64,000 nucleotides of DNA from Nitrospirota bacterium (GCA_963710375.1 CAVPZX010000003.1:320001-384000); one strand, 5' to 3'; positions 1 to 64,000 are shown, counted from the first letter of the stretch. Translations and numbers: made by a program. The notes: generated by a model not told the origin, from the sequence alone.

Positions 1-4
1 TCTG

Positions 5-412
5 TTGTTGAACGGCATCGCCATGAAAAAGGAGTCCTTGTCCATAGATGACGGGATAAGGAAGAGCTATACAGATATGTTTCCCGGGGAGAAAAATATA
101 ACAAGCGAAATTTATCAGCTGAAAGCCCATTTACGGGAGTTGAAAGGCAAAGAGCCCCTGTTTGCGGGGATTTCACCTCTTCAGTTCCTGCTGGATTTAA
201 CCGCCTCGGGCAAGAACGGATTTTCTTTTAATGATATAGATATTGATAACAGCCGCATAATCCTGAAAGGGGAATGCAGGACGCTGAGCGATGTGCAGAC
301 GCTCAGGAATTCGCTTGCCGCATTTTTGACCGATGTCGCAATTTCAGATACAAAACCGCTTGCACAGGGAAGGACGGCTTTTACGATTACCGCAAAGGGT
401 CTGCGCACATGA
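5..412 (+). CDS. Type II secretion GspL/PilN-like protein, C-terminal part (probably truncated by window edge)
   Basis: PilN-like C-terminus (IILKGEC...VQTLRNSL...FTITAK); first of three overlapping ORFs in gspL-M-N order. Confidence 0.6.
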   Translation: MLNGIAMKKESLSIDDGIRKSYTDMFPGEKNITSEIYQLKAHLRELKGKEPLFAGISPLQFLLDLTASGKNGFSFNDIDIDNSRIILKGECRTLSDVQTLRNSLAAFLTDVAISDTKPLAQGRTAFTITAKGLRT

Positions 413-909
413 GCAAAGTAAAAAAAAGCGCATTACTTATAGCAGGGGCTGCAGCTGTTCCGGTCGTACTATGCATTATAGCAGTGAGCTTTTTTTTCTC
501 CTCCAAAAATGAACTCGCTGTAGCCCATGCCAGGCAGAAAGAATTTGCATTGCTCAAAAGCGAATACCAGACAATGAAAAGCGGTATCGATGTCATTGAG
601 AACAAGAAGTCGATTTCCAATGTAAAAGGGATACTCCAGGCTGTCGACGAAATCTTCCTGTCACTGGGACTGAAGCAGAGAATCAGATCGGTAAAGCCGC
701 TGACCACGCAAGAGGCCCCGGGATTGGTTGAAGAAGAAGCAGAAGTGCAGGTGGAGAGAGTGAATATAAACGAGGCCGTCAATCTCTTTTACAAGATAGA
801 GAACGCGCCGATGAGTATTTTTATAAAGAAGGCTGCCATGAAAGCCTCTTTTGAAAATCCTGCAAATCTTGACATTACCATTACCATTGCCCTAGTACGT
901 CCTAAATGA
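409..909 (+). CDS. Type II secretion GspM-like protein
   Basis: ATG at 409 overlaps the upstream stop (ATGA); single N-terminal TM, coiled coil, then LFYKIENAP..IKKA..LDITIT C-terminal domain. Confidence 0.6.
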   Translation: MSKVKKSALLIAGAAAVPVVLCIIAVSFFFSSKNELAVAHARQKEFALLKSEYQTMKSGIDVIENKKSISNVKGILQAVDEIFLSLGLKQRIRSVKPLTTQEAPGLVEEEAEVQVERVNINEAVNLFYKIENAPMSIFIKKAAMKASFENPANLDITITIALVRPK

Positions 910-1679
910 AAAAGGCCCTGATTGCCTGTGCTGCGGCATTGGCTATCATTATCGGTTTATGGCTTATTGTGTTGCCTGAAGACCTGATCCTCAGCCGGAT
1001 TAATGAAACACTTAGGACAGACAATCTCAGCCTCGAAATCCCCGGCTTTCAAAAAGGGCCTTTTTTTACATTTCATGCCCCTGTGCTGCGGCTGAAGAAA
1101 GGGGACACCGTCCTTTTGACGATCGGGTCGTTGACAGGGTCAATTAATCCACTGTCGCTGGTGCTTATGAGACTCCCGCTCTCGTTCAGTGGGAACATGG
1201 GAGGGGGCACTATGGAGGGACATATTGACCTGCTGCACTGGCACGATCGTTTCGCCATCACAATTGATAAGGCCGGAATTGGACAGTCCGCCCTCTTAAG
1301 CACACTCGGTTTAAACGGAGACGGGGTGCTCTCCGGCAGTGTGATTGCCCTTGAAAAGTGTTTCGAAATGAAATTTGAGATAAGAGAAGCGCATTTTACC
1401 GGCTCGGTGTACGGGTTGCCCATACCGCCGGACCTCTTTCATACCGTCCGGGGGCTTATCAGGGCAAGCGGGAATAATCTAGGGATAGACTCCCTATGGA
1501 TGGAGGGGCAGGGCCTGAATGCCCGGCTTAAAGGCACTTTAAAAGGCAGACAAGCCGATCTGACGCTCGATATAATGAAGGACTCGTCATTTGTGGACAG
1601 AAGCCAGTTGTTGCAGCTTTTGGAGCGTTACAAGGTTTCACCCGGATACTATGTTGTGCCGGTAAAAGGAGTAATATAA
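906..1679 (+). CDS. Type II secretion GspN-like protein
   Basis: N-terminal TM followed by P, beta-rich body, position after the GspM-like gene. Confidence 0.55.
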   Translation: MKKALIACAAALAIIIGLWLIVLPEDLILSRINETLRTDNLSLEIPGFQKGPFFTFHAPVLRLKKGDTVLLTIGSLTGSINPLSLVLMRLPLSFSGNMGGGTMEGHIDLLHWHDRFAITIDKAGIGQSALLSTLGLNGDGVLSGSVIALEKCFEMKFEIREAHFTGSVYGLPIPPDLFHTVRGLIRASGNNLGIDSLWMEGQGLNARLKGTLKGRQADLTLDIMKDSSFVDRSQLLQLLERYKVSPGYYVVPVKGVI

Positions 1680-1771
1680 ACCTTGTACTGACCCGCTGCC
1701 ACAATTGTAATTCACTTTCTCATGTAGTATGATAAGTTAAAAAGATTATGCATAGAGAAAGGAATGGCCGG

Positions 1772-2053
1772 ATGCAAAGAATTCTCCTTGATGAGGCAAG
1801 GCCGTCTATGGTTCTGGCAGTGGCGGTGAAGGACGATAGAAAGAATATACTTTTCCTTAGAGGCGCTGAACTGACGGAAAAACACATCGGGATAATGAAG
1901 AACAATAAAATTTGCAAAGTGGTTGTTGAAGGGTCCCCTGTGCGAAAAAAGGGAGGCGAGGCAGCAAAGGCGGTCGAAAAAAGGTTCTCTTCTTCGGGTA
2001 ACGCTGCCCTTGCACTTAGAATTCGTGATATGCTGAAAGAACTGATCGAATGA
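1772..2053 (+). CDS. Small hypothetical protein coupled to the HDOD gene
   Basis: AAAGGA upstream of ATG 1772; stop overlaps the next start (ATGA). Confidence 0.6.
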   Translation: MQRILLDEARPSMVLAVAVKDDRKNILFLRGAELTEKHIGIMKNNKICKVVVEGSPVRKKGGEAAKAVEKRFSSSGNAALALRIRDMLKELIE

Positions 2054-2907
2054 GCTCCATGGCCTCTTCTAACAAAGGCAGACTTTTTAACGCCAAAGAT
2101 TTGCCCACCATTCCCTCTTCCCACATGAAGATAGTTAAACTCATCGAGGACGGAGGCTATTCCATGGATGACCTCAGCGCCTTAATAGAACGTGACCCGG
2201 TGATTTCGAGCAAAGTTCTCCGCCTCGTTAACTCGCCTTATTATAACCTCTACGCCGAGATAGCCTCAGTGAATAAGGCCATTGTCCTTTTGGGAGCGAA
2301 CCTTCTGAGGGGACTGGTATTGAGCACTTCACTCTTTCAGAGCGCTGATGAGTTATTGCCGGGGCTGTGGGACCACTCCTACTTCTGTTCTATAGTGGCG
2401 GCTTCCCTGGCTGACAGGCTGCTCATGCGAAACATCGAGGATATAATGACAGGCGCGCTGCTTCATGATATTGGGAAGATAGTGATACGGAAAGAATTGC
2501 CGGAGGAATCAAAGCTAATAGATCAACTCATTTTCTCAGAAGAAATCCCGATGATCGAGGCCGAAAAAAGGGTTCTTGGTGTCACTCATTGCGACACTGG
2601 CTCGTTTCTCGCAGAAAACTGGAACTTCCCCTCGCTCATCAAGGACATCATATCTTTTCATCACTTTCCGTCGCTATGCCTGTTGCACAAAAAGGAAGCT
2701 GCTGTGTCGCACCTTGCCGATTTTATAGTTAAGGGTATAGGCGTATCATATTCACGAGATATTTTTGTACCGGCCCTGGACGAGGAGGTATTGAAATCTT
2801 TGTCCCTGGCGGAAGAAGAGTTGCCGGACATCCTGGTCGGGGTGCTGGAGCTTGCCGATAACAACCCCGTTTTTTCAAAGTATCTGATTGGCGGAATAAA
2901 TGCCTGA
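2050..2907 (+). CDS. HDOD domain protein
   Basis: LPTIP, IERDPVISSKVLRLVNSPYY, LLHDIGK, WNFP..I..HH motifs. Confidence 0.9.
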   Translation: MSSMASSNKGRLFNAKDLPTIPSSHMKIVKLIEDGGYSMDDLSALIERDPVISSKVLRLVNSPYYNLYAEIASVNKAIVLLGANLLRGLVLSTSLFQSADELLPGLWDHSYFCSIVAASLADRLLMRNIEDIMTGALLHDIGKIVIRKELPEESKLIDQLIFSEEIPMIEAEKRVLGVTHCDTGSFLAENWNFPSLIKDIISFHHFPSLCLLHKKEAAVSHLADFIVKGIGVSYSRDIFVPALDEEVLKSLSLAEEELPDILVGVLELADNNPVFSKYLIGGINA

Positions 2908-4492
2908 CAAGAACTTCTCTGATATATTATGCAGCCTCTCCAGCATCCTCTATTCTTTCAAGGATGCGGAATCCATGTGTTCCGACGTCGTAAACCTGCT
3001 GATCTCTGCCCCTGCTGTCAAGAGGAGCCTGGCAATTATGAAGGGGTGGCGCGGAGAGTTCCACACTGTTGGTTATTCGGGGATATCACGGATCAGAGGA
3101 CTGGAACTGAAAAATGTTCCTTGCGACAAGGACACTAACGAGTTTATTTCCCAGATATTGAAAAACAAAGAGACGGTGGTAGTGGACAATCTGCCCCACG
3201 GCATAGCTTCCCCCGACTCGACAGGAAAGAACTTAATGTGCCCCATCATGTGCAAGGGCAAGGGTGTCGGCGTACTAATTGTCGAAGTTTCAGACGACCC
3301 GGACAGCATCGTTAAGTGGATAGATGCTGTTGCCCGGTACCTCTCACTTGCTATCGAGAACCATACTATCCACAACGAATGGCTCGAAAACCGTATCGAA
3401 CTGGTCCACGAGATTGAGACCCTGCAGCTCATGTACGAGATCGGCAAGGAAATCCTCGTCAACTTGAGGACAGAGGAGATAATTCAAACCGTAGCACTGA
3501 TGATACGCAGGATCATTCCATGTGACGGAGTCACCATGACACTCTTCGACGAGGAGAAAGGCGCATTCAAGGTCATTGACTCTACCGGCACGGGACTCGA
3601 AAAAGGGCTGGAACTTACGGAGGCTGACGTGCCTTTTTACCGCGTTGCAGTGCGCGGAAAGACATTCTACCAGCACGATATCACTCTCGACATCAAGGAT
3701 TTTTCAAAGTTGGCTGAATGGGCTGAGGAGAAAAACGTATATTCCTATTTCTGCGTGCCGCTCATGGTGAAAGACAGACTCTTCGGCGCTCTCATCCTGT
3801 CCAGCGTCCGTTCCGCCTGGTTCTCAGGCACTCACCTTGCTGCTGCAGAAAAGGTGGCGACCCAGGTAGGCATTGCACTCGCAAACGCCAAACTGCTGGA
3901 GGATCTAGACGAGATTTTCATAGGCACGGTAACATCGCTGGTAAATGCCATTGACGCCAAATCTGACTGGACGCGGGGCCACTCCATGAGGGTGGCGGCA
4001 TATGCGGTCAGGCTGGCGCAGAAGGTGGGTTTCAGCCGCGAAAAGACCGAGAGGATGCGTATAGCCGCTATTTTGCACGATATAGGGAAAATAGGTATCT
4101 ACGAGGCGATACTGGACAAGCCGGGCAAACTGACGAAGGAAGAGGTTGACGAGATGAGGAAACATCCGTCCCAAGGCGTGGATATCCTCGTGCCTCTGAA
4201 TGCTCTCAAGGACATCATCCCTATTATCAAGCACCACCATGAGAGGTACGATGGCGAGGGTTATCCTGACGGCCTTGCGGGTGAAGACATCCCTCTTGAA
4301 GCACGTATATTGGCCATTGCCGACGTGTATGACGCGATGAGATCAGAAAGGCCTTACCGCAGGGGCCTGACCTTCGATGAGGCGGCGCAGGAGCTGTTGA
4401 ACGAAGCGGGAAGGCAGTTAGACCCGGTGCTTCCCGGTCGCTTTGTTCAACCTGCTGCAACAGTCCGGACTCACAGACCACGATGCCCGTGA
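2900..4492 (+). CDS. GAF-GAF-HD-GYP cyclic-dinucleotide phosphodiesterase
   Basis: Two GAF-like regions (CPIM..GVL, CVPLMVKDRLFGAL); TRGHSMRV, LHDIGK, HHERYDGEGYPDGL, ARILAIADVYDAM. Confidence 0.9.
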   Translation: MPDKNFSDILCSLSSILYSFKDAESMCSDVVNLLISAPAVKRSLAIMKGWRGEFHTVGYSGISRIRGLELKNVPCDKDTNEFISQILKNKETVVVDNLPHGIASPDSTGKNLMCPIMCKGKGVGVLIVEVSDDPDSIVKWIDAVARYLSLAIENHTIHNEWLENRIELVHEIETLQLMYEIGKEILVNLRTEEIIQTVALMIRRIIPCDGVTMTLFDEEKGAFKVIDSTGTGLEKGLELTEADVPFYRVAVRGKTFYQHDITLDIKDFSKLAEWAEEKNVYSYFCVPLMVKDRLFGALILSSVRSAWFSGTHLAAAEKVATQVGIALANAKLLEDLDEIFIGTVTSLVNAIDAKSDWTRGHSMRVAAYAVRLAQKVGFSREKTERMRIAAILHDIGKIGIYEAILDKPGKLTKEEVDEMRKHPSQGVDILVPLNALKDIIPIIKHHHERYDGEGYPDGLAGEDIPLEARILAIADVYDAMRSERPYRRGLTFDEAAQELLNEAGRQLDPVLPGRFVQPAATVRTHRPRCP

Positions 4493-4519
4493 GTAGAAAC
4501 TGCCGTCCTGGTGAAGCCA

Positions 4520-5497
4520 TTACAAAAAAAGCGGGTCTTTTCGTGATGACAGTATCCTCTTTGTCTGCCTGATGTCATTATCTATATTGTCCCTGAGTTC
4601 CTTGACAGAGGCAAACTTTTTCTCTTCCCTGATCCTGTCAATGAAATGGATCCGCAGGTTTTCTCCAATAAGATTTTTGTTGAAGTCCAGGATGTGTACC
4701 TCATAGCTCATCGCCGTATCACAGAATGTGGGGTTGCTGCCTATATTGGCCACGCCATCGAATACTTCATAAGACGGCGAATTCACGGCATCTATGCCCC
4801 GGTGTCTTAAAGAAACCTTGACAGCATACACGCCCTCCCGAGGTATCAGCTCGTTGGGCGTGGTTATGTTTGCCGTAGGCGTATTGAGCAGCGGACCGCC
4901 TCTGCCAGCACCTTTTATAACAGTACCGCTGATGTGATAGGCCCTTCCCAGCATAGAGGAAGCCTCACAGACCCTTCCCCTGAGAAGCAGGCTCCGTATC
5001 CTGCTGCTGCTGACCACATCATCATCAACTTTTGCGTAACGTACCACATGGGTTTTGAATCCATATTTTCTGCCCCTGACCCTGAGCATTGAAGTCGTGC
5101 CCCTTTTGCCTTTTCCAAAGGAATAACTGTGCCCTACTATGACCCACTTTGCGCCGATCATATGGACAAGAATATTTTGTATGAAAGCGTCGGGATTAGT
5201 GTGGGCGAAATCCCTGTCAAAACTGATGCGTATGAGCGTATTTAAACCCATTCGCCCGATAAGTGTTACTTTGTCATCAGGCGTATTTATCATTTTCAGC
5301 CCCCGCTCGGGCGCAAGAACGCGCACCGGATGAGGTTGAAATGTTATGGCAATGGGGGTGCCGCCTATTTCATGAGCTTTGTCAACCACCTCTTTAAATA
5401 TTTTTTGATGGCCAAGATGGACTCCGTCAAAATTCCCTATGGTGACCACAGGGTTTTTATAAAGAAGTGATTTGGTCAAATCGCTAATTATTTCCAT
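4520..5497 (-). CDS. ribF: Bifunctional riboflavin kinase/FAD synthetase
   Basis: TIGNFDGVHLGHQ, VSSSRIR, PTANI, NIGSNPTF, EVHILDF; start MEIIS at 5497. Confidence 0.95.
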   Translation of the reverse strand: MEIISDLTKSLLYKNPVVTIGNFDGVHLGHQKIFKEVVDKAHEIGGTPIAITFQPHPVRVLAPERGLKMINTPDDKVTLIGRMGLNTLIRISFDRDFAHTNPDAFIQNILVHMIGAKWVIVGHSYSFGKGKRGTTSMLRVRGRKYGFKTHVVRYAKVDDDVVSSSRIRSLLLRGRVCEASSMLGRAYHISGTVIKGAGRGGPLLNTPTANITTPNELIPREGVYAVKVSLRHRGIDAVNSPSYEVFDGVANIGSNPTFCDTAMSYEVHILDFNKNLIGENLRIHFIDRIREEKKFASVKELRDNIDNDIRQTKRILSSRKDPLFL

Positions 5498-6116
5498 GGA
5501 GGTTGCCTGATAAACTTCCGCCTTTTGCAAGGGCAGCCAATTCAAGGTAAATGTATGCAACCTGATCTCTGGTTGCATCAAGTCCATCGTTGTTATCTAT
5601 ACGGTAATCCGCCCGGCTTATCTTCATTTCTATGGGGAATTGGCTATTCAAACGTTTAAGTGCGGTTTCTTCCGAGACTCCTTTCCGTAACAAGTTTTGG
5701 ACAGCGGTCTCAAATGATGTATATACCGTGATGATCCTGTCGAACCGGTTTTGGTAACTTCGCTCGTAGAGCAGGGGCGTTTCTATAACCACGACGGCGT
5801 TGCTGCACAATAACGACAGTTCAGACAGTTTTTTGTCTATTTTATTAAATACCCGTGGGTGAAGAATATCCTCAAGGGATATTCTGAGTGACGGAGACTC
5901 AAATACGATATCAGCCAACATTTTCTTGTTTATCGAATTGCCCTCGGCAATATCTTCCCCTATGGCATTTTTTATTTCGTTTATTACTTCAGGGTCTTTA
6001 ATCAGTTCGCCCACGATAACATCGGTGTCAATGGTCACTGCCCCGAGTTCACCGAACATTTTTGATACCGTGCTTTTACCCATCCCGTAATTTCCGGTAA
6101 GGCCGACCACGATCAT
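5484..6116 (-). CDS. coaE: Dephospho-CoA kinase
   Basis: VGLTGNYGMGKSTVS Walker A, LEDILHP, ETPLLYE. Confidence 0.95.
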   Translation of the reverse strand: MIVVGLTGNYGMGKSTVSKMFGELGAVTIDTDVIVGELIKDPEVINEIKNAIGEDIAEGNSINKKMLADIVFESPSLRISLEDILHPRVFNKIDKKLSELSLLCSNAVVVIETPLLYERSYQNRFDRIITVYTSFETAVQNLLRKGVSEETALKRLNSQFPIEMKISRADYRIDNNDGLDATRDQVAYIYLELAALAKGGSLSGNLHGNN

Positions 6117-8692
6117 ATGGTCCCCTCAGCCTTCTTTTTCAGTTCGCCCAACTTTTTTAAAGCCTTTTGAGGTGTGAGCGAATCCATATCAAGTGAAAGA
6201 AGCTCGCGGGTAATCGGGTCGCCTGTGAAGAAGAGGTCCATTTGAGCATGACGCGGGAGCAGCGCCTTGGATTCCTTTTTTTCGAGCATGTCGAGTACCT
6301 CTTTAGACCGTTCGATTACCGCTGCCGGCAGCCCTGCAAGTCTCGCAACCTGGATGCCATAACTTTTGTCCGCAGGGCCGGCCTCGATCTTCCTCATGAA
6401 TATTACTTCATCTCCCCATTCCCTGACGACCACGTTATAGTTCTTAATACCTTCCATGGTAAGCGCAAGCTCGGTAAGTTCGTTGTAATGCGTAGCGAAG
6501 AGGGTGCGGGCTTTTATATTATTCACAAGGTATTCGGCAACCGCCCATGCTATGCTGATGCCGTCAAAGGTGCTTGTGCCCCTTCCTACCTCGTCGAGCA
6601 ATACCAGGCTCCTTCCGGTAGCATTATTCAGGATGTTGGCGCACTCTACCATTTCGACCATGAATGTGCTTTGTCCCCTGCCGATGAAATCGGAGGCCCC
6701 GATACGGGTGAATATCCTGTCTACTATCCCGATCTTTGCATCAGCCGCCGGAACGAAAGAACCGATTTGGGCCATAAGCACAATAAGGGCGTTCTGCCGC
6801 ATATAGGTTGACTTGCCGGCCATGTTCGGGCCGGTGATGACCAGCAGCCTGTTGTCGCCGCAGTCCATGATTGTATCGTTTGGAATGAATTTCTCATCTC
6901 CGGAGGAAATGCTGCGCGTATTGATAAGCCGCTCAATAACGGGATGCCTTCCATCGGATATTTCCAGTATATCATCATCTGATATGAGCGGTTTGTTGAA
7001 ATTATATCGCTTTGCTACGACAGTGAGGGACAGAAGAAAATCAACGGACGCAACCTGCAAAGAGGCGCGCAGCAGGCGGTTCGAATATTTTTGAATACTA
7101 TCAAGTATGGAAAGGAAAATAGTGTATTCAAGCTCTTTAAGACGGTCTTCGGCGCCCAGTACCTTTGTTTCGTATTCCTTCAACTCTGGAGTTATGAACC
7201 GTTCACCGTTAACAAGGGTCTGCTTGCGCAGGTAATCATCAGGCACAAGATGGAGATTGGATTTTGTTACCTCAATATAATAGCCGTATATTTTATTGAA
7301 CCCCACTTTAAGCGAATTTATGCCGGTGCGCAGCCGTTCATCGGCTTCCAGCCCTGCAATAAAATCTTTGCCGCTGACTGAAATGTTTCTTAGTTCATCA
7401 ACCTCTCTGTTGTATCCTTTCTTCAGTATACCCCCGTCCCTCGGGTTGGCCGGAGGATTATCCATTATGCTGAAATCGATCAAATCCACAAGTTCATGAA
7501 ATTCAGGCAGTTCTTTGCCCAGTTCCTTAATATAGGGGTTTTGAGAGGATGCAAGATGTTTTTTTATCTCGGGCAGCCGCTCAATAGAATCTCCCAAAGC
7601 TATGACATCCCTCGGACCCGCGGAACGGGCGACGATGCGAGAGAGTATACGGTCGATATCCTGTATCTTCCTCAATATAGTCCTGAGATTCTCCGTCAGC
7701 TCATAGTCTTCGATTATGGCGCCGACAGCATCCTGACGTTTAACGATTTCCGCTGATGAAAGGAGAGGCCTGGTAAGGGCCCTCCTGAGGAATCGCCCGC
7801 CCATAGGGGTGAGCGTTTCGTCCAGCACCCACAGCAGAGAACCTTCGGTTGCGCCGTCTTTAAGATTGTGTGTAATCTCAAGGTTACGAATGGTTACGGC
7901 ATCAAGGAACATATGTTCTGCCTGGTTGAGGACAGAAATTTTTTTAAAGGTCAGGAATTTCTGCGTCTCCTCAAGATAGCTGATCAGGGCCCCTGCAGAG
8001 GAAATACCGGCATCCATTTCGTTCAATCCGTAACCATCGAGAGACGAAACCTTGAAATATTTAAGCAGGACTTTATAAGCTTCACCGTAATCGAAGTACC
8101 AGTCATCATAATAGGAAACAAAATATGTTCCGGACAACTCCTCGTAATGAAAATTGTCTTTCAGACTTTGGGGGCAGAGTATTTCCCGCGGCTCGTATCT
8201 TGACAGTTCATCTTCCAGTGGTTTATCGGTTTCATAGACAGTGAATTCACCGGTTGAAAGGTCGGCCACGGTAATACCCAGCTTCCCCCGGTTGGCAAGG
8301 ATGCTCATAATGTTCGCATTTTCTTTAGGCTGCTCAGGAATGTGGGTTCCCGGAGTTATCACGCGCACCACTTCTCTCTGGATTATGCCCTTGTCAGGAC
8401 TCTTTTCGAGTTTAGGGTCTTCAATCTGTTCGCAAATAGCTACCTTATGACCTGCCTTAATGAGTTTCGAAATATATGTATCGACCGAGAAATAAGGCAC
8501 GCCGCACATTGGGGTTGGGTCCTCTTTGTTCTTGTCCCTGGTGGTGAGCGCTATCTGCAATATGCCTGAAGCCAGTTTCGCGTCATCTTCAAACATCTCA
8601 TAGAAGTCGCCGAGCCTGAAAAGGACTATGGCATCGGGGTATTTTTCCTTAATGCTGTAATATTGCTTCATCAAAGGGGTCAATTCTGACAC
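6113..8692 (-). CDS. mutS: DNA mismatch repair protein MutS
   Basis: TPLMKQY, FRLGDFYEMF, ITGPNMAGKSTYMRQ, STFMVEM, DEVGRGTST, SYGIQVARLAG. Confidence 0.98.
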   Translation of the reverse strand: MSELTPLMKQYYSIKEKYPDAIVLFRLGDFYEMFEDDAKLASGILQIALTTRDKNKEDPTPMCGVPYFSVDTYISKLIKAGHKVAICEQIEDPKLEKSPDKGIIQREVVRVITPGTHIPEQPKENANIMSILANRGKLGITVADLSTGEFTVYETDKPLEDELSRYEPREILCPQSLKDNFHYEELSGTYFVSYYDDWYFDYGEAYKVLLKYFKVSSLDGYGLNEMDAGISSAGALISYLEETQKFLTFKKISVLNQAEHMFLDAVTIRNLEITHNLKDGATEGSLLWVLDETLTPMGGRFLRRALTRPLLSSAEIVKRQDAVGAIIEDYELTENLRTILRKIQDIDRILSRIVARSAGPRDVIALGDSIERLPEIKKHLASSQNPYIKELGKELPEFHELVDLIDFSIMDNPPANPRDGGILKKGYNREVDELRNISVSGKDFIAGLEADERLRTGINSLKVGFNKIYGYYIEVTKSNLHLVPDDYLRKQTLVNGERFITPELKEYETKVLGAEDRLKELEYTIFLSILDSIQKYSNRLLRASLQVASVDFLLSLTVVAKRYNFNKPLISDDDILEISDGRHPVIERLINTRSISSGDEKFIPNDTIMDCGDNRLLVITGPNMAGKSTYMRQNALIVLMAQIGSFVPAADAKIGIVDRIFTRIGASDFIGRGQSTFMVEMVECANILNNATGRSLVLLDEVGRGTSTFDGISIAWAVAEYLVNNIKARTLFATHYNELTELALTMEGIKNYNVVVREWGDEVIFMRKIEAGPADKSYGIQVARLAGLPAAVIERSKEVLDMLEKKESKALLPRHAQMDLFFTGDPITRELLSLDMDSLTPQKALKKLGELKKKAEGTI

Positions 8693-8723
8693 AGCTGAAC
8701 CCTCACGCTATTAAACCATAGAA

Positions 8724-8818
8724 TGTGAATAGTGAAAAGTGAATGGTAAAAAAGGGAAACAAATGTGTTCAATGATCATTACGTCACTATTCTCCATTCA
8801 CTATTCACCTTTCACTTT
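8724..8818. repeat. Inverted pair of heptamer tandem repeats (AGTGAAT-like / TCACTAT-like)
   Basis: tgtgaat agtgaaa agtgaat ggtaaaa ... tcactat tctccat tcactat tcacctt tcacttt. Confidence 0.8.
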
Positions 8819-8884
8819 CTTTTAACGATATTTTTGATTATACAACATACTGCGTGCATATATAAAAGGTTAGAGCATAATCAG

Positions 8885-8913
8885 TTGACATTACTCAGTT
8901 TATCTGTTACTTT
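8885..8913 (+). promoter_or_regulatory. Sigma70-type promoter with extended -10
   Basis: TTGACA-17 nt-TACTTT with TG at the extended position; paralogous copy at 11573-11601. Confidence 0.7.
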
Positions 8914-8951
8914 AACCTATGGGCATTGAGACGGAAAAAGGGAATGGCATA

Positions 8952-10524
8952 GTGCCCCATACGGAAGAAAGTCACCAGAGTACGACAGATCTTATCCTGG
9001 CAAGGCTGCAGGAATACCACGACTTCCCGGCTATGTCAAATACTGTTGATGTTATGAATCGGTTCAAGGCTTCCGAAGATGTCTCAGTTTCCGAATTTGC
9101 CAATATTATTTTGAAGGATTATGGTTTAACGTCAAAGATTTTGAAACTTGTAAACAGCGTCAGCTATGCTCAGTTCGGAGAGGTTACGACTATTTCTCGT
9201 GCAATAGTCCTCATTGGGTTTGAAAACATCAAGAATCTTGCTGTTACACTGATGCTTTTTGATTATTTCCAGAAAAACAGACTCAAATCCCGAGCATGTG
9301 GATACAAAGGTCAAATCCTTATACAGCGCAATCATGGCTCAGAAGGTCTCGCATGAGAAATCTTTAGACAATGAGGAAGAAGCGTTTATCTGTTCGCTTT
9401 TCCACACTTTCGGCAAAATGCTGGTGACCTTTGCCCTGCCGGAGAAAATAGAGGAAATAAAACTTCTCAGCAGTGAAAAAGGTATTTCAGAAAATGAGGC
9501 TGCACTCTCTGTCCTCGGCGAGCGTTATGAAGAGGTGGGCGTTGCAATGGCCAGGGACTGGCATTTTCCGACCATAATCATTAATAGCATGCACAAACTC
9601 CGCGGCATGGAAATTACTACCGGCGCCGACAAACTCGATAAACTCAATGTCGTTGCCTTCTTCTCCAATGAAGTCGCTAATATATTGTCGACAACTACTA
9701 ATAAATATGAGATGGATGAGAAAATCGGAAAACTCGCAAGAACGTTCAGGCCCCACCTGGGTGATCTGGACAGGAGGATGGACAGAATCATCAATGCGAG
9801 TCTTGATGACCTGAATGAGTTTTCAAGAATTTTTAATGTCAATCTTAGCGCGGTCCCTTTTACAAGGCAGTTGCTGGTATGGGCCGGTAAGCCGGAGCAG
9901 GCTGTGCAACCCAAAAACGAGCTGCTCTTCGCTGACTTTTCGACTGAAGAGCTTGAAACTATTGATATTATCCTTGATTCCGAAAAAAGAGACACCCCCG
10001 AAAGTATTTTCACGAAGGGCATTCAGGATATCAATAGTTCGATACTGAGCGATTTCAACATCAACGATGTCGTCAGGATTGTGCTGGAAACCATGTACAG
10101 GGGCATGCAATTGTCGGGGCAGGCAAAGGCCCTGTTCCTGGTAAAGGAGACCAAAGCGCCTATAATGAAGGTCAGATTCGGGTTCGGGAGCCGGGTTGAG
10201 GAACTGAAAAAATGGTTCGAAATTTCACTAGACGACCCCACCGACATCTTCAATATATCTATAGTCAAGGGGCATGACCTTGTAGTGAAGAACATCGAGT
10301 CTCCCGATATTAAAAAGTTGCTGCCCAAATGGTTCAGAAGCAAGGCATTTTCGAGGATCTTTTTTGTCATTTTGCCTATCATAGTTAATAAAAAGCCTTT
10401 GGGGATATTCTATATAGAGGGGGACAGGGAAGACTTTCAGAAAGTTTCCGCCGTGCATTTAAACTACCTGAAAATGTTGCGCGATCAGACGGTCGTGGCT
10501 ATCAGACAGAAACATTGGTACTAA
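8952..10524 (+). pseudogene. HDOD + C-terminal GAF-like protein, frameshifted near 9273-9281
   Basis: ORFs 8919-9356 and 9259-10524 together align end to end with intact paralog 12817-14391; one extra base in AAAAACAGACTCAAAT versus GAGAACAGCTCAAAT. Confidence 0.8.
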
Positions 10525-11013
10525 ATGAAGATCCCCGAACCTAATATGACTTTTGTCTTTATTGCGAAGGAGGAGATACTCCGGAACATTGTCAACACCC
10601 ATGATTTTATCCTGGTCCAGGGCTGGAAAGGTACAGGAAAGACTGTTACCGCGCTTAAAGCCGTCGCCGGGATGGGAGATATATATTATTATAATGGGTC
10701 GGCAGAGGAAATACCGCAACATACCGGCCAACTGAACGTTGTGAAAAACTGCCAGGAGCTGCGCGCCATTCAGCCCGGGAAGCAGTGCATCATCTTCGAT
10801 AATCTGAACCATCTCGACAGTGAAGCGCGCAATATTTTAAAGGATATGATACTGGAAAGGATAAAAGACAGAAAAATACTTGTTATCACACAAGTGGTGC
10901 TCGATGCGCAGGACATCCTGGGGAATATGGATGTTGTTGTTCGCTTCAGGCAGAACACCGCGGAGATGCTGGATACGAAATTGTATAACCTAAATAGTTG
11001 TTGCCGTTTTTAA
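10525..11013 (+). CDS. Small P-loop NTPase (copy 1)
   Basis: Walker A GWKGTGKT, Walker B-like CIIFDN; paralog of 14393-14869. Confidence 0.75.
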   Translation: MKIPEPNMTFVFIAKEEILRNIVNTHDFILVQGWKGTGKTVTALKAVAGMGDIYYYNGSAEEIPQHTGQLNVVKNCQELRAIQPGKQCIIFDNLNHLDSEARNILKDMILERIKDRKILVITQVVLDAQDILGNMDVVVRFRQNTAEMLDTKLYNLNSCCRF

Positions 11014-11022
11014 AATTCGTGC

Positions 11023-11064
11023 ATCTGAGCGCCTGAATGCGCAAGTTATTTATTCGCGAGCCCT
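11023..11064. repeat. Truncated end of family-A miniature element
   Basis: atctgagcgcctgaatgcgcaagttatttattcgcgagccct matches the end of 16574-16755 and, inverted, the start of 57147-57328. Confidence 0.85.
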
Positions 11065-11508
11065 CAATTCCATGTATAGCTTTTTTTTCTCACATGCCCC
11101 TTTCCAGCCGCACCCGTTGCAGGATGATTCATACCATGCCCGAAAGATTGAGGGAAGCATATTCCGGATGTCCGTCCATCTGACAAACTGGCCGGATAAA
11201 AGTCCGAGCAGACGCAAGGCCAGACGGTCCATGGCCAGGATGTCATCCTCAACCTGGGCGCTGTGCATGCACCTGTTAAATTTCAAAGAAGGGCAGTATT
11301 TACAAATGGCATCGGCCCCGTTATGCACCTGAACTATGCCCTCTTCCGCGACACCAATAACGTTCCTCAAGTTTTCGACAAACGCGGCGTCATAGCCTTC
11401 GCCCGAGAAAAAATGAAGACAGATTAGGTGATGGCCCCTTAATGAGCAACTCTCAATCTTTTGGCTGTGGTTCTTCTTAAATGCGCTTTTCAGGCTAATC
11501 AATGACAT
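11050..11508 (-). CDS. DUF1284-like Cys/His-rich protein
   Basis: LRGHHLICL..F.GEGY..FVEN, D.IC..CP, C-terminal CxxCxW..C. Confidence 0.8.
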   Translation of the reverse strand: MSLISLKSAFKKNHSQKIESCSLRGHHLICLHFFSGEGYDAAFVENLRNVIGVAEEGIVQVHNGADAICKYCPSLKFNRCMHSAQVEDDILAMDRLALRLLGLLSGQFVRWTDIRNMLPSIFRAWYESSCNGCGWKGACEKKKLYMELRARE

Positions 11509-11572
11509 TATTAATTATATAACATACCTAGTGCATATATAAACGGTTAGAGCATCTTCGGTAGCGGGTCAG

Positions 11573-11601
11573 TTGACAGAGCCCAATATATCTGTTAGTT
11601 T
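11573..11601 (+). promoter_or_regulatory. Sigma70-type promoter with extended -10, probably giving a leaderless mRNA
   Basis: TTGACA-17 nt-TAGTTT, 5 nt before GTG 11607, no SD. Confidence 0.7.
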
Positions 11602-11606
11602 AACTT

Positions 11607-12800
11607 GTGGACAAGTTGAAGGGAAGAGATATTATCGAAAAGATCAAGGCCGGCTATTCGCTGCCTTCTCTATCAGCCGTTGCACTCAGGCTCGTTGAAA
11701 TAGCATCCAACGAATATGTTTCCCTGAGTGAAATGGCGGACCTTATTGAGAAGGACCCCGGTCTTACGGTCCGTCTGGTCACTATTGCCAACAGCGCATT
11801 TTTCAGGTCTACGGATCCGGTCTCGACTGTGGAGCAATCTGTCATGAGAGTCGGCGTCAACCATTTAAGAATCATGGCTTTATCATTGTCACTGAGAGAT
11901 ACGTTCCCGATGGGCAAACTCGGTCCAATGGATTACGAGAAGTTCTGGCGTTCTTCGCTCTACCAGGCATTAATCGCGAAATCTTTTGCACAAAGGTTGC
12001 AGACATGCAGTCCTGAAGAGGCCTTTGTTGCCGGTCTTGTCCTGGAGATCGGGCTGCTGATATTTGTTGACACCTTCTTAAAGGGACATGTAATTGAAAA
12101 GAATCTGGACCTTCATCCTTTGGAGAAACTCCTGGAATGGGAGGCCATGCATTACAGGACCGATCACAGGGAGATCGGGGCTGCAGCGCTGAGTTATTGG
12201 AAGTTTCCTTCAGTTATTATAGAATGCCAGCATGTCCATAATATAGAATCCAGGGACGAACAGGTACCTCCTCTGGCCCTGATCTGTGAAATGGCGCGTG
12301 AATTCTCCGCGCTAATTTGTGAAGAATCGATGGAGTGGAGCCCGCTTTTCAGCAGGGCTGAAGCTATGTACGGCATTAATCAGGGTTTGCTCACAGATAT
12401 TCTTGTCGCCACATTTGATGAGGTCCAGGAGGTTGCCGATGGACTCAAGGTCAATATGAACAAGGAGAAAGATCTTATCGCTCTCATCGAAAAAGCGAAC
12501 CTTTCTCTGGGCGGTCTTTCGGAAAAGATGCTAAAGCTTCAGGAAACAGCATTAAAACATGGCTTGCCGTCTTTCGAAAGTCTGGGAGATCTCGAAGAAA
12601 AGTCAGCCGTAAGGGACACGTTGCAGGCAGTAGCGCATGAGATAAGGAACCCGCTTCTGGCGGTCAGCGGTTTTGCGAAGAAACTTTCGACAGCCCTCGA
12701 CCCTGCCTCTGACGGCTGGAAATATGTACAGGTAATTGTCGAGGAGTCCAGGAGGCTCGAAAGCGCTCTGGCAAACATGACCTGCTCTAACAAGTGCTGA
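11607..12800 (+). CDS. HDOD protein with C-terminal HisKA-like (DHp) helix pair and no HATPase
   Basis: LPSLS, IEKDPGLTVRL, EEAFVAGL, WKFP; VAHEIRNPL H-box close to the C-terminus. Confidence 0.85.
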   Translation: MDKLKGRDIIEKIKAGYSLPSLSAVALRLVEIASNEYVSLSEMADLIEKDPGLTVRLVTIANSAFFRSTDPVSTVEQSVMRVGVNHLRIMALSLSLRDTFPMGKLGPMDYEKFWRSSLYQALIAKSFAQRLQTCSPEEAFVAGLVLEIGLLIFVDTFLKGHVIEKNLDLHPLEKLLEWEAMHYRTDHREIGAAALSYWKFPSVIIECQHVHNIESRDEQVPPLALICEMAREFSALICEESMEWSPLFSRAEAMYGINQGLLTDILVATFDEVQEVADGLKVNMNKEKDLIALIEKANLSLGGLSEKMLKLQETALKHGLPSFESLGDLEEKSAVRDTLQAVAHEIRNPLLAVSGFAKKLSTALDPASDGWKYVQVIVEESRRLESALANMTCSNKC

Positions 12801-12816
12801 AAAAGGGGATGGCATA

Positions 12817-14391
12817 GTGTCACAAACGCAAGAAAATGGCCAGAGCACAAAAGATCTGATCCTGGCAAGGCTGCAGGAAAACAGTGATTTTCCTGCCATG
12901 TCTAATACCATGAACATGATTAATCAGTTGAAGGCTGCCGAAGACGCCTCTGTTACTGAATTAGCCAATATTGTTTTGAGGGATTATGCATTGACGTCGA
13001 AGATCATAAAAGTTGTAAACAGCGTCAGTTATTCCCAGTTCGGGGAAGTCACTACTATTTCCCGTGCAATCAATCTGCTTGGGTTTGAAAACATCAAGAA
13101 TCTTTGCCTCACTTTAATGCTTTTTGGTCATTTCCGGGAGAACAGCTCAAATGTCGAACATGTAGATACTATGATCAAATCTTTTTACAGCGGATTCCTG
13201 GCCCAGAAGATATGCGGCGAGGTATCCTTTGAGAACAAGGAAGAGGCGTTTATCTGTTCGCTGCTCCACAATTTCGGCAAGATGCTGATATCCTTTGCCT
13301 TGCCTGAAACAATAAAGGAGGTAAAATCTGTAAGCCATGAAAGAGGTATTTCAGAAGATGCGGCTGCCCTTTCGGTCCTCGGCGGGAGATATGAGGAGAT
13401 AGGCATGGCAATAGCCAAGGGATGGAATTTCCCGACCAAGATCATTCGCAGCATGCACAAACTCAGCAGAACGGAAGTCAAAGACTCGTCCGATGAGATC
13501 GATCAGCTCATTAGCATTGCTTCCCTTTCCAATGAAATATCGAACATACTATCGAGCAGTTCGGAAAAGAAGGAGATGGATGAGAGGCTTGGCAAACTTG
13601 CCGACATGTTCAAGACTACTTTCACCGGGTTGAACCGCAAGGTGATAACCGGTGTTATTAATGAAAGTCTTGAAGACCTGAATCAGTTTTCGGCTATTTT
13701 TCATATCAACATGGATGAAGTTCCCTTTAACTGGCAGTTGATGACCTGGTCGGACAAGGTGGTCGAACCGTCAGCAACGGTTGCAGGAGTTCTACACGCG
13801 GACTTTACATCTGAACAACTAAAGTCGATTGATGTTATTGCCGGATCTGAAAAAGAAGATACCCCGGATAGCGTATTCTCAAAGGGCTTGCACGATGTCA
13901 CTTGTTCATTATTGAGCAGTTTCTCGCTGAACGATATAATAAGGATTGTGCTGGAAACTATATACAGAGGCATGCAGCTGTCAGGGGAGGGGAAAACCCT
14001 CTTTTTGGTCAAGGATACAGAGGCCCCTGTCATGAGAATAAGATTCGGGTTAGGGAGCGGGATTGAGGGATTGAAGAGGTGGTTTAATGTTACGTTGGAT
14101 GATTCCGGCGATATTTTTAATAAGGCGATAGTTAAGCAGCATGATCTCGTTATCAAGAGCGTCGAGCCTCCAGCTATTAAAAAATTGTTGCCCGAATGGT
14201 TCAAACATAGGGCATCTGCCGGAATCTTTTTTATTGTTTTACCTATTATAATAAATAATAAACCGATCGGTATGTTTTATGTAGAAGGGAATAAGAAAGA
14301 ATTTCTGAAAGTCTCAGCTGAACATTTAAACTACCTGAAAATGTTGCGCGATCAGACGGTCGTTGCGATCAAACAGAAACGTTGGAGCTAA
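12817..14391 (+). CDS. HDOD + C-terminal GAF-like protein (intact paralog)
   Basis: DFPAMS, LRDYALTSKIIKVVNS, EEAFICSLLHNFGK, WNFP; C-terminal VLPIIINNKPIGMFY GAF-like strand pair. Confidence 0.85.
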   Translation: MSQTQENGQSTKDLILARLQENSDFPAMSNTMNMINQLKAAEDASVTELANIVLRDYALTSKIIKVVNSVSYSQFGEVTTISRAINLLGFENIKNLCLTLMLFGHFRENSSNVEHVDTMIKSFYSGFLAQKICGEVSFENKEEAFICSLLHNFGKMLISFALPETIKEVKSVSHERGISEDAAALSVLGGRYEEIGMAIAKGWNFPTKIIRSMHKLSRTEVKDSSDEIDQLISIASLSNEISNILSSSSEKKEMDERLGKLADMFKTTFTGLNRKVITGVINESLEDLNQFSAIFHINMDEVPFNWQLMTWSDKVVEPSATVAGVLHADFTSEQLKSIDVIAGSEKEDTPDSVFSKGLHDVTCSLLSSFSLNDIIRIVLETIYRGMQLSGEGKTLFLVKDTEAPVMRIRFGLGSGIEGLKRWFNVTLDDSGDIFNKAIVKQHDLVIKSVEPPAIKKLLPEWFKHRASAGIFFIVLPIIINNKPIGMFYVEGNKKEFLKVSAEHLNYLKMLRDQTVVAIKQKRWS

Positions 14392-14392
14392 A

Positions 14393-14869
14393 ATGGAATG
14401 CCCGGCCCCTCAAATGGCTTTTATTGCGAAGGAAGAGATACTCCGGAACATCGTCAGTACACATGCTGTCATACTGATCGAAGGCTGGAAAGGTACAGGG
14501 AAGACTATTACCGCGCTTAAAGCCGTCAACGGCAAGGGAGATATCTACTATTACAACGGTACGGCGGGGGAAATACCGCAGTGTTCCATCCAACCGAACA
14601 TTGTGAAAAACTGTCAGGAACTGCGCGCCATTCCGCCCGGAAAACAGTGCATCATCTTTGATGATCTGAACCGTCTGGACAGCGAAGCACGCAGTATTTT
14701 AAAGGATATGGTGCTGGAAAGGAAGAAAGACAGGAAAATAGTCGTTATCACGCGGGTGGTTCTCGATGCACAGGACATTCTGGAAAATATGGATGTTGTT
14801 GTTCGCTTCAAGCAGAATACCGCAGAGATGCTGCATACGAAACTGTATGAGCTGGACAGCTTTCAGTAA
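14393..14869 (+). CDS. Small P-loop NTPase (copy 2)
   Basis: GWKGTGKT, CIIFDD; ATG 1 nt after the upstream stop. Confidence 0.75.
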   Translation: MECPAPQMAFIAKEEILRNIVSTHAVILIEGWKGTGKTITALKAVNGKGDIYYYNGTAGEIPQCSIQPNIVKNCQELRAIPPGKQCIIFDDLNRLDSEARSILKDMVLERKKDRKIVVITRVVLDAQDILENMDVVVRFKQNTAEMLHTKLYELDSFQ

Positions 14870-14874
14870 CAATG

Positions 14875-15093
14875 CAATTCAGACAGTAGATGATTCTCTT
14901 TCGCTACTCTCCGTTTTGACAGTTCTATGACTCGTTTCGCTACAGTCGCAAAATTCCCTTCGGTCAGTTTCGCTCCTGACTGCCACCCCAAAAGTCTGTG
15001 ACTTTTGGGGACCCCGGACTTTTACGCTCACTCGCCAAGAACTGTTTCCAAAACTCCGCTAATGCTTCAGAGATTCATCTACTGTCTGAATTG
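14875..15093. mobile_element. Miniature inverted-repeat element, family B (with a nested hairpin)
   Basis: Ends CAATTCAGACAGTAGATGA...TCATCTACTGTCTGAATTG; internally homologous to the reverse complement of 42182-42367. Confidence 0.7.
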
Positions 15094-15149
15094 AACTTCA
15101 GTAACGATGTCCTCTTCCTCTGCCTCAATACAGTATAATAAAATAAATT

Positions 15150-16448
15150 ATGCGATATTATCTTGCAAACAATTTTGTGCTCAAACAGCTCGAGACTCCG
15201 GCCCTTTATGATATCAAGGGAGATGAATTGTATGAGCTTGATGAACAGGCCTTTGAATTTCTAAAAAAATGCTCGGAGTCCGAAGGCTGCAGCGGCCATA
15301 GTGCGGACAAAGAATTTCTCGCGTATTGCATTTCAGAAGGGATCTTGTCTGACACGCCTGTTAAGGTCCGCGTCCCGCACGCTGCATTTCGACCTGCTAT
15401 TTCAGCTTTCCCCTCGCTGCGTTATCTCGATCTCCAAATCACCGACCGGTGCAATCTGAGATGCAAGCACTGCTATATCGATAATGCTGAACAAAACGAA
15501 CTTTCACCAGGTTTAATAAGGGAGATCCTGGATGAATTTGAGCTGATGCAGGGTGTGCGCTTATTGATCACGGGAGGAGAGCCAATAGCTCATCGTGATT
15601 TTGACTCTGTTAATGCGCTGCTTCCCGGATATGGATTCAGAAAGATTTTATTTACTAACGGCCTTCTCCTGGACAAAAAGGTGGTGCGAACGCTCAATGT
15701 CGATGAAATACAGTTCAGTGTAGACGGAATGGAGCATGGACATAACGCGCTTAGAGGGGATGGCACCTACAGAAAAGTGATGAAGTCGATCGAGGGTGCG
15801 CAGGCTTTGGGCATAGCGGTTTCTGTGGCAAGCATGGTACACGGCGAGAATGTCGGAGAATTTCCGGCAATGGAAGCGCTTTTTAAAGACATGGGAGTTA
15901 AGGACTGGACTGTTGACGTGCCCTGCATTGCCGGTCACCTTAAACACAATGCGCTCTTTCATGTGCTGCCCGCCGAAGCGGGGCAATACCTGAATTATGG
16001 TTTCGGAGGCGGCCTGCATGGCGGCGGCGACGGGTATGCTTGCGGGCTGCACCTTTTGTCGGTGCTTGCGAACGGTGCAGTTTCCAAATGCGCCTTTTAT
16101 GCCCATTCTCCGCTGGGCAATGTAAGTGAGGGCTTGCGAAAGTGCTGGACACGGCTGAAACCGGTGAAATTGGAAACATTGCAGTGCGCAGGGGTCCACT
16201 GCCAGGTTATCGAAGAGTGCAGGGGGGGGTGCAGATTCCGGGCATCCGTTACCCCGGGTGATTGCTTACCAGCTGCTCTATCTCAGGACATACAAAGTGA
16301 AGCGGCGCAAAACAGGAGAGATATTTACAAATGTTTTGCCTATGGTATAATTAATCCATCGGGGCTTGAAGCCCTGCACGAAGGCCCCTCAAAAGAGTCT
16401 GTTATTTTTCCGGGCTGGAATGAACTCCCGAGAAGAGGAGGTGTTTGA
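15150..16448 (+). CDS. Radical SAM/SPASM protein, putative peptide maturase with N-terminal RRE/PqqD-like domain
   Basis: CNLRCKHC, ITGGEP, FTNG, SVDG; C-terminal C-x15-C and CAGVHC-x5-CRGGC cysteines; ~85-aa N-terminal extension (LYDIKGDELYELDEQAFEFL). Confidence 0.85.
   Translation: MRYYLANNFVLKQLETPALYDIKGDELYELDEQAFEFLKKCSESEGCSGHSADKEFLAYCISEGILSDTPVKVRVPHAAFRPAISAFPSLRYLDLQITDRCNLRCKHCYIDNAEQNELSPGLIREILDEFELMQGVRLLITGGEPIAHRDFDSVNALLPGYGFRKILFTNGLLLDKKVVRTLNVDEIQFSVDGMEHGHNALRGDGTYRKVMKSIEGAQALGIAVSVASMVHGENVGEFPAMEALFKDMGVKDWTVDVPCIAGHLKHNALFHVLPAEAGQYLNYGFGGGLHGGGDGYACGLHLLSVLANGAVSKCAFYAHSPLGNVSEGLRKCWTRLKPVKLETLQCAGVHCQVIEECRGGCRFRASVTPGDCLPAALSQDIQSEAAQNRRDIYKCFAYGIINPSGLEALHEGPSKESVIFPGWNELPRRGGV
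16324..16351 (+). promoter_or_regulatory. Candidate internal promoter for the downstream peptide ORF
   Basis: TTTACA-16 nt-TATAAT with TGn extension (TGGTATAAT). Confidence 0.5.
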
Positions 16449-16449
16449 T

Positions 16450-16512
16450 ATGGTGATCAAGAAGATCGCAAAAAAAACAGCAACCACGTGTAAGTGCAAG
16501 GGCTCCTGTTAA
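16450..16512 (+). CDS. Putative RiPP precursor peptide MVIKKIAKKTATTCKCKGSC (20 aa)
   Basis: SD AGGAGGTG at 16436-16443, 6 nt before ATG; 1 nt after the rSAM stop; Lys-rich N-terminus and C-terminal CxCxxxC. Confidence 0.75.
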   Translation: MVIKKIAKKTATTCKCKGSC

Positions 16513-16573
16513 AGGCTTAAAAGAGTTTATACGAGTGACCCTGAGGGTTATCGGTCGGGGGGCGGGTGTATTT

Positions 16574-16755
16574 AGGGCTCGCGAATAAATAACTTGCACA
16601 TTGATGCATCTCAGATTCAGGCCATCTTTGTCCGATCCTCGGTCGCAAAATTCTCAACGTAGCTATGCTACGCCTGCGGTTTTGCTCAGTCGGATCAGCC
16701 AAATCTGACACAAATCTGAGCGCCTGAATGCACAAGTAATTTATTCGCGAGCCCT
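16574..16755. mobile_element. Miniature inverted-repeat element, family A (182 bp)
   Basis: 23-bp terminal IRs AGGGCTCGCGAATAAATAACTTG (one mismatch); internal palindrome CGTAGCTATGCTACG; second full copy inverted at 57147-57328. Confidence 0.85.
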
Positions 16756-16818
16756 CAGCCCCCCATTTATTTTGTCAAATCCTTTATATTTGTCATATAC
16801 CTGTGCGATAATAAAAAA

Positions 16819-18567
16819 ATGTACAAGATGAAACTATATTTTGCGGTGCTTGCAGTATCGGTCCTCTGCATCTTATCATGCGCTCCCCTGCAACAGCAGG
16901 CGAGCTCGGTTAAAGAGCCTCCTGCAGAAAAATTGCAGCCTGGTGCTGAGAAAGGATATTTGGAATACATGCTCGGCTATGAGGCTGAAATTGACGGCAA
17001 TTGGGAGGCTGCCCTGGAACATTATAGCGCAGCCTACAAACTCGACCCTTCGGCAGTCTACTTAAAGACGCAGATAGGCTCCATGATGGTGAAGCTCGGA
17101 AGATATGCGGAGGCAACCGCGAAGCTGGAGGAGGTAGTGAAGGCAAGCCCCGATTATGTTCCAGCCCTTATGCTGCTGGGTGACTTGTATAACTCTCAGA
17201 AGAAGATCGATGAAGCTATAGATATTTATGAAAAGGTGATAAAAATATCTCCGGACAAAAACGATGCGGCTCTGTTCCTGGGAGTCCTTTACCTGTCTAA
17301 AGGAGAGCCCAAAAAGGCTGAACTCATTCTTGATGAAATCATTAAAAGAGACGCTGATAATGTCATGGCACTATACTATCTCGGCACGATCAGTCTTGAG
17401 AGGAAGGATTTTAAAAAATCTGATACGTTGTTTAAAAAAGTAATAGAGCTTCGGCCGACCTTTGACGCAGCTTATGTGAGCCTTGGCCTTTCCAGTGAAA
17501 TAAGGAACGATACGAAGTCTGCCGAAGAATACTACAATAAAGCGCTCGAAGTTAATCCCAATAATCCTTTCGCAAGCGAGAGGCTTACTCAGCTTTACGT
17601 GACCGAGAAATCATATGATAAGGCTATTAAGGAACTCGATCATCTGCTGGAACAGGCTCCAACAAATGTGGATATTCACCAACAGCTCGGTCTCCTCTAT
17701 CTTCAGGATAAACAATATGAGCAGGCCCTCTCCGAGTTCAGGATTGTCCTTGCGGCCAGGCCGCTTGATATAACTCTCCGATATTATGTTGTGGTGACAC
17801 TCGATGAAATGAACAAGCTCGATGAGGCAATTGTCGAACTGAAGAAAATTCTCGATATTGATCCCAAGAACTTCAATGCGTTCATGACGCTCGGAGCTAT
17901 TTATTCAAAGCAGAACAATCACCCCGAGGCGATAAAGATCTACGAGGAAGTTCTCAGTTTTGAAAAGAATAAGCCTGAAGTCTATGTTTACCTCGGCGCT
18001 ACCTATGTGGAGATGAAAGAATATGCGAAGGCGGAGAGAATTTTTCAGGATGCCCTCAAGCTCTTTCCCGATAACGCTGACTTGCTTTTCAATATGGCCA
18101 TACTCTTTGAAAAAACCGGAAGGTTCGATGATATGGTGACAGCGCTGAAGCGTACGATCGAGCTGGACCCTAAGAACGCGGAGGCATTGAATTACCTGGG
18201 TTACAGTTATGCCGATAAGGGAATAAAGCTTAAAGAGGCATTGTCGCTTGTACAGCGGGCCATTGAGCTGAAACCTGACAGCGGCTATATCGTGGACAGC
18301 CTTGGATGGGTATATTTCAAGATGGGACGGCTGGAAGAGGCACTGCAGACTCTGAAGAAGGCTGTAAATCTTGTGAAGGATGATCCTGTGCTGAATGAGC
18401 ATGTTGGCGATGTCTATGCGGCAATGGGCAAGTATGCTGATGCGCTCAATGCCTGGAATACGTCGCTCCGGTTCGAGTCCAAAGAGGAGGGCTTAAAAGA
18501 GCGCGTGGAGGCGAAAATAAGAAAATTGCAAAACAAAAAAAATCAATCGGAGAAACCAAAAGAATGA
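16819..18567 (+). CDS. TPR-repeat lipoprotein
   Basis: Lipobox-like ILSC; multiple TPRs; C-terminal ALNYLGYSYAD...DSLGWVYFK; typical position upstream of ispE. Confidence 0.9.
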   Translation: MYKMKLYFAVLAVSVLCILSCAPLQQQASSVKEPPAEKLQPGAEKGYLEYMLGYEAEIDGNWEAALEHYSAAYKLDPSAVYLKTQIGSMMVKLGRYAEATAKLEEVVKASPDYVPALMLLGDLYNSQKKIDEAIDIYEKVIKISPDKNDAALFLGVLYLSKGEPKKAELILDEIIKRDADNVMALYYLGTISLERKDFKKSDTLFKKVIELRPTFDAAYVSLGLSSEIRNDTKSAEEYYNKALEVNPNNPFASERLTQLYVTEKSYDKAIKELDHLLEQAPTNVDIHQQLGLLYLQDKQYEQALSEFRIVLAARPLDITLRYYVVVTLDEMNKLDEAIVELKKILDIDPKNFNAFMTLGAIYSKQNNHPEAIKIYEEVLSFEKNKPEVYVYLGATYVEMKEYAKAERIFQDALKLFPDNADLLFNMAILFEKTGRFDDMVTALKRTIELDPKNAEALNYLGYSYADKGIKLKEALSLVQRAIELKPDSGYIVDSLGWVYFKMGRLEEALQTLKKAVNLVKDDPVLNEHVGDVYAAMGKYADALNAWNTSLRFESKEEGLKERVEAKIRKLQNKKNQSEKPKE

Positions 18568-18692
18568 ATCGGAGACTCGGAGAATCGGAGAATCGGGGAA
18601 AAGTCAAAAAACTGGTTTATGTAGTTGCGCCGATTCGCCGATTCACCGACTCACCGATTCAGCCTTTCCCCGATTCCCCGATTCTCCGATTC
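18566..18692. repeat. Inverted pair of octamer tandem repeats (GAATCGGA / CCGATTC)
   Basis: gaatcggagactcggagaatcggagaatcgggga ... ccgattcgccgattcaccgactcaccgattc...ccccgattccccgattctccgattc. Confidence 0.85.
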
Positions 18693-18699
18693 AATCTTT

Positions 18700-19554
18700 A
18701 TGATTACCGTAAAAGCACCTGCCAAAATTAACTGGTCCCTGTTTGTGCTGGATAAAAGAGATGACGGCTACCATAATATTCTCTCTTTGCTGCACTGTAT
18801 CGGGCTTTATGATATCCTCCAATTCGAACTTGCCGATACCCTGATCCTTGAATCAGATCTGGATATTCCATACGACCGGAACCTTGTCTATAAGGCGGCA
18901 TCCCTGCTGAAAAATCATTCAGGGACCGAGAAGGGGGCGAGAATTATACTCAGGAAGGAGATTCCTTCTGGGGCTGGGCTCGGCGGCGGCAGCAGCGATG
19001 CGGCATGCACGCTTATGGCGCTCAATAATCTCTGGGAACTGGACTTTGGCAAAACTGAACTTAAGGCCCTCGGGAGTGTCTTAGGCTCTGATGTCCCTTT
19101 CTTCTTTGAGGGTCCGCTGGCCGCAGCAGAAGGCCGGGGTGAGCAACTGACCAGTTTGCCGGTTGCCAGGTCCTATGTCCTTCTGCTGGTTAAAGCCGAT
19201 TGTTCCGTTTCCACCTCATGGGCTTATGGTGCTCTTAACAGGGAAGGGAAAGGCAAAATCGCAAAAATAGAGAATAAAAAAAATAATATTCAGTTAATAT
19301 ATCGCGCTCTTGCCTCGGGTGATATTTCTAGTATTGCAGGAAATGTGCATAATGATTTCGAAGATGCCGTCATACGGCACTATCCGGTAATAGGGGCTGT
19401 TAAAGAGCGGTTGTTAAAGAACGGTGCTGTTATGGCGCATATGAGCGGCAGTGGTTCAACCGTATTCGGTCTTTTTAATGATGAAAGCGGGGCGCTGAAG
19501 GCCTCGGGGAATTTTCAGTCATACTTCTGCAGGGTGGTAAAGACTTTGACGTAA
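18700..19554 (+). CDS. ispE: 4-diphosphocytidyl-2-C-methyl-D-erythritol kinase
   Basis: APAKINW, GYHNI, GAGLGGGSSDAA, GSDVPFF, MSGSGSTVFG; start MITVK at 18700. Confidence 0.97.
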   Translation: MITVKAPAKINWSLFVLDKRDDGYHNILSLLHCIGLYDILQFELADTLILESDLDIPYDRNLVYKAASLLKNHSGTEKGARIILRKEIPSGAGLGGGSSDAACTLMALNNLWELDFGKTELKALGSVLGSDVPFFFEGPLAAAEGRGEQLTSLPVARSYVLLLVKADCSVSTSWAYGALNREGKGKIAKIENKKNNIQLIYRALASGDISSIAGNVHNDFEDAVIRHYPVIGAVKERLLKNGAVMAHMSGSGSTVFGLFNDESGALKASGNFQSYFCRVVKTLT

Positions 19555-19580
19555 TCTGCAATTCAGACAGAACAGGGTAT

Positions 19581-20522
19581 TCACCACTTCCAGCGAATGA
19601 CCCTCAACCCGCTTTCCCGTTTATCAAGCCTGGTAATACCTTCTTCGCGGGCAGCCCTCAAAGCCTCATCATATTCATCGCGGGTTATGCTCCGGTCCAA
19701 AAGAGGGTATTTACCGGCATTGCCGCAAGACCGGTATTGGTCCATTATATTCACATATGTATTCGGAGATATGTCCCTGGCAATAAAACGCATGATATCT
19801 CTTGTCCCTGCTGCGCCTCCAGGCATTATAAGGTGTCGCAGCAGTACCCCCCTTAGCGCAATCCCGTTTTCATCCAGGGTGAGATCTCCGACCTGGCGAT
19901 GCATTTCTCTTATCGCTTCCCTGGCCCTCTCAGGATAGTCAGGGGCCTTCAGACAGATACGGGCCAACTCAGGGTCCCAGAATTTAAAATCAGGCATGTA
20001 GATATCAAATATCCCTTCCAGGAGTCTGAGGGTCTCAACGGAATCATATGCGCCTGTATTGTAGACCAGGGGCACATTCAGACCGCCTTCTACAGCATAG
20101 TTCAAAGCGTCCAGTATTTGAGGGACCACATGGGTTGGAGTGACAAAGTTTATGTTGTGGCATCCCTGCCCCTGAAGATCAAGCATCATCCGGGCAAGCG
20201 TTTCCGGGTGTACCGCGTTTCCAGAGCCCAAATGGCTGATTTCCCAGTTCTGGCAAAAAACGCACAGGAGATTACAGTTGGTCACAAATATGGTCCCTGA
20301 CCCGTTCGTCCCCACCAAGGGGTCCTCTTCACCGAAATGAGGACTATAACTTGAGACCATTGCCAACCGGCCTGTGCGGCAAACACCCTTTTCATCATTC
20401 ATTCTGTTGACTTCACACTCCCGCGGGCAGAGCCGGCAATTCTCCAGTATCTTGTATGCCTTCCCGAGACTGTCGGCAAGCTTTCCCGTTCGATGGGCCT
20501 CTATATAGGACGGTATAAACAT
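19581..20522 (-). CDS. PflX-like radical SAM protein
   Basis: CRLCPREC.VNR, HFGEE, GSGTIF, CNLLCVFCQN, NINFVTPTH, DIYMPDFK. Confidence 0.85.
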   Translation of the reverse strand: MFIPSYIEAHRTGKLADSLGKAYKILENCRLCPRECEVNRMNDEKGVCRTGRLAMVSSYSPHFGEEDPLVGTNGSGTIFVTNCNLLCVFCQNWEISHLGSGNAVHPETLARMMLDLQGQGCHNINFVTPTHVVPQILDALNYAVEGGLNVPLVYNTGAYDSVETLRLLEGIFDIYMPDFKFWDPELARICLKAPDYPERAREAIREMHRQVGDLTLDENGIALRGVLLRHLIMPGGAAGTRDIMRFIARDISPNTYVNIMDQYRSCGNAGKYPLLDRSITRDEYDEALRAAREEGITRLDKRESGLRVIRWKW

Positions 20523-20576
20523 AATTTCCCTTTAATACATTAAGTATATCACCTATGATTCCGGCAGATGAAGCAC

Positions 20577-20756
20577 GCCTTGTTAGTGGGCCGGTTCGTT
20601 TTTGCTCTGTATCACCTGGGTTATCAGTAGTGGGCGAGTAACGCCGAGCCCACATATATAGAAGTGGCGACGACAGAAAATGCCCAATATAGGCTAGTGA
20701 TTGAATTGAACGGATAATTGATACAGAGCAAAAACGAACCGGCCCACTAACAAGGC
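20577..20756. mobile_element. 180-bp element with perfect 38-bp terminal inverted repeats (family C)
   Basis: 20577-20614 is the exact reverse complement of 20719-20756. Confidence 0.7.
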
Positions 20757-20884
20757 CTTTTTTATATTGAGAATTAAGTGTCAGTGGTGGTAAAATATTT
20801 ATTCTTAGTGACTTACATAATATAATTATCTTTTCAGCAGGGAGTATTCGGAGTTTATTGTTATTAGGCTAAGTTATTGATTTC

Positions 20885-20956
20885 TGGGGCGTCAACAAGC
20901 GGCAAGTCAGCAGATTTTGGATCTGCCATTCCCAGGTTCGAATCCTGGCGCCCCAG
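20885..20956 (+). tRNA. tRNA-Gln (TTG)
   Basis: Acceptor TGGGGCG/CGCCCCA, anticodon stem GCAGA/TCTGC with TTG at 20917-20919, T arm CCAGG-TTCGAAT-CCTGG; usual position before prs; CCA not encoded. Confidence 0.92.
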
Positions 20957-21052
20957 TCCTTATGTAGCGATTTGTTTAGTATGCTAAAATAATGGTTCAT
21001 TTAAGCAGCCGGCATGCAGCAAGAGAAAAAAGAGCAGCATTAATTTTAGGGG

Positions 21053-22000
21053 GTGGAAATGCCAAACGGTATTAAACTGCTTACGGGAAATGCGAACAGA
21101 CCGCTGGCGGCCAGGGTAAGCGAACAGTGCGGTATCCCTTTGACCGACACCACAGTGAATACATTCAGCGATGGTGAAATAACTGTGCAAATTAACGAGA
21201 ACATCAGGGGGTCCGATGTTTTTGTTATCCAGCCCACCTGCTGCCATGTTAACCACAACATCATGGAGCTGCTTCTTATCATTGATGCGCTGAAAAGGGC
21301 ATCGGCGAGCAGGATAACTGCTGTGATGCCTTATTACGGCTATGCCAGACAGGACAGAAAAGTCCAGCCAAGGGTCCCGATTTCTTCCAAGTTGGTGGCT
21401 GACCTGCTTACTGCGGCAGGGACGAACAGGGTTATTACTATTGATCTGCATGCAGCTCAGATACAGGGTTTTTTCAATATTCCGGTTGACCACTTGTATG
21501 CCGCGCCTGTGTTGTATGATTACATAAAAAAAAGGAGATTTGACGATCTTGTCATTGTTTCTCCGGATGCCGGCGGTGTTGAGCGTGCGCGCTCTTTTGC
21601 CAAAAGGCTCGATGCTTCTCTCGCCATTATTGATAAGCGGCGCGAAGCAGCCAACGTCTCAAAGGTGATGAATGTAATCGGGAACGTGAAGGACCGCGAT
21701 GTTATTATCCTCGATGATATGATCGATACGGCAGGCACAATAACTCAGGCAGCCCAGGCACTCCAGGACAACGGAGCCAAAAAGGTGTGTGCTGCATGCT
21801 CCCATGGGGTATTGTCAGGTCCCGCAATAGACAGAATAAATAATTCTGTTCTTGAAGAACTGATTACTACAGACACGATTCCCCTCGAAGAGAAGACGAA
21901 GGTTTGCAAGAAGCTCACAGTATTAAATATTTCCAAACTTCTTGCTGAGGCAATAAAAAGAATACATGAGGAAACATCGGTCAGTTCGCTGTTCGATTAA
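21053..22000 (+). CDS. prs: Ribose-phosphate pyrophosphokinase
   Basis: FSDGEI, PYYGYARQDRK, DLHA.QIQGFF, VSPDAGGVERA, DDMIDTAGT. Confidence 0.98.
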   Translation: MEMPNGIKLLTGNANRPLAARVSEQCGIPLTDTTVNTFSDGEITVQINENIRGSDVFVIQPTCCHVNHNIMELLLIIDALKRASASRITAVMPYYGYARQDRKVQPRVPISSKLVADLLTAAGTNRVITIDLHAAQIQGFFNIPVDHLYAAPVLYDYIKKRRFDDLVIVSPDAGGVERARSFAKRLDASLAIIDKRREAANVSKVMNVIGNVKDRDVIILDDMIDTAGTITQAAQALQDNGAKKVCAACSHGVLSGPAIDRINNSVLEELITTDTIPLEEKTKVCKKLTVLNISKLLAEAIKRIHEETSVSSLFD

Positions 22001-22012
22001 AAATGATAATTA

Positions 22013-22071
22013 ACAATTATGAATTAGGAATTGGTGAGGAAAAAATACTTTTAATTCTTAATTCTTAATTT
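22013..22071. repeat. Short inverted pair of heptamer repeats (AATTANG / TAATTCT)
   Basis: aattatg aattagg aattggt ... taattct(t) taattct taatttc. Confidence 0.55.
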
Positions 22072-22090
22072 CGTTAGAAAAGGAGGATGC

Positions 22091-22741
22091 GTGGAAAAGG
22101 TCACATTAAATGTAGAAAAAAGAGGTAGACTAGGGAAAGGCGGAGCGCGCTCATTAAGAGCTGGAGGGTCTATACCTGCCGTGGTCTACAAGGGTGGAAA
22201 TTCGCTTTCTGTGCAGCTTTCAGGGAAAGAGCTTTCATACTTTATAAGTAAAACAGCCGGAGAGCAGGTCATTGTAAATCTCAATTTCCAGGGTGATACG
22301 AAACAGGCGATACTTAAGGAGTACCAGGTTGACCCGATAAGCGGGAAGCTGCTGCACGTGGACTTCCAGGAAATTTCTGCAACTGAATTGATTAAAGTTA
22401 TGGTCCATGTTGTTATCCAGGGTGAGGCCATCGGTGTCAAGAGAGACAAGGGAGTGCTTCAGCACGGACTCAGAGAAGTGGAAATAGAGTGCTTGCCCGA
22501 CAAAATACCCGGACACTTTGTCATCGATGTTAGTGAGCTTACTATCGGTCACGCGATCCATGTGAGGGACATAAAACCGGGAGAGGGCATTCGTATCATA
22601 ACAGAGCCCCATGAGGTGCTGGCTTCTGTCATAGGCATTAAAGAGGAAGTGGTCGCTCCTGAAGCGGTTGCAGTTGCCGAACCGGTCGAGCCTGAGGTCA
22701 TTAAGAGGGGCAAGAAGACCGAAGAGGAAGAGAAAAAATAG
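22091..22741 (+). CDS. rplY: 50S ribosomal protein L25/Ctc
   Basis: GKGGARSLR..G.IPAVVY, LHVDF; AGGAGG SD. Confidence 0.95.
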   Translation: MEKVTLNVEKRGRLGKGGARSLRAGGSIPAVVYKGGNSLSVQLSGKELSYFISKTAGEQVIVNLNFQGDTKQAILKEYQVDPISGKLLHVDFQEISATELIKVMVHVVIQGEAIGVKRDKGVLQHGLREVEIECLPDKIPGHFVIDVSELTIGHAIHVRDIKPGEGIRIITEPHEVLASVIGIKEEVVAPEAVAVAEPVEPEVIKRGKKTEEEEKK

Positions 22742-23332
22742 TTGTGGATTATCGCTGGTCTTGGCAATCCTGGAAACAAGTATGAAAAAACCCGGCATAA
22801 TGTCGGGTTTATGGTAATAGACAAGCTTGCGGATCAATACGGGATCGTTCTGGAAGAAAAGGGTTCTTATTGTCTGGGCAAGGGGTCGATTGAGGGACAA
22901 GCAGTAGTACTCCTGAAGCCACTTACGTTTATGAACAGAAGCGGCAGCGCAGTCTCAAAAGTACTTAAAAAGCTCAATACCTTTCCGGGATCACTAATAG
23001 TAGTGCATGATGACCTTGATCTCGATACCGCTGTTATAAAGCTTAAAAAGACCGGGGCCTCCGGAGGACATAAAGGCATCGAATCCATTATTCAGGAGAC
23101 CGGGACGAGGGATTTCTTCAGAGTGAAAGTGGGTATCGGGCGTAATCCCGATATCCCTGCCGATGTGTATGTCTTGAGTAATTTGAAACCATTTGAAAAA
23201 AGTATCATAAAAGATGCTATAATAAAAGCTGTGGATGCTGTTGCCGCGATAGTTACTGTGGGAATTGACAGAGCAATGACCAGGTATAACCGAGCACTGC
23301 GGGGACCTCAGATGCCCGGACAACAAGAATGA
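22742..23332 (+). CDS. pth: Peptidyl-tRNA hydrolase
   Basis: GLGNPG.KY..TRHNVGF, KPLTFMNRSG, HDDLD, GGHKG. Confidence 0.97.
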   Translation: MWIIAGLGNPGNKYEKTRHNVGFMVIDKLADQYGIVLEEKGSYCLGKGSIEGQAVVLLKPLTFMNRSGSAVSKVLKKLNTFPGSLIVVHDDLDLDTAVIKLKKTGASGGHKGIESIIQETGTRDFFRVKVGIGRNPDIPADVYVLSNLKPFEKSIIKDAIIKAVDAVAAIVTVGIDRAMTRYNRALRGPQMPGQQE

Positions 23333-24840
23333 ACATTGCTGCTAGCGCTTTATCCGAGCATGGCATTAAAGCCGATGTCATCATTATTCCCCTTTTCGAA
23401 GCAGTTAAGCCTGAACGCTATGCCGACATCGATGCTGCTATCGGCGGCCTTATCTCAAATGTTATAGCATCAAAAGAGTTCACCGGGAAACAAAACCAGC
23501 TTACACTCCTTCATGTTCAGCATATCCGTGCAGAAAGGATCCTTCTTGTCGGGATAGGGAAGGTTGCTGAAATCAGCTCTGAACGGCTGCGGCAGGCGGG
23601 CGGCAAGGCGTTCTCTTATATTAAAAATCTTGGTTTTCAGGAAATTGCAGTGTCGGTCAGATCCTTTGATGATACGGCCCGGGATTTGCCTAGCAGCCGT
23701 ACCGCTCGTTATAAACAGGTCGTATATTTTATAGAAGGTGGGCTCCTAGCCATTTACCAGTTTGAAAAATATAAAAAAGCTGAAAACAGCAAAAATATAA
23801 AGAGAATAACTATCCTTGACAATGATGGAACTCTTCCGTTGAAGCGCTTGCAGAGCGTTGTTTCCGCGGTCTATCTGGCCCGGGACCTTGTCAATACCCC
23901 TTCGAATGATTTGACTCCAATCCATATGAGCGAAAAAGCCAGGGATGTTGCCGGGAAAAAGGTAAAGGTCAGGATATTGGAGGAGAAAGAAATAAAGCGG
24001 GAGGGGATGGAGGCATACCTTTCGGTTTCACGAGGCTCAGTAGCTCCGCCCCGTTTTGTTGTTATGGAATACAAGGGCGGCAGAGGTGTTCCGGTGGTGC
24101 TTATAGGCAAGTCGATCACATTCGACAGCGGTGGAATCTCGATCAAGCCTGCAGAGGGGATGGAGAAGATGAAGTACGACATGGCTGGAGGCGCTGCAGT
24201 TATAGCAGTCATGAAGGCTGCCTCAGAACTGGCGTTGCCGCTTAATCTGACAGGTATATTGCCGGTTGCTGAGAACCTGCCCGGAAGTGCTGCATTCAAA
24301 CCCGGCGATGTTGTCAAAACAATGAATGGCAAAACAATAGAAATCATCAGTACTGATGCCGAAGGAAGGTTGACCCTTGCAGATGCTATATGTTATGCAA
24401 TAAAATACTATAAGCCGAAGGCGATCATTGATATTGCGACCCTAACCGGGGCCTGTTCCATTGCCCTGGGAAACGAGGCCATTGCGATGATGGGCACCGA
24501 TTCTGTTCTTATGGAAAACATGAAAGATGCGTCGGTTGAAACATCTGAGCGGGTATGGCAGATGCCTCTCTATGATGAATACAGGGAATATCTGAAAAGT
24601 GATATTGCCGATATGAAAAATGCTGGGGGACGGACCGGTTCGCTTATGGCTGCCGGATACTTCCTTAAGGAATTTGCAGGAGAAACTCCTTGGGTGCACC
24701 TTGACATTGCAGGCACTGCGTGGAATGAAAAGGATAAGCCTTATATTCCCAAAGGGTCGACAGGTGTTGGTGTAAGGTTGATAATCGATTTTTTAGATCA
24801 CCTGGGAACATCGCACCCCGCAAAGCACTCAGATGGGTAG
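23329..24840 (+). CDS. pepA: Leucyl aminopeptidase (M17)
   Basis: GKSITFDSGG, MKYDMAG, TDAEGRL.LAD, ATLTGA, WVHLDIAG. Confidence 0.95.
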   Translation: MNIAASALSEHGIKADVIIIPLFEAVKPERYADIDAAIGGLISNVIASKEFTGKQNQLTLLHVQHIRAERILLVGIGKVAEISSERLRQAGGKAFSYIKNLGFQEIAVSVRSFDDTARDLPSSRTARYKQVVYFIEGGLLAIYQFEKYKKAENSKNIKRITILDNDGTLPLKRLQSVVSAVYLARDLVNTPSNDLTPIHMSEKARDVAGKKVKVRILEEKEIKREGMEAYLSVSRGSVAPPRFVVMEYKGGRGVPVVLIGKSITFDSGGISIKPAEGMEKMKYDMAGGAAVIAVMKAASELALPLNLTGILPVAENLPGSAAFKPGDVVKTMNGKTIEIISTDAEGRLTLADAICYAIKYYKPKAIIDIATLTGACSIALGNEAIAMMGTDSVLMENMKDASVETSERVWQMPLYDEYREYLKSDIADMKNAGGRTGSLMAAGYFLKEFAGETPWVHLDIAGTAWNEKDKPYIPKGSTGVGVRLIIDFLDHLGTSHPAKHSDG

Positions 24841-24895
24841 CGTATTGAGTGCTCGGGTGGCCTGTACTTAAGTTTGTCACGGAGGAAATGAAGAT

Positions 24896-25585
24896 ATGCT
24901 TACACTGCTTTTTGTTATAGGTTTTATCCTGGTCCCTTCTTTTGCTTTTGCATGGGGTCCGCTCACCCACATGTATCTGGCTAATGAGCTTTACTCCTAT
25001 GCCCCTCTTGTTCCAGCAGGAATTTTCGCGATAATTAAAAAATACAAACAGGATTTTCTTTATGGCAACTTGATGGCAGACATTATTTTAGGGAAAAAAT
25101 ACCTGCCTGAAGACAAAAGCTCACACAGCTGGGAGGTTGCCCTCAATCTCCTGGAGCATGCCGAAAATGGTCCTGAGAAGGCTTTTGTTTATGGATACTT
25201 GAGCCATCTTGCTGCTGATACTGTTGCCCATGGTATATTGACAGATGATATGCTGAATATGGAGCATACATGGATCGAACTCAAAGCTGACAGTATGATC
25301 GACAAGGATTACTGGTTTCAGTCCGTGACCTTCAGCAAGGCGGTGCAGAGGAGAAATGACCGGTTCCTCGAAAGCTCTCTCGACAGTTTCGTTTTTTCAT
25401 TCAAGACCAACAAGCGAATATACAAAGGCATGGTGTTTTTGTCTTTTCTCATCCTGAAAAAAAAGAAAAGACGTGGAATCAACGAAAGTTATCTCTGCCA
25501 GCTTCATGACGAATCAATAGCCCGCATGATTGATTTGATCAAAAACGGCAGAGATTCTGCTGTTATCGATATCAGCCCGCTGTAA
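24896..25585 (+). CDS. Zinc-dependent phospholipase C-like protein
   Basis: Signal peptide then AWGPLTH; GYLSHLAADTVAH; H..IE. Confidence 0.75.
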   Translation: MLTLLFVIGFILVPSFAFAWGPLTHMYLANELYSYAPLVPAGIFAIIKKYKQDFLYGNLMADIILGKKYLPEDKSSHSWEVALNLLEHAENGPEKAFVYGYLSHLAADTVAHGILTDDMLNMEHTWIELKADSMIDKDYWFQSVTFSKAVQRRNDRFLESSLDSFVFSFKTNKRIYKGMVFLSFLILKKKKRRGINESYLCQLHDESIARMIDLIKNGRDSAVIDISPL

Positions 25586-25689
25586 GAACCGTGAAATGTG
25601 AAAGGTGAATCGTGAATAAAGGAAACATTATTATGACGTTTCACGCTACTATGACGTTTCACTTTTCACTTTTCACTTTTCACGGTTCT
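25585..25689. repeat. Inverted pair of heptamer tandem repeats (GTGAAAN / CTTTTCA)
   Basis: agaaccgtgaaatgtgaaaggtgaatcgtgaat ... tttcacttttcacttttcacttttcacggttct. Confidence 0.85.
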
Positions 25690-25690
25690 T

Positions 25691-26926
25691 ATGTTCGATA
25701 AGAACTACCTTTTGCCTGCGGATGCACTGGGGCGCATAATGGAAGGTCTGGCCTATAGCCTGCCGGCCTCTGAAATGCTGCCTATTGAGGAGTGTTACGG
25801 TAGAGTCATTGCCGCTGATATTGTCTCGCCTGAAGATCTTCCTGCATTTCCCCGTTCAACAGTTGACGGGTATGCTGTCCATGCAGAGGATACGTTTGGC
25901 TCAAAGGAGACCTCGCCTGCATATCTTAACCTGAAATATGAAGTGCTCATGGGTATTGCACCTGACTTTGAACTTAGTAAGGGATTTGCTGCAAAAATAC
26001 CAACGGGGGGAATGCTGCCGGCAGGGGCTGACGCGGTAGTGATGCTTGAGTATGTACAGTCGGCTTCGGAAAGTATGGTCGAAATTCTTAGGTCTGCAGC
26101 ACCAGGCGATAACGTCATCAGGCAGGGCGAAGACATAAAAAAAGGTGTAACAGTCCTTACTGCAGGGAAAATGCTCATGGCTCAGGATATAGGTGCTCTT
26201 GCCGGTATCGGCATTACCAGTATCGAGGTTTTTAAAAAACCCATAGTGTCATTCATATCCACCGGTGATGAGATTGTGACCGCGGAGAGTCCTCTGCGTA
26301 TCGGGCAGGTGAGGGACATCAATTCCTTTACCCTGGCAGGCCTTATAATGTCCCATGGCGGCATACTGGTTAAAAAGGGCATATTCAGGGATGATTATGA
26401 AGTTATAAAGAAAGCTGTCGAAGATTCTCTGAATGATTCTGATATGGTGCTGATAAGCGGAGGCACTTCAGCCGGTATTAAAGATATGACGGCAGCGATT
26501 ATCAATGATATAGGCAAGCCGGGTGTTCTCTTTCACGGCGTGTCCCTCAAGCCGGGAAAACCGATGATCGGAGGGGTGGTGAATGGTAAACCGGTGCTGG
26601 GACTCCCGGGACATCCTGCGGCAACCGTTGTCTGTTTTGATGTATTTATAAAGCCTATTCTGGATAAGTTGCGCGGCCTGGGCAATAAAAAGTATTATAT
26701 CAAGTCGATAAAAGCAAAGATGGCAAAGAGTATTGCATCTGCTGCAGGAAGGGAGGACCACATACGCGTTTATGTGGACGAAAAAGAAGGGACACAGTTC
26801 GCTTTCCCTGTATTAGGAAAATCGGGACTGATTACTACACTGGTGAAGGCCGATGGCGTAGTAGTGATTCCTCAAGCTAAATTAGGGCTTGATGCAGGGG
26901 AAGAGGTTACAGTCAGGTTATTTTAG
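25691..26926 (+). CDS. moeA: Molybdopterin molybdenumtransferase
   Basis: RSTVDGYAV, IPTGGMLP.GADAVVM.E, STGDE, SGGTSAG..D, KPGKP, LPGHP. Confidence 0.93.
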   Translation: MFDKNYLLPADALGRIMEGLAYSLPASEMLPIEECYGRVIAADIVSPEDLPAFPRSTVDGYAVHAEDTFGSKETSPAYLNLKYEVLMGIAPDFELSKGFAAKIPTGGMLPAGADAVVMLEYVQSASESMVEILRSAAPGDNVIRQGEDIKKGVTVLTAGKMLMAQDIGALAGIGITSIEVFKKPIVSFISTGDEIVTAESPLRIGQVRDINSFTLAGLIMSHGGILVKKGIFRDDYEVIKKAVEDSLNDSDMVLISGGTSAGIKDMTAAIINDIGKPGVLFHGVSLKPGKPMIGGVVNGKPVLGLPGHPAATVVCFDVFIKPILDKLRGLGNKKYYIKSIKAKMAKSIASAAGREDHIRVYVDEKEGTQFAFPVLGKSGLITTLVKADGVVVIPQAKLGLDAGEEVTVRLF

Positions 26927-26933
26927 GTACCAA

Positions 26934-27986
26934 ATGGAAAAGGCGATCAAAAATATTTTCACTCAAATAGGCCATCCTGTGAATCTCATGGAAGTATGCG
27001 GCACTCATACTGTGGCTATATTCAAACATGGCATTCGGAGCCTTTTGCCGGAAGGTCTTAAGCTGCTCAGCGGGCCGGGCTGTCCTGTGTGCGTAACGTC
27101 CATAAGGGACATAGACAAAGCTGTTGCTATCTCGAAGCATGATGATGTGATTTTCATGACTTTCGGTGATATGATGCGCGTGCCCGGCGGACAACAGTCT
27201 CTGGCTGAGGCAAAGGCGGAAGGAGCGGATGTCCGGATTGTGTATTCTCCTCTTGATTGCCTGGTAACAGCAAAAGAAAATGTTGATAAGAAAATAGTAT
27301 TCTTTTCCGCAGGCTTTGAAACTACCGCACCGTCCGAGGCTGCTACACTGTTCGAAGCTGAGCGGCAGGCTATCAAAAATTTCTATCTGCTATCGGTGAA
27401 CAAGCTTGTTCCCCCTGCGCTAGAAGTGCTTCTGAAGTCAGATGAGGTGAGAATAGATGGCTTTCTCATGCCGGGACATGTAAGTACAATTATTGGAAGC
27501 AGGGTCTACAATTCCATATCTGAGAAATATCGAAAGCCCTGTGTGATCACGGGTTTCGGAGCCAATGACATTCTTGGCGGTATTTTGATGCTGTTGAAGC
27601 AAATCGCTGAAGAAAGGGCATCTGTTGAGATTCAATATAAAAGTGTTGTTACCGAAGAAGGAAATAAAAAGGCTCTTGATTTCATTGCCGAATATTTCGA
27701 GCCCTGTGACAGCTATTGGAGGGGCATAGGGCTATTGCACGGCAGTGGATTAAAGCTGAAAGAGAAATGGCGCCACAGGGATGCAGAGGCGCTATTCGAC
27801 CTGAATATTCCCGATGTTCCCGAACCAAAAGGATGCCTTTGCGGGCTGGTCCTGCGTGGGGTGAAGATTCCGTCAGAATGCCCTCTCTTCGGCAAGGCAT
27901 GCACTCCCGAGAGGCCGGTCGGGGCCTGCATGGTAAGCACCGAGGGAAGCTGTGCAGCCTACTACAGGTTCGGCGCTACGCTGTAA
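26934..27986 (+). CDS. hypD: Hydrogenase maturation protein HypD
   Basis: MEVCGTHT, GPGCPVC, GFETT, PGHVS, GACMVSTEGSCAAYY. Confidence 0.96.
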   Translation: MEKAIKNIFTQIGHPVNLMEVCGTHTVAIFKHGIRSLLPEGLKLLSGPGCPVCVTSIRDIDKAVAISKHDDVIFMTFGDMMRVPGGQQSLAEAKAEGADVRIVYSPLDCLVTAKENVDKKIVFFSAGFETTAPSEAATLFEAERQAIKNFYLLSVNKLVPPALEVLLKSDEVRIDGFLMPGHVSTIIGSRVYNSISEKYRKPCVITGFGANDILGGILMLLKQIAEERASVEIQYKSVVTEEGNKKALDFIAEYFEPCDSYWRGIGLLHGSGLKLKEKWRHRDAEALFDLNIPDVPEPKGCLCGLVLRGVKIPSECPLFGKACTPERPVGACMVSTEGSCAAYYRFGATL

Positions 27987-28055
27987 CCAACAGAACGACT
28001 GAAATCGACTTCATCCATTTGCTCATAGAAATCATCGGGTTCTCTATGCTAGACT

Positions 28056-31000
28056 GTGATAATGTTGGGGCAAATTCTTAATCCGGCGAATTATTCCTTC
28101 AAAGGCATCAGTCTGATATTCCCAGTGATATCGGTCTCTATAGTGCTGCATAATGTTTGGTTAATACGCAAGGGAAGTCTGAAACAGGTGTACGTGACGT
28201 GGTCACTGTTGGGACTCTCGATTTTACTTTGGGTGATGCCCACCTTTTTCTTCATGAATGCGGTGCGTGAGGATGTGGCCCTATGGTGGTCGAAGGCCTC
28301 CTTTCTCGGCATTCCCTTTATCTCTGCTGCCCTGTACCATTTCACCGTGACGCTCTGCAAGAGGTATAGCAAAAACAGAGTGCGCGTATGGATAGGATGG
28401 GCTGGTTCGGCCTTCTTTTCGGTGCTGTTCACCCAAACCAATCTTCTGACTAGCGGTTTGCATCATTATTCGTGGGGATTTTTTAGCGCATTTTCCCGAC
28501 TGACCATCCTCTTTCTCCTGTTTTTCTGGCTCTATATGGGCCTGAGCGTGCGTGAGTTCGCGCGTGCGTGGAAAAAGACCAACCCTTCCACTACGCAGCA
28601 TCGGCGTATCAGTGCCCTTTTATTCGTCCTTGGGTTCGGCTTAGTCGGAAATATGGATTTCCTCACAGGGTTTGGCGTCCCTGTCTATCCCTGCGGCGCT
28701 CTTGTGGTCTACGTGGCCCTACTGATCGCCACATGGACTATCACGAAGTACCAGCTTATAGATATCACTCCCGGGTTTGCGGCCAAGAGCATAATAGACA
28801 CGATGAACGACTCGTTGATCGTCCTCGAAGAAGACGGCATTATCCGTTTGGTAAATAGCGCTGCCATTGTCCTTCTGGGGCATGATGCCAAGGAACTCCT
28901 GGGTCATAATGTTTTCGAGTTTTTTCCGGGGGAGAGGTCCCGGGAGGTATTCGATCCCAAAAGCGCGTCTGGTACGGTGCGGCATGTCGAGCTTCCGTAC
29001 CGCAGGGACGACGGTCAGGAGTTGACGCTCGACATTTCGGTATCATTCATGTGGGAACGGGACCGTTTGATAGCCTGTATCTGCATACTCCGGGACGTCA
29101 CACAGGAGAGGCTGGCGGCGAGGGCACTACAGCGCGCATACGAAGAGACGGAACTCAGGGTTGTGCAGCGGACGACCGAACTGCGTCAGAGCAATGAGCA
29201 GTTAAAGGAAGAGATAGCGGAGCGCAAGCTTGTGGAAGAGGCGCTCAAGAAGGCGAAGACTGCAGCAGAAGCGGCAAATGTGGCTAAGGGCGAATTTCTG
29301 GCAAACATGAGTCATGAAATCCGCACCCCGATGAACGGCATAATGGGGATGACGGGCTTGCTTCTAGACACAGGGCTTTCTGAGGAGCAGAGGAACTATG
29401 CCGAGATGCTGCGCTCAAGCGGCGAGTTGTTGCTGGGCCTGATCAACGACATCCTTGACTTCTCCAAAATAGAGGCAGGCAAACTGGAGATAGAGACAAT
29501 AGAGTTTGATCTGAGAAACACGCTTGAAGAGACTGCTGAGTTTATGGCCTTGAGGGCCTATGAAAAGGGTCTTGAGTTAATATGCCGGATAGACCCCGGC
29601 GTCCACACATTTCTAATAGGCGACCCTGGCCGGCTTCGCCAGGTATTAGTTAACCTGATAGGGAATGCCATCAAGTTCACCTCAGTGGGCGAGGTGGTTA
29701 TCGAAGCAGTGGCGGAATATGAGAGAGACGGTCAAATTGCGGTGCGCTTCAATATAAGGGATACTGGCATTGGTATAGCGGAAGACAAACTGCCTTTATT
29801 GTTTGACAGTTTTCAGCAGGTTGATGCCTCGACATCGAGGAAGTTTGGAGGCAGTGGCCTAGGGTTGGCCATATCTAGGCGTCTGGTTGAGCTAATGAAC
29901 GGCAGGATAGGGGTTGAAAGCATAGAAGGGAAGGGTTCCAACTTCTGGTTTACAGCAGTGTTCGATAAGGGGAGTCAGCCGGACAGGGGAGAAATGTCTC
30001 CATTTGCCGATATCAGCGGGGTGAGGATACTGTCAGTAGACGACAATGCGGTGAACCGCATTGTAATTGCAGAGCAGATGAAGTCGTGGGGGGTGCGCCA
30101 TGCAGAGGCCGGGGGAGCTTTAACGGCAATGGAGATGCTCCATGCTGCTCAAGCTGAAGGGAACCCTTTTCGGGTTGTAGTTACTGATATGCAAATGCCT
30201 GGGATGGATGGCGAAGCCCTTGCCATGGCCATCAAGGCAGACCCGGTTTTGAGGGATACTTTGCTGATTATGCTGACATCCAGTGGAGTGAGGGGAGATT
30301 CAAAGCGGCTTGCGAGCCTTGGATTTTCCGCATATCTAACCAAACCTGTAAGGATGTTCCAACTGCACGACTGCATAGCCGCAGTCCTTGGTGGGAGCAG
30401 TCTGCATGAAAAGGCCCAGGAATCCGCCATTATTACGAAGCATTGGCTTCGTGAGGCATCCAGGCAGAATGCGCGCATTCTACTGGTGGAGGATAACAAA
30501 GTGAATAAACTGGTGGCAGAGGGCATTCTGGGCAAATTGGGGTTTATTGCTGACACCGCTGACAATGGCCAGCAGGCGATCAATATGATGGAAGCCGCTT
30601 CTTACGACATAGTCTTCATGGATGTGCAGATGCCTGTTATGGATGGGTATCAGGCGGCCAAAGCTATCCGGGGTGGCAAGACAAAGGCAGCGAATCCCAA
30701 TGTACCTATTATTGCAATGACAGCCCATGCCATGAAGGGTGACAGGGAGAAATGCCTGCAAAGCGGGATGGACGATTACATCTCAAAGCCGATCTCACCG
30801 GGGAAATTGTCCAAGGTGCTCGAAAAATGGCTGCCGCAGGCGAGGGTCAAGTTGCCGGCGGAAACTGATACGGCCCATGATAAGACAGCAGCGGCAGTAG
30901 AAGCATTGCCGGTCTTTGACTATGCAGGGCTAATGGAGCGCATAATGGATGACAAGGGTCTTGCCGGAACAATCGTTACGGCATTCCTGAAAGAAATACC

Positions 31001-31250
31001 CTGGATGGTTGATGACCTCAGGGAGCAGATAGTGCGGGGCGATGCGGGACTTGCGGGCAGACAAGCCCACAAGATCAAGGGGGCAACGGCCAACACAGGA
31101 TGTATGGCAATGAGCGCCATAGCAGCTGATATGCAGAAGGCCGGAGAACAAGGGGAAATGGAGACACTGATTGCACTTATGCCTGAGCTTGAAAGCCAGC
31201 TTGAGTTACTGAAGGCTAAAATCAAAGACTCGGGGGCCCTTGAGGCATGA
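28056..31250 (+). CDS. Hybrid histidine kinase HK1 (multi-TM sensor, PAS, HisKA, HATPase, REC x2, Hpt)
   Basis: About 7 TM segments; [34 protein letters not shown]; two receiver domains; AHKIKG. Confidence 0.95.
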
Positions 31251-34200
31251 TAACCGCTGTGCCGATTTTTCAGCTATCCAGCTACTCGTTCAATTTATGG
31301 GCAATCCCCGTTGCCTGTGTCGTTGTCATCATCGTATCGAATTCCGTCATTATGAAGTTATTTTATGAACGTAGTTTTGGGCGGGCCGGCTTGACACTCA
31401 ACCTGATGACATTCTTTATCTTAATATGGCTGGTCTCATTTATCTTTATGTACAGCACAACCAATGCAGACGTTGCTTTTTGGTGGGCAAAAGCAGCCTA
31501 TCTCGGCGTCCCTTTTATTGCGCCCGCTCTTTATTTGTTTGTCATCACCGCATTGAAACTCTACGAAAAGCATAAACGGCTTAATGTCCTATTTTGGGTA
31601 TTATCATTGTTTTTTTCCATTCTCATGGTAGGTACGGACTTGATCGTCAGCAAGGTAAAGCTTTTTTTTTGGGGGTATTACCCTCAGTTCACTTTGTGGA
31701 GCATAATGTACCTGGTCCCTTCCGGGATTATACTAGGAATGAGCTACCACAATCTTCTGCAGGCCTATAAGCAGGAAATATACAACCACGACAGGCATCT
31801 TCGCATCAAGTCGTTCCTCCTTTTCTTTGGTATTGGAATATTGGCGCTGGTTGATTATTGCGCGAACTTTGGTTTTGCCATATATCCTCCCGGCTACCTG
31901 GCGATGTTTGTCAACGTGGTCGTCCTCACCAGGGCTGTGGCAAAATACCAGCTTGTTGATATCACTCCGAAGTTTGCAGCGCAGAGTGTTCTCGATACGA
32001 TGGATGAAGCAATGATAGCAATTGATGCAGAGGGGGTCATCAGGCTGATCAATCGTGCGGCTACGGCGATGTTCGGACGGCCTGAAAATGAACTTCTCGG
32101 AAGGCCATTTACAATGATTTTCGGCGAAGGCGCGCAACCGGTACTTGACGGAAGCGCCTCGTCCGGTCCTATAAGCTGTTACGAATTATCCTATGCGCAT
32201 ACTGAACATGCCCCGCAAATTCTCAGCATGTCTGCATCATCGATGAAAGACGACAGCGGGCGCGTTATGGCCACTGTTTGCACAGTCAGGGACATTACTG
32301 ACAGCAAACGGACGGAAGAGGCGCTCAAGAAGGCAAAGACTGCTGCGGAAGCCGCGAATCTGGCAAAGGGCGAGTTTCTGGCAAACATGAGCCACGAAAT
32401 CCGCACCCCTATGAACGGCATCATTGGGATGACCGGTTTGCTTCTTGACACAGAGCTTTCCGGGGAGCAGAGAAACTATGCCGAGATGCTGCACTCAAGC
32501 AGCGAGCTGTTGCTGGGGCTGATCAACGACATCCTTGACTTCTCCAAAATAGAGGCAGGCAAACTGGAGATAGAGACAATAGAGTTTGATCTGAGAAACA
32601 CGCTTGAAGAAACTGCAGAGTTTATGGCCTTGAGGGCCTATCAAAAGGGTCTGGAGTTGATATGCCGGATAGACCCCGGCGTCCACACATTCCTTATAGG
32701 CGACCCTGGCCGGCTTCGCCAGATATTAGTGAACCTGATAGGGAATGCCATCAAGTTCACCTCAGTGGGCGAGGTAGTTATCGAAGCAGTGACGGAATAT
32801 GAGAGAGACGGTCAGGTTGCAGTGCGTTTCAATATAAGGGATACCGGCATCGGGATACCGGAAGACAAAATACCTTTATTGTTTGACAGTTTCCAGCAGG
32901 TCGATGCCTCTACATCGAGGAAGTTTGGTGGCAGCGGCCTTGGGTTGGCAATATCGAAACGTCTGGTGGAACTAATGAACGGCAGGATAGGAGTTGAAAG
33001 CATAGAAGGGAAGGGCTCCAACTTCTGGTTTACAGCAGTGTTCGATAAGGGGAGCGTGCCCTACAGCAGCAAAGTGCCTCCATTTGCCGATATCAGCGGG
33101 GTAAAGATACTGGCAGTAGACGACAATGCAGTGAACCGCATCGTAATTGCAGAGCAGATGAAGTCGTGGGGAGTGCGCAATGCCGAGGCCGGGGGAGCTT
33201 TAAAGGCGATGGAGATGCTCCATGCTGCTCAAGCTGAAGGGGACCCCTTTCGGGTTGTAGTTACCGATATGGAAATGCCTGGCATGGACGGCGAAGCCCT
33301 TGCCAGGGCCATCAAGGCCGACCCTGTTCTTAAGGATACTTTGATGATTATGCTGACATCCAGTGGAGTGAGGGGAGATTCAAAACGGTTTGCGGGCCTT
33401 GGATTTTCCGCATATCTTACCAAGCCTGTAAGGATGGTCCAACTGCACGACTGCATAGCCGCAGTCCTTGGCGGGAGCAGTCTGCATGAAAAGGAGGAAG
33501 CCGCTATTATCACCGGACACCGGCTTCGTGAGGCATCCAGGCAGAATGCGCGCATTCTACTGGTGGAGGATAACAAAGTGAATAAACTGGTGGCAGAGGG
33601 CATTCTGGGGAAATTGGGGTTTATTGCTGACACTGCTGACAATGGTCAGCAGGCGATCAATATGCTGGAAGCCGCTTCTTACGACATAGTATTCATGGAT
33701 GTGCAGATGCCTGTTATGGATGGGTATCAGGCGACCATGGTTATCAGGAGTGGCAAGACAAAGGCAGCGAATCCCAATGTGCCAATTATTGCAATGACAG
33801 CCCATGCCATGATGGGTGACAGGGAGAAATGCCTGCAAAGCGGTATGGACGATTATATCTCGAAGCCGATCTCGCCGCGCAAATTGTCCAAGGTGCTCGA
33901 AAAGTGGCTGCCACAGGCGAGGGTCAAGTTGCCGTCGGCAACTGATACGACCCATGATAAGACAGCAGGGGCAGCAGAGGCATTGCCGGTCTTTGACTAT
34001 GCAGGGCTAATGGAGCGCATAATGGATGACAAGGGTCTTGCAGGAACAATTGTTACGGCATTCATGAAGGAAATCCCCTGGATGGTTGATGAACTGAGGG
34101 AGCAGATAGAACGGGGTGATGCTGGACTTGCCGGGAGACAAGCCCACAAGATCAAGGGGTCGGCGTCCAATACAGGATTTATGGCAATGAGCGCTATAGC

Positions 34201-34333
34201 AGCTGATATGCAGCAGGCCGGAGAACAAGGGGAAATGGAGACACTGATTGCACTTATGCCTGCACTTGAAAGCCAGCTTGAGCTACTGAAGGCTGAAATA
34301 AATGACTCGGGGGTCTTAGAGTCTGCTAATTAA
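31247..34333 (+). CDS. Hybrid histidine kinase HK2 (same architecture as HK1)
   Basis: Same motifs; ATGA overlap with HK1; core DNA nearly identical to HK1. Confidence 0.95.
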
Positions 34334-34393
34334 CAACTAGAGAATTCAGAAGCTCATATTTGAGTGCAGTTGAGAACTTACAAAAGCAATCAA

Positions 34394-34810
34394 CTATCCG
34401 TTGACAATAGTATATCGATAATTTATTTTAGCAACACCTTCGAGAGTTGCTTTAACAGAGCAGTATTTATCCATCGATGATTCTATCGCCTTTTTGACCG
34501 CCTCTTCCTGGAGGTCCTTCCCGGTAATAATATATTCAAGCTCAATTCCTGTGAATTTCATGGGATGGGTCTCGGCTTTAGTACCTGTTACCTTTATTTC
34601 GATGCCGTTCAGTTGCTGTCTTTTCTTCTGAAGGATAGACGCAACATCCATGCCTGTACATCCTCCGATAGCTACTAGAAGCAATTCCATCGGTCGCATC
34701 CCCTTATCGGTACCGCCGTATTTGTCATCGGCGTCCATCACAATTTCATGGTTGGTATCCGACTTACCGAGAAATTGAAGACCCTGTACCCACTTAACTT
34801 TAGCCTCCAT
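34394..34810 (-). CDS. OsmC family protein
   Basis: RPMELLL.AIGGCTGMDV and KYCSV. Confidence 0.9.
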   Translation of the reverse strand: MEAKVKWVQGLQFLGKSDTNHEIVMDADDKYGGTDKGMRPMELLLVAIGGCTGMDVASILQKKRQQLNGIEIKVTGTKAETHPMKFTGIELEYIITGKDLQEEAVKKAIESSMDKYCSVKATLEGVAKINYRYTIVNG

Positions 34811-34835
34811 CACATTTGCCTCCCTTTTAGAAAAA

Positions 34836-34927
34836 ATGTTGAATTTTGAATGCTGAATTTTGAATTAAGGAAATTAAATTTTATTTTCCTCCACAATTTA
34901 ACATTCAACATTTAACATTCAACATTT
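34836..34927. repeat. Inverted pair of heptamer tandem repeats (AATTTTG / ACATTCA), overlapping the ymdB 3' end
   Basis: aatgttg aattttg aatgctg aattttg ... caattta acattca acattta acattca acattt. Confidence 0.8.
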
Positions 34928-35705
34928 CATTTATGAGCTGCACTCTTTGAATCGAGGCAGCCCTGCCACTGTTTTCATCTATTTCCAAGACAACAGCACA
35001 AAGCATTCCTCTACCGGCAGCAATATCGTATTTTCTCGGCATATGGTTGAGGAATTTATCAATTATCTGTTTTTTCTCTACCCCGATTACGGATATCTCC
35101 GGCCCTGTCATGCCGACATCAGTAATATATGCTGTACCTTCGGGAAGAATTTTCTCATCTGCTGTTTGTACATGCGTATGCGTACCCACTACAGCACTGA
35201 TTTTACCATCCATGTAGTAGCCGAACGCCGTCTTTTCCGATGTTGCTTCTGCATGCATATCGATAATTATTATATTTGTTATTTCCGAAAGCCGCTCGAC
35301 TTCATGCAAAGATGTTCTGAAGGGACAATCAAGTATATTCATGAACACTCTGCCCGAAACATTGATTACCGCAACCTTTTCCTTGCCGGGGAGTGTTATA
35401 ACTATACTCCCTGTGCCGGGCACGCCGGAAGGATAGTTGATAGGCCTCAGTACTCTGTTCTCTTTGGTGATGTAAGGAAGGGCATCCTTTTTGTCCCATA
35501 TGTGATTACCTGTGGTAATAACATGAACGCCGTAATCAAAAAGTTCCTTGGCAGTTTGTTCTGTGATACCGAAACCGCCTGCCGCATTCTCGCCATTAGC
35601 GATAACAAAGTCCAATTTATAATTTTGTACGAGGCCTGGCAATAGTGCCCTTACAGTCTGTCTGCCTATCTTGCCGACAATATCACCGATGAAAAGAATA
35701 TTCAT
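34905..35705 (-). CDS. ymdB: YmdB-family metallophosphoesterase
   Basis: FIGDIVG, NGENAAGG.G, TTGNH, DMHAEATSEK, GTHTHV, TDVGMTG; downstream of rny. Confidence 0.92.
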   Translation of the reverse strand: MNILFIGDIVGKIGRQTVRALLPGLVQNYKLDFVIANGENAAGGFGITEQTAKELFDYGVHVITTGNHIWDKKDALPYITKENRVLRPINYPSGVPGTGSIVITLPGKEKVAVINVSGRVFMNILDCPFRTSLHEVERLSEITNIIIIDMHAEATSEKTAFGYYMDGKISAVVGTHTHVQTADEKILPEGTAYITDVGMTGPEISVIGVEKKQIIDKFLNHMPRKYDIAAGRGMLCAVVLEIDENSGRAASIQRVQLINEMLNVKC

Positions 35706-35715
35706 AATAAAGTCA

Positions 35716-35782
35716 GGTTAAGGTCAAGGTCAAGGTTAAGGTTAAGAATAACATCTCAACCTCAACCTCAACCTCGACCTTG
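35716..35782. repeat. Inverted pair of hexamer tandem repeats (GGTYAA / CTCAAC)
   Basis: ggttaa ggtcaa ggtcaa ggttaa ggttaa ... ctcaac ctcaac ctcaac ctcgac. Confidence 0.85.
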
Positions 35783-35787
35783 TCTTT

Positions 35788-37353
35788 TTATTTCGCATAA
35801 TCAACATAGCGCGCTTCCCGTATGACGGTCACTTTTATCTGACCAGGATATGTCATCTCTGCTTCGATTTTTCGAGCGAGTTCTTTTGACACAGCCGCAC
35901 ACATTGTGTCATCCATGTCATCAGGTTTTACAATAATTCTGATTTCTCTTCCAGCTTGAATTGCATAACACTTCTCGACGCCGTTAAAGGACAACGCAAG
36001 CTCTTCAAGCTTTTCAAGTCGTTTCAAGTAGTTCTCGATGCTCTCTCTTCTTACTCCAGGCCGGGCCGCAGACAAAGCGTCTCCGGCAGCCACGAGGGCT
36101 GATTCAACACAAGTAAAGTCGATTTCTCCGTGATGCGCCTGTATCGTATTGATTACCTTATCAGTTTCAGCATATTTTTTTGCCAGGGCGGCTCCAATCT
36201 CCTGATGTGAGCCTTCTATCTCGTGGTCGACCGCTTTTCCTATGTCATGCAGCAGGCCACCGCGCTTCGCAAGTTTTATATCAACGCCCAGTTCTCCAGC
36301 CATCATGCCCGCAAGGTAGGCGACTTCTTTTGAGTGCTGGAGAATGTTCTGGCCATACGATGAGCGGTATTTTAAGCGTCCTATAATTTTGATAAGTTCC
36401 GGATGAATTCCGGAGATACCGAGGTCAAAGACCGCTTTTTCGCCCTCTTCCCTGATTGTTACGTCGATCTCCTTCTTGACCTTTTCTACCAACTCCTCGA
36501 TCCTGGCAGGGTGAATCCTGCCGTCGTTGACAAGGCGTTCAAGTGCAATTCTGGCGATCTCACGCCTCACAGGATCATGGGCGGAAAGCGTTACGAGTTC
36601 GGGTGTGTCATCAATTATAATATCGACCCCGGTAGCGGCTTCAAATGTCCTGATATTTCTACCTTCCCTGCCGATTATTCTTCCCTTCATCTCATCATTA
36701 GGAAGGCTTACCGCAGAAACCGTTGCATCGACAATATAATCACTGGCATACCTTTGTACCGCAAAACTTATGATCTCTTTAGCTTTTTTTTCCGCCGATT
36801 CCTTTGCCTCATCTTCGATCTTCTTGGCCAGCTTGGCGGCGTCAAATCTTGATTCTTCTTCCACTCTCCTCAGAAGCTCCTTTTTAGCTTCTTCTGTGGT
36901 CGTGGCTGATACTCTCTCAAGGACCTGTGTCTCTTCCCTGATAAGCTGTGCATAGTGGTTCTCTTTTTCGACCAACGAGCGTTCTCTGCCATTGAATTCC
37001 CTTTCTTTTCTGTTGAGTTCGTGGTCCCTTTTATCTAGTTGGTCAATCTTCTTCTCCTGTTGTTCTTCTTTGAGTCTGAGTCGTTTATCGAGCTGATTCA
37101 GTTCTCTTGTCCTCTCACGAATCTCTTTTTCCGCTTCAATTTTAGCCTGGTATGCCTGGTCTTTTGCAGCAATAGCCGCTTCTTTCTTAATTGACTCCAC
37201 TTCACGTCTTGCAGCTTCAAGAAGCCGCTCGTGCTCTCTTTTTGTTGCATCTCTTTCAGATTTAAGGGTAATCCTGTAAATAGAGACAAAGACGATAGCG
37301 CAGACGATTCCTACTGCAACAGCTATAAGAATATAGATCATGGTATTACTCAT
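35788..37353 (-). CDS. rny: Ribonuclease Y
   Basis: N-terminal TM, coiled coil, [13 protein letters not shown] (KH), LLHDIGK (HD), [14 protein letters not shown]. Confidence 0.97.
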
Positions 37354-37773
37354 AGGGCAATCCTCCTCTTAAAACTTTTATTGCAATCCGGCTATTGCCT
37401 GAAACGATCAGCAGCAAGATTGCATAAAATTACCAGGGGAGGAATGGATAGAAACGGCGCGGAAAACTTAAAGACTGCGTAGATGCCAGGAGCAGGATAT
37501 GATTTTTACGCAAACAATAGGTAGTGCAGTACCTCGCACTGAACATATCTGTTTATTGCAAATGCTGTAACACTCGTTAAGAGCATCCGGTCTCCTTTAT
37601 CTGTAAAACATCAATCGCAGCTATCCAAGCGTCCCCATTAGTAATTACCACCAGAGGATACATACAAGACCCCGCAAAATTCAAAGACTTTGTGAGGCGC
37701 CCTCCTGAAGAGCAGGAGCGAAGTATTCTATGCCGGTAATTACTAATGCGTTTATTCATCTATATTAATTAAA

Positions 37774-37949
37774 GCCCACCCTGCAGTGTAGGCGAAAATC
37801 AGATCTCTATCATTCTACAGTGGGTGCCTTGAAAGTAGCTTAGGCTCTCTCCCGCGATGGAGATATGCACACCGTTTACCTTACGTCGGCTCCCTTAAAG
37901 ATCCAATTTGCGAGATCAACATTATCCCCTAATCACTAACAGGGCAGGT
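37774..37949 (-). ncRNA. ssrS: Probable 6S RNA
   Basis: About 175 nt; 5' CCTGCCCTGTTAGTG pairs with 3' CACTGCAGGGTGGG; GGGAGCC and GGCACCCAC motifs typical of 6S; upstream of rny. Confidence 0.7.
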
Positions 37950-38062
37950 ATTTATTACCATTGCATTATTAAAACAGAAAATACAGCAGATAAGCAACTA
38001 AAATCTTGCATATGACAGACGATAGGTTATCACCTGCCACCATGGCTTGAATAAGAGCATAT

Positions 38063-38839
38063 GTGCGTGGTATGATTTTTGTGATGCGATATATCTTCCT
38101 GATAGCGTTGTTTTTATGTTCGGCTTCTGAAATACGCGCCGATATCTATAAACATATCTCGGCAGATGGCGTTATTCTTTTCTCCAACACATCTTTGGGA
38201 GCAAGCAGCACGATAGTGATTAAAGAAAGAAGAGTGCCCCTGAAAAGTATTAATGGGCACAATACTGTTCACCCCGGCTTGACTTTCCAAAAAGTTTCAT
38301 ACCTTCAAAAAGCCGGGGACTTTTCGAGTTCCCGAAGCATGGAGTCCATTCATGCAACTGTCGATGAAAAAGCAAGGCTGCATAATATTGATCCCCAATT
38401 GGTGGAGGCAGTGATAAGGGCGGAATCGAACTGGAACCCTTACGCAGTATCGCCGAAAGGGGCTCTAGGTCTCATGCAGCTCATGCCTTCAACTGCCGCG
38501 CTCTTGGGCGTAGCAAATCCTTTTGATCCCGAAGAGAACATTGACGGTGGAGTTCGGTATCTCAAGCACATGCTTGAACGATTCAACGGTGATCTTACAC
38601 TGGCGCTGGCAGCTTACAACGCCGGACCCAAAATGGTCGAGAAGAACGGCATGGTTCCGTCTATTCCTGAGACAGTCGCTTATGTAAAAAGAGTTCTGGA
38701 ATATTACAAGGGCGAAAAGGGAATTCATTTTAATTCAACTGCGGATGCCCTGGAAATACAAAAAGAAATCAGAAAAGAATACAAGAGGGTAAAGAAAGTA
38801 ATTTTAGAAGACGGTACATTGCTTTTTACCAATTCATAA
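38063..38839 (+). CDS. Lytic transglycosylase (SLT domain, short N-terminal DUF4124-like region); start may be about 38084
   Basis: AVIRAESNWNP.AVSPKGALGLMQLMP, ALAAYNAG, ET..YV. Confidence 0.9.
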   Translation: MRGMIFVMRYIFLIALFLCSASEIRADIYKHISADGVILFSNTSLGASSTIVIKERRVPLKSINGHNTVHPGLTFQKVSYLQKAGDFSSSRSMESIHATVDEKARLHNIDPQLVEAVIRAESNWNPYAVSPKGALGLMQLMPSTAALLGVANPFDPEENIDGGVRYLKHMLERFNGDLTLALAAYNAGPKMVEKNGMVPSIPETVAYVKRVLEYYKGEKGIHFNSTADALEIQKEIRKEYKRVKKVILEDGTLLFTNS

Positions 38840-38873
38840 AGTGCCCAATCTTACTGAAGTGACAAAGAACTGA

Positions 38874-39860
38874 ATGTCCGCCGACCCCGAAGCTATAAAA
38901 AAAGAAATACTCGAATTAAAGCAGAGCAGAAAGGCTGTAATACTCGCGCACAATTACCAGAGAGGCGAGGTGCAGGACATCGCCGATTTTGTCGGCGACT
39001 CCCTGGAACTTTCGCGAAACGCGGCGGCTATGGATTGCGAGGTAATTGTTTTTTGCGGCGTAGATTTTATGGCGGAGAGCGCCTCTATACTTTCTCCCGA
39101 AAAAACAGTGCTTCTTACTGAAATAGATGCCTCTTGTCCCATGGCTGAGATGATCCAGGTAGACGCCCCAAGATCGGTGAGGCCGGCATATCCAGGATAC
39201 GAGGTCCAGCCTTCGTTTGTTTTTCCCCATGATTTTACGCTCAGAGACATCAAGTCGCAATATCCCGGCGTCCCTGTTGTCGCATATGTGAATACGACCG
39301 CAGAGATCAAGGCTGAGAGCGACATCTGTTGTACCTCGTCAAATGTTGTAAAAGTGATTGAATCGCTGCCGGATGAAAGAGTCATTTGCGTGCCTGACAG
39401 GAATCTGGCTATGTGGGCTGCTAAAAACACGGGCAAAGAGATAATTTCATGGGACGGATTCTGTCACGTCCATGACAGAGTGACAAAGGACGATGTCCTT
39501 AGAGCACGAAAAGCCCATCCCTGGGCCCTATTAATGGCCCATCCCGAATGCAGGCTCGAGGTATTGGAGCTTGCCGACTACGTAACCAGCACTTCGGGCA
39601 TGCTGCGGTTTGCCCGTTCTTCCGAGGCTAATGAATTTATCATAGGGACAGAAATCGGTATCATGCACCGGATGAAGAGAGAGAACCCGGAAAAGGTGTT
39701 TCATCCGCTCAGAAATGATATGATCTGTCCGAACATGAAAAAAACAACATTAAACAGTGTCTTACGAGCGCTCAAGGACAATACTTACATCATTAAAGTC
39801 CCCGAAACAGTAAGGATCCCCGCGAAAAGATCACTCGACAGAATGCTGGAGCTGTCATAG
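38874..39860 (+). CDS. nadA: Quinolinate synthase
   Basis: ILAHNYQ, GDSL.L, FCGVDFMAE, YVNT, CCTSSN, AHPEC, CPNMK. Confidence 0.96.
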   Translation: MSADPEAIKKEILELKQSRKAVILAHNYQRGEVQDIADFVGDSLELSRNAAAMDCEVIVFCGVDFMAESASILSPEKTVLLTEIDASCPMAEMIQVDAPRSVRPAYPGYEVQPSFVFPHDFTLRDIKSQYPGVPVVAYVNTTAEIKAESDICCTSSNVVKVIESLPDERVICVPDRNLAMWAAKNTGKEIISWDGFCHVHDRVTKDDVLRARKAHPWALLMAHPECRLEVLELADYVTSTSGMLRFARSSEANEFIIGTEIGIMHRMKRENPEKVFHPLRNDMICPNMKKTTLNSVLRALKDNTYIIKVPETVRIPAKRSLDRMLELS

Positions 39861-39863
39861 ACG

Positions 39864-40997
39864 GTGCCGCCTCTGAAGCAAAAAATTGCCGATCGAATCA
39901 AGACAGAGGGGCCTATAAGTTTTGAGACATTTATGGCCCTTGCCCTTTACGATCCCGAATTGGGTTATTACACCAGGTCTTCAACAACTATCGGCAGGGC
40001 AGGAGATTTTTATACGAGCCCTCATCTCCACAGGATTTTCGGAATGATGATAGGCAGACAGATGGAAGAAATGTGGGATATTATAGGGAGGCCGGACAGG
40101 TTTCATATTGTAGAAATGGGCGCCGGCATGGGATATCTCGCAAAAGATATGCTCGACTATATCAGTACAAAAGAACTGTCAAGGCATATAGATTACTCCA
40201 TTGTTGAGCTCAATCCGGCCGTGCGTGAAAGGCAACAAACCCTGCTCGGTTTGCATGCAGGGAAGATACGCTGGTTCTCCGGTCTTGGTGATATCGGGAC
40301 AGTAGCAGGATGCTTCCTTTCAAATGAACTGCTTGATGCATTTCCGGTGCATCTGATTGTTAAGAGGGATGAGTTAATGGAGGTTTTTGTCACCCTACAG
40401 GACGTGAAGGATAACGAGCTTGCCGACACGCTTGTCGAGGTGGAAAGACCATGTAATAGCACTTTATCTGCTTACTCACATGACTTCTCGATAGAAATCC
40501 CTGTGGGATATAAAACGGAAATCAATTTAAAAATTAAGGATTGGCTTTCGGAAGTATATAAAAAACTTGAAAGAGGATTTATTCTGACAATAGATTACGG
40601 TTTTTCGTCTGCGGAATACTACAGTGAGGAAAGAACCACCGGCACACTTCTTTGCTATTATAAGCACCAGGTCAATGAAGATCCCTATCAGCATATAGGA
40701 GAACAGGACATTACAGCGCATGTAAACTTCTCATCAATAAAGAAATGGGGTGAAGAGTTGGGGCTGAGGACGGAAGGCTATTGTCCACAGGGAACTTATC
40801 TGGTGTCCCTCGGAATCGATGAACTAATAACAGAAATGTACGGCCAATCCCCGGACCCATTCGAGATTGCCCAAATCAAAGGTCTGATTTTCCCGCAGGG
40901 CATGGGAGCGTCACATCAGGTTATGGTGCAGAGCAAGGGAATTGACGAGGTAAAGTTGCGCGGCTTTAAGCTCAGAAACCACGTCGGAAGACTATAG
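39864..40997 (+). CDS. SAM-dependent methyltransferase, MidA/NDUFAF7 family
   Basis: ALYDP..GYY, GDFYTSP, EMGAG.G, SNELLDAFP, IDYG, QDITAHVNF. Confidence 0.9.
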   Translation: MPPLKQKIADRIKTEGPISFETFMALALYDPELGYYTRSSTTIGRAGDFYTSPHLHRIFGMMIGRQMEEMWDIIGRPDRFHIVEMGAGMGYLAKDMLDYISTKELSRHIDYSIVELNPAVRERQQTLLGLHAGKIRWFSGLGDIGTVAGCFLSNELLDAFPVHLIVKRDELMEVFVTLQDVKDNELADTLVEVERPCNSTLSAYSHDFSIEIPVGYKTEINLKIKDWLSEVYKKLERGFILTIDYGFSSAEYYSEERTTGTLLCYYKHQVNEDPYQHIGEQDITAHVNFSSIKKWGEELGLRTEGYCPQGTYLVSLGIDELITEMYGQSPDPFEIAQIKGLIFPQGMGASHQVMVQSKGIDEVKLRGFKLRNHVGRL

Positions 40998-41760
40998 CGA
41001 TGAGATCGAGCTCCTCCAGGCGACTTATGCTTTTCAGCACGTGCTCCACGGAATGAGCTTCTATAGTGTGAATGATTGATGCCGTTGACTTTAGCGTGTT
41101 GAACAACGTTCTGAAGTCGAATGTGCCATCCCCAATCGGGAGATGCTGATCGGCGCTTCTGTCGTTGTCATGCAGATGGAGTTCGATAATATAAGGGCCC
41201 AGACTATCGAGCCACTCATCCAGCGGGACTTTTGAAAAAAGATTGCAGTGGCCGGTATCAAAGCATATCCCGAAATTACCTGAATCCATTTCTTTCATCA
41301 GCAGTATCAGATTTGCCGGTGTGTCTTCAAAGATATTCTCGATGGCTATTTTGACCCCGATACTTTGAGCTTTTTCGTTGAGAGGCTTCCATGTCTCCAG
41401 GCTTTTTCGCAGCCAGAGGTCGGTAGAAAGCGCGTATTTCCACTTCTCATAACCTGAGTGAAAGACGATGCATTCAGGTTTCAAAACCTTAGCGGGCTTC
41501 AGCATTTGGTTGAACCGGTACACAGTAGCTTCACGCACTTTAGCATCTACAGCACCGGGGCACAGGTCCATAAAAGGCGCATGCATCGAAAGCGAAGGGA
41601 TGTATTTTAGGCTTTTCCTTAATGCTTCAAGTGACTGGGTGTCGATTGAATCGAGGACATCAGTATTAAAATATATCTCGAGGTTGGGCCTGTGAGAGTT
41701 GATGAAAGACAGGTTCCCTGCAATTTTCTCGTAAGGCACATGGATATGCGGACCAGCCAT
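40972..41760 (-). CDS. Sugar phosphate isomerase/epimerase (xylose-isomerase-like TIM barrel)
   Basis: HAPF.DL, IENIFE, CFDTGH, HLHDN...DQHL.IGDG. Confidence 0.85.
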   Translation of the reverse strand: MAGPHIHVPYEKIAGNLSFINSHRPNLEIYFNTDVLDSIDTQSLEALRKSLKYIPSLSMHAPFMDLCPGAVDAKVREATVYRFNQMLKPAKVLKPECIVFHSGYEKWKYALSTDLWLRKSLETWKPLNEKAQSIGVKIAIENIFEDTPANLILLMKEMDSGNFGICFDTGHCNLFSKVPLDEWLDSLGPYIIELHLHDNDRSADQHLPIGDGTFDFRTLFNTLKSTASIIHTIEAHSVEHVLKSISRLEELDLIAIVFRRGF

Positions 41761-41762
41761 TG

Positions 41763-42098
41763 TTATGATGCAGCTGCAGGCTCTTTTTTGGTCTCGGTCT
41801 TTGGTTCTTTGGCGCTGTCTGTCTTGGATTCGGCTTTTACATCAGTCGATGTTTCAGTCTCTTTGCTCCCGGTGGATTTCTTATCAGACTCGGAGCTTTT
41901 TTTCGCGGTTCCCGAGTCTTTGCGGCCATAATCCGTTACATACCAGCCGCTTCCTTTCAGGACAAAGGTCGTGTTCGATATAAGCTTCTTCAGTTGGCCG
42001 CCGCATTCAGGACAGGTGTCAAGCAGCGCATCGCTGAATTTCTGCATTGCCTCGGTAGTTTTCCCGCAAGCGAGGCATTCATATTCGTATATAGGCAT
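41763..42098 (-). CDS. FmdB-family zinc-ribbon protein
   Basis: MPIYEYEC..CG...CPECGG...LKGSGWYVTDY. Confidence 0.92.
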   Translation of the reverse strand: MPIYEYECLACGKTTEAMQKFSDALLDTCPECGGQLKKLISNTTFVLKGSGWYVTDYGRKDSGTAKKSSESDKKSTGSKETETSTDVKAESKTDSAKEPKTETKKEPAAAS

Positions 42099-42181
42099 CT
42101 TTTTTCTCCTCTACCATAAAGGTATCTACTTAATATAATCGACTTGAGGCAGTCAGGTCAAGGAAACAGTTATATCATCCG

Positions 42182-42367
42182 CAATTCAGACAGTGGACAA
42201 GTCTCGGGAGCGAATCGCGGAGTCATGGTAACAGTTCCTAGCGAAGAGAGCGTTAAACAGTCGCTATGTTTGAGCCCGCAGGGCGAGTTTAGCGACTGTA
42301 GCGAACAAGCCTTTGGAACTGTCATGACGCAGCGTCTGAGCGTAGGAGACTTGTCCACTGTCTGAAT
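42182..42367. mobile_element. Miniature inverted-repeat element, family B
   Basis: ATTCAGACAGTGGACAAGTCTC...GAGACTTGTCCACTGTCTGAAT ends; nested stems; homologous to 14875-15093. Confidence 0.7.
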
Positions 42368-42441
42368 CACCGTTATATTATTGACATTAGAGAGCATTTT
42401 TTGTTTTAATAATCATTCGAGATTATTTCGGGGGTGAATGA

Positions 42442-42756
42442 ATGTACGCAATTGTTGAATCAGGCGGCGAACAGATAAGGATATCGGAGGGCGATACGGT
42501 CCGCGTAAATAAAATCGACGCTGATATTAATACTGAAATAGTGATTGACAAAGTTTTGATGTTTGAAGACGGCGGTAAAGCTGTATGGGGCGCCCCCTAT
42601 GTAAAAGGCGCCAGTGTGAAAGCCGAAATTATGGGATCGGGAAGGTACGACAAGATCATGGTGTTGAAAACTACCCCGAAAAAAGCGCACAATAAGATCA
42701 GGGGACACAGACAACAGTATACTACGGTCAAGATCAAAGAGATAACTATAGGATAA
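42442..42756 (+). CDS. rplU: 50S ribosomal protein L21
   Basis: [26 protein letters not shown]. Confidence 0.95.
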
Positions 42757-42769
42757 GCGGAGGTCATCT

Positions 42770-43054
42770 ATGGCACATAAAAAAGGTGTTGGAAGCTCAA
42801 GAAACGGTCGTGACAGCGATGCGCAGAGGCTCGGTGTAAAAAGATTCGGTGGAGAGTTTGTGCGTGCAGGCAGCATTATTGTGCGCCAGCGCGGAACAAA
42901 GGTCCATAAGGGTAACAATGTCGGCATCGGCTCGGATGATACCCTCTTTGCATTAATAGATGGCGTGGTAAAGTTTGAGAGGAAAGACAAGACTAGAAAA
43001 AAGGTCAGTGTATATCCGGTAACGGAAGCGCAGCAATCACCGGCTTTGGTATAG
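42770..43054 (+). CDS. rpmA: 50S ribosomal protein L27
   Basis: [31 protein letters not shown]. Confidence 0.98.
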
Positions 43055-43080
43055 AAGAATCCCGAACACAAAGGACGCGT

Positions 43081-43111
43081 AAAGGCGGGTCATCGTGACC
43101 TGCCTTTTTTT
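43081..43111 (+). terminator. Intrinsic terminator after rpmA
   Basis: AAAGGCGGGTCA-tcg-TGACCTGCCTTT followed by a T run. Confidence 0.8.
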
Positions 43112-43115
43112 ATTT

Positions 43116-44126
43116 ATGAAATTCATAGACTACGCAAAAATATATGTCAAGGCCGGCGATGGCGGCAGAGGATGCATGAGCTTTCGCAGGGAGAAACATG
43201 TGCCGAGAGGAGGACCTAATGGAGGGGATGGCGGCAGGGGAGGACATATTATTTTCCGTGCGGCAAAAGAGTTGAATACCTTGCTTGACCTCCGCTACCA
43301 GAGAGAATACAGAGCTGAAAGAGGAGAACATGGCAAGGGCAGTAACAAACACGGCAAGGATGGTATTGACATGGTTATACCTGTGCCGGTCGGAACATTG
43401 ATCAAAGACGCTGAAAGCGGACAGATAATCGCCGATCTCGATCACGATGGCGCTGAAGTGATTGCAGCTAAGTCCGGGAGGGGAGGGCTGGGCAATTCTC
43501 ATTTCGCTACCTCTACGCGCCAGGCGCCAAGGTTTGCCCAGCCGGGCGAACAGGGTGAAGAGAAATGGCTCGAACTCGAATTAAAGCTTCTTGCCGACGT
43601 AGGTCTTGTCGGACTTCCTAACGCAGGGAAATCCACGCTGATATCTGTGATTTCGGCTGCGAGGCCGAAAATTGCCGATTACCCTTTTACTACTCTCGTA
43701 CCGAATTTGGGTGTAGTCAAGATGGAAGACCTTGGCAGCTTCGTGGTGGCTGATATCCCAGGCATAATAGAAGGAGCGCACACAGGAACTGGGCTAGGCT
43801 TTCAGTTCCTCCGCCACATCGAGCGGACAGCTATCCTGCTCCACCTTGTTGATATTTCCGATACTGTGACGTCGGATCCTGTAGAGGATTTTGAAAATAT
43901 AACCAGGGAATTAGTATTATATAGCGCTGACCTTGCAGGAAAGCCGGTGGCAGTAGCGGGAACAAAACTCGACATAGTTCACGATGGAACGAGGCTACGC
44001 AGACTAAGTGAGTACTGCAAAGAAAATGGACTCGATTTTTTTCCTGTCTCTGCTGTTGCAGGCGAAGGGATAAGGCAGTTAGTCACTTATTTGTCAAATA
44101 AAGTTGAAGAACGGAGAAACGGATAG
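43116..44126 (+). CDS. obgE: GTPase ObgE/CgtA
   Basis: FID...AGDGG.G..SFRREK..P.GGP.GGDGG; GLPNAGKST; YPFTT; DIPG. Confidence 0.97.
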   Translation: MKFIDYAKIYVKAGDGGRGCMSFRREKHVPRGGPNGGDGGRGGHIIFRAAKELNTLLDLRYQREYRAERGEHGKGSNKHGKDGIDMVIPVPVGTLIKDAESGQIIADLDHDGAEVIAAKSGRGGLGNSHFATSTRQAPRFAQPGEQGEEKWLELELKLLADVGLVGLPNAGKSTLISVISAARPKIADYPFTTLVPNLGVVKMEDLGSFVVADIPGIIEGAHTGTGLGFQFLRHIERTAILLHLVDISDTVTSDPVEDFENITRELVLYSADLAGKPVAVAGTKLDIVHDGTRLRRLSEYCKENGLDFFPVSAVAGEGIRQLVTYLSNKVEERRNG

Positions 44127-44129
44127 GGA

Positions 44130-45230
44130 ATGGCGCGAATAGTCATAAAAATAGGCAGTAACATATTGACCGAGGCGTCGGGAGGGCTGAATCATAAAAG
44201 GATTGATGCTATTGCCGGTGATATTTCCGTTGTATGCGACGGCGGGCATGAAGTCGTGATAGTTTCTTCGGGTGCTGTTGCAGCAGGCATGAAGAAACTC
44301 GGCATCAAAATAAGGCCCACAGAAATAAGGCTCAAACAGGCCGCTGCAGCAATAGGACAATCATCTCTCATGTGGGCCTATGAAAAAAGCTTCGAGACCT
44401 GCGGGAAAAAGGTGGCGCAAGTTCTCCTCACGCGAGAGGATTTTTCCGACCGGGTGCGTTACCTCAACTCCAGAAATACACTCGTCACTCTCCTTTCTTA
44501 TTCCATTATTCCTGTCATTAATGAGAATGACACTGTAGCCACTGATGAGATCAGGTTTGGAGACAATGATCATATCGCCGCACTTGTATCCGGACTTATT
44601 GATGCTGAAAGGCTTATCATCCTGTCCGACGTCGAGGGACTTTACCCTGTTGATCCAAAAAAGAGCCGGGATGCAAAAATCATTTCCTTGGTAGATGAAA
44701 TCACTCCTGAAGTGGAGGCTGCGGCTGGCGGAGCAGGAAGCGCCGTCGGAACAGGCGGTATGTACTCAAAGGTGCTTGCTGCAAAAAAGGCGCTTTCATA
44801 TGGAATAAAAGTAAATATTATAAGCGGCAGAAAAAAGGGACTCATTGCTTCCCTTCTGACAGGCCAACATCACGGAACAGAGTTCAGGCCGCAGATGAAA
44901 AAAATATCTTCCAGAAAGGGCTGGATCGCCTATGCTATAAAACCTAGGGGGTCTCTTACTATCGATGACGGGGCGGTCCATGCTGTACAAAAGTCCGGCA
45001 AGAGTTTGTTGCCCTCAGGTATAGTGAGCGTTGACGGGACGTTCAATACGGGTGACGCGGTAAACTGCATGGATTCAAGGGGCAAACGTATTGCAAAAGG
45101 GATCGTAAATTATTCTGCAGCCGATATAGAAAAAATCAAAGGTAGAAAGACCTCCGAGATAGAACAGATTCTCGGCTATAAGTATTCCGATGAAATAATC
45201 CACAGAGACAATATGGTGGTGGTCTCCTGA
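44130..45230 (+). CDS. proB: Glutamate 5-kinase
   Basis: KIGS, VSSGA, INENDTV, FGDND, GTGGMYSK, C-terminal PUA domain. Confidence 0.96.
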   Translation: MARIVIKIGSNILTEASGGLNHKRIDAIAGDISVVCDGGHEVVIVSSGAVAAGMKKLGIKIRPTEIRLKQAAAAIGQSSLMWAYEKSFETCGKKVAQVLLTREDFSDRVRYLNSRNTLVTLLSYSIIPVINENDTVATDEIRFGDNDHIAALVSGLIDAERLIILSDVEGLYPVDPKKSRDAKIISLVDEITPEVEAAAGGAGSAVGTGGMYSKVLAAKKALSYGIKVNIISGRKKGLIASLLTGQHHGTEFRPQMKKISSRKGWIAYAIKPRGSLTIDDGAVHAVQKSGKSLLPSGIVSVDGTFNTGDAVNCMDSRGKRIAKGIVNYSAADIEKIKGRKTSEIEQILGYKYSDEIIHRDNMVVVS

Positions 45231-45264
45231 TTCCGACGAGTTGTTCAAGGTTGATGCATGCAAG

Positions 45265-48200
45265 TTATTTATTCGCAGACCCTAAGACTCCTGAGTCTTT
45301 GATTTTAGCGTCCAGTAACTCAAGCTGGCTTTCAAGTTCAGGCATAAGTACAATCAGTGTCTCCAGTTTCCCTTTTTCTCCGGCCTGCTGCATATCAGCT
45401 GCTATTGCGCTCATTGCCACACATCCTGTGTTGGCCGCTGCCCCCTTGATCTTGTGGGCTTCTCTCCCTGCAAGTTCCGCATCGCCCAGCACGATCTGTT
45501 CCCTTAGTTCATCAAGCATCTGGGGGATTCCCTCCATGAATGCCGCAACAATTGTTCCGGCAAGACCCTTGTCATCCATTATGCGCTCCAAAAGCCCGGC
45601 ATAGTCAAAGACCGGCAATGCTCCCACTGCTGTTTTTCTATGGTACACATCAGTTGTCAATGGCAACTTGACCCGGGCCTGTGGCAGCCATTTCTCGAGC
45701 ACCTTAGCCACTTCCTGCAGCGAGATCGGCTTTGAGATATAATCGTCCATCCCCTCTTGCAGACATTTCTCCCTGTCACCCTTCATGGCATGGGCTGTCA
45801 TTGCAATAATAGGTACATTTGGATTCGCTGCCTTTGTCTTGCCACTCCGGATAACCTTGGTCGCCTGATACCCATCCATAACAGGCATCTGAACATCCAT
45901 GAAGACTATGTCGTAAGAAGCAGCTTCCAGCATATTGATCGCCTGCTGGCCATTGTCAGCGGTGTCAGCAATAAACCCCAATTTCCCCAGAATGCCCTCT
46001 GCCACCAGTTTATTCACTTTGTTATCCTCCACCAGTAGAATGCGCGCATTCTGCCTGGATGCCTCACGAAGCCGGTGTCCGGTAATAATAGCGGCTTCCT
46101 CCTTTTCATGCAGACTGCTCCCACCAAGGACTGCGGCTATGCAGTCATGCAGTTGGAACATCCTTACAGGTTTGGTTAGATATCCAGAAAATCCAAGGCT
46201 CGCAAACCTCTTTGAATCTCCCCTCACTCCACTGGATGTCAGCATAATCAGCAAAGTATCCCTCAAAACAGGGTCTGCCTTGATGGCCCTGGCAAGGGCT
46301 TCGCCGTTCATGCCAGGCATTTGCATATCAGTAACTACAACCCTAAAGGGGTCCCCTTCAGCTTGAGCGGTATGAAGCATCTCCATTGCCGTTAAAGCTC
46401 CCCCGGCCTCTGCATGGCGCACCCCCCACGACTTCATCTGCTCTGCAATTACAATGCGGTTCACCGCATTGTCGTCTACTGACAGTATCCTCACCCCGCT
46501 GATATCGGCAAATGGAGGCACTTCTCCCCTGTCCGGCTGACTCCCCTTATCGAACACTGCTGTAAACCAGAAGTTGGAACCTTTCCCTTCTATGCTTTCA
46601 ACCCCAATCCTGCCGTTCATTAGCTCAACCAGACGCCTAGATATTGCCAACCCTAGACCGCTGCCTCCAAACTTCCTCGATGTCGAGGCATCAACCTGCT
46701 GAAAACTGTCAAACAATAAAGGCAGTTTGTCTTCTGGTATCCCAATGCCGGTATCCCTAATATTGAAGCGCACCGCAATTTGACCGTCTCTCTCATATTC
46801 CGCCACTGCTTCGATAACCACCTCGCCCACTGAGGTGAACTTGATGGCATTCCCTATCAGGTTCACTAATACCTGGCGAAGCCGGCCAGGGTCGCCTATA
46901 AGGAATGTGTGGACGCCGGGGTCTATCCGGCATATTAACTCAAGACCCTTTTCATAGGCCCTCAAGGCCATAAACTCAGCAGTCTCTTCAAGCGTGTTTC
47001 TCAGATCAAACTCTATTGTCTCTATCTCCAGTTTGCCTGCCTCTATTTTGGAGAAGTCAAGGATATCGTTGATCAGGCCCAGCAACAACTCCCCGCTTGA
47101 GCGCAGCATCTCGGCATAGTTCCTCTGCTCCTCAGAAAGCCCTGTGTCTAGAAGCAAGCCATTCATACCCATTATGCCGTTCATTGGGGTGCGGATTTCA
47201 TGGCTCATGTTTGCAAGGAACTCGCTCTTTGCCACATTTGCGGCTTCGGCAGCTATCTTCGCCCTTTTGAGTTCCTCTTCCACAAGCTTGCGCTCCGCTA
47301 TCTCTTCCTTTAACTGTTCATTGCTCTGACGCAGCGCCCTGGCCGCCAGCCTCTCCTGTGTGACATCGCGGAGTATGCAGATACGTGCTATCAAGCGATC
47401 ATGTTCCAACATGAGCGATGCCGAAATTTCGAGCGTCAACTCCTGACCACGTGGACGGCGGTACAGAAGCTCGACATGCCGCACCATACCCTGAGTGCTT
47501 TTGGGATCGAAGACCTCACGGGATGTCTCCACGGGGAAAAACTCGAAAACGTTATGACCCAGGAGATCCTGGGCCTCATGACCGAGGAGGGCAATGGCAG
47601 CGCTATTCACAACACGAATAATGCCGTCTTCTTCGAGGACGATCAACGAGTCGTTCATCGATTTGATAATGTTATCGGTGTATTCCCGTGATGCGACAAT
47701 CTCTCCCTGAGATTTCTGAAGGGCTTCCGTCATCTTGTTAAACGAATGACCAAGGCGTTCCAACTCGTCTCCTGTCGCTATTTCCGCTCTGGCAGTCAGG
47801 TCCCCTGCTGCCACACGCTGAGTTACATTGTCCAGTGCACTGATTGGCTGGCTCAGCTTTCTTGCAAAGTATAGTGAAGCAGCCATGCCGGCCATGATAC
47901 AGAGAATAGCGAGCCAAAAAGTTCGGATATACATGTTTTTGACATCGTCATGATATTTTTTAAGCGACAAGCCTATGTGTATCCATCCCCAGTCAATCCC
48001 TGAATATTTGAAAGGATAGGAATAATGAAATACTTCCTGCCCTACCAGGTCGCTTTTCAGGAATTGGCTTTTCGCCAGCCTATCGGTCGAGGGGTTCCAG
48101 ATGCCTGCGAGTTGCAGCTGTTTCCACCCACTTGAAGTCTGTACAAGCGAAAATCCATCGCGTCGGGTTATCACTACATAAAGAATAGAAGAACTTTCTT

Positions 48201-48459
48201 TGACCACTCGCATGCAATGTTCAATCACTGTACCATAGTCTTCGGAAATAACCGCACCCGCAGCAACCTGATCAATAGATGTAACTATGTTTCTGGCCTC
48301 CGATTTCATGTTGTCGATAATGATCTTTTTCTGGTAAGAGAGGGTTGAGACAACATATGTTCCAAGGGTCAGAATAATCAAAAGCCACGAGAGCATGGTC
48401 GTGCGCAGAAGTATCCTGTTTTTCCAAAACCTTGCCTTATTAGTACGTCGAGATATCAT
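45265..48459 (-). CDS. Hybrid histidine kinase HK3 (periplasmic sensor, HAMP, PAS, HisKA, HATPase, REC x2, Hpt); start uncertain
   Basis: Two TMs, HAMP (PISAL...GDL...[13 protein letters not shown]), core nearly identical to HK1/HK2 on the opposite strand. Confidence 0.93.
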
Positions 48460-48481
48460 ACTCCTCACTACAATATTATTA

Positions 48482-49444
48482 TTATCTGCGCTTCCTGGCC
48501 AACGTCCCCCCACGATGCTGATTATACTTATTAAGCAAGGCAACAGTAGTATCAAGCATCCCAGGTTTAAAGGCCTCTATAGTGTCTATCTGGAAAAGGG
48601 TGAGAATTTGTTTCCCTGCGGGGGTAGTGGACATGTTCAGAGCAGCCTTGATTATCTGTGCTTTGATATCGGAACTCAGATTCTTATTGAAACATAACAT
48701 TCCGTACAGGAGTTTATCGGAACTCGAAAGAACCATCAGTTCATTTCCCAGTTGCGGGTTGAGTTCGACCATCGTGTTAAAGAAGCTTTTGCCTACAAGA
48801 CAGACATCAGCCTGCCTGAAAAAGACAGGCAGCACAGCCTGAGATGCTTTCTTCACTTCCCGGACAGACGCAAAAAACCTGTCTCGGTCAGGGAGGTGCT
48901 TGCCGGTTAAAACATTACTCAGCCAGATGTAGGCATCGTCGAGCATGAGGTTAGCGTGAACCACTAATCTCTTGCCTTTAAGTTGACCTATATCTGTGAT
49001 CCCGTGTTCCCGCCGCACAATAAGCACCAGTTCATCGCCGTATGTTGTATCTCGCTTACTTCCCACAAGGGCTGGTTCCAATGGGACTTTATCCCTGATT
49101 TTCAGGTAGTCCATTACTGTCAAGGCGATAAGGTCAGTTTCCCTGTTCTTCAGGGCTTGTACCATGTATTGTGAGTCTCCATACAGTACAGGCTTCGCCA
49201 GCATTTTGAGCTTTGTAGTTTTAGTAATCTCCCTTGTCCATAGCTGAAGGGCAGCCATAGCATCAGCCTCGCTCACGACATCATTGAGAAGCTTAGTCGA
49301 GTAGCCGACCCTGAGGTTTTCCGGCGAATACTCGTCATTTTCACATTTCCCCTCTTTTGTGCAAAGAACCATACATGCAACAATCAAGCAGATGTGCAAT
49401 ATAAGCTTTCTGCGGTTTTTATACCTTTTCCGAAAGACACCCAT
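48482..49444 (-). CDS. PhnD-like periplasmic substrate-binding protein
   Basis: Signal-like N-terminus; LIVRR..GI.DI.QLKGKRL; AVLPVFFRQADVC; G.QIL.LFQI..I. Confidence 0.7.
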   Translation of the reverse strand: MGVFRKRYKNRRKLILHICLIVACMVLCTKEGKCENDEYSPENLRVGYSTKLLNDVVSEADAMAALQLWTREITKTTKLKMLAKPVLYGDSQYMVQALKNRETDLIALTVMDYLKIRDKVPLEPALVGSKRDTTYGDELVLIVRREHGITDIGQLKGKRLVVHANLMLDDAYIWLSNVLTGKHLPDRDRFFASVREVKKASQAVLPVFFRQADVCLVGKSFFNTMVELNPQLGNELMVLSSSDKLLYGMLCFNKNLSSDIKAQIIKAALNMSTTPAGKQILTLFQIDTIEAFKPGMLDTTVALLNKYNQHRGGTLARKRR

Positions 49445-49745
49445 CTTACCTCCTGTTCTCCAGCCAACCTTGCTTTAAGATATAGATGCTTCCTCACGTC
49501 AAACGCTAAAGAATACAATCAAGATATAATATACCATACACTAATGCTATTTCCTGCCAGACAACAGGAATCGTCCCGTTTTGGCTTGTCTCTACGGCCA
49601 GCTTTTTATTTTTTAGGTCAGTTAGCCGGTTTATTCCGCGATCCGTTCTTACAGGGAGCAGAAATTTATGGTAAAAGTCCTTACCGCAATCGGCAACATA
49701 GATAGGCTCAAGAGGGACCCTGTTGCTATTGTAAACCTAAGATAT

Positions 49746-51272
49746 TTATTCCTTATCTTTGCCCCAGAGCAGCGTTTGCACTTCCTTGCCTACCACATAG
49801 TCCAGATGTGCTTGCGTCTCAATGTGGTCGTAGAGCGTCTTTTGGTATTGTGCTCTTAGGAAAGACTCAACCAGTTGTGCCTCTATGACATCCTTGGTTT
49901 CAACCAAGTCCTCCTGGTATGCGCGTTCGTTCAGGTCCCTGTTCTCCTCAGCCGCCTTGGCTGCCTCGCCTGCTGATCGCTGCTGCTCCTGCGCACTGAT
50001 CATTAATGTGAAAATATACTTAATTTGCAGTGCAATACCCTCGCGCAGAAGAACCTTTTCATCTGATAGTTGTCCAAGTCGTGCGACAGCCTCCCTTATT
50101 TCCCCTTTAGTCCGAAAACCGCTGAACAGAGGGAGTTCAAGAGCGATCCCCACGTTCCAGCTATTCTTGTTGTTAGGAGTAACTATACCCATATCGTAGG
50201 CATTTTGAATGTTTTCGAGGTTGCCGATAAATGCCACTTTGGGGAAATACCCGCTCTTTGCTTCGTCTATGTGTGCCTCAGCAGCATTTAAACCCTCTTG
50301 CATCTTAGCCCAGTCAGGGTTGAAGGAATAGGCATTGCTTACCAGTGCCGCGAGATTCCCACGGTAAGGGTTAAAGGGGATATCAGATTCAGAAACTTGC
50401 ACCTGGGTGTCCCAATCCAACCCCATAGTATTGGTTAATGCTGCAAGTGTAATGTCTTCATTTGCCTTCAGGTAGGAGACTGCAGAACGCAGCCCCTCGA
50501 CTACCGACTTATTCCTTAGATAGTCTGTCTTCTTAACCCTGCCTGAACCGGTCTTGTATAATTTCTCAGTAAGCTCAAGGGTGACATCCATGCGCTGTAA
50601 GGCCTCGCTGCCGATCCGATATAGCTCGCGAGCTAGGACGGCGCCGTAATACATCCGTTTCACGTCATAGATGACCTGAAGGTCTGTTCGCCTTGCTTCC
50701 TGTTTTGCAGCCTCAAGACCGCTCCGGGCCTGTTTGACAACGGCAGAACGCTGACCGCCTGTGTACAGGGGGTAGGTAACGTTCAATGTGGTCATAAGAG
50801 TTGTCTTATCCAGGAGTTTTACATCCTGCTGCGGGACGTTGGTGGACTGTGCGGGGACATTGATTGGCAAAGGACCCAAAGGGGTATTTGCGATGACCGT
50901 TGACGCCGGCGTGTTGACTGTTGAGGCTGGGAAAAGGAAGTCAGGCCGCTTGTTCATATAAGAGTAGGAAGATCTCAAGGCAGCTTGAGGCCAATAGGAC
51001 GACAGTGCCTGCTGAAGTTGGGCTTCAGATATTTCCACAGCGAACTGTGACATGGGACGTGTCCGGTTTTTATTAAGGGCAATCTCGATGCTTTCCTGGA
51101 GTGTCACGCTCCGTACCTTTTGCCCGCTATTTGCCTCCTTAGTGATCTGTAGTTGTCCCGCTGGGGATTCTTCCGATGCTGTTGAGGTCAGGGGAATGGC
51201 TGATACAAGTGCAATAATCAGTACTTCAAGCAGGATGAATGTCTTTCTCGGCTTCATGTCGTTCTCCTTCAT
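49746..51272 (-). CDS. TolC-family outer membrane protein
   Basis: TLQESIEIAL..N, two repeats with YWP/YFP and PLYTGG/PLFSGF strands. Confidence 0.88.
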   Translation of the reverse strand: MKENDMKPRKTFILLEVLIIALVSAIPLTSTASEESPAGQLQITKEANSGQKVRSVTLQESIEIALNKNRTRPMSQFAVEISEAQLQQALSSYWPQAALRSSYSYMNKRPDFLFPASTVNTPASTVIANTPLGPLPINVPAQSTNVPQQDVKLLDKTTLMTTLNVTYPLYTGGQRSAVVKQARSGLEAAKQEARRTDLQVIYDVKRMYYGAVLARELYRIGSEALQRMDVTLELTEKLYKTGSGRVKKTDYLRNKSVVEGLRSAVSYLKANEDITLAALTNTMGLDWDTQVQVSESDIPFNPYRGNLAALVSNAYSFNPDWAKMQEGLNAAEAHIDEAKSGYFPKVAFIGNLENIQNAYDMGIVTPNNKNSWNVGIALELPLFSGFRTKGEIREAVARLGQLSDEKVLLREGIALQIKYIFTLMISAQEQQRSAGEAAKAAEENRDLNERAYQEDLVETKDVIEAQLVESFLRAQYQKTLYDHIETQAHLDYVVGKEVQTLLWGKDKE

Positions 51273-51567
51273 AAAATAAATATTCTTGAAATATCGTCAC
51301 TATAAAGATATTCCGTGTCACTTGTTTTTTATCGGGAAACGTCTCATATCCTTTAATAGCGCTAATGAAGAATAGGTGACATTCCTATAGTTGCACAAAA
51401 GAATACTGCATTATAATCGAGTCTGCCCGCAGAAAAAGGAGGCATGATTTGCAAAAATTCAGGCTTGGCCGGGGAGAAAATTACAAGCCCGCGACTGAAT
51501 ATACTATTAGAGGTGTTTGCTGGTATAACCGGATCGAACCTTCCTTACTTTGCACCAACTAGCCAGA

Positions 51568-53658
51568 TCAACTCAATCTAGAAAAGTCCGCGATCTGAAC
51601 GGCAAGCTGCTGTATGGTTTTGAGCAGCGCGAGGCGGTTCTGCTTTATTTCCTCGTTCTTATCCATGATCAGCACCTTATCGAAAAATCCGTTTATTGGC
51701 TCTGTAAGCTCCTGGAGCACTTTGACCGCGTTATAGTAAAGGTGTTTTTTCACAAGGGAATTCACCTTTGCAGTGCGTGCTTCGGTCTCCTGGAAAAGTG
51801 ATTTCTCCTCCTCCTGGACGAACAGCGCTTTATCGGGACCCGGGACGTTGCCGCCGGGTGCTATATTGTTAATCCTTTTAAGAGCCAGAAGGAATGAGTC
51901 ATAAGCGCCTTCGGCCTTGAATTTCACAACCGAGTCGAGACGTTCTTTCACCGCAAAAAGAGGCTCATCTTTTATAAAATGCAGCACGGAGGACACGGCA
52001 TCATAAGGGTATCCGTTGGCCTGGAAGAGCGCCTCGGCTCTCTGTTCAAAGAACTTGATTATGCTGTCCTCGACAGCTTCTTTCTTTTTCAGTTTAAACG
52101 GCAGCAATGCCTTGTCCACGAGCGATGAAATCTGGAGCACGCACTTAGTATCTAGTAAAACGGCGATTATGCCGAGTGTTTGTCTCCTGAGGGCAAACGG
52201 GTCTTCCGATCCGGTAGGAGACAAGCCAAGCATGAAAAAGGATGCAACATTGTCAAGTTTATCGGAAAGACTTAATATAGAACCTATAGGGGTTTCCGGC
52301 AGACGGTCTCCTGAATAAGCAGGAAGATACTGTTCGGCAAGCGCCCGCGAGATCTTTTCGTCATGTCCCTCATGAGAGGCATAGTAGCTGCCCATTATCC
52401 CCTGAAGTTCGGGGAATTCTCTTACCACACCGGAAATAAGGTCTGTTTTTGACAGCAGTGCCGCTGTGTTGATGTCTTTCTTTTTTTCTTTAAAGCAGTG
52501 CGTTGCAATATGGTCAGCTATCAAAGCAATACGCATGGTTTTATCGTATAGTGTCCCGAGTTTCTCATGATATACGACTTTCTTGAGACCCTCAAGGCAT
52601 TGCTTGAGAGGAATATTCAGGTCATCTTCGTAATAAAAGCGCGCGTCTTCAAAGCGGGCCTTTAGAACACGCTCAGCTCCTTTCCTGACGTTTTCTGCAT
52701 TGCTCTGGGTTGTGTTGCTGACTACAATAAAATGATTGACCAGCCGCCCATCACGGTCCTCAAGGGCAAAATATTTCTGGTGCCCTTTCATAACCGTGGT
52801 AAGCAATTCTTTAGGAAGCCCAAGATATGCTTCGGAAAAAGTTCCGAGTACAGGGATCGGATATTCCACAAGAAAAACGACATGTTGTAAAAGCTCGGCA
52901 TCGTTTAACACAACGGCATGGACGGATGCCGCAAGCTTCTTGGACACCTCTGTTATTATCCTGGTTCTTTCTTCGGTATCCAGTATGACAAAATTGTTTC
53001 GCAGGAGATTAAAATAGGTCCTGGTATCTTTTATCTCGAACGCTGCCGGAGCAAGAAAACGGTGTCCACGTGTCATGCCTATGCTTTTAATCCCGTCTAT
53101 CTCAAATGGCACACGCTTATTGTTAAATAGGGCGAGAATCCAGTGAATAGGACGGGCGAACCTGAAATCTCCGTTACCCCACCGCATTGATTTCGGGAAG
53201 TGCAGCGTCTTGATGAGATCCGGCAATATTTCACGAAGAAGGGACTCGGTAGGTTTTGCCTGTTCCTTAATGATAGCTACTATGTAACTGCCTTTGCCTT
53301 TCTCTTTTTTTGAAATATCACTCAGTGATATGCCGTTGGCCTTTACAAAAGCTTCTGCTGCTTTAGTAGGATTTCCATCGCTGTCAAAGGCAACGTTCAC
53401 CGGCGGTCCCCATATCTCTCTTGCCAAAGCGTTTTGTGATGTATGAAGCTCCGCGACAAGAGACAGTCTCCTCGGTGTCGCATACGTTCGCAGGGAGTTG
53501 ACACCTATGGCAAAATCCGAAAAAAATTTTTCCGCATTTGTCTTGAGTTTTTCGATAGCTTCCGGCAGGAAGCGGGCTGGTATCTCTTCCGTCCCTATTT
53601 CAAGCAGAAGCTGCGGTTTTGTTTCAATGTTAATTTCCGGAGTTTTTTTCGGAGTCAT
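51568..53658 (-). CDS. glyS: Glycine--tRNA ligase beta subunit
   Basis: LLEIGTEEIP, TPRRL, FPKSMRW, FARPIHW, EFPELQG.MG, GSEDPFALRR. Confidence 0.97.
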   Translation of the reverse strand: MTPKKTPEINIETKPQLLLEIGTEEIPARFLPEAIEKLKTNAEKFFSDFAIGVNSLRTYATPRRLSLVAELHTSQNALAREIWGPPVNVAFDSDGNPTKAAEAFVKANGISLSDISKKEKGKGSYIVAIIKEQAKPTESLLREILPDLIKTLHFPKSMRWGNGDFRFARPIHWILALFNNKRVPFEIDGIKSIGMTRGHRFLAPAAFEIKDTRTYFNLLRNNFVILDTEERTRIITEVSKKLAASVHAVVLNDAELLQHVVFLVEYPIPVLGTFSEAYLGLPKELLTTVMKGHQKYFALEDRDGRLVNHFIVVSNTTQSNAENVRKGAERVLKARFEDARFYYEDDLNIPLKQCLEGLKKVVYHEKLGTLYDKTMRIALIADHIATHCFKEKKKDINTAALLSKTDLISGVVREFPELQGIMGSYYASHEGHDEKISRALAEQYLPAYSGDRLPETPIGSILSLSDKLDNVASFFMLGLSPTGSEDPFALRRQTLGIIAVLLDTKCVLQISSLVDKALLPFKLKKKEAVEDSIIKFFEQRAEALFQANGYPYDAVSSVLHFIKDEPLFAVKERLDSVVKFKAEGAYDSFLLALKRINNIAPGGNVPGPDKALFVQEEEKSLFQETEARTAKVNSLVKKHLYYNAVKVLQELTEPINGFFDKVLIMDKNEEIKQNRLALLKTIQQLAVQIADFSRLS

Positions 53659-53660
53659 GG

Positions 53661-54530
53661 TTACCTTTCACAAAGAGGGAAGCCCTTCTCCTCACGCTGC
53701 TTAAGATATGCTTCGGCGCAGAGCTTGGCAAGTGCCCTCACCCGCGCAATATAGCCTGTCCGTTCCGTCACCGACAAGACCCCGCGTGCATCGAGGAGAT
53801 TAAAGGCATGGGAGCATTTGAGGCAGAATTCATATGACGGAAGCACCAGTCCCAGCTCATTCATTTTTTTTGACTCACTTTCGTATGCATCGAACTGTTT
53901 CACGAGTAGATCGGTATTGGCAAAGTCGAAATTGAATTTTGAGAACTCGATCTCTCCCTGCTTATGAATCTCTCCGTATTTCATTCCTTTACACCACTCA
54001 ATATCAAATAGATTATCGACGCCCTGCAGGTACATTGCGATCCTCTCAAGACCGTAGGTGATTTCGAGAGATACCGGCTTGACATCAATGCCTCCGACCT
54101 GCTGGAAGTAGGTAAACTGGGTGATTTCCATACTGTCGAGCCATATTTCCCATCCAAGACCCCATGCCCCCAGCGTCGGAGATTCCCAATCATCTTCGAC
54201 AAAACGGATATCGTGCCTGATAGGATCAATTCCGATATGCGCCATGCTTTCTAGGTACAAATCCTGGCTTTCCATAGGAGAGGGCTTAATGATCACCTGA
54301 TACTGATAATACTGCTGCAGTCTGTTGGGGTTTTCTCCGTAGCGGCCGTCAGTCGGGCGTCTGCAGGGCTCGACATACGCTGTCTTCCACGGTTCGGGGC
54401 CCAGGACTCTGAAAAATGTTGCAGTATGAAAAGTGCCTGCCCCAACTTCCGTATCATAAGGCTGGAGAAGGACACAACCCTTCTTAGCCCAGAAATCATT
54501 CAAAGATGCAATTAAATCCTGAAAATACAT
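53661..54530 (-). CDS. glyQ: Glycine--tRNA ligase alpha subunit
   Basis: [44 protein letters not shown]. Confidence 0.98.
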
Positions 54531-54649
54531 TGACCTCTCGCGATTATGATTGAAGACTCCCTGCGGCAAGAGCGCAGGGAGTTTTACTGACCTCTGTGCC
54601 CGACCACGTGGGGAATACGTCCGCTATCAATTTAAATTTGAATGTACAT

Positions 54650-54677
54650 ATTATAAGAAAGGCAAATCCTTTGTCAA
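54650..54677 (-). promoter_or_regulatory. Sigma70 promoter of glyQS
   Basis: TTGACA-16 nt-TATAAT on the minus strand. Confidence 0.7.
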
Positions 54678-54706
54678 ACGAAGGATGGGTCAGGAGTGGT
54701 CCGGTT

Positions 54707-56356
54707 TCACACCTTGAACCTTCCCACGAGCCGCTGGAGCATCAGGGAGAGTTCAGCAAGGTCCGACGCAGACTGTGCTATTTGCCCGGAGGTTGACAAT
54801 GTATCTTTTGACACCGATGCTATAGTTTCGATATCTCCGCTTATCACTTCCGAGGTCGTCAACATCTCCTCTGTTGCAGACGCTATCTGCTGTACCATTG
54901 TCTGGAGACCCTGTACACTGCTTACTATGCTGTGAAGTGCGTCACCGGCCTTAGTGGCAAAATCGACACCTACGACAACTCTTTTTGTGCCGTCGCTCAT
55001 ATTCAGGACAGCTTTTTCGACTTCATGCTGGATAGCCGTAATCATGGATCCTATTTCCGTCGTAGCCTTAGACGTCCTTTCGGCCAGTTTTCTAACCTCA
55101 TCCGCCACCACCGCAAATCCTCTGCCCTGGTCGCCCGCTCTCGCAGCCTCGATTGCTGCATTCAAGGCCAGAAGATTTGTCTGATCAGCTATGTCCTTAA
55201 TCACATCGACGATATCCCCTATCTGTTTTGAGCGCTCGCCAAGTGAGCTCATGAGTTCGGCAGATTCGTTAACTGTATCGGCGATAGCTTTTACCTCCTG
55301 GATCGACCTATCTACTATATTTTCGCCCTCTTGAGCTATGACGGTGGTTTCCGCTGCCGAGGTTGACATGGCAGAAGCATTTTTTGCGATATCCACGACC
55401 GTCTGCGACATCTCCTCCGCAGAGGTCGCTATTTGGGAGGACCTGTTGGACTGCTCTGCAACTCCCTTTGACATCTGTTCCGAATTCGCGCTCAACTCCT
55501 GACTTGAAGACGCCAGATTATCAGCGGCGGCCTTGGTTTCAGTAAGCACTTCCTTAAGCTTCCCGCCCATGTTTTTTATGGCTTCCATAAGCTTGCCTAT
55601 CTCATCATTAGAGGTCACATCCACATGCTGCAACAGATCACCTTCGGCAATCTTTGTAGTGACCTCGATCGCTTCCAGCACCGGTCTTATGATAGCCCTC
55701 CGTACAAGAAGACTTACCAGCAACGATAATACTACGGATACAGCTATTACACTTATAAAAATAATAATGGTAAAATTAAAGTCCTTGATAGAATAGTCGT
55801 ACCGGTCTTTGCTCAGTTTCTTCTCCAGACCGATCAAACCCTCCATACTCTTGTGGAGAGCCACATATTTATCGTTCGCCGTCTCCATGAACATGGTTGC
55901 CATATTCAGATCGGAACTCGCCAAATCAATTTCCGATAGGGCGGCTTTCTTATACTCCGAAAAGTCTCCTACAACGGTCTGGTAAGCTTTTTTTTCTTCC
56001 TGGTCAAACCCCTGAAACCGGAGCGTCCTTTTTATAGCCTCCTCAGATTTGTTAAGAACAGCCACCTGTTCTTTTCCTAGCGCCTCGATCTTCTTATCAT
56101 CATATTTAGCATTGGCCCAGGTTATGAGCTTGTACAAATTAGCTTGTACATTGACGATATCCGCAACTAAATCCGTGCTTGATTGAAAGATAGCAAACCG
56201 GTTATTGAAAATGTCGTTGATGGCTGATTTTTGATTGCTGAGGCTCACATACGATACGCCACCAAGAATAAGCAGAAAGATCATAGCAACTGCCGGAGCT
56301 ACGAGTAATTTTTTCGATAGTGCCAGACTATAGAATAGTTTCTTCACTACTTCCAC
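54707..56356 (-). CDS. Methyl-accepting chemotaxis protein (4HB-like sensor, HAMP)
   Basis: Two TMs, [40 protein letters not shown]. Confidence 0.96.
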
Positions 56357-56363
56357 CCCTTAT

Positions 56364-56822
56364 CTATTTATATGCGCCGCAACAAACGATCATGTCCTCG
56401 TATTTCTCGATATAGACTATCTTGGGTTCGATCTTTTTTGTGACAGGGTTGGTAAACTTATACTCCTGCCAGCCTTTGCCTTTAGTTTTGGCAAGTTCTA
56501 TCCTCTCTTTTACGAAGGGCACTCCGTCAGGATCTTTCATGTCTATGAAGTTTTTGCCGACCATCTTCTGGTTGGCCCCGTGGGCAAGGGTCGTTCCAGT
56601 CATGTCATAAACCATTACGTAAAGGTCCCTATCGACAAACTTCCCGTTCTTATTGTCGAACTCTGCAAAGGCCTTTTCCTTGCCGTGCTCTTTTATATAG
56701 GCGATGGCCTTCTTTACCATTGCCTCTGCTTCCGCCTTAGTGCCGTGTGCACCTGCGAACGCAACACTCGTTATGCCAACCAGAAAGAAAGCCATCAACG
56801 CAGCCACAAAAAACTTCTTCAT
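56364..56822 (-). CDS. Stand-alone single-Cache domain protein with signal peptide
   Basis: Signal peptide; FVDRDLYV.VYD..G..LAHG; KDPDG..F; GKGW.EYKF.NP. Confidence 0.85.
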   Translation of the reverse strand: MKKFFVAALMAFFLVGITSVAFAGAHGTKAEAEAMVKKAIAYIKEHGKEKAFAEFDNKNGKFVDRDLYVMVYDMTGTTLAHGANQKMVGKNFIDMKDPDGVPFVKERIELAKTKGKGWQEYKFTNPVTKKIEPKIVYIEKYEDMIVCCGAYK

Positions 56823-56905
56823 TTGTATCCTCCTCTTCTAAACAATTTTTTTTACCTGAATCTCTTTTAACCGCCACAAAACTTCCTTAATCGATTTACT
56901 GGTGC

Positions 56906-56921
56906 AGCAAAGAATATGCCA
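56906..56921 (-). promoter_or_regulatory. Sigma54 (-24/-12) promoter of the Cache-MCP operon
   Basis: Minus strand TGGCATATTCTTTGCT fits TGGCACG-N4-TTGCW with exact spacing. Confidence 0.75.
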
Positions 56922-57085
56922 AGCGAGACAATGTACTATCTTCTTGGTTTGTCGGGATTTCTGAAGAATATTATACAGAATTGATATGGATTAATTCCAA
57001 TGTCCGCGGAAAAATTACAAGATTCTTGCCTTTTTTTGACTTGCCAGATGAGTGAGAAAAGGATACATATAGTGTCCGGTTTTGA

Positions 57086-57114
57086 TTGACACTATGTAAT
57101 AAATGAAATATACT
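57086..57114 (+). promoter_or_regulatory. Sigma70 promoter of deaD
   Basis: TTGACA-17 nt-TATACT. Confidence 0.8.
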
Positions 57115-57146
57115 AATCAATCTATTCGAATTTAATTAATCCCTCA

Positions 57147-57328
57147 AGGGCTCGCGAATAAATAACTTGTGCATTCAGGCGCTCAGATTTGGGTCAGATT
57201 TGGCTGATCTGACTGAGCAAAACCGCAGGCGTAGCATCGCTACGTTGAGGATTTTGCGACTGAGGATCCGGCAAAGATGGCCTAAATCTGAGATGCATCA
57301 ATGTGCAAGTTATTTATTCGCGAGCCCT
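57147..57328. mobile_element. Miniature inverted-repeat element, family A (182 bp), in the deaD leader
   Basis: Perfect 23-bp terminal IRs; inverted copy of 16574-16755. Confidence 0.85.
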
Positions 57329-57379
57329 AATAGGCCCTGAGGTTTTTTTTTGTGACGGAAAAAAGGAGAGGTACCCGGA

Positions 57380-58933
57380 ATGAGATTTGAAGATTTTGGA
57401 TTATCAAAAGAAACGATGCGGGCTATATCTGAGATCGGGTTTGAAGAGCCGACTCCTATACAGGCGTCTGTTATTCCGCTGATTATGGGTGGAGCTGACA
57501 TTATCGGGCAGGCCCAGACCGGCACGGGCAAAACTGCCGCATTCGGCATTCCCATAGTTGAAATGTGCAAAAAAAGCGAGCATCCATTTGCCATCATACT
57601 GGAGCCGACGAGAGAGCTCGCTGTTCAGGTTGCTCTGGAGATTGACCGAATTGGAAGCCGCAAACGGGTCAGGGTGCTTGCGGTATACGGCGGGCAGTCC
57701 ATCGAAAACCAGATAAAGGCATTAAAACACGGCGTCGATGTTGTCGTCGGCACGCCGGGGCGGATCATTGACCATCTGAACAGGAAGACTCTCTCTTTAT
57801 CGGCAATCAAGATTTTGGTGCTTGACGAGGCTGATGAAATGCTGAACATGGGATTCATAGATGACATAGAGATTATTCTCAACAAAATTCCCGAGGCAAG
57901 GCAAACAATGCTTTTCTCTGCGACAATCCCACAGCCTATTATGAGCATCGCCAGGAAGCATATGAAGGAGCCCGAAAAGATACGCATCAATCCCAAGGAT
58001 GTTGTCATACCTCAGATCAAACAGGTGTTTTATGAGGTTCGTGAAGGGGACAAACTCAACGCGCTTTCCAGGCTCCTTGATGTCGAAAACCCGCAATTGG
58101 CGATCGTATTTTGCCACACAAAACGCGAGGTCGATGAAGTTTCCATGAAACTAGGACAACTTGGCTATAATGCAAGCGCACTGCACGGTGATTTTACGCA
58201 GGCCCGCAGGGATGAGGTGATGTATAAGTTCAGGGAAGGCATGCTTGATATACTCGTTGCTACCGACGTAGCGGCAAGGGGACTCGATATAAAAAATGTT
58301 TCCCATGTTATCAACTTCAACATTCCGCAAAATCCCGACAGCTACGTACACCGCATCGGCAGGACAGGCAGGGCCGGAAAGTCCGGGATAGCTATAACGT
58401 TTGTTACTCCGCGGGAGTATCGTCATTTGCGGCTTATTGAGCAGACCGCAAAAACAGTCATAGATAAAAAAAGATTGCCGTCTGCTGACGATGTCCTCAA
58501 AGCAAGGGAGCTGAATATCCTGAAAGACGTTGCCGGTATAATCGAGGCCGGCAGCCATACCCGTTATATGCATACCGTCAAAAGCCTCTCCGAGCGCCAC
58601 AGTTTTGCAGATATTGCTGCAGCGGCCTTTTTCGTTGCCTATGGAGAAATTAAAGAACAGGCTCCAGGGGAACAGGCTGAAACTAAAGGGATGGTGCGCC
58701 TCTTTATGACAATAGGAAGAAAGGACAAGATAAAGGTTGCCGACATTGTGAAATCAATAGCCTCCGAAGCCAACATCCCCTACAGCAAGATAGGCAACAT
58801 TGATGTCCTCGAAAAGTTTACCTTTGTGGAAGTGCCGGCCGAACTCGCAGACCGCGTGATACGCTCGGTGGATGACATGATCATGAAAGGGAAAAGGGTC
58901 AAGATACAAGAAGCTAAAGCAAGACCTGCATAG
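57380..58933 (+). CDS. deaD: DEAD-box RNA helicase with C-terminal DbpA-type RNA-binding domain
   Basis: AQTGTGKT, PTRELA, TPGR, DEAD, SAT, ARGLD, HRIGRTGRAG. Confidence 0.9.
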   Translation: MRFEDFGLSKETMRAISEIGFEEPTPIQASVIPLIMGGADIIGQAQTGTGKTAAFGIPIVEMCKKSEHPFAIILEPTRELAVQVALEIDRIGSRKRVRVLAVYGGQSIENQIKALKHGVDVVVGTPGRIIDHLNRKTLSLSAIKILVLDEADEMLNMGFIDDIEIILNKIPEARQTMLFSATIPQPIMSIARKHMKEPEKIRINPKDVVIPQIKQVFYEVREGDKLNALSRLLDVENPQLAIVFCHTKREVDEVSMKLGQLGYNASALHGDFTQARRDEVMYKFREGMLDILVATDVAARGLDIKNVSHVINFNIPQNPDSYVHRIGRTGRAGKSGIAITFVTPREYRHLRLIEQTAKTVIDKKRLPSADDVLKARELNILKDVAGIIEAGSHTRYMHTVKSLSERHSFADIAAAAFFVAYGEIKEQAPGEQAETKGMVRLFMTIGRKDKIKVADIVKSIASEANIPYSKIGNIDVLEKFTFVEVPAELADRVIRSVDDMIMKGKRVKIQEAKARPA

Positions 58934-58939
58934 GAGGCG

Positions 58940-59020
58940 TAAGTCAAGGGTAAGACTAAGGTTTAGGAAATGATCAAGATAATAAATTTGTGGACTATAC
59001 TCAACCTTAACCTCAACCTG
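58940..59020. repeat. Inverted pair of hexamer repeats (GGTAAG-like / CTCAAC)
   Basis: taagtcaagggtaagactaaggtttagg ... ctcaaccttaacctcaacct. Confidence 0.65.
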
Positions 59021-59031
59021 ACTTAGAGTTT

Positions 59032-59199
59032 ATGCAAGTAAGGTGTCCGATATGCAAGAAAAAGACAACGTGGGAAGAAAATCCGTATAAGCCGTTCTGT
59101 TCTGAACGGTGTAAAATGATAGACCTCGGCAAGTGGGCTTCAGATGAGTACAAAGTTCCGGGTGAGGATACTGAAAACGATAAGAAAAAAACAGAATAA
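59032..59199 (+). CDS. yacG: DNA gyrase inhibitor YacG (55 aa, absent from the ORF track)
   Basis: MQVRCPICKK..W.ENPYKPFCSERCKMIDLGKWASDEY. Confidence 0.93.
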   Translation: MQVRCPICKKKTTWEENPYKPFCSERCKMIDLGKWASDEYKVPGEDTENDKKKTE

Positions 59200-59205
59200 A
59201 GTATG

Positions 59206-59340
59206 AAACCACGGAGACACGGTGACACTGAGAATAGGATAAGGTTAAGGCTAAGGCTGAGGTCAAGAAAGGATAAAATAGTTAATCTTAACCTTAACCT
59301 AAACCTCAACCTTTCTTTTTAATGCTGTGTCTCTGTGGTT
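59206..59340. repeat. Nested inverted tandem repeats (outer CACGGAGA-like, inner GGYTAA / CTYAAC)
   Basis: aaccacggagacacggtgacactgag [ggataaggttaaggctaaggctgaggtcaag ... cttaaccttaacctaaacctcaacct] gtgtctctgtggtt. Confidence 0.8.
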
Positions 59341-59363
59341 AATTTTGCATAGGGGGATGACCA

Positions 59364-60167
59364 ATGAAGAGGATCATAGTAGCCGGTGCAACAGGAAGGA
59401 TGGGGAGCAGGATTGCGGCGCTTTCTAAAGAATATCCCGATCTGCAGCTTTGCGGAGCCCTCGAAATAAAAGGGAGCAAAGATGTAGGCTCTGATATTGG
59501 CCTGCGGCTCGGCATAGGGGAAACAAAAGTGCTTATCAGCGATGCCCTCGAAAATATAATAAGTGACGGAGACGTGGTTATTGACTTTACTGTTCCAGCC
59601 TCAACACTGCAAAATGCAAAAATTGCCTCCAGGAGTGGGAAAGCAGTGGTTATCGGCACTACCGGATTTTCCAAGGATCAGATTGAAGTTTTACGCAGTT
59701 TGTCCGGAGAAATCCCTCTGGTCATGGCCCCTAATATGAGTGTCGGAGTAAATTTATTGTTTAAAGTTCTGAAGGATGTCGCACGGGTGTTAGGCGACGA
59801 TTATGATATTGAGATCATTGAGGCCCACCACCGCATGAAAAAAGATGCACCAAGCGGAACCGCTCTTAAAATGGCTCAGGTCATTGCTGATGCGTTACAG
59901 AGAAATCTTGATGAGGTTGGCGTATATGCCAGAAAAGGGATAATCGGCGAGCGTACAAAGCAGGAGATAGGCATTCAGACTGTCAGGGCAGGAGATATTG
60001 TGGGCGAACATACGGTGCTTTTCGGAGGCCTTGGCGAAAGGATAGAGATCACTCATAAGGCATCCAGCAGAGATACTTTTGCCCGCGGGGCACTGAGAGC
60101 CGCAATGTGGGTAGCTGACAGAAAACCTGGTCTGTATGACATGCAGGATGTGCTGGGACTAAAATAG
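59364..60167 (+). CDS. dapB: 4-hydroxy-tetrahydrodipicolinate reductase
   Basis: GATGRMG, IDFT, GTTG, PNMSVGVN, EAHHRMKKDAPSGTA, FARGA. Confidence 0.97.
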   Translation: MKRIIVAGATGRMGSRIAALSKEYPDLQLCGALEIKGSKDVGSDIGLRLGIGETKVLISDALENIISDGDVVIDFTVPASTLQNAKIASRSGKAVVIGTTGFSKDQIEVLRSLSGEIPLVMAPNMSVGVNLLFKVLKDVARVLGDDYDIEIIEAHHRMKKDAPSGTALKMAQVIADALQRNLDEVGVYARKGIIGERTKQEIGIQTVRAGDIVGEHTVLFGGLGERIEITHKASSRDTFARGALRAAMWVADRKPGLYDMQDVLGLK

Positions 60168-60262
60168 AAGTTGAGAAGTTGAGAGGATGTGAAGTTGTGA
60201 CAAATAAAGAAAACCTGCCCCTTTTCGTTGCACACCCTCTCACCTTCACAACTTCTCAACTT
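60167..60262. repeat. Inverted pair of octamer tandem repeats (GAAGTTGA / CTCAACTT)
   Basis: gaagttga gaagttga gaggatgt gaagttgt ... cacaccct ctcacctt cacaactt ctcaactt. Confidence 0.8.
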
Positions 60263-60292
60263 CAAAACTTGACACTCGGCTCCCGACGGTCT

Positions 60293-60454
60293 TTATGCTG
60301 CCTTCTCGAACAAGTCTTTGGTTGCACCGCAAATAGGGCACACCCAGCTGTCGGGGATATCATCGAAAGATGTTCCGGGGGCGATTCCCGAATCCGGGTC
60401 TCCAAATTCGGGTTCATACACATATCCGCATACAGTGCACTTCCACTTTTCCAT
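60293..60454 (-). CDS. Rubredoxin (53 aa, absent from the ORF track)
   Basis: [61 protein letters not shown]. Confidence 0.95.
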
Positions 60455-60476
60455 AAGTCCTCCTTTTTTTCAGCCG

Positions 60477-61766
60477 CTATGTGTCAATTATTTCCATCTT
60501 TACTTTTGCGATCCTCTGTGCTACCATCTCGATTATCCTGAAACGTTTATCTTCGAAATCGACCGTATCACCGGTTTTAGGTATTCGTTGCAGACTCATT
60601 ACAATAAATCCGCCAAGGGTCTCATACTCTGTTGATTCAGGAATAACTATATTGTAGTCTTCATTAAGGTCGCTGACGCTGATCGAGGCGTCGATAATCA
60701 TGGATCCGTCCTCAAGCAGGATAACCGGACTCTCGGTATCGTATTCGTCCCTGATCTCGCCGACTATTTCCTCCAGAAGGTCTTCCAGAGTGACAAGACC
60801 TGAAACAGCGCCATATTCATCTATGACAATTGCCATATGGACCCTTTTCCTCTGCATTTCTCTGAGGAGATTACTTATCTTCACGGTTTCCGGAATAAAT
60901 ATGGGCGGCTTGATTATCCTGTGAATGTTGATGCTGTCTGTCTTTGAAATCAGACTATAAAAATCTTTGGCATAAAGAATACCGCGAATGTCATTAATAT
61001 CTTTTCCTATGACCGGATATCGTGAAAACTTTTCTTCAAGAATGATTGTCTTTACTTCGTCGACCGTCATTGATATTCGGACGGTAACCATCTGGAGAGC
61101 GGGTATCATAACCTCTTTGACAGAGGTGTCGGTGAATTCAAACACGCTGTGGATAAGTTCTTTCTCCGCTGATTCGAAAACACCCTGTTCTCCACCTTCT
61201 TCTATAAGCAGTTTTACTTCCTCTTCGGATACGTATTCCCGTGCTGTAAATGCCTTTGTGTGAAAAGGCTTTAATATGATATTGGTGCTGGCAGTCAGGA
61301 TATTGACCAGGATATATGCGATCCTTGAGAACCTTTCGATCAGCGGCGCAACCCAGAGGCCGATAACTTCTGAATTTGCGAGCGCCAGAGATTTAGGGAT
61401 AAGTTCACCGAAGATAAGGAAGAAGAATGTTATGACGATAACAACAAACCCGATTGCAATGGCCTCGCTTGAAGCGGCAATAAACGGTATCGGGACTTCC
61501 TGTAGCAGGGGTTTCAGAATCTTCACTGCGGCAGCGCCTCCGATTGCGGATGCAAGGTCGGCAGTCAGGGTTATGCCTATCTGAATAGTGGCCAAAAAAC
61601 GGTCCGGTCTTCCCTTGAGTTTATAGAGGACGTCGGCATTTTTGTTGCCCTCATCCATTAGCTGCTTTATGCGGGTTCTTCTGCTGGTTACGACAGCAAT
61701 TTCAGAAGCTGCAAAAAAACCATTGATAATAATACAGAGCGCTATAAGGAAGAGTTCAAGCCACAT
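60477..61766 (-). CDS. CNNM/CBS/CorC-HlyC (hemolysin-family) membrane protein
   Basis: NGFFAASEIA, FLATIQIGIT, GELIPK, SRYPV, DEYG..SGLVTLEDLLEEIVGEI.DE. Confidence 0.93.
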   Translation of the reverse strand: MWLELFLIALCIIINGFFAASEIAVVTSRRTRIKQLMDEGNKNADVLYKLKGRPDRFLATIQIGITLTADLASAIGGAAAVKILKPLLQEVPIPFIAASSEAIAIGFVVIVITFFFLIFGELIPKSLALANSEVIGLWVAPLIERFSRIAYILVNILTASTNIILKPFHTKAFTAREYVSEEEVKLLIEEGGEQGVFESAEKELIHSVFEFTDTSVKEVMIPALQMVTVRISMTVDEVKTIILEEKFSRYPVIGKDINDIRGILYAKDFYSLISKTDSINIHRIIKPPIFIPETVKISNLLREMQRKRVHMAIVIDEYGAVSGLVTLEDLLEEIVGEIRDEYDTESPVILLEDGSMIIDASISVSDLNEDYNIVIPESTEYETLGGFIVMSLQRIPKTGDTVDFEDKRFRIIEMVAQRIAKVKMEIIDT

Positions 61767-61782
61767 ACGGGATAATTATACC

Positions 61783-61838
61783 ATAGCTGACAGCTGATAG
61801 CTCGTAGCTCATAGTCTTTTTATTAGCAATGAGCCATC
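61783..61838. repeat. Heptamer repeats (ATAGCTG) with a degenerate inverse
   Basis: atagctg acagctg atagctc gtagctc atag ... tattagc aatgagc catc. Confidence 0.6.
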
Positions 61839-63072
61839 ATGGGTTTACAGTAAGGATAGTCCTTACAACATCAGGATAATGTGCAATAAGCCTTAACTCA
61901 TCATCGGTGAGGGGTTTCTGTGTATGGAGGTTTGCATACTGCGCAAGTTCGAGTATCCTCCTGGCCTCGTTGTCATCATGGAATGCTATGCCGAGCTTCG
62001 AGTATACATGCCTGAACCCTTTAATGCCGCCATATTCACCGGTCGTAATGATTCTGCCCGTCTCGGTGAGTTCGGGTTCGCCTCTTCCCACGTCCTCAGG
62101 GTCGTACAATTCATAGTTTCTCTTGCCTTTCAAGATACCGTCGGCATGAATGCCTGATTCATGCGCAAAGGTGTTAGCGCCGACACCAGGCTGGTTGATA
62201 GGGATAGGGAGATTGAAGGCATAGGACGCATACTTCGCAATCTTCCAGGATTTTTTCAGATCTACATGCTCGTCCAGAGGCGCATTATCTTTCACGCCAT
62301 GTGAGTACTTTAGCGCCAGGACAGTGGATACAAGGTCACAGTTGCCTGCACGCTCACCGTAGCCATTGATCGTCGTATTGATGTAAGAGTCAACACCGGC
62401 ATCTATGGCGCCCCGCGCGCCCGCCACCGAGACGGCCTCCGCCATTCCAAGGTCGTTGTGGCAGTGCATTTCGACATGGAATTTTGTCGCAGTGGAAAGC
62501 GCTTTTATCCTCTCATATATAGTAATCGGGTCGTCTATGCCAAGAGTGTCGGAGTACCTGAATCTGTCCGCCCCCGACTCCTTGCCCATGAGTGAAAATT
62601 CGATGAGCCGGTCGAGTTTGGTCCTCGATGCATCCTCGGCAGTTACCCCTATCGTTTCAGCACCAAGTTCCCTGGCAAGCTTAAGCGATTCTGAAACCGT
62701 TTTTAAAATGTTCCCCCATGACTTCTTCCCCTGGAATTTCCCTTGCAGCATGACGTCGGAAGTCGGCATAGAGATGCTCAGATGTTTTATAGCGGGGCAA
62801 TTCTTAAAAGTGAGTTTTACGTCTTCGGGAATCGCACGGCACCAGCCTTCAAGGTGTAATCTTTTGATCGCTCCCTGCCTGGCCAGCAGGAGGTTCGCAT
62901 TAATATAGTTGATCTCATGTTTAAGAGTCGGGAACCCGATCTCGCTCTGATAGATGCCCATTTCGTCGAGATAAATATTCAGCATGGTCTTCGACAACTT
63001 TGGCAGAAGGATTCTTGATGTCTGGACGCCGTCCCTGTTAGTAACGTCTATGAGATAAACTTTGCCGCTCAT
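61837..63072 (-). CDS. Homocitrate/Re-citrate synthase-like enzyme (DRE-TIM LeuA family, no regulatory domain)
   Basis: DVTNRDGVQT, EIGFP, AEDASR, HCHNDLG, NGYGERAGN, FAHESGIH.DG. Confidence 0.8.
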   Translation of the reverse strand: MSGKVYLIDVTNRDGVQTSRILLPKLSKTMLNIYLDEMGIYQSEIGFPTLKHEINYINANLLLARQGAIKRLHLEGWCRAIPEDVKLTFKNCPAIKHLSISMPTSDVMLQGKFQGKKSWGNILKTVSESLKLARELGAETIGVTAEDASRTKLDRLIEFSLMGKESGADRFRYSDTLGIDDPITIYERIKALSTATKFHVEMHCHNDLGMAEAVSVAGARGAIDAGVDSYINTTINGYGERAGNCDLVSTVLALKYSHGVKDNAPLDEHVDLKKSWKIAKYASYAFNLPIPINQPGVGANTFAHESGIHADGILKGKRNYELYDPEDVGRGEPELTETGRIITTGEYGGIKGFRHVYSKLGIAFHDDNEARRILELAQYANLHTQKPLTDDELRLIAHYPDVVRTILTVNP

Positions 63073-63108
63073 GCGTTCCTTAAGGCAGAGAGGGACGTTG
63101 AGGTACGG

Positions 63109-63597
63109 TCATTTTTTACGGGCAATCTCACGGGCGATGGCAACTTTGCCGGTCCTTACGAATTCCTTTATCCCCATAGGTTTCATGATTTCGATAAATG
63201 CCTCTATCTTTTTCTCATCACCGGTAATCTCAATGGTATAGGTATTAATACTGGAATCAACCACTCTGCCCCTGAAGATTTCGGCTGTCCTCAGCACTTC
63301 AGCCTTGTTCTCCTGCCTGGGGGAGACTTTGATAAGCACCATTTCTCTTTCAACATGGTCCAGTTCGGTGAGGTCAGTGACCTTTATGACATCGATCAGT
63401 TTGTTGAGCTGTTTATTTATCTGCTCGATGATCCAATCGTCGCCTGAGGTGACAATTGTCATTATCGATACCTGGGGATCTATGGTCTCTGCAACTGAAA
63501 GGCTCTCAATATTATATCCACGACCGCTGAAGAGACCTGAAACTCTCGAAAGAACACCGAATTTATTTTCAACATGCACTGATATTGTGTGCCTCAT
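63109..63597 (-). CDS. ilvN: Acetolactate synthase small subunit
   Basis: [38 protein letters not shown]. Confidence 0.96.
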
Positions 63598-63609
63598 GTA
63601 TTTTCCTCC

Positions 63610-64000
63610 TTACTTCACCGCTTTAAGTTTTCTGGGCGCTTTCTTCTCCTGTTCCTCAAAGAGCATATTATCTATCGAGGCGCCTGCAGGGACCATCGGG
63701 TATACCTTCTCTTTCCAATCAACAACGAAGTCCATGAACACAGGCCTCTTGACTTTGAATGCCTCTTTGAGAACCGGCTCGACTTCACCGGGTTTGGTGG
63801 CCCGCAGCCCGACTGCTCCATATGCATGAGCAAGTTCAACGAAATCCGGAGTGACGTCAAGATTGGTGTGTGAGTAACGCTCCTGATAAAAGAGTTCCTG
63901 CCACTGCCTCACCATTCCGAGGTAGCGGTTTTTCAGTATGGCAACCTTTACCGGCAGTTTATAAATGACCGCAGTAGCCAATTCCTGTATATTCATCTGT
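63610..64000 (-). CDS. ilvB: Acetolactate synthase large subunit, C-terminal part (truncated by window edge)
   Basis: [34 protein letters not shown]. Confidence 0.93.

Follow-up and report, generated by a model that had tools for sequence, protein, structure and literature searches.

A 20-codon open reading frame begins one base beyond the stop codon of a radical SAM/SPASM gene in a Nitrospirota bacterium (GCA_963710375.1), which raises the question of whether so short a frame is a gene and, if so, whether the adjacent enzyme modifies its product, and to what end. The window analyzed here is a stretch of 64,000 nucleotides (CAVPZX010000003.1:320001-384000). A first-pass annotation had proposed a minimal enzyme-peptide pair related to ranthipeptides and sactipeptides; the frame, the one-base gap and a Shine-Dalgarno sequence 6 nt before the start codon were all found where it had placed them (Table 1).

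Table 1. Features of the enzyme-peptide locus, in positions of the window
Feature	Position	Strand	Basis or detail
Radical SAM/SPASM enzyme ORF, 432 aa	15150..16448	+	PF04055, predicted model; stop TGA 16446-16448
Predicted RRE (residues about 1-67) and linker to TIM barrel	15150..15404	+	Model topology
SPASM domain	16041..16334	+	Seven invariant cysteines: C298, C314, C346, C351, C357, C361, C395
Likely sigma-70 promoter of the peptide gene	16324..16351	+	TTTACA-16-TG.TATAAT, inside the last conserved codons of the enzyme
5' hairpin, C(NNGAA)G loop	16360..16376	+	Conserved ahead of the peptide in bacteria
Shine-Dalgarno sequence	16436..16443	+	AGGAGGTG, 6 nt before the peptide ATG
20-aa precursor peptide gene	16450..16512	+	MVIKKIAKKTATTCKCKGSC-stop; ATG at 16450, one base beyond the enzyme stop; basic leader and core C14-K15-C16-x-x-S19-C20
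Terminator-like hairpin	16557..16773	+	Fold; arms 16557-16563 and 16758-16764, then ATTTATTTT
MITE-like repeat, 182 bp	16574..16755		34-nt inverted ends; 27 near-full copies in the source genome

The 20-codon frame is, with near certainty, a real gene. A conserved small frame beside enzyme homologs had been set beforehand as the check, and 25 of 30 enzyme loci from relatives carry a matching peptide directly downstream, while the genomes of the other five hold it elsewhere. A larger set was selected by the enzyme and comprised 164 loci, including 20 taken because they had no adjacent match to the strict peptide pattern; 109 of the 164 hold the 20-codon peptide. The cysteines of the 108 distinct genes in this set were demanded by the search pattern. 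Two residues that the pattern did not demand were also conserved, namely Lys15 in all 108 and residue 19, which is Ser in 105 and Thr in 3. An SD-like word precedes 108/108 of these genes under a loose pattern used without a control. Among 8 genus-level peptide genes, pS was 0.54 versus a pN of 0.054, as expected under purifying selection. The length is fixed at 20 aa (19 in three archaeal loci), and the leader follows the consensus M-x-I-x-K-[VI]-x-[KR]. The proposed core TTCKCKGSC proved too broad: its cysteines are conserved, but the conserved part is C-K-C-x-x-[S/T]-C-stop, with positions 17 and 18 variable and T/L/I/M, K and S/T ahead of the three cysteines. Neither a hydrophobic stretch nor a Sec signal peptide was found in the 20 residues. 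Short-read contigs of four runs from two studies span the gene and are identical to the window. The 1-nt gap arises because the enzyme of this lineage runs about 30 unconserved residues beyond the usual family end, and it is incidental to the system.

The first-pass annotation needs correcting on one more point: the peptide is often encoded far from the enzyme and is probably transcribed from its own promoter. The element in the window has 11/12 consensus matches. Of 127 distinct loci that share this gene order, 68 have a TATAAT ahead of the peptide gene (6.6 expected), mostly 55-72 nt before its start and in 66 cases with the TG extension. Protein conservation at the enzyme end could be the source of this excess. 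However, the Ile-Ile ending is mostly missing from enzymes that have no peptide gene behind them, and in one locus (L024) the element is retained at a place beyond the reading frame. The C(NNGAA)G hairpin stands before 67 of 220 peptide genes against 1.4 expected, with 9 in a downstream control and none before 14 archaeal genes; when sites ahead of the peptide were chosen by the loop alone, 66 of 76 had a stem, with varied base pairs. Across the source genome the hairpin was not enriched (a stem flanks 92 of 1379 heptamers, much as in controls) and no regulon was found, and Rfam gave no match within 14800-17000. A look-alike frame found there through the hairpin (C9:63647) was rejected because it overlaps the end of a QueE-like gene on the opposite strand.

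The loop of the terminator-like hairpin downstream of the peptide is interrupted by the MITE-like repeat; three close relatives have the hairpin and no insert at this site, and we regard the repeat as incidental to the system. A second repeat (219 bp, 25-nt inverted ends, 5 near-full copies in the source genome) lies just 5' of the enzyme at 14875-15093. Further upstream, 8919-14869 is a duplicated block in which an HDOD/GAF protein and a small P-loop protein are encoded at both 8919-11013 and 12817-14869; the two copies flank a DUF1284 gene and an HDOD-HisKA gene, and the first HDOD gene of the 8919-11013 copy is split in two frames. At 15134-15152, a TATAAT ends 11 nt before the enzyme ATG and no SD is visible; the enzyme message may be near-leaderless.

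The enzyme has the features of an RRE-dependent radical SAM/SPASM maturase of RiPPs: a CxxxCxxC domain, a SPASM cysteine set, a predicted RRE and a co-conserved short precursor gene. Its sole Pfam match is PF04055 (63.9 bits against a cutoff of 29.5), and the CxxxCxxC motif reported from the first reading is present at C101/C105/C108 and invariant in 118/118 family members. The SPASM cysteines that reading described (C298-x15-C314, then C346-x4-C351-x5-C357-x3-C361) are also present; it missed a seventh, C395, and the spacing it called atypical is lineage-specific, given that this position is CxC, Cx2C or Cx4C over the family. All seven are invariant in an alignment of 27 diverse members, and PF13186 matches the family weakly (8 of 118 members). 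By order and spacing, C298/C314/C361 correspond to the AC1 ligands of CteB (C344/C362/C413) and C346/C351/C357/C395 to its AC2 ligands (C400/C403/C409/C432), as these are given in the available part of PMC10177961. We therefore predict from this pattern a 3+4 ligation of two auxiliary Fe-S clusters, and the near-invariant His290 might serve as fourth ligand at the open site of AC1. The same source assigns the iron bound by the substrate selenocysteine of Tte1186 to AC1, so the CteB-like pattern points to cysteine chemistry, albeit to no single reaction.

The N-terminus is predicted to form an RRE, as the first-pass annotation had suspected. Its model contains strands at residues 9-13, 17-21 and 26-29 and helices at 32-41 and 54-62, with a pLDDT of 86-94 (mean over the enzyme, 84.1), and three strands followed by helices are the RRE layout. 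The enzyme model aligned with SuiB (Z 20.7, rmsd 4.3, 356 aligned) over residues 3-401 and with SkfB (Z 20.4, rmsd 5.1, 325 aligned) over residues 8-366; these ranges, which give the ends of the alignments only, take in the predicted RRE. CteB (Z 19.6) and anSME (Z 19.4) follow closely, and by these model comparisons the four are near ties that single out no reaction. As a lead only, residues 1-85 resemble PqqD-bearing clusters (score 0.90; 25% and 11% of cluster members), and Pfam PqqD matched 0 of 118 family members. Residues about 402-432 are a lineage-specific tail that is not conserved, with pLDDT below 50 for 411-432.

No curated family whose cutoff was compared claims the enzyme. Among the best 25 of 70 matching NCBIfam models, scores reach at most 82.7 bits, all far under the cutoffs. 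The expectation that it lies outside the Ahb/NirJ families was borne out by AhbC (82.7 bits, cutoff 650), NirJ (79.5, cutoff 515) and AhbD (66.6, cutoff 500). The StsB sactisynthase model gave 56.7 bits (cutoff 625), and an archaeal family member scored below the sactisynthase cutoffs of AlbA (81.3 versus 850) and GggB (56.9 versus 650). The best PDB sequence match is SkfB (E 8e-23). Among its close homologs are proteins named from Dissulfurispiraceae, such as that of Dissulfurispira thermophila (WP_203471582.1), and from other Nitrospirota, and the source genome most likely belongs to this group. The family tree was built rapidly and leaves 21 of its 64 inner branches open, and it supports no direction of transfer and no independent fusion. 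Two bases of the window, 15431 and 15914, disagree with all four short-read runs, through a strain difference or an assembly error; the first change would turn Asp94 into the family-consensus Glu, and the second is silent.

The reading as a minimal pair had to be given up, because a third, cysteine-rich protein accompanies the enzyme and is fused to it in some lineages. In a sample of 301 Nitrospirota genomes searched with the strict pattern C-K-C-K-[G/S]-S-C-stop, which gave one match per positive genome, we found the enzyme in 128, the peptide pattern in 113, the partner in 120, all three in 105 and none of them in 170. The enzyme is present in 112 of the 113 genomes with the strict pattern and in 117 of the 120 with the partner, and when variant or contig-cut peptides are included, 125 of the 128 enzyme-bearing genomes have the peptide. 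The 16 enzyme genomes outside the strict pattern comprise 13 with a variant or contig-cut peptide, two in which none was found and one unscreened. As exceptions, one genome has peptide and partner and no enzyme match (G166), and in two with the enzyme neither peptide nor partner was found (G197 and G205). A reversed control pattern gave no match in the 301 genomes. These tallies overstate significance, because kin genomes do not count as independent. The order of genes is shuffled, with the peptide downstream of, upstream of or unlinked to the enzyme, yet the set persists; since the peptide gene is kept through repeated relocation, linkage alone does not explain the co-occurrence. In eight loci of one genus, the peptide stays ahead of a TPR-ispE-prs-rplY cluster and the enzyme and partner have relocated.

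The system extends beyond this phylum. A scan of 19 of the 64 parts of a species collection gave 119 pattern matches, 113 of them with the leader (two of these cut by record ends); the remaining six, which had no leader, were judged chance. The matches include Desulfomonilaceae, Desulfarculaceae, Syntrophaceae, Desulfobacterales and Archaeoglobaceae, and Thermodesulfovibrio records also hold peptides. Enzyme searches in two further phyla, those of a Desulfobacteraceae record and of an Archaeoglobus record, were positive for 35 of 301 and 16 of 301 genomes, respectively; searches of several whole Nitrospirota families did not find the enzyme (0/57, 0/27 and 0/20). A frequent order in Desulfobacterota and archaea is peptide, small cysteine-rich partner, enzyme. 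Desulfobacterota loci carry the peptide in 27 of 30 and the partner in 29 of 30, and in 15 of 16 archaeal loci the peptide and a half-size partner flank the enzyme.

The partner has about 110 aa and seven conserved cysteines. It appears to be an internal repeat of a three-cysteine module, a reading we adopt because a single-module form of roughly 58 aa exists in archaea and one bacterial clade. In 18 loci it is fused to the N-terminus of the enzyme. No Pfam or NCBIfam family was found for it, with only unnamed look-alikes matched, and its model (mean pLDDT 81.8) gave a best Z of 4.6 (rmsd 4.2, 83 aligned) among 48,161 chains, which amounts to no match and is not proof of a new fold. A Desulfoferula mesophila record holds the partner. 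In the source genome, the partner gene lies on another contig (C2:781764-782078), after a CutA-like gene and far from the enzyme, where it is split by a frameshift; all three runs covering the site lack one base there, and the frameshift is probably an assembly error. A protein of roughly 115 aa with the motif D-L-x-T-H-A-C-Y...G-H-E-E-I recurs near the system in five loci, from Desulfarculaceae and some others, and is a possible fourth component. A second, different radical SAM gene occurs near the system in four loci.

Clustering of the neighbours of 254 loci revealed no conserved protease or exporter near the ordinary peptide, in agreement with the first reading, and the product is therefore likely intracellular. 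The neighbours, named from sequence and not by a domain scan, are lineage-bound only: TPR-ispE in 47 loci, ferritin-like in 40, 2-oxoacid oxidoreductase in 29, SOD-like in 18 and nitroreductase in 15. A redox-stress role is possible from these neighbours, although it rests on one clade. The more direct lead to function comes from sister peptides in which position 17 is His (C-K-C-H-x-S-C-stop). This pattern occurs in 27 of 221 genomes of a class and 5 of 61 genomes of a second order; three matches were dropped as chance, and five more loci, with a short locus or a leader mismatch, are left out of the count of 32. The sisters keep the full leader and an SD, and no enzyme adjoins them. Motifs of YHS, heavy-metal-binding or P1B-ATPase proteins lie within 1.5 kb of 15 of the 32 His-type loci compared with 3 of 174 others, and the count rises to 24 of 32 when Met-rich proteins are included, although these islands are related to one another and not independent. 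Pfam searches of 81 of 140 neighbours confirmed YHS, HMBD, E1-E2 ATPase, DUF4396 and DUF5676 domains and one MerR. We tentatively read these as copper islands rather than islands for another metal. Most His-sister genomes hold the enzyme (7 of 9 in a further set); two genomes, 93% and 91% complete, have the sisters and no enzyme match. Peptides of the Lys type, to which that of the window belongs, have no metal genes among their neighbours, and no His sister was found in the source genome. A metal role for the window peptide would thus be an extension by homology. Directly behind the His-type peptide there is usually a Met/Gly/Gln-rich protein that looks exported and matches nothing in Pfam (nine loci), and in one locus (L132) a Lys-type and a His-type peptide gene stand in tandem ahead of partner and enzyme.

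Overall, we propose, as a reading whose whole we hold tentatively, that the peptide is the substrate of the adjacent RRE-radical SAM/SPASM enzyme and that its C-K-C-x-x-S-C core is cross-linked or modified in another way to yield a small intracellular, probably metal-binding peptide. The parts differ in strength: that the peptide is the substrate of this enzyme is highly probable; that the modification involves cysteine is likely; metal handling as its role is an even matter; and a thioether in particular falls slightly short of that. The peptide would be made from its own short transcript, and its alternating leader (I3-x-K5-V6) would dock as a strand on the RRE. A core cysteine thiolate would bind auxiliary cluster 1 at its open iron, as shown for PapB and Tte1186, and the adenosyl radical would abstract hydrogen from an invariant non-cysteine residue, most likely Ser/Thr19 (else Lys15), after which a C-S thioether ring would close. 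A soft metal such as Cu(I) could then find its ligands in the thioether and the thiols left over, joined in the sisters by His17. The partner, with its one or two three-cysteine modules, would hold a metal or cluster and serve the enzyme as a cofactor domain.

This mechanism most likely resembles that of ranthipeptide and sactipeptide synthases, acting here on a very short substrate. With the SCIFF/ranthipeptide pairs CteA-CteB and Tte1186a-Tte1186 and with the freyrasin pair PapA-PapB, the system shares the RRE-rSAM-SPASM layout, the 3+4 pattern of seven cysteines and a Cys-rich peptide with a basic leader; it is likewise single-copy and near-universal in an anaerobic clade. SCIFF precursors are defined by six cysteines in about 45 residues. 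Unlike these systems, the precursor here has 20 aa, three cysteines with one at the C-terminus, a dedicated third protein and a spread over Nitrospirota, Desulfobacterota and archaea, and the enzyme shares 22% identity with CteB over the structural match. The Cys-to-Thr link of Tte1186a (PMC10177961, available part) recalls the invariant Ser/Thr19, although Ser in place of Thr in 105 of 108 genes leaves no gamma-carbon. Among sactipeptide maturases (SkfB, AlbA and the streptococcal GggB, QMP and KGR types), SkfB aligns from the N-terminal domain onward, whereas scores stay far below curated cutoffs and no protease, exporter or Rgg regulator is conserved near the system. Small sactionine rings are known, even with one intervening residue or as a thiomorpholine, according to the accessible text of PMC13361665.

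The alternative that survives best, though we consider it unlikely, is that the core cysteines are oxidized to thiooxazole-type heterocycles, as by SbtM, with the partner as an obligate helper, which would make the system an oxygen-independent counterpart of the bufferin copper chelators. The location of the His sisters in heavy-metal export islands may keep such cysteine chemistry other than thioether formation open, and three invariant peptide cysteines and a required-looking partner would fit it. SbtM offers a precedent, a radical SAM/SPASM enzyme acting on a peptide cysteine in anaerobic bacteria: it makes thiooxazoles with a loss of 4 Da, the thiol stays reactive, and binding of the cysteine has been proposed to occur at an open auxiliary cluster (PMC9204691, available part). 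However, the SbtM model (TIGR04082) gives the enzyme 49.7 bits against a cutoff of 350, SbtM acts at Gly-Cys and no core cysteine here is preceded by a conserved glycine, the peptides seen here have no selenocysteine codon, and the invariance of Ser/Thr19 is left unexplained. According to the available part of PMC11626156, bufferins bind Cu(I) and employ 5-thiooxazoles, and they depend on a partner protein. With them and the methanobactins, the system has in common a cysteine-based peptide, an enzyme with a partner protein and a copper-related setting, the last inferred here from the sister loci only. Their maturases are MNIO (DUF692) proteins, while the linked enzyme here is of the radical SAM superfamily, the peptide lacks a Sec signal and the partner has no known family or fold.

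A less probable alternative is that Lys15 or Ser/Thr19 is modified with no bond to sulfur, by epimerization, serine oxidation or a C-C, C-O or C-N link, and that the cysteines only anchor the peptide at the cluster or later bind metal. Both residues are conserved as strongly as the cysteines, the top structural match is SuiB, and streptococcal RRE-rSAM enzymes make not only thioethers but also Lys-Trp, ether and amide-N links (PMC13361665, accessible text). On the other hand, the three-cysteine AC1 pattern is that of cysteine-binding enzymes, and a SuiB-like bond would need an aromatic residue, of which the core has none. It is more doubtful still that the peptide is no substrate and stays unmodified, carrying a metal or cluster or docking on the RRE as a regulator, with the enzyme acting on the partner or another target. 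The gene's own promoter and terminator, its frequent lack of linkage, the extra copies in metal islands, the His sisters in two genomes with no enzyme match and the want of a conserved protease or exporter would suit such a role. Yet the fusion of partner to enzyme suits a domain better than a substrate, the sisters keep the full leader though no enzyme adjoins, and the fixed length fits an active site. Finally, there is next to no probability that the frame is due to chance and the enzyme a non-peptide SPASM type like Ahb/NirJ: the peptide has no Pfam or NCBIfam match at E 0.1 and its exact sequence is absent among about 15 billion called proteins, but this reading is refuted by conservation of the frame from Nitrospirota to archaea, its SD, purifying selection, the empty reversed-pattern control and the low AhbC, NirJ and AhbD scores (66-83 bits against cutoffs of 500-650).

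With the peptide as the enzyme's substrate, the system is, judged by its sequences, an undescribed three-part RRE-radical SAM system outside SCIFF, the modelled sactisynthases, SbtM and Ahb/NirJ. Our literature search, which covered titles and abstract beginnings, found no paper describing it; the main text and supplement of PMC12710340 and the searchable supplements of PMC7470986 gave no match for its taxa, although large data tables there could still list the enzyme. As for clade-wide RiPPs with no exporters, such as SCIFF, we know of none with a settled function. A further, more speculative and on balance doubtful extension is an oxygen-independent route to a soft-metal (copper or other) chelator in strict anaerobes of two domains, in which the radical SAM enzyme, together with the partner and its undescribed fold, would build a new Cys-derived ligand on a 20-residue peptide, with a housekeeping copy and His-tuned metal-island copies under the control of an undescribed 5' RNA hairpin.

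Gene callers have missed this putative three-gene system of peptide modification. Some anaerobic Nitrospirota families carry it almost universally, and it is also found in Desulfobacterota and archaea. The partner, which has no family or structural match, may be a new Fe-S or metal module. A substrate of 20 residues is short enough for chemical synthesis, and its chemistry is accessible to mass spectrometry. Moreover, the His-bearing sisters give a direct and testable lead to function, namely metal buffering.
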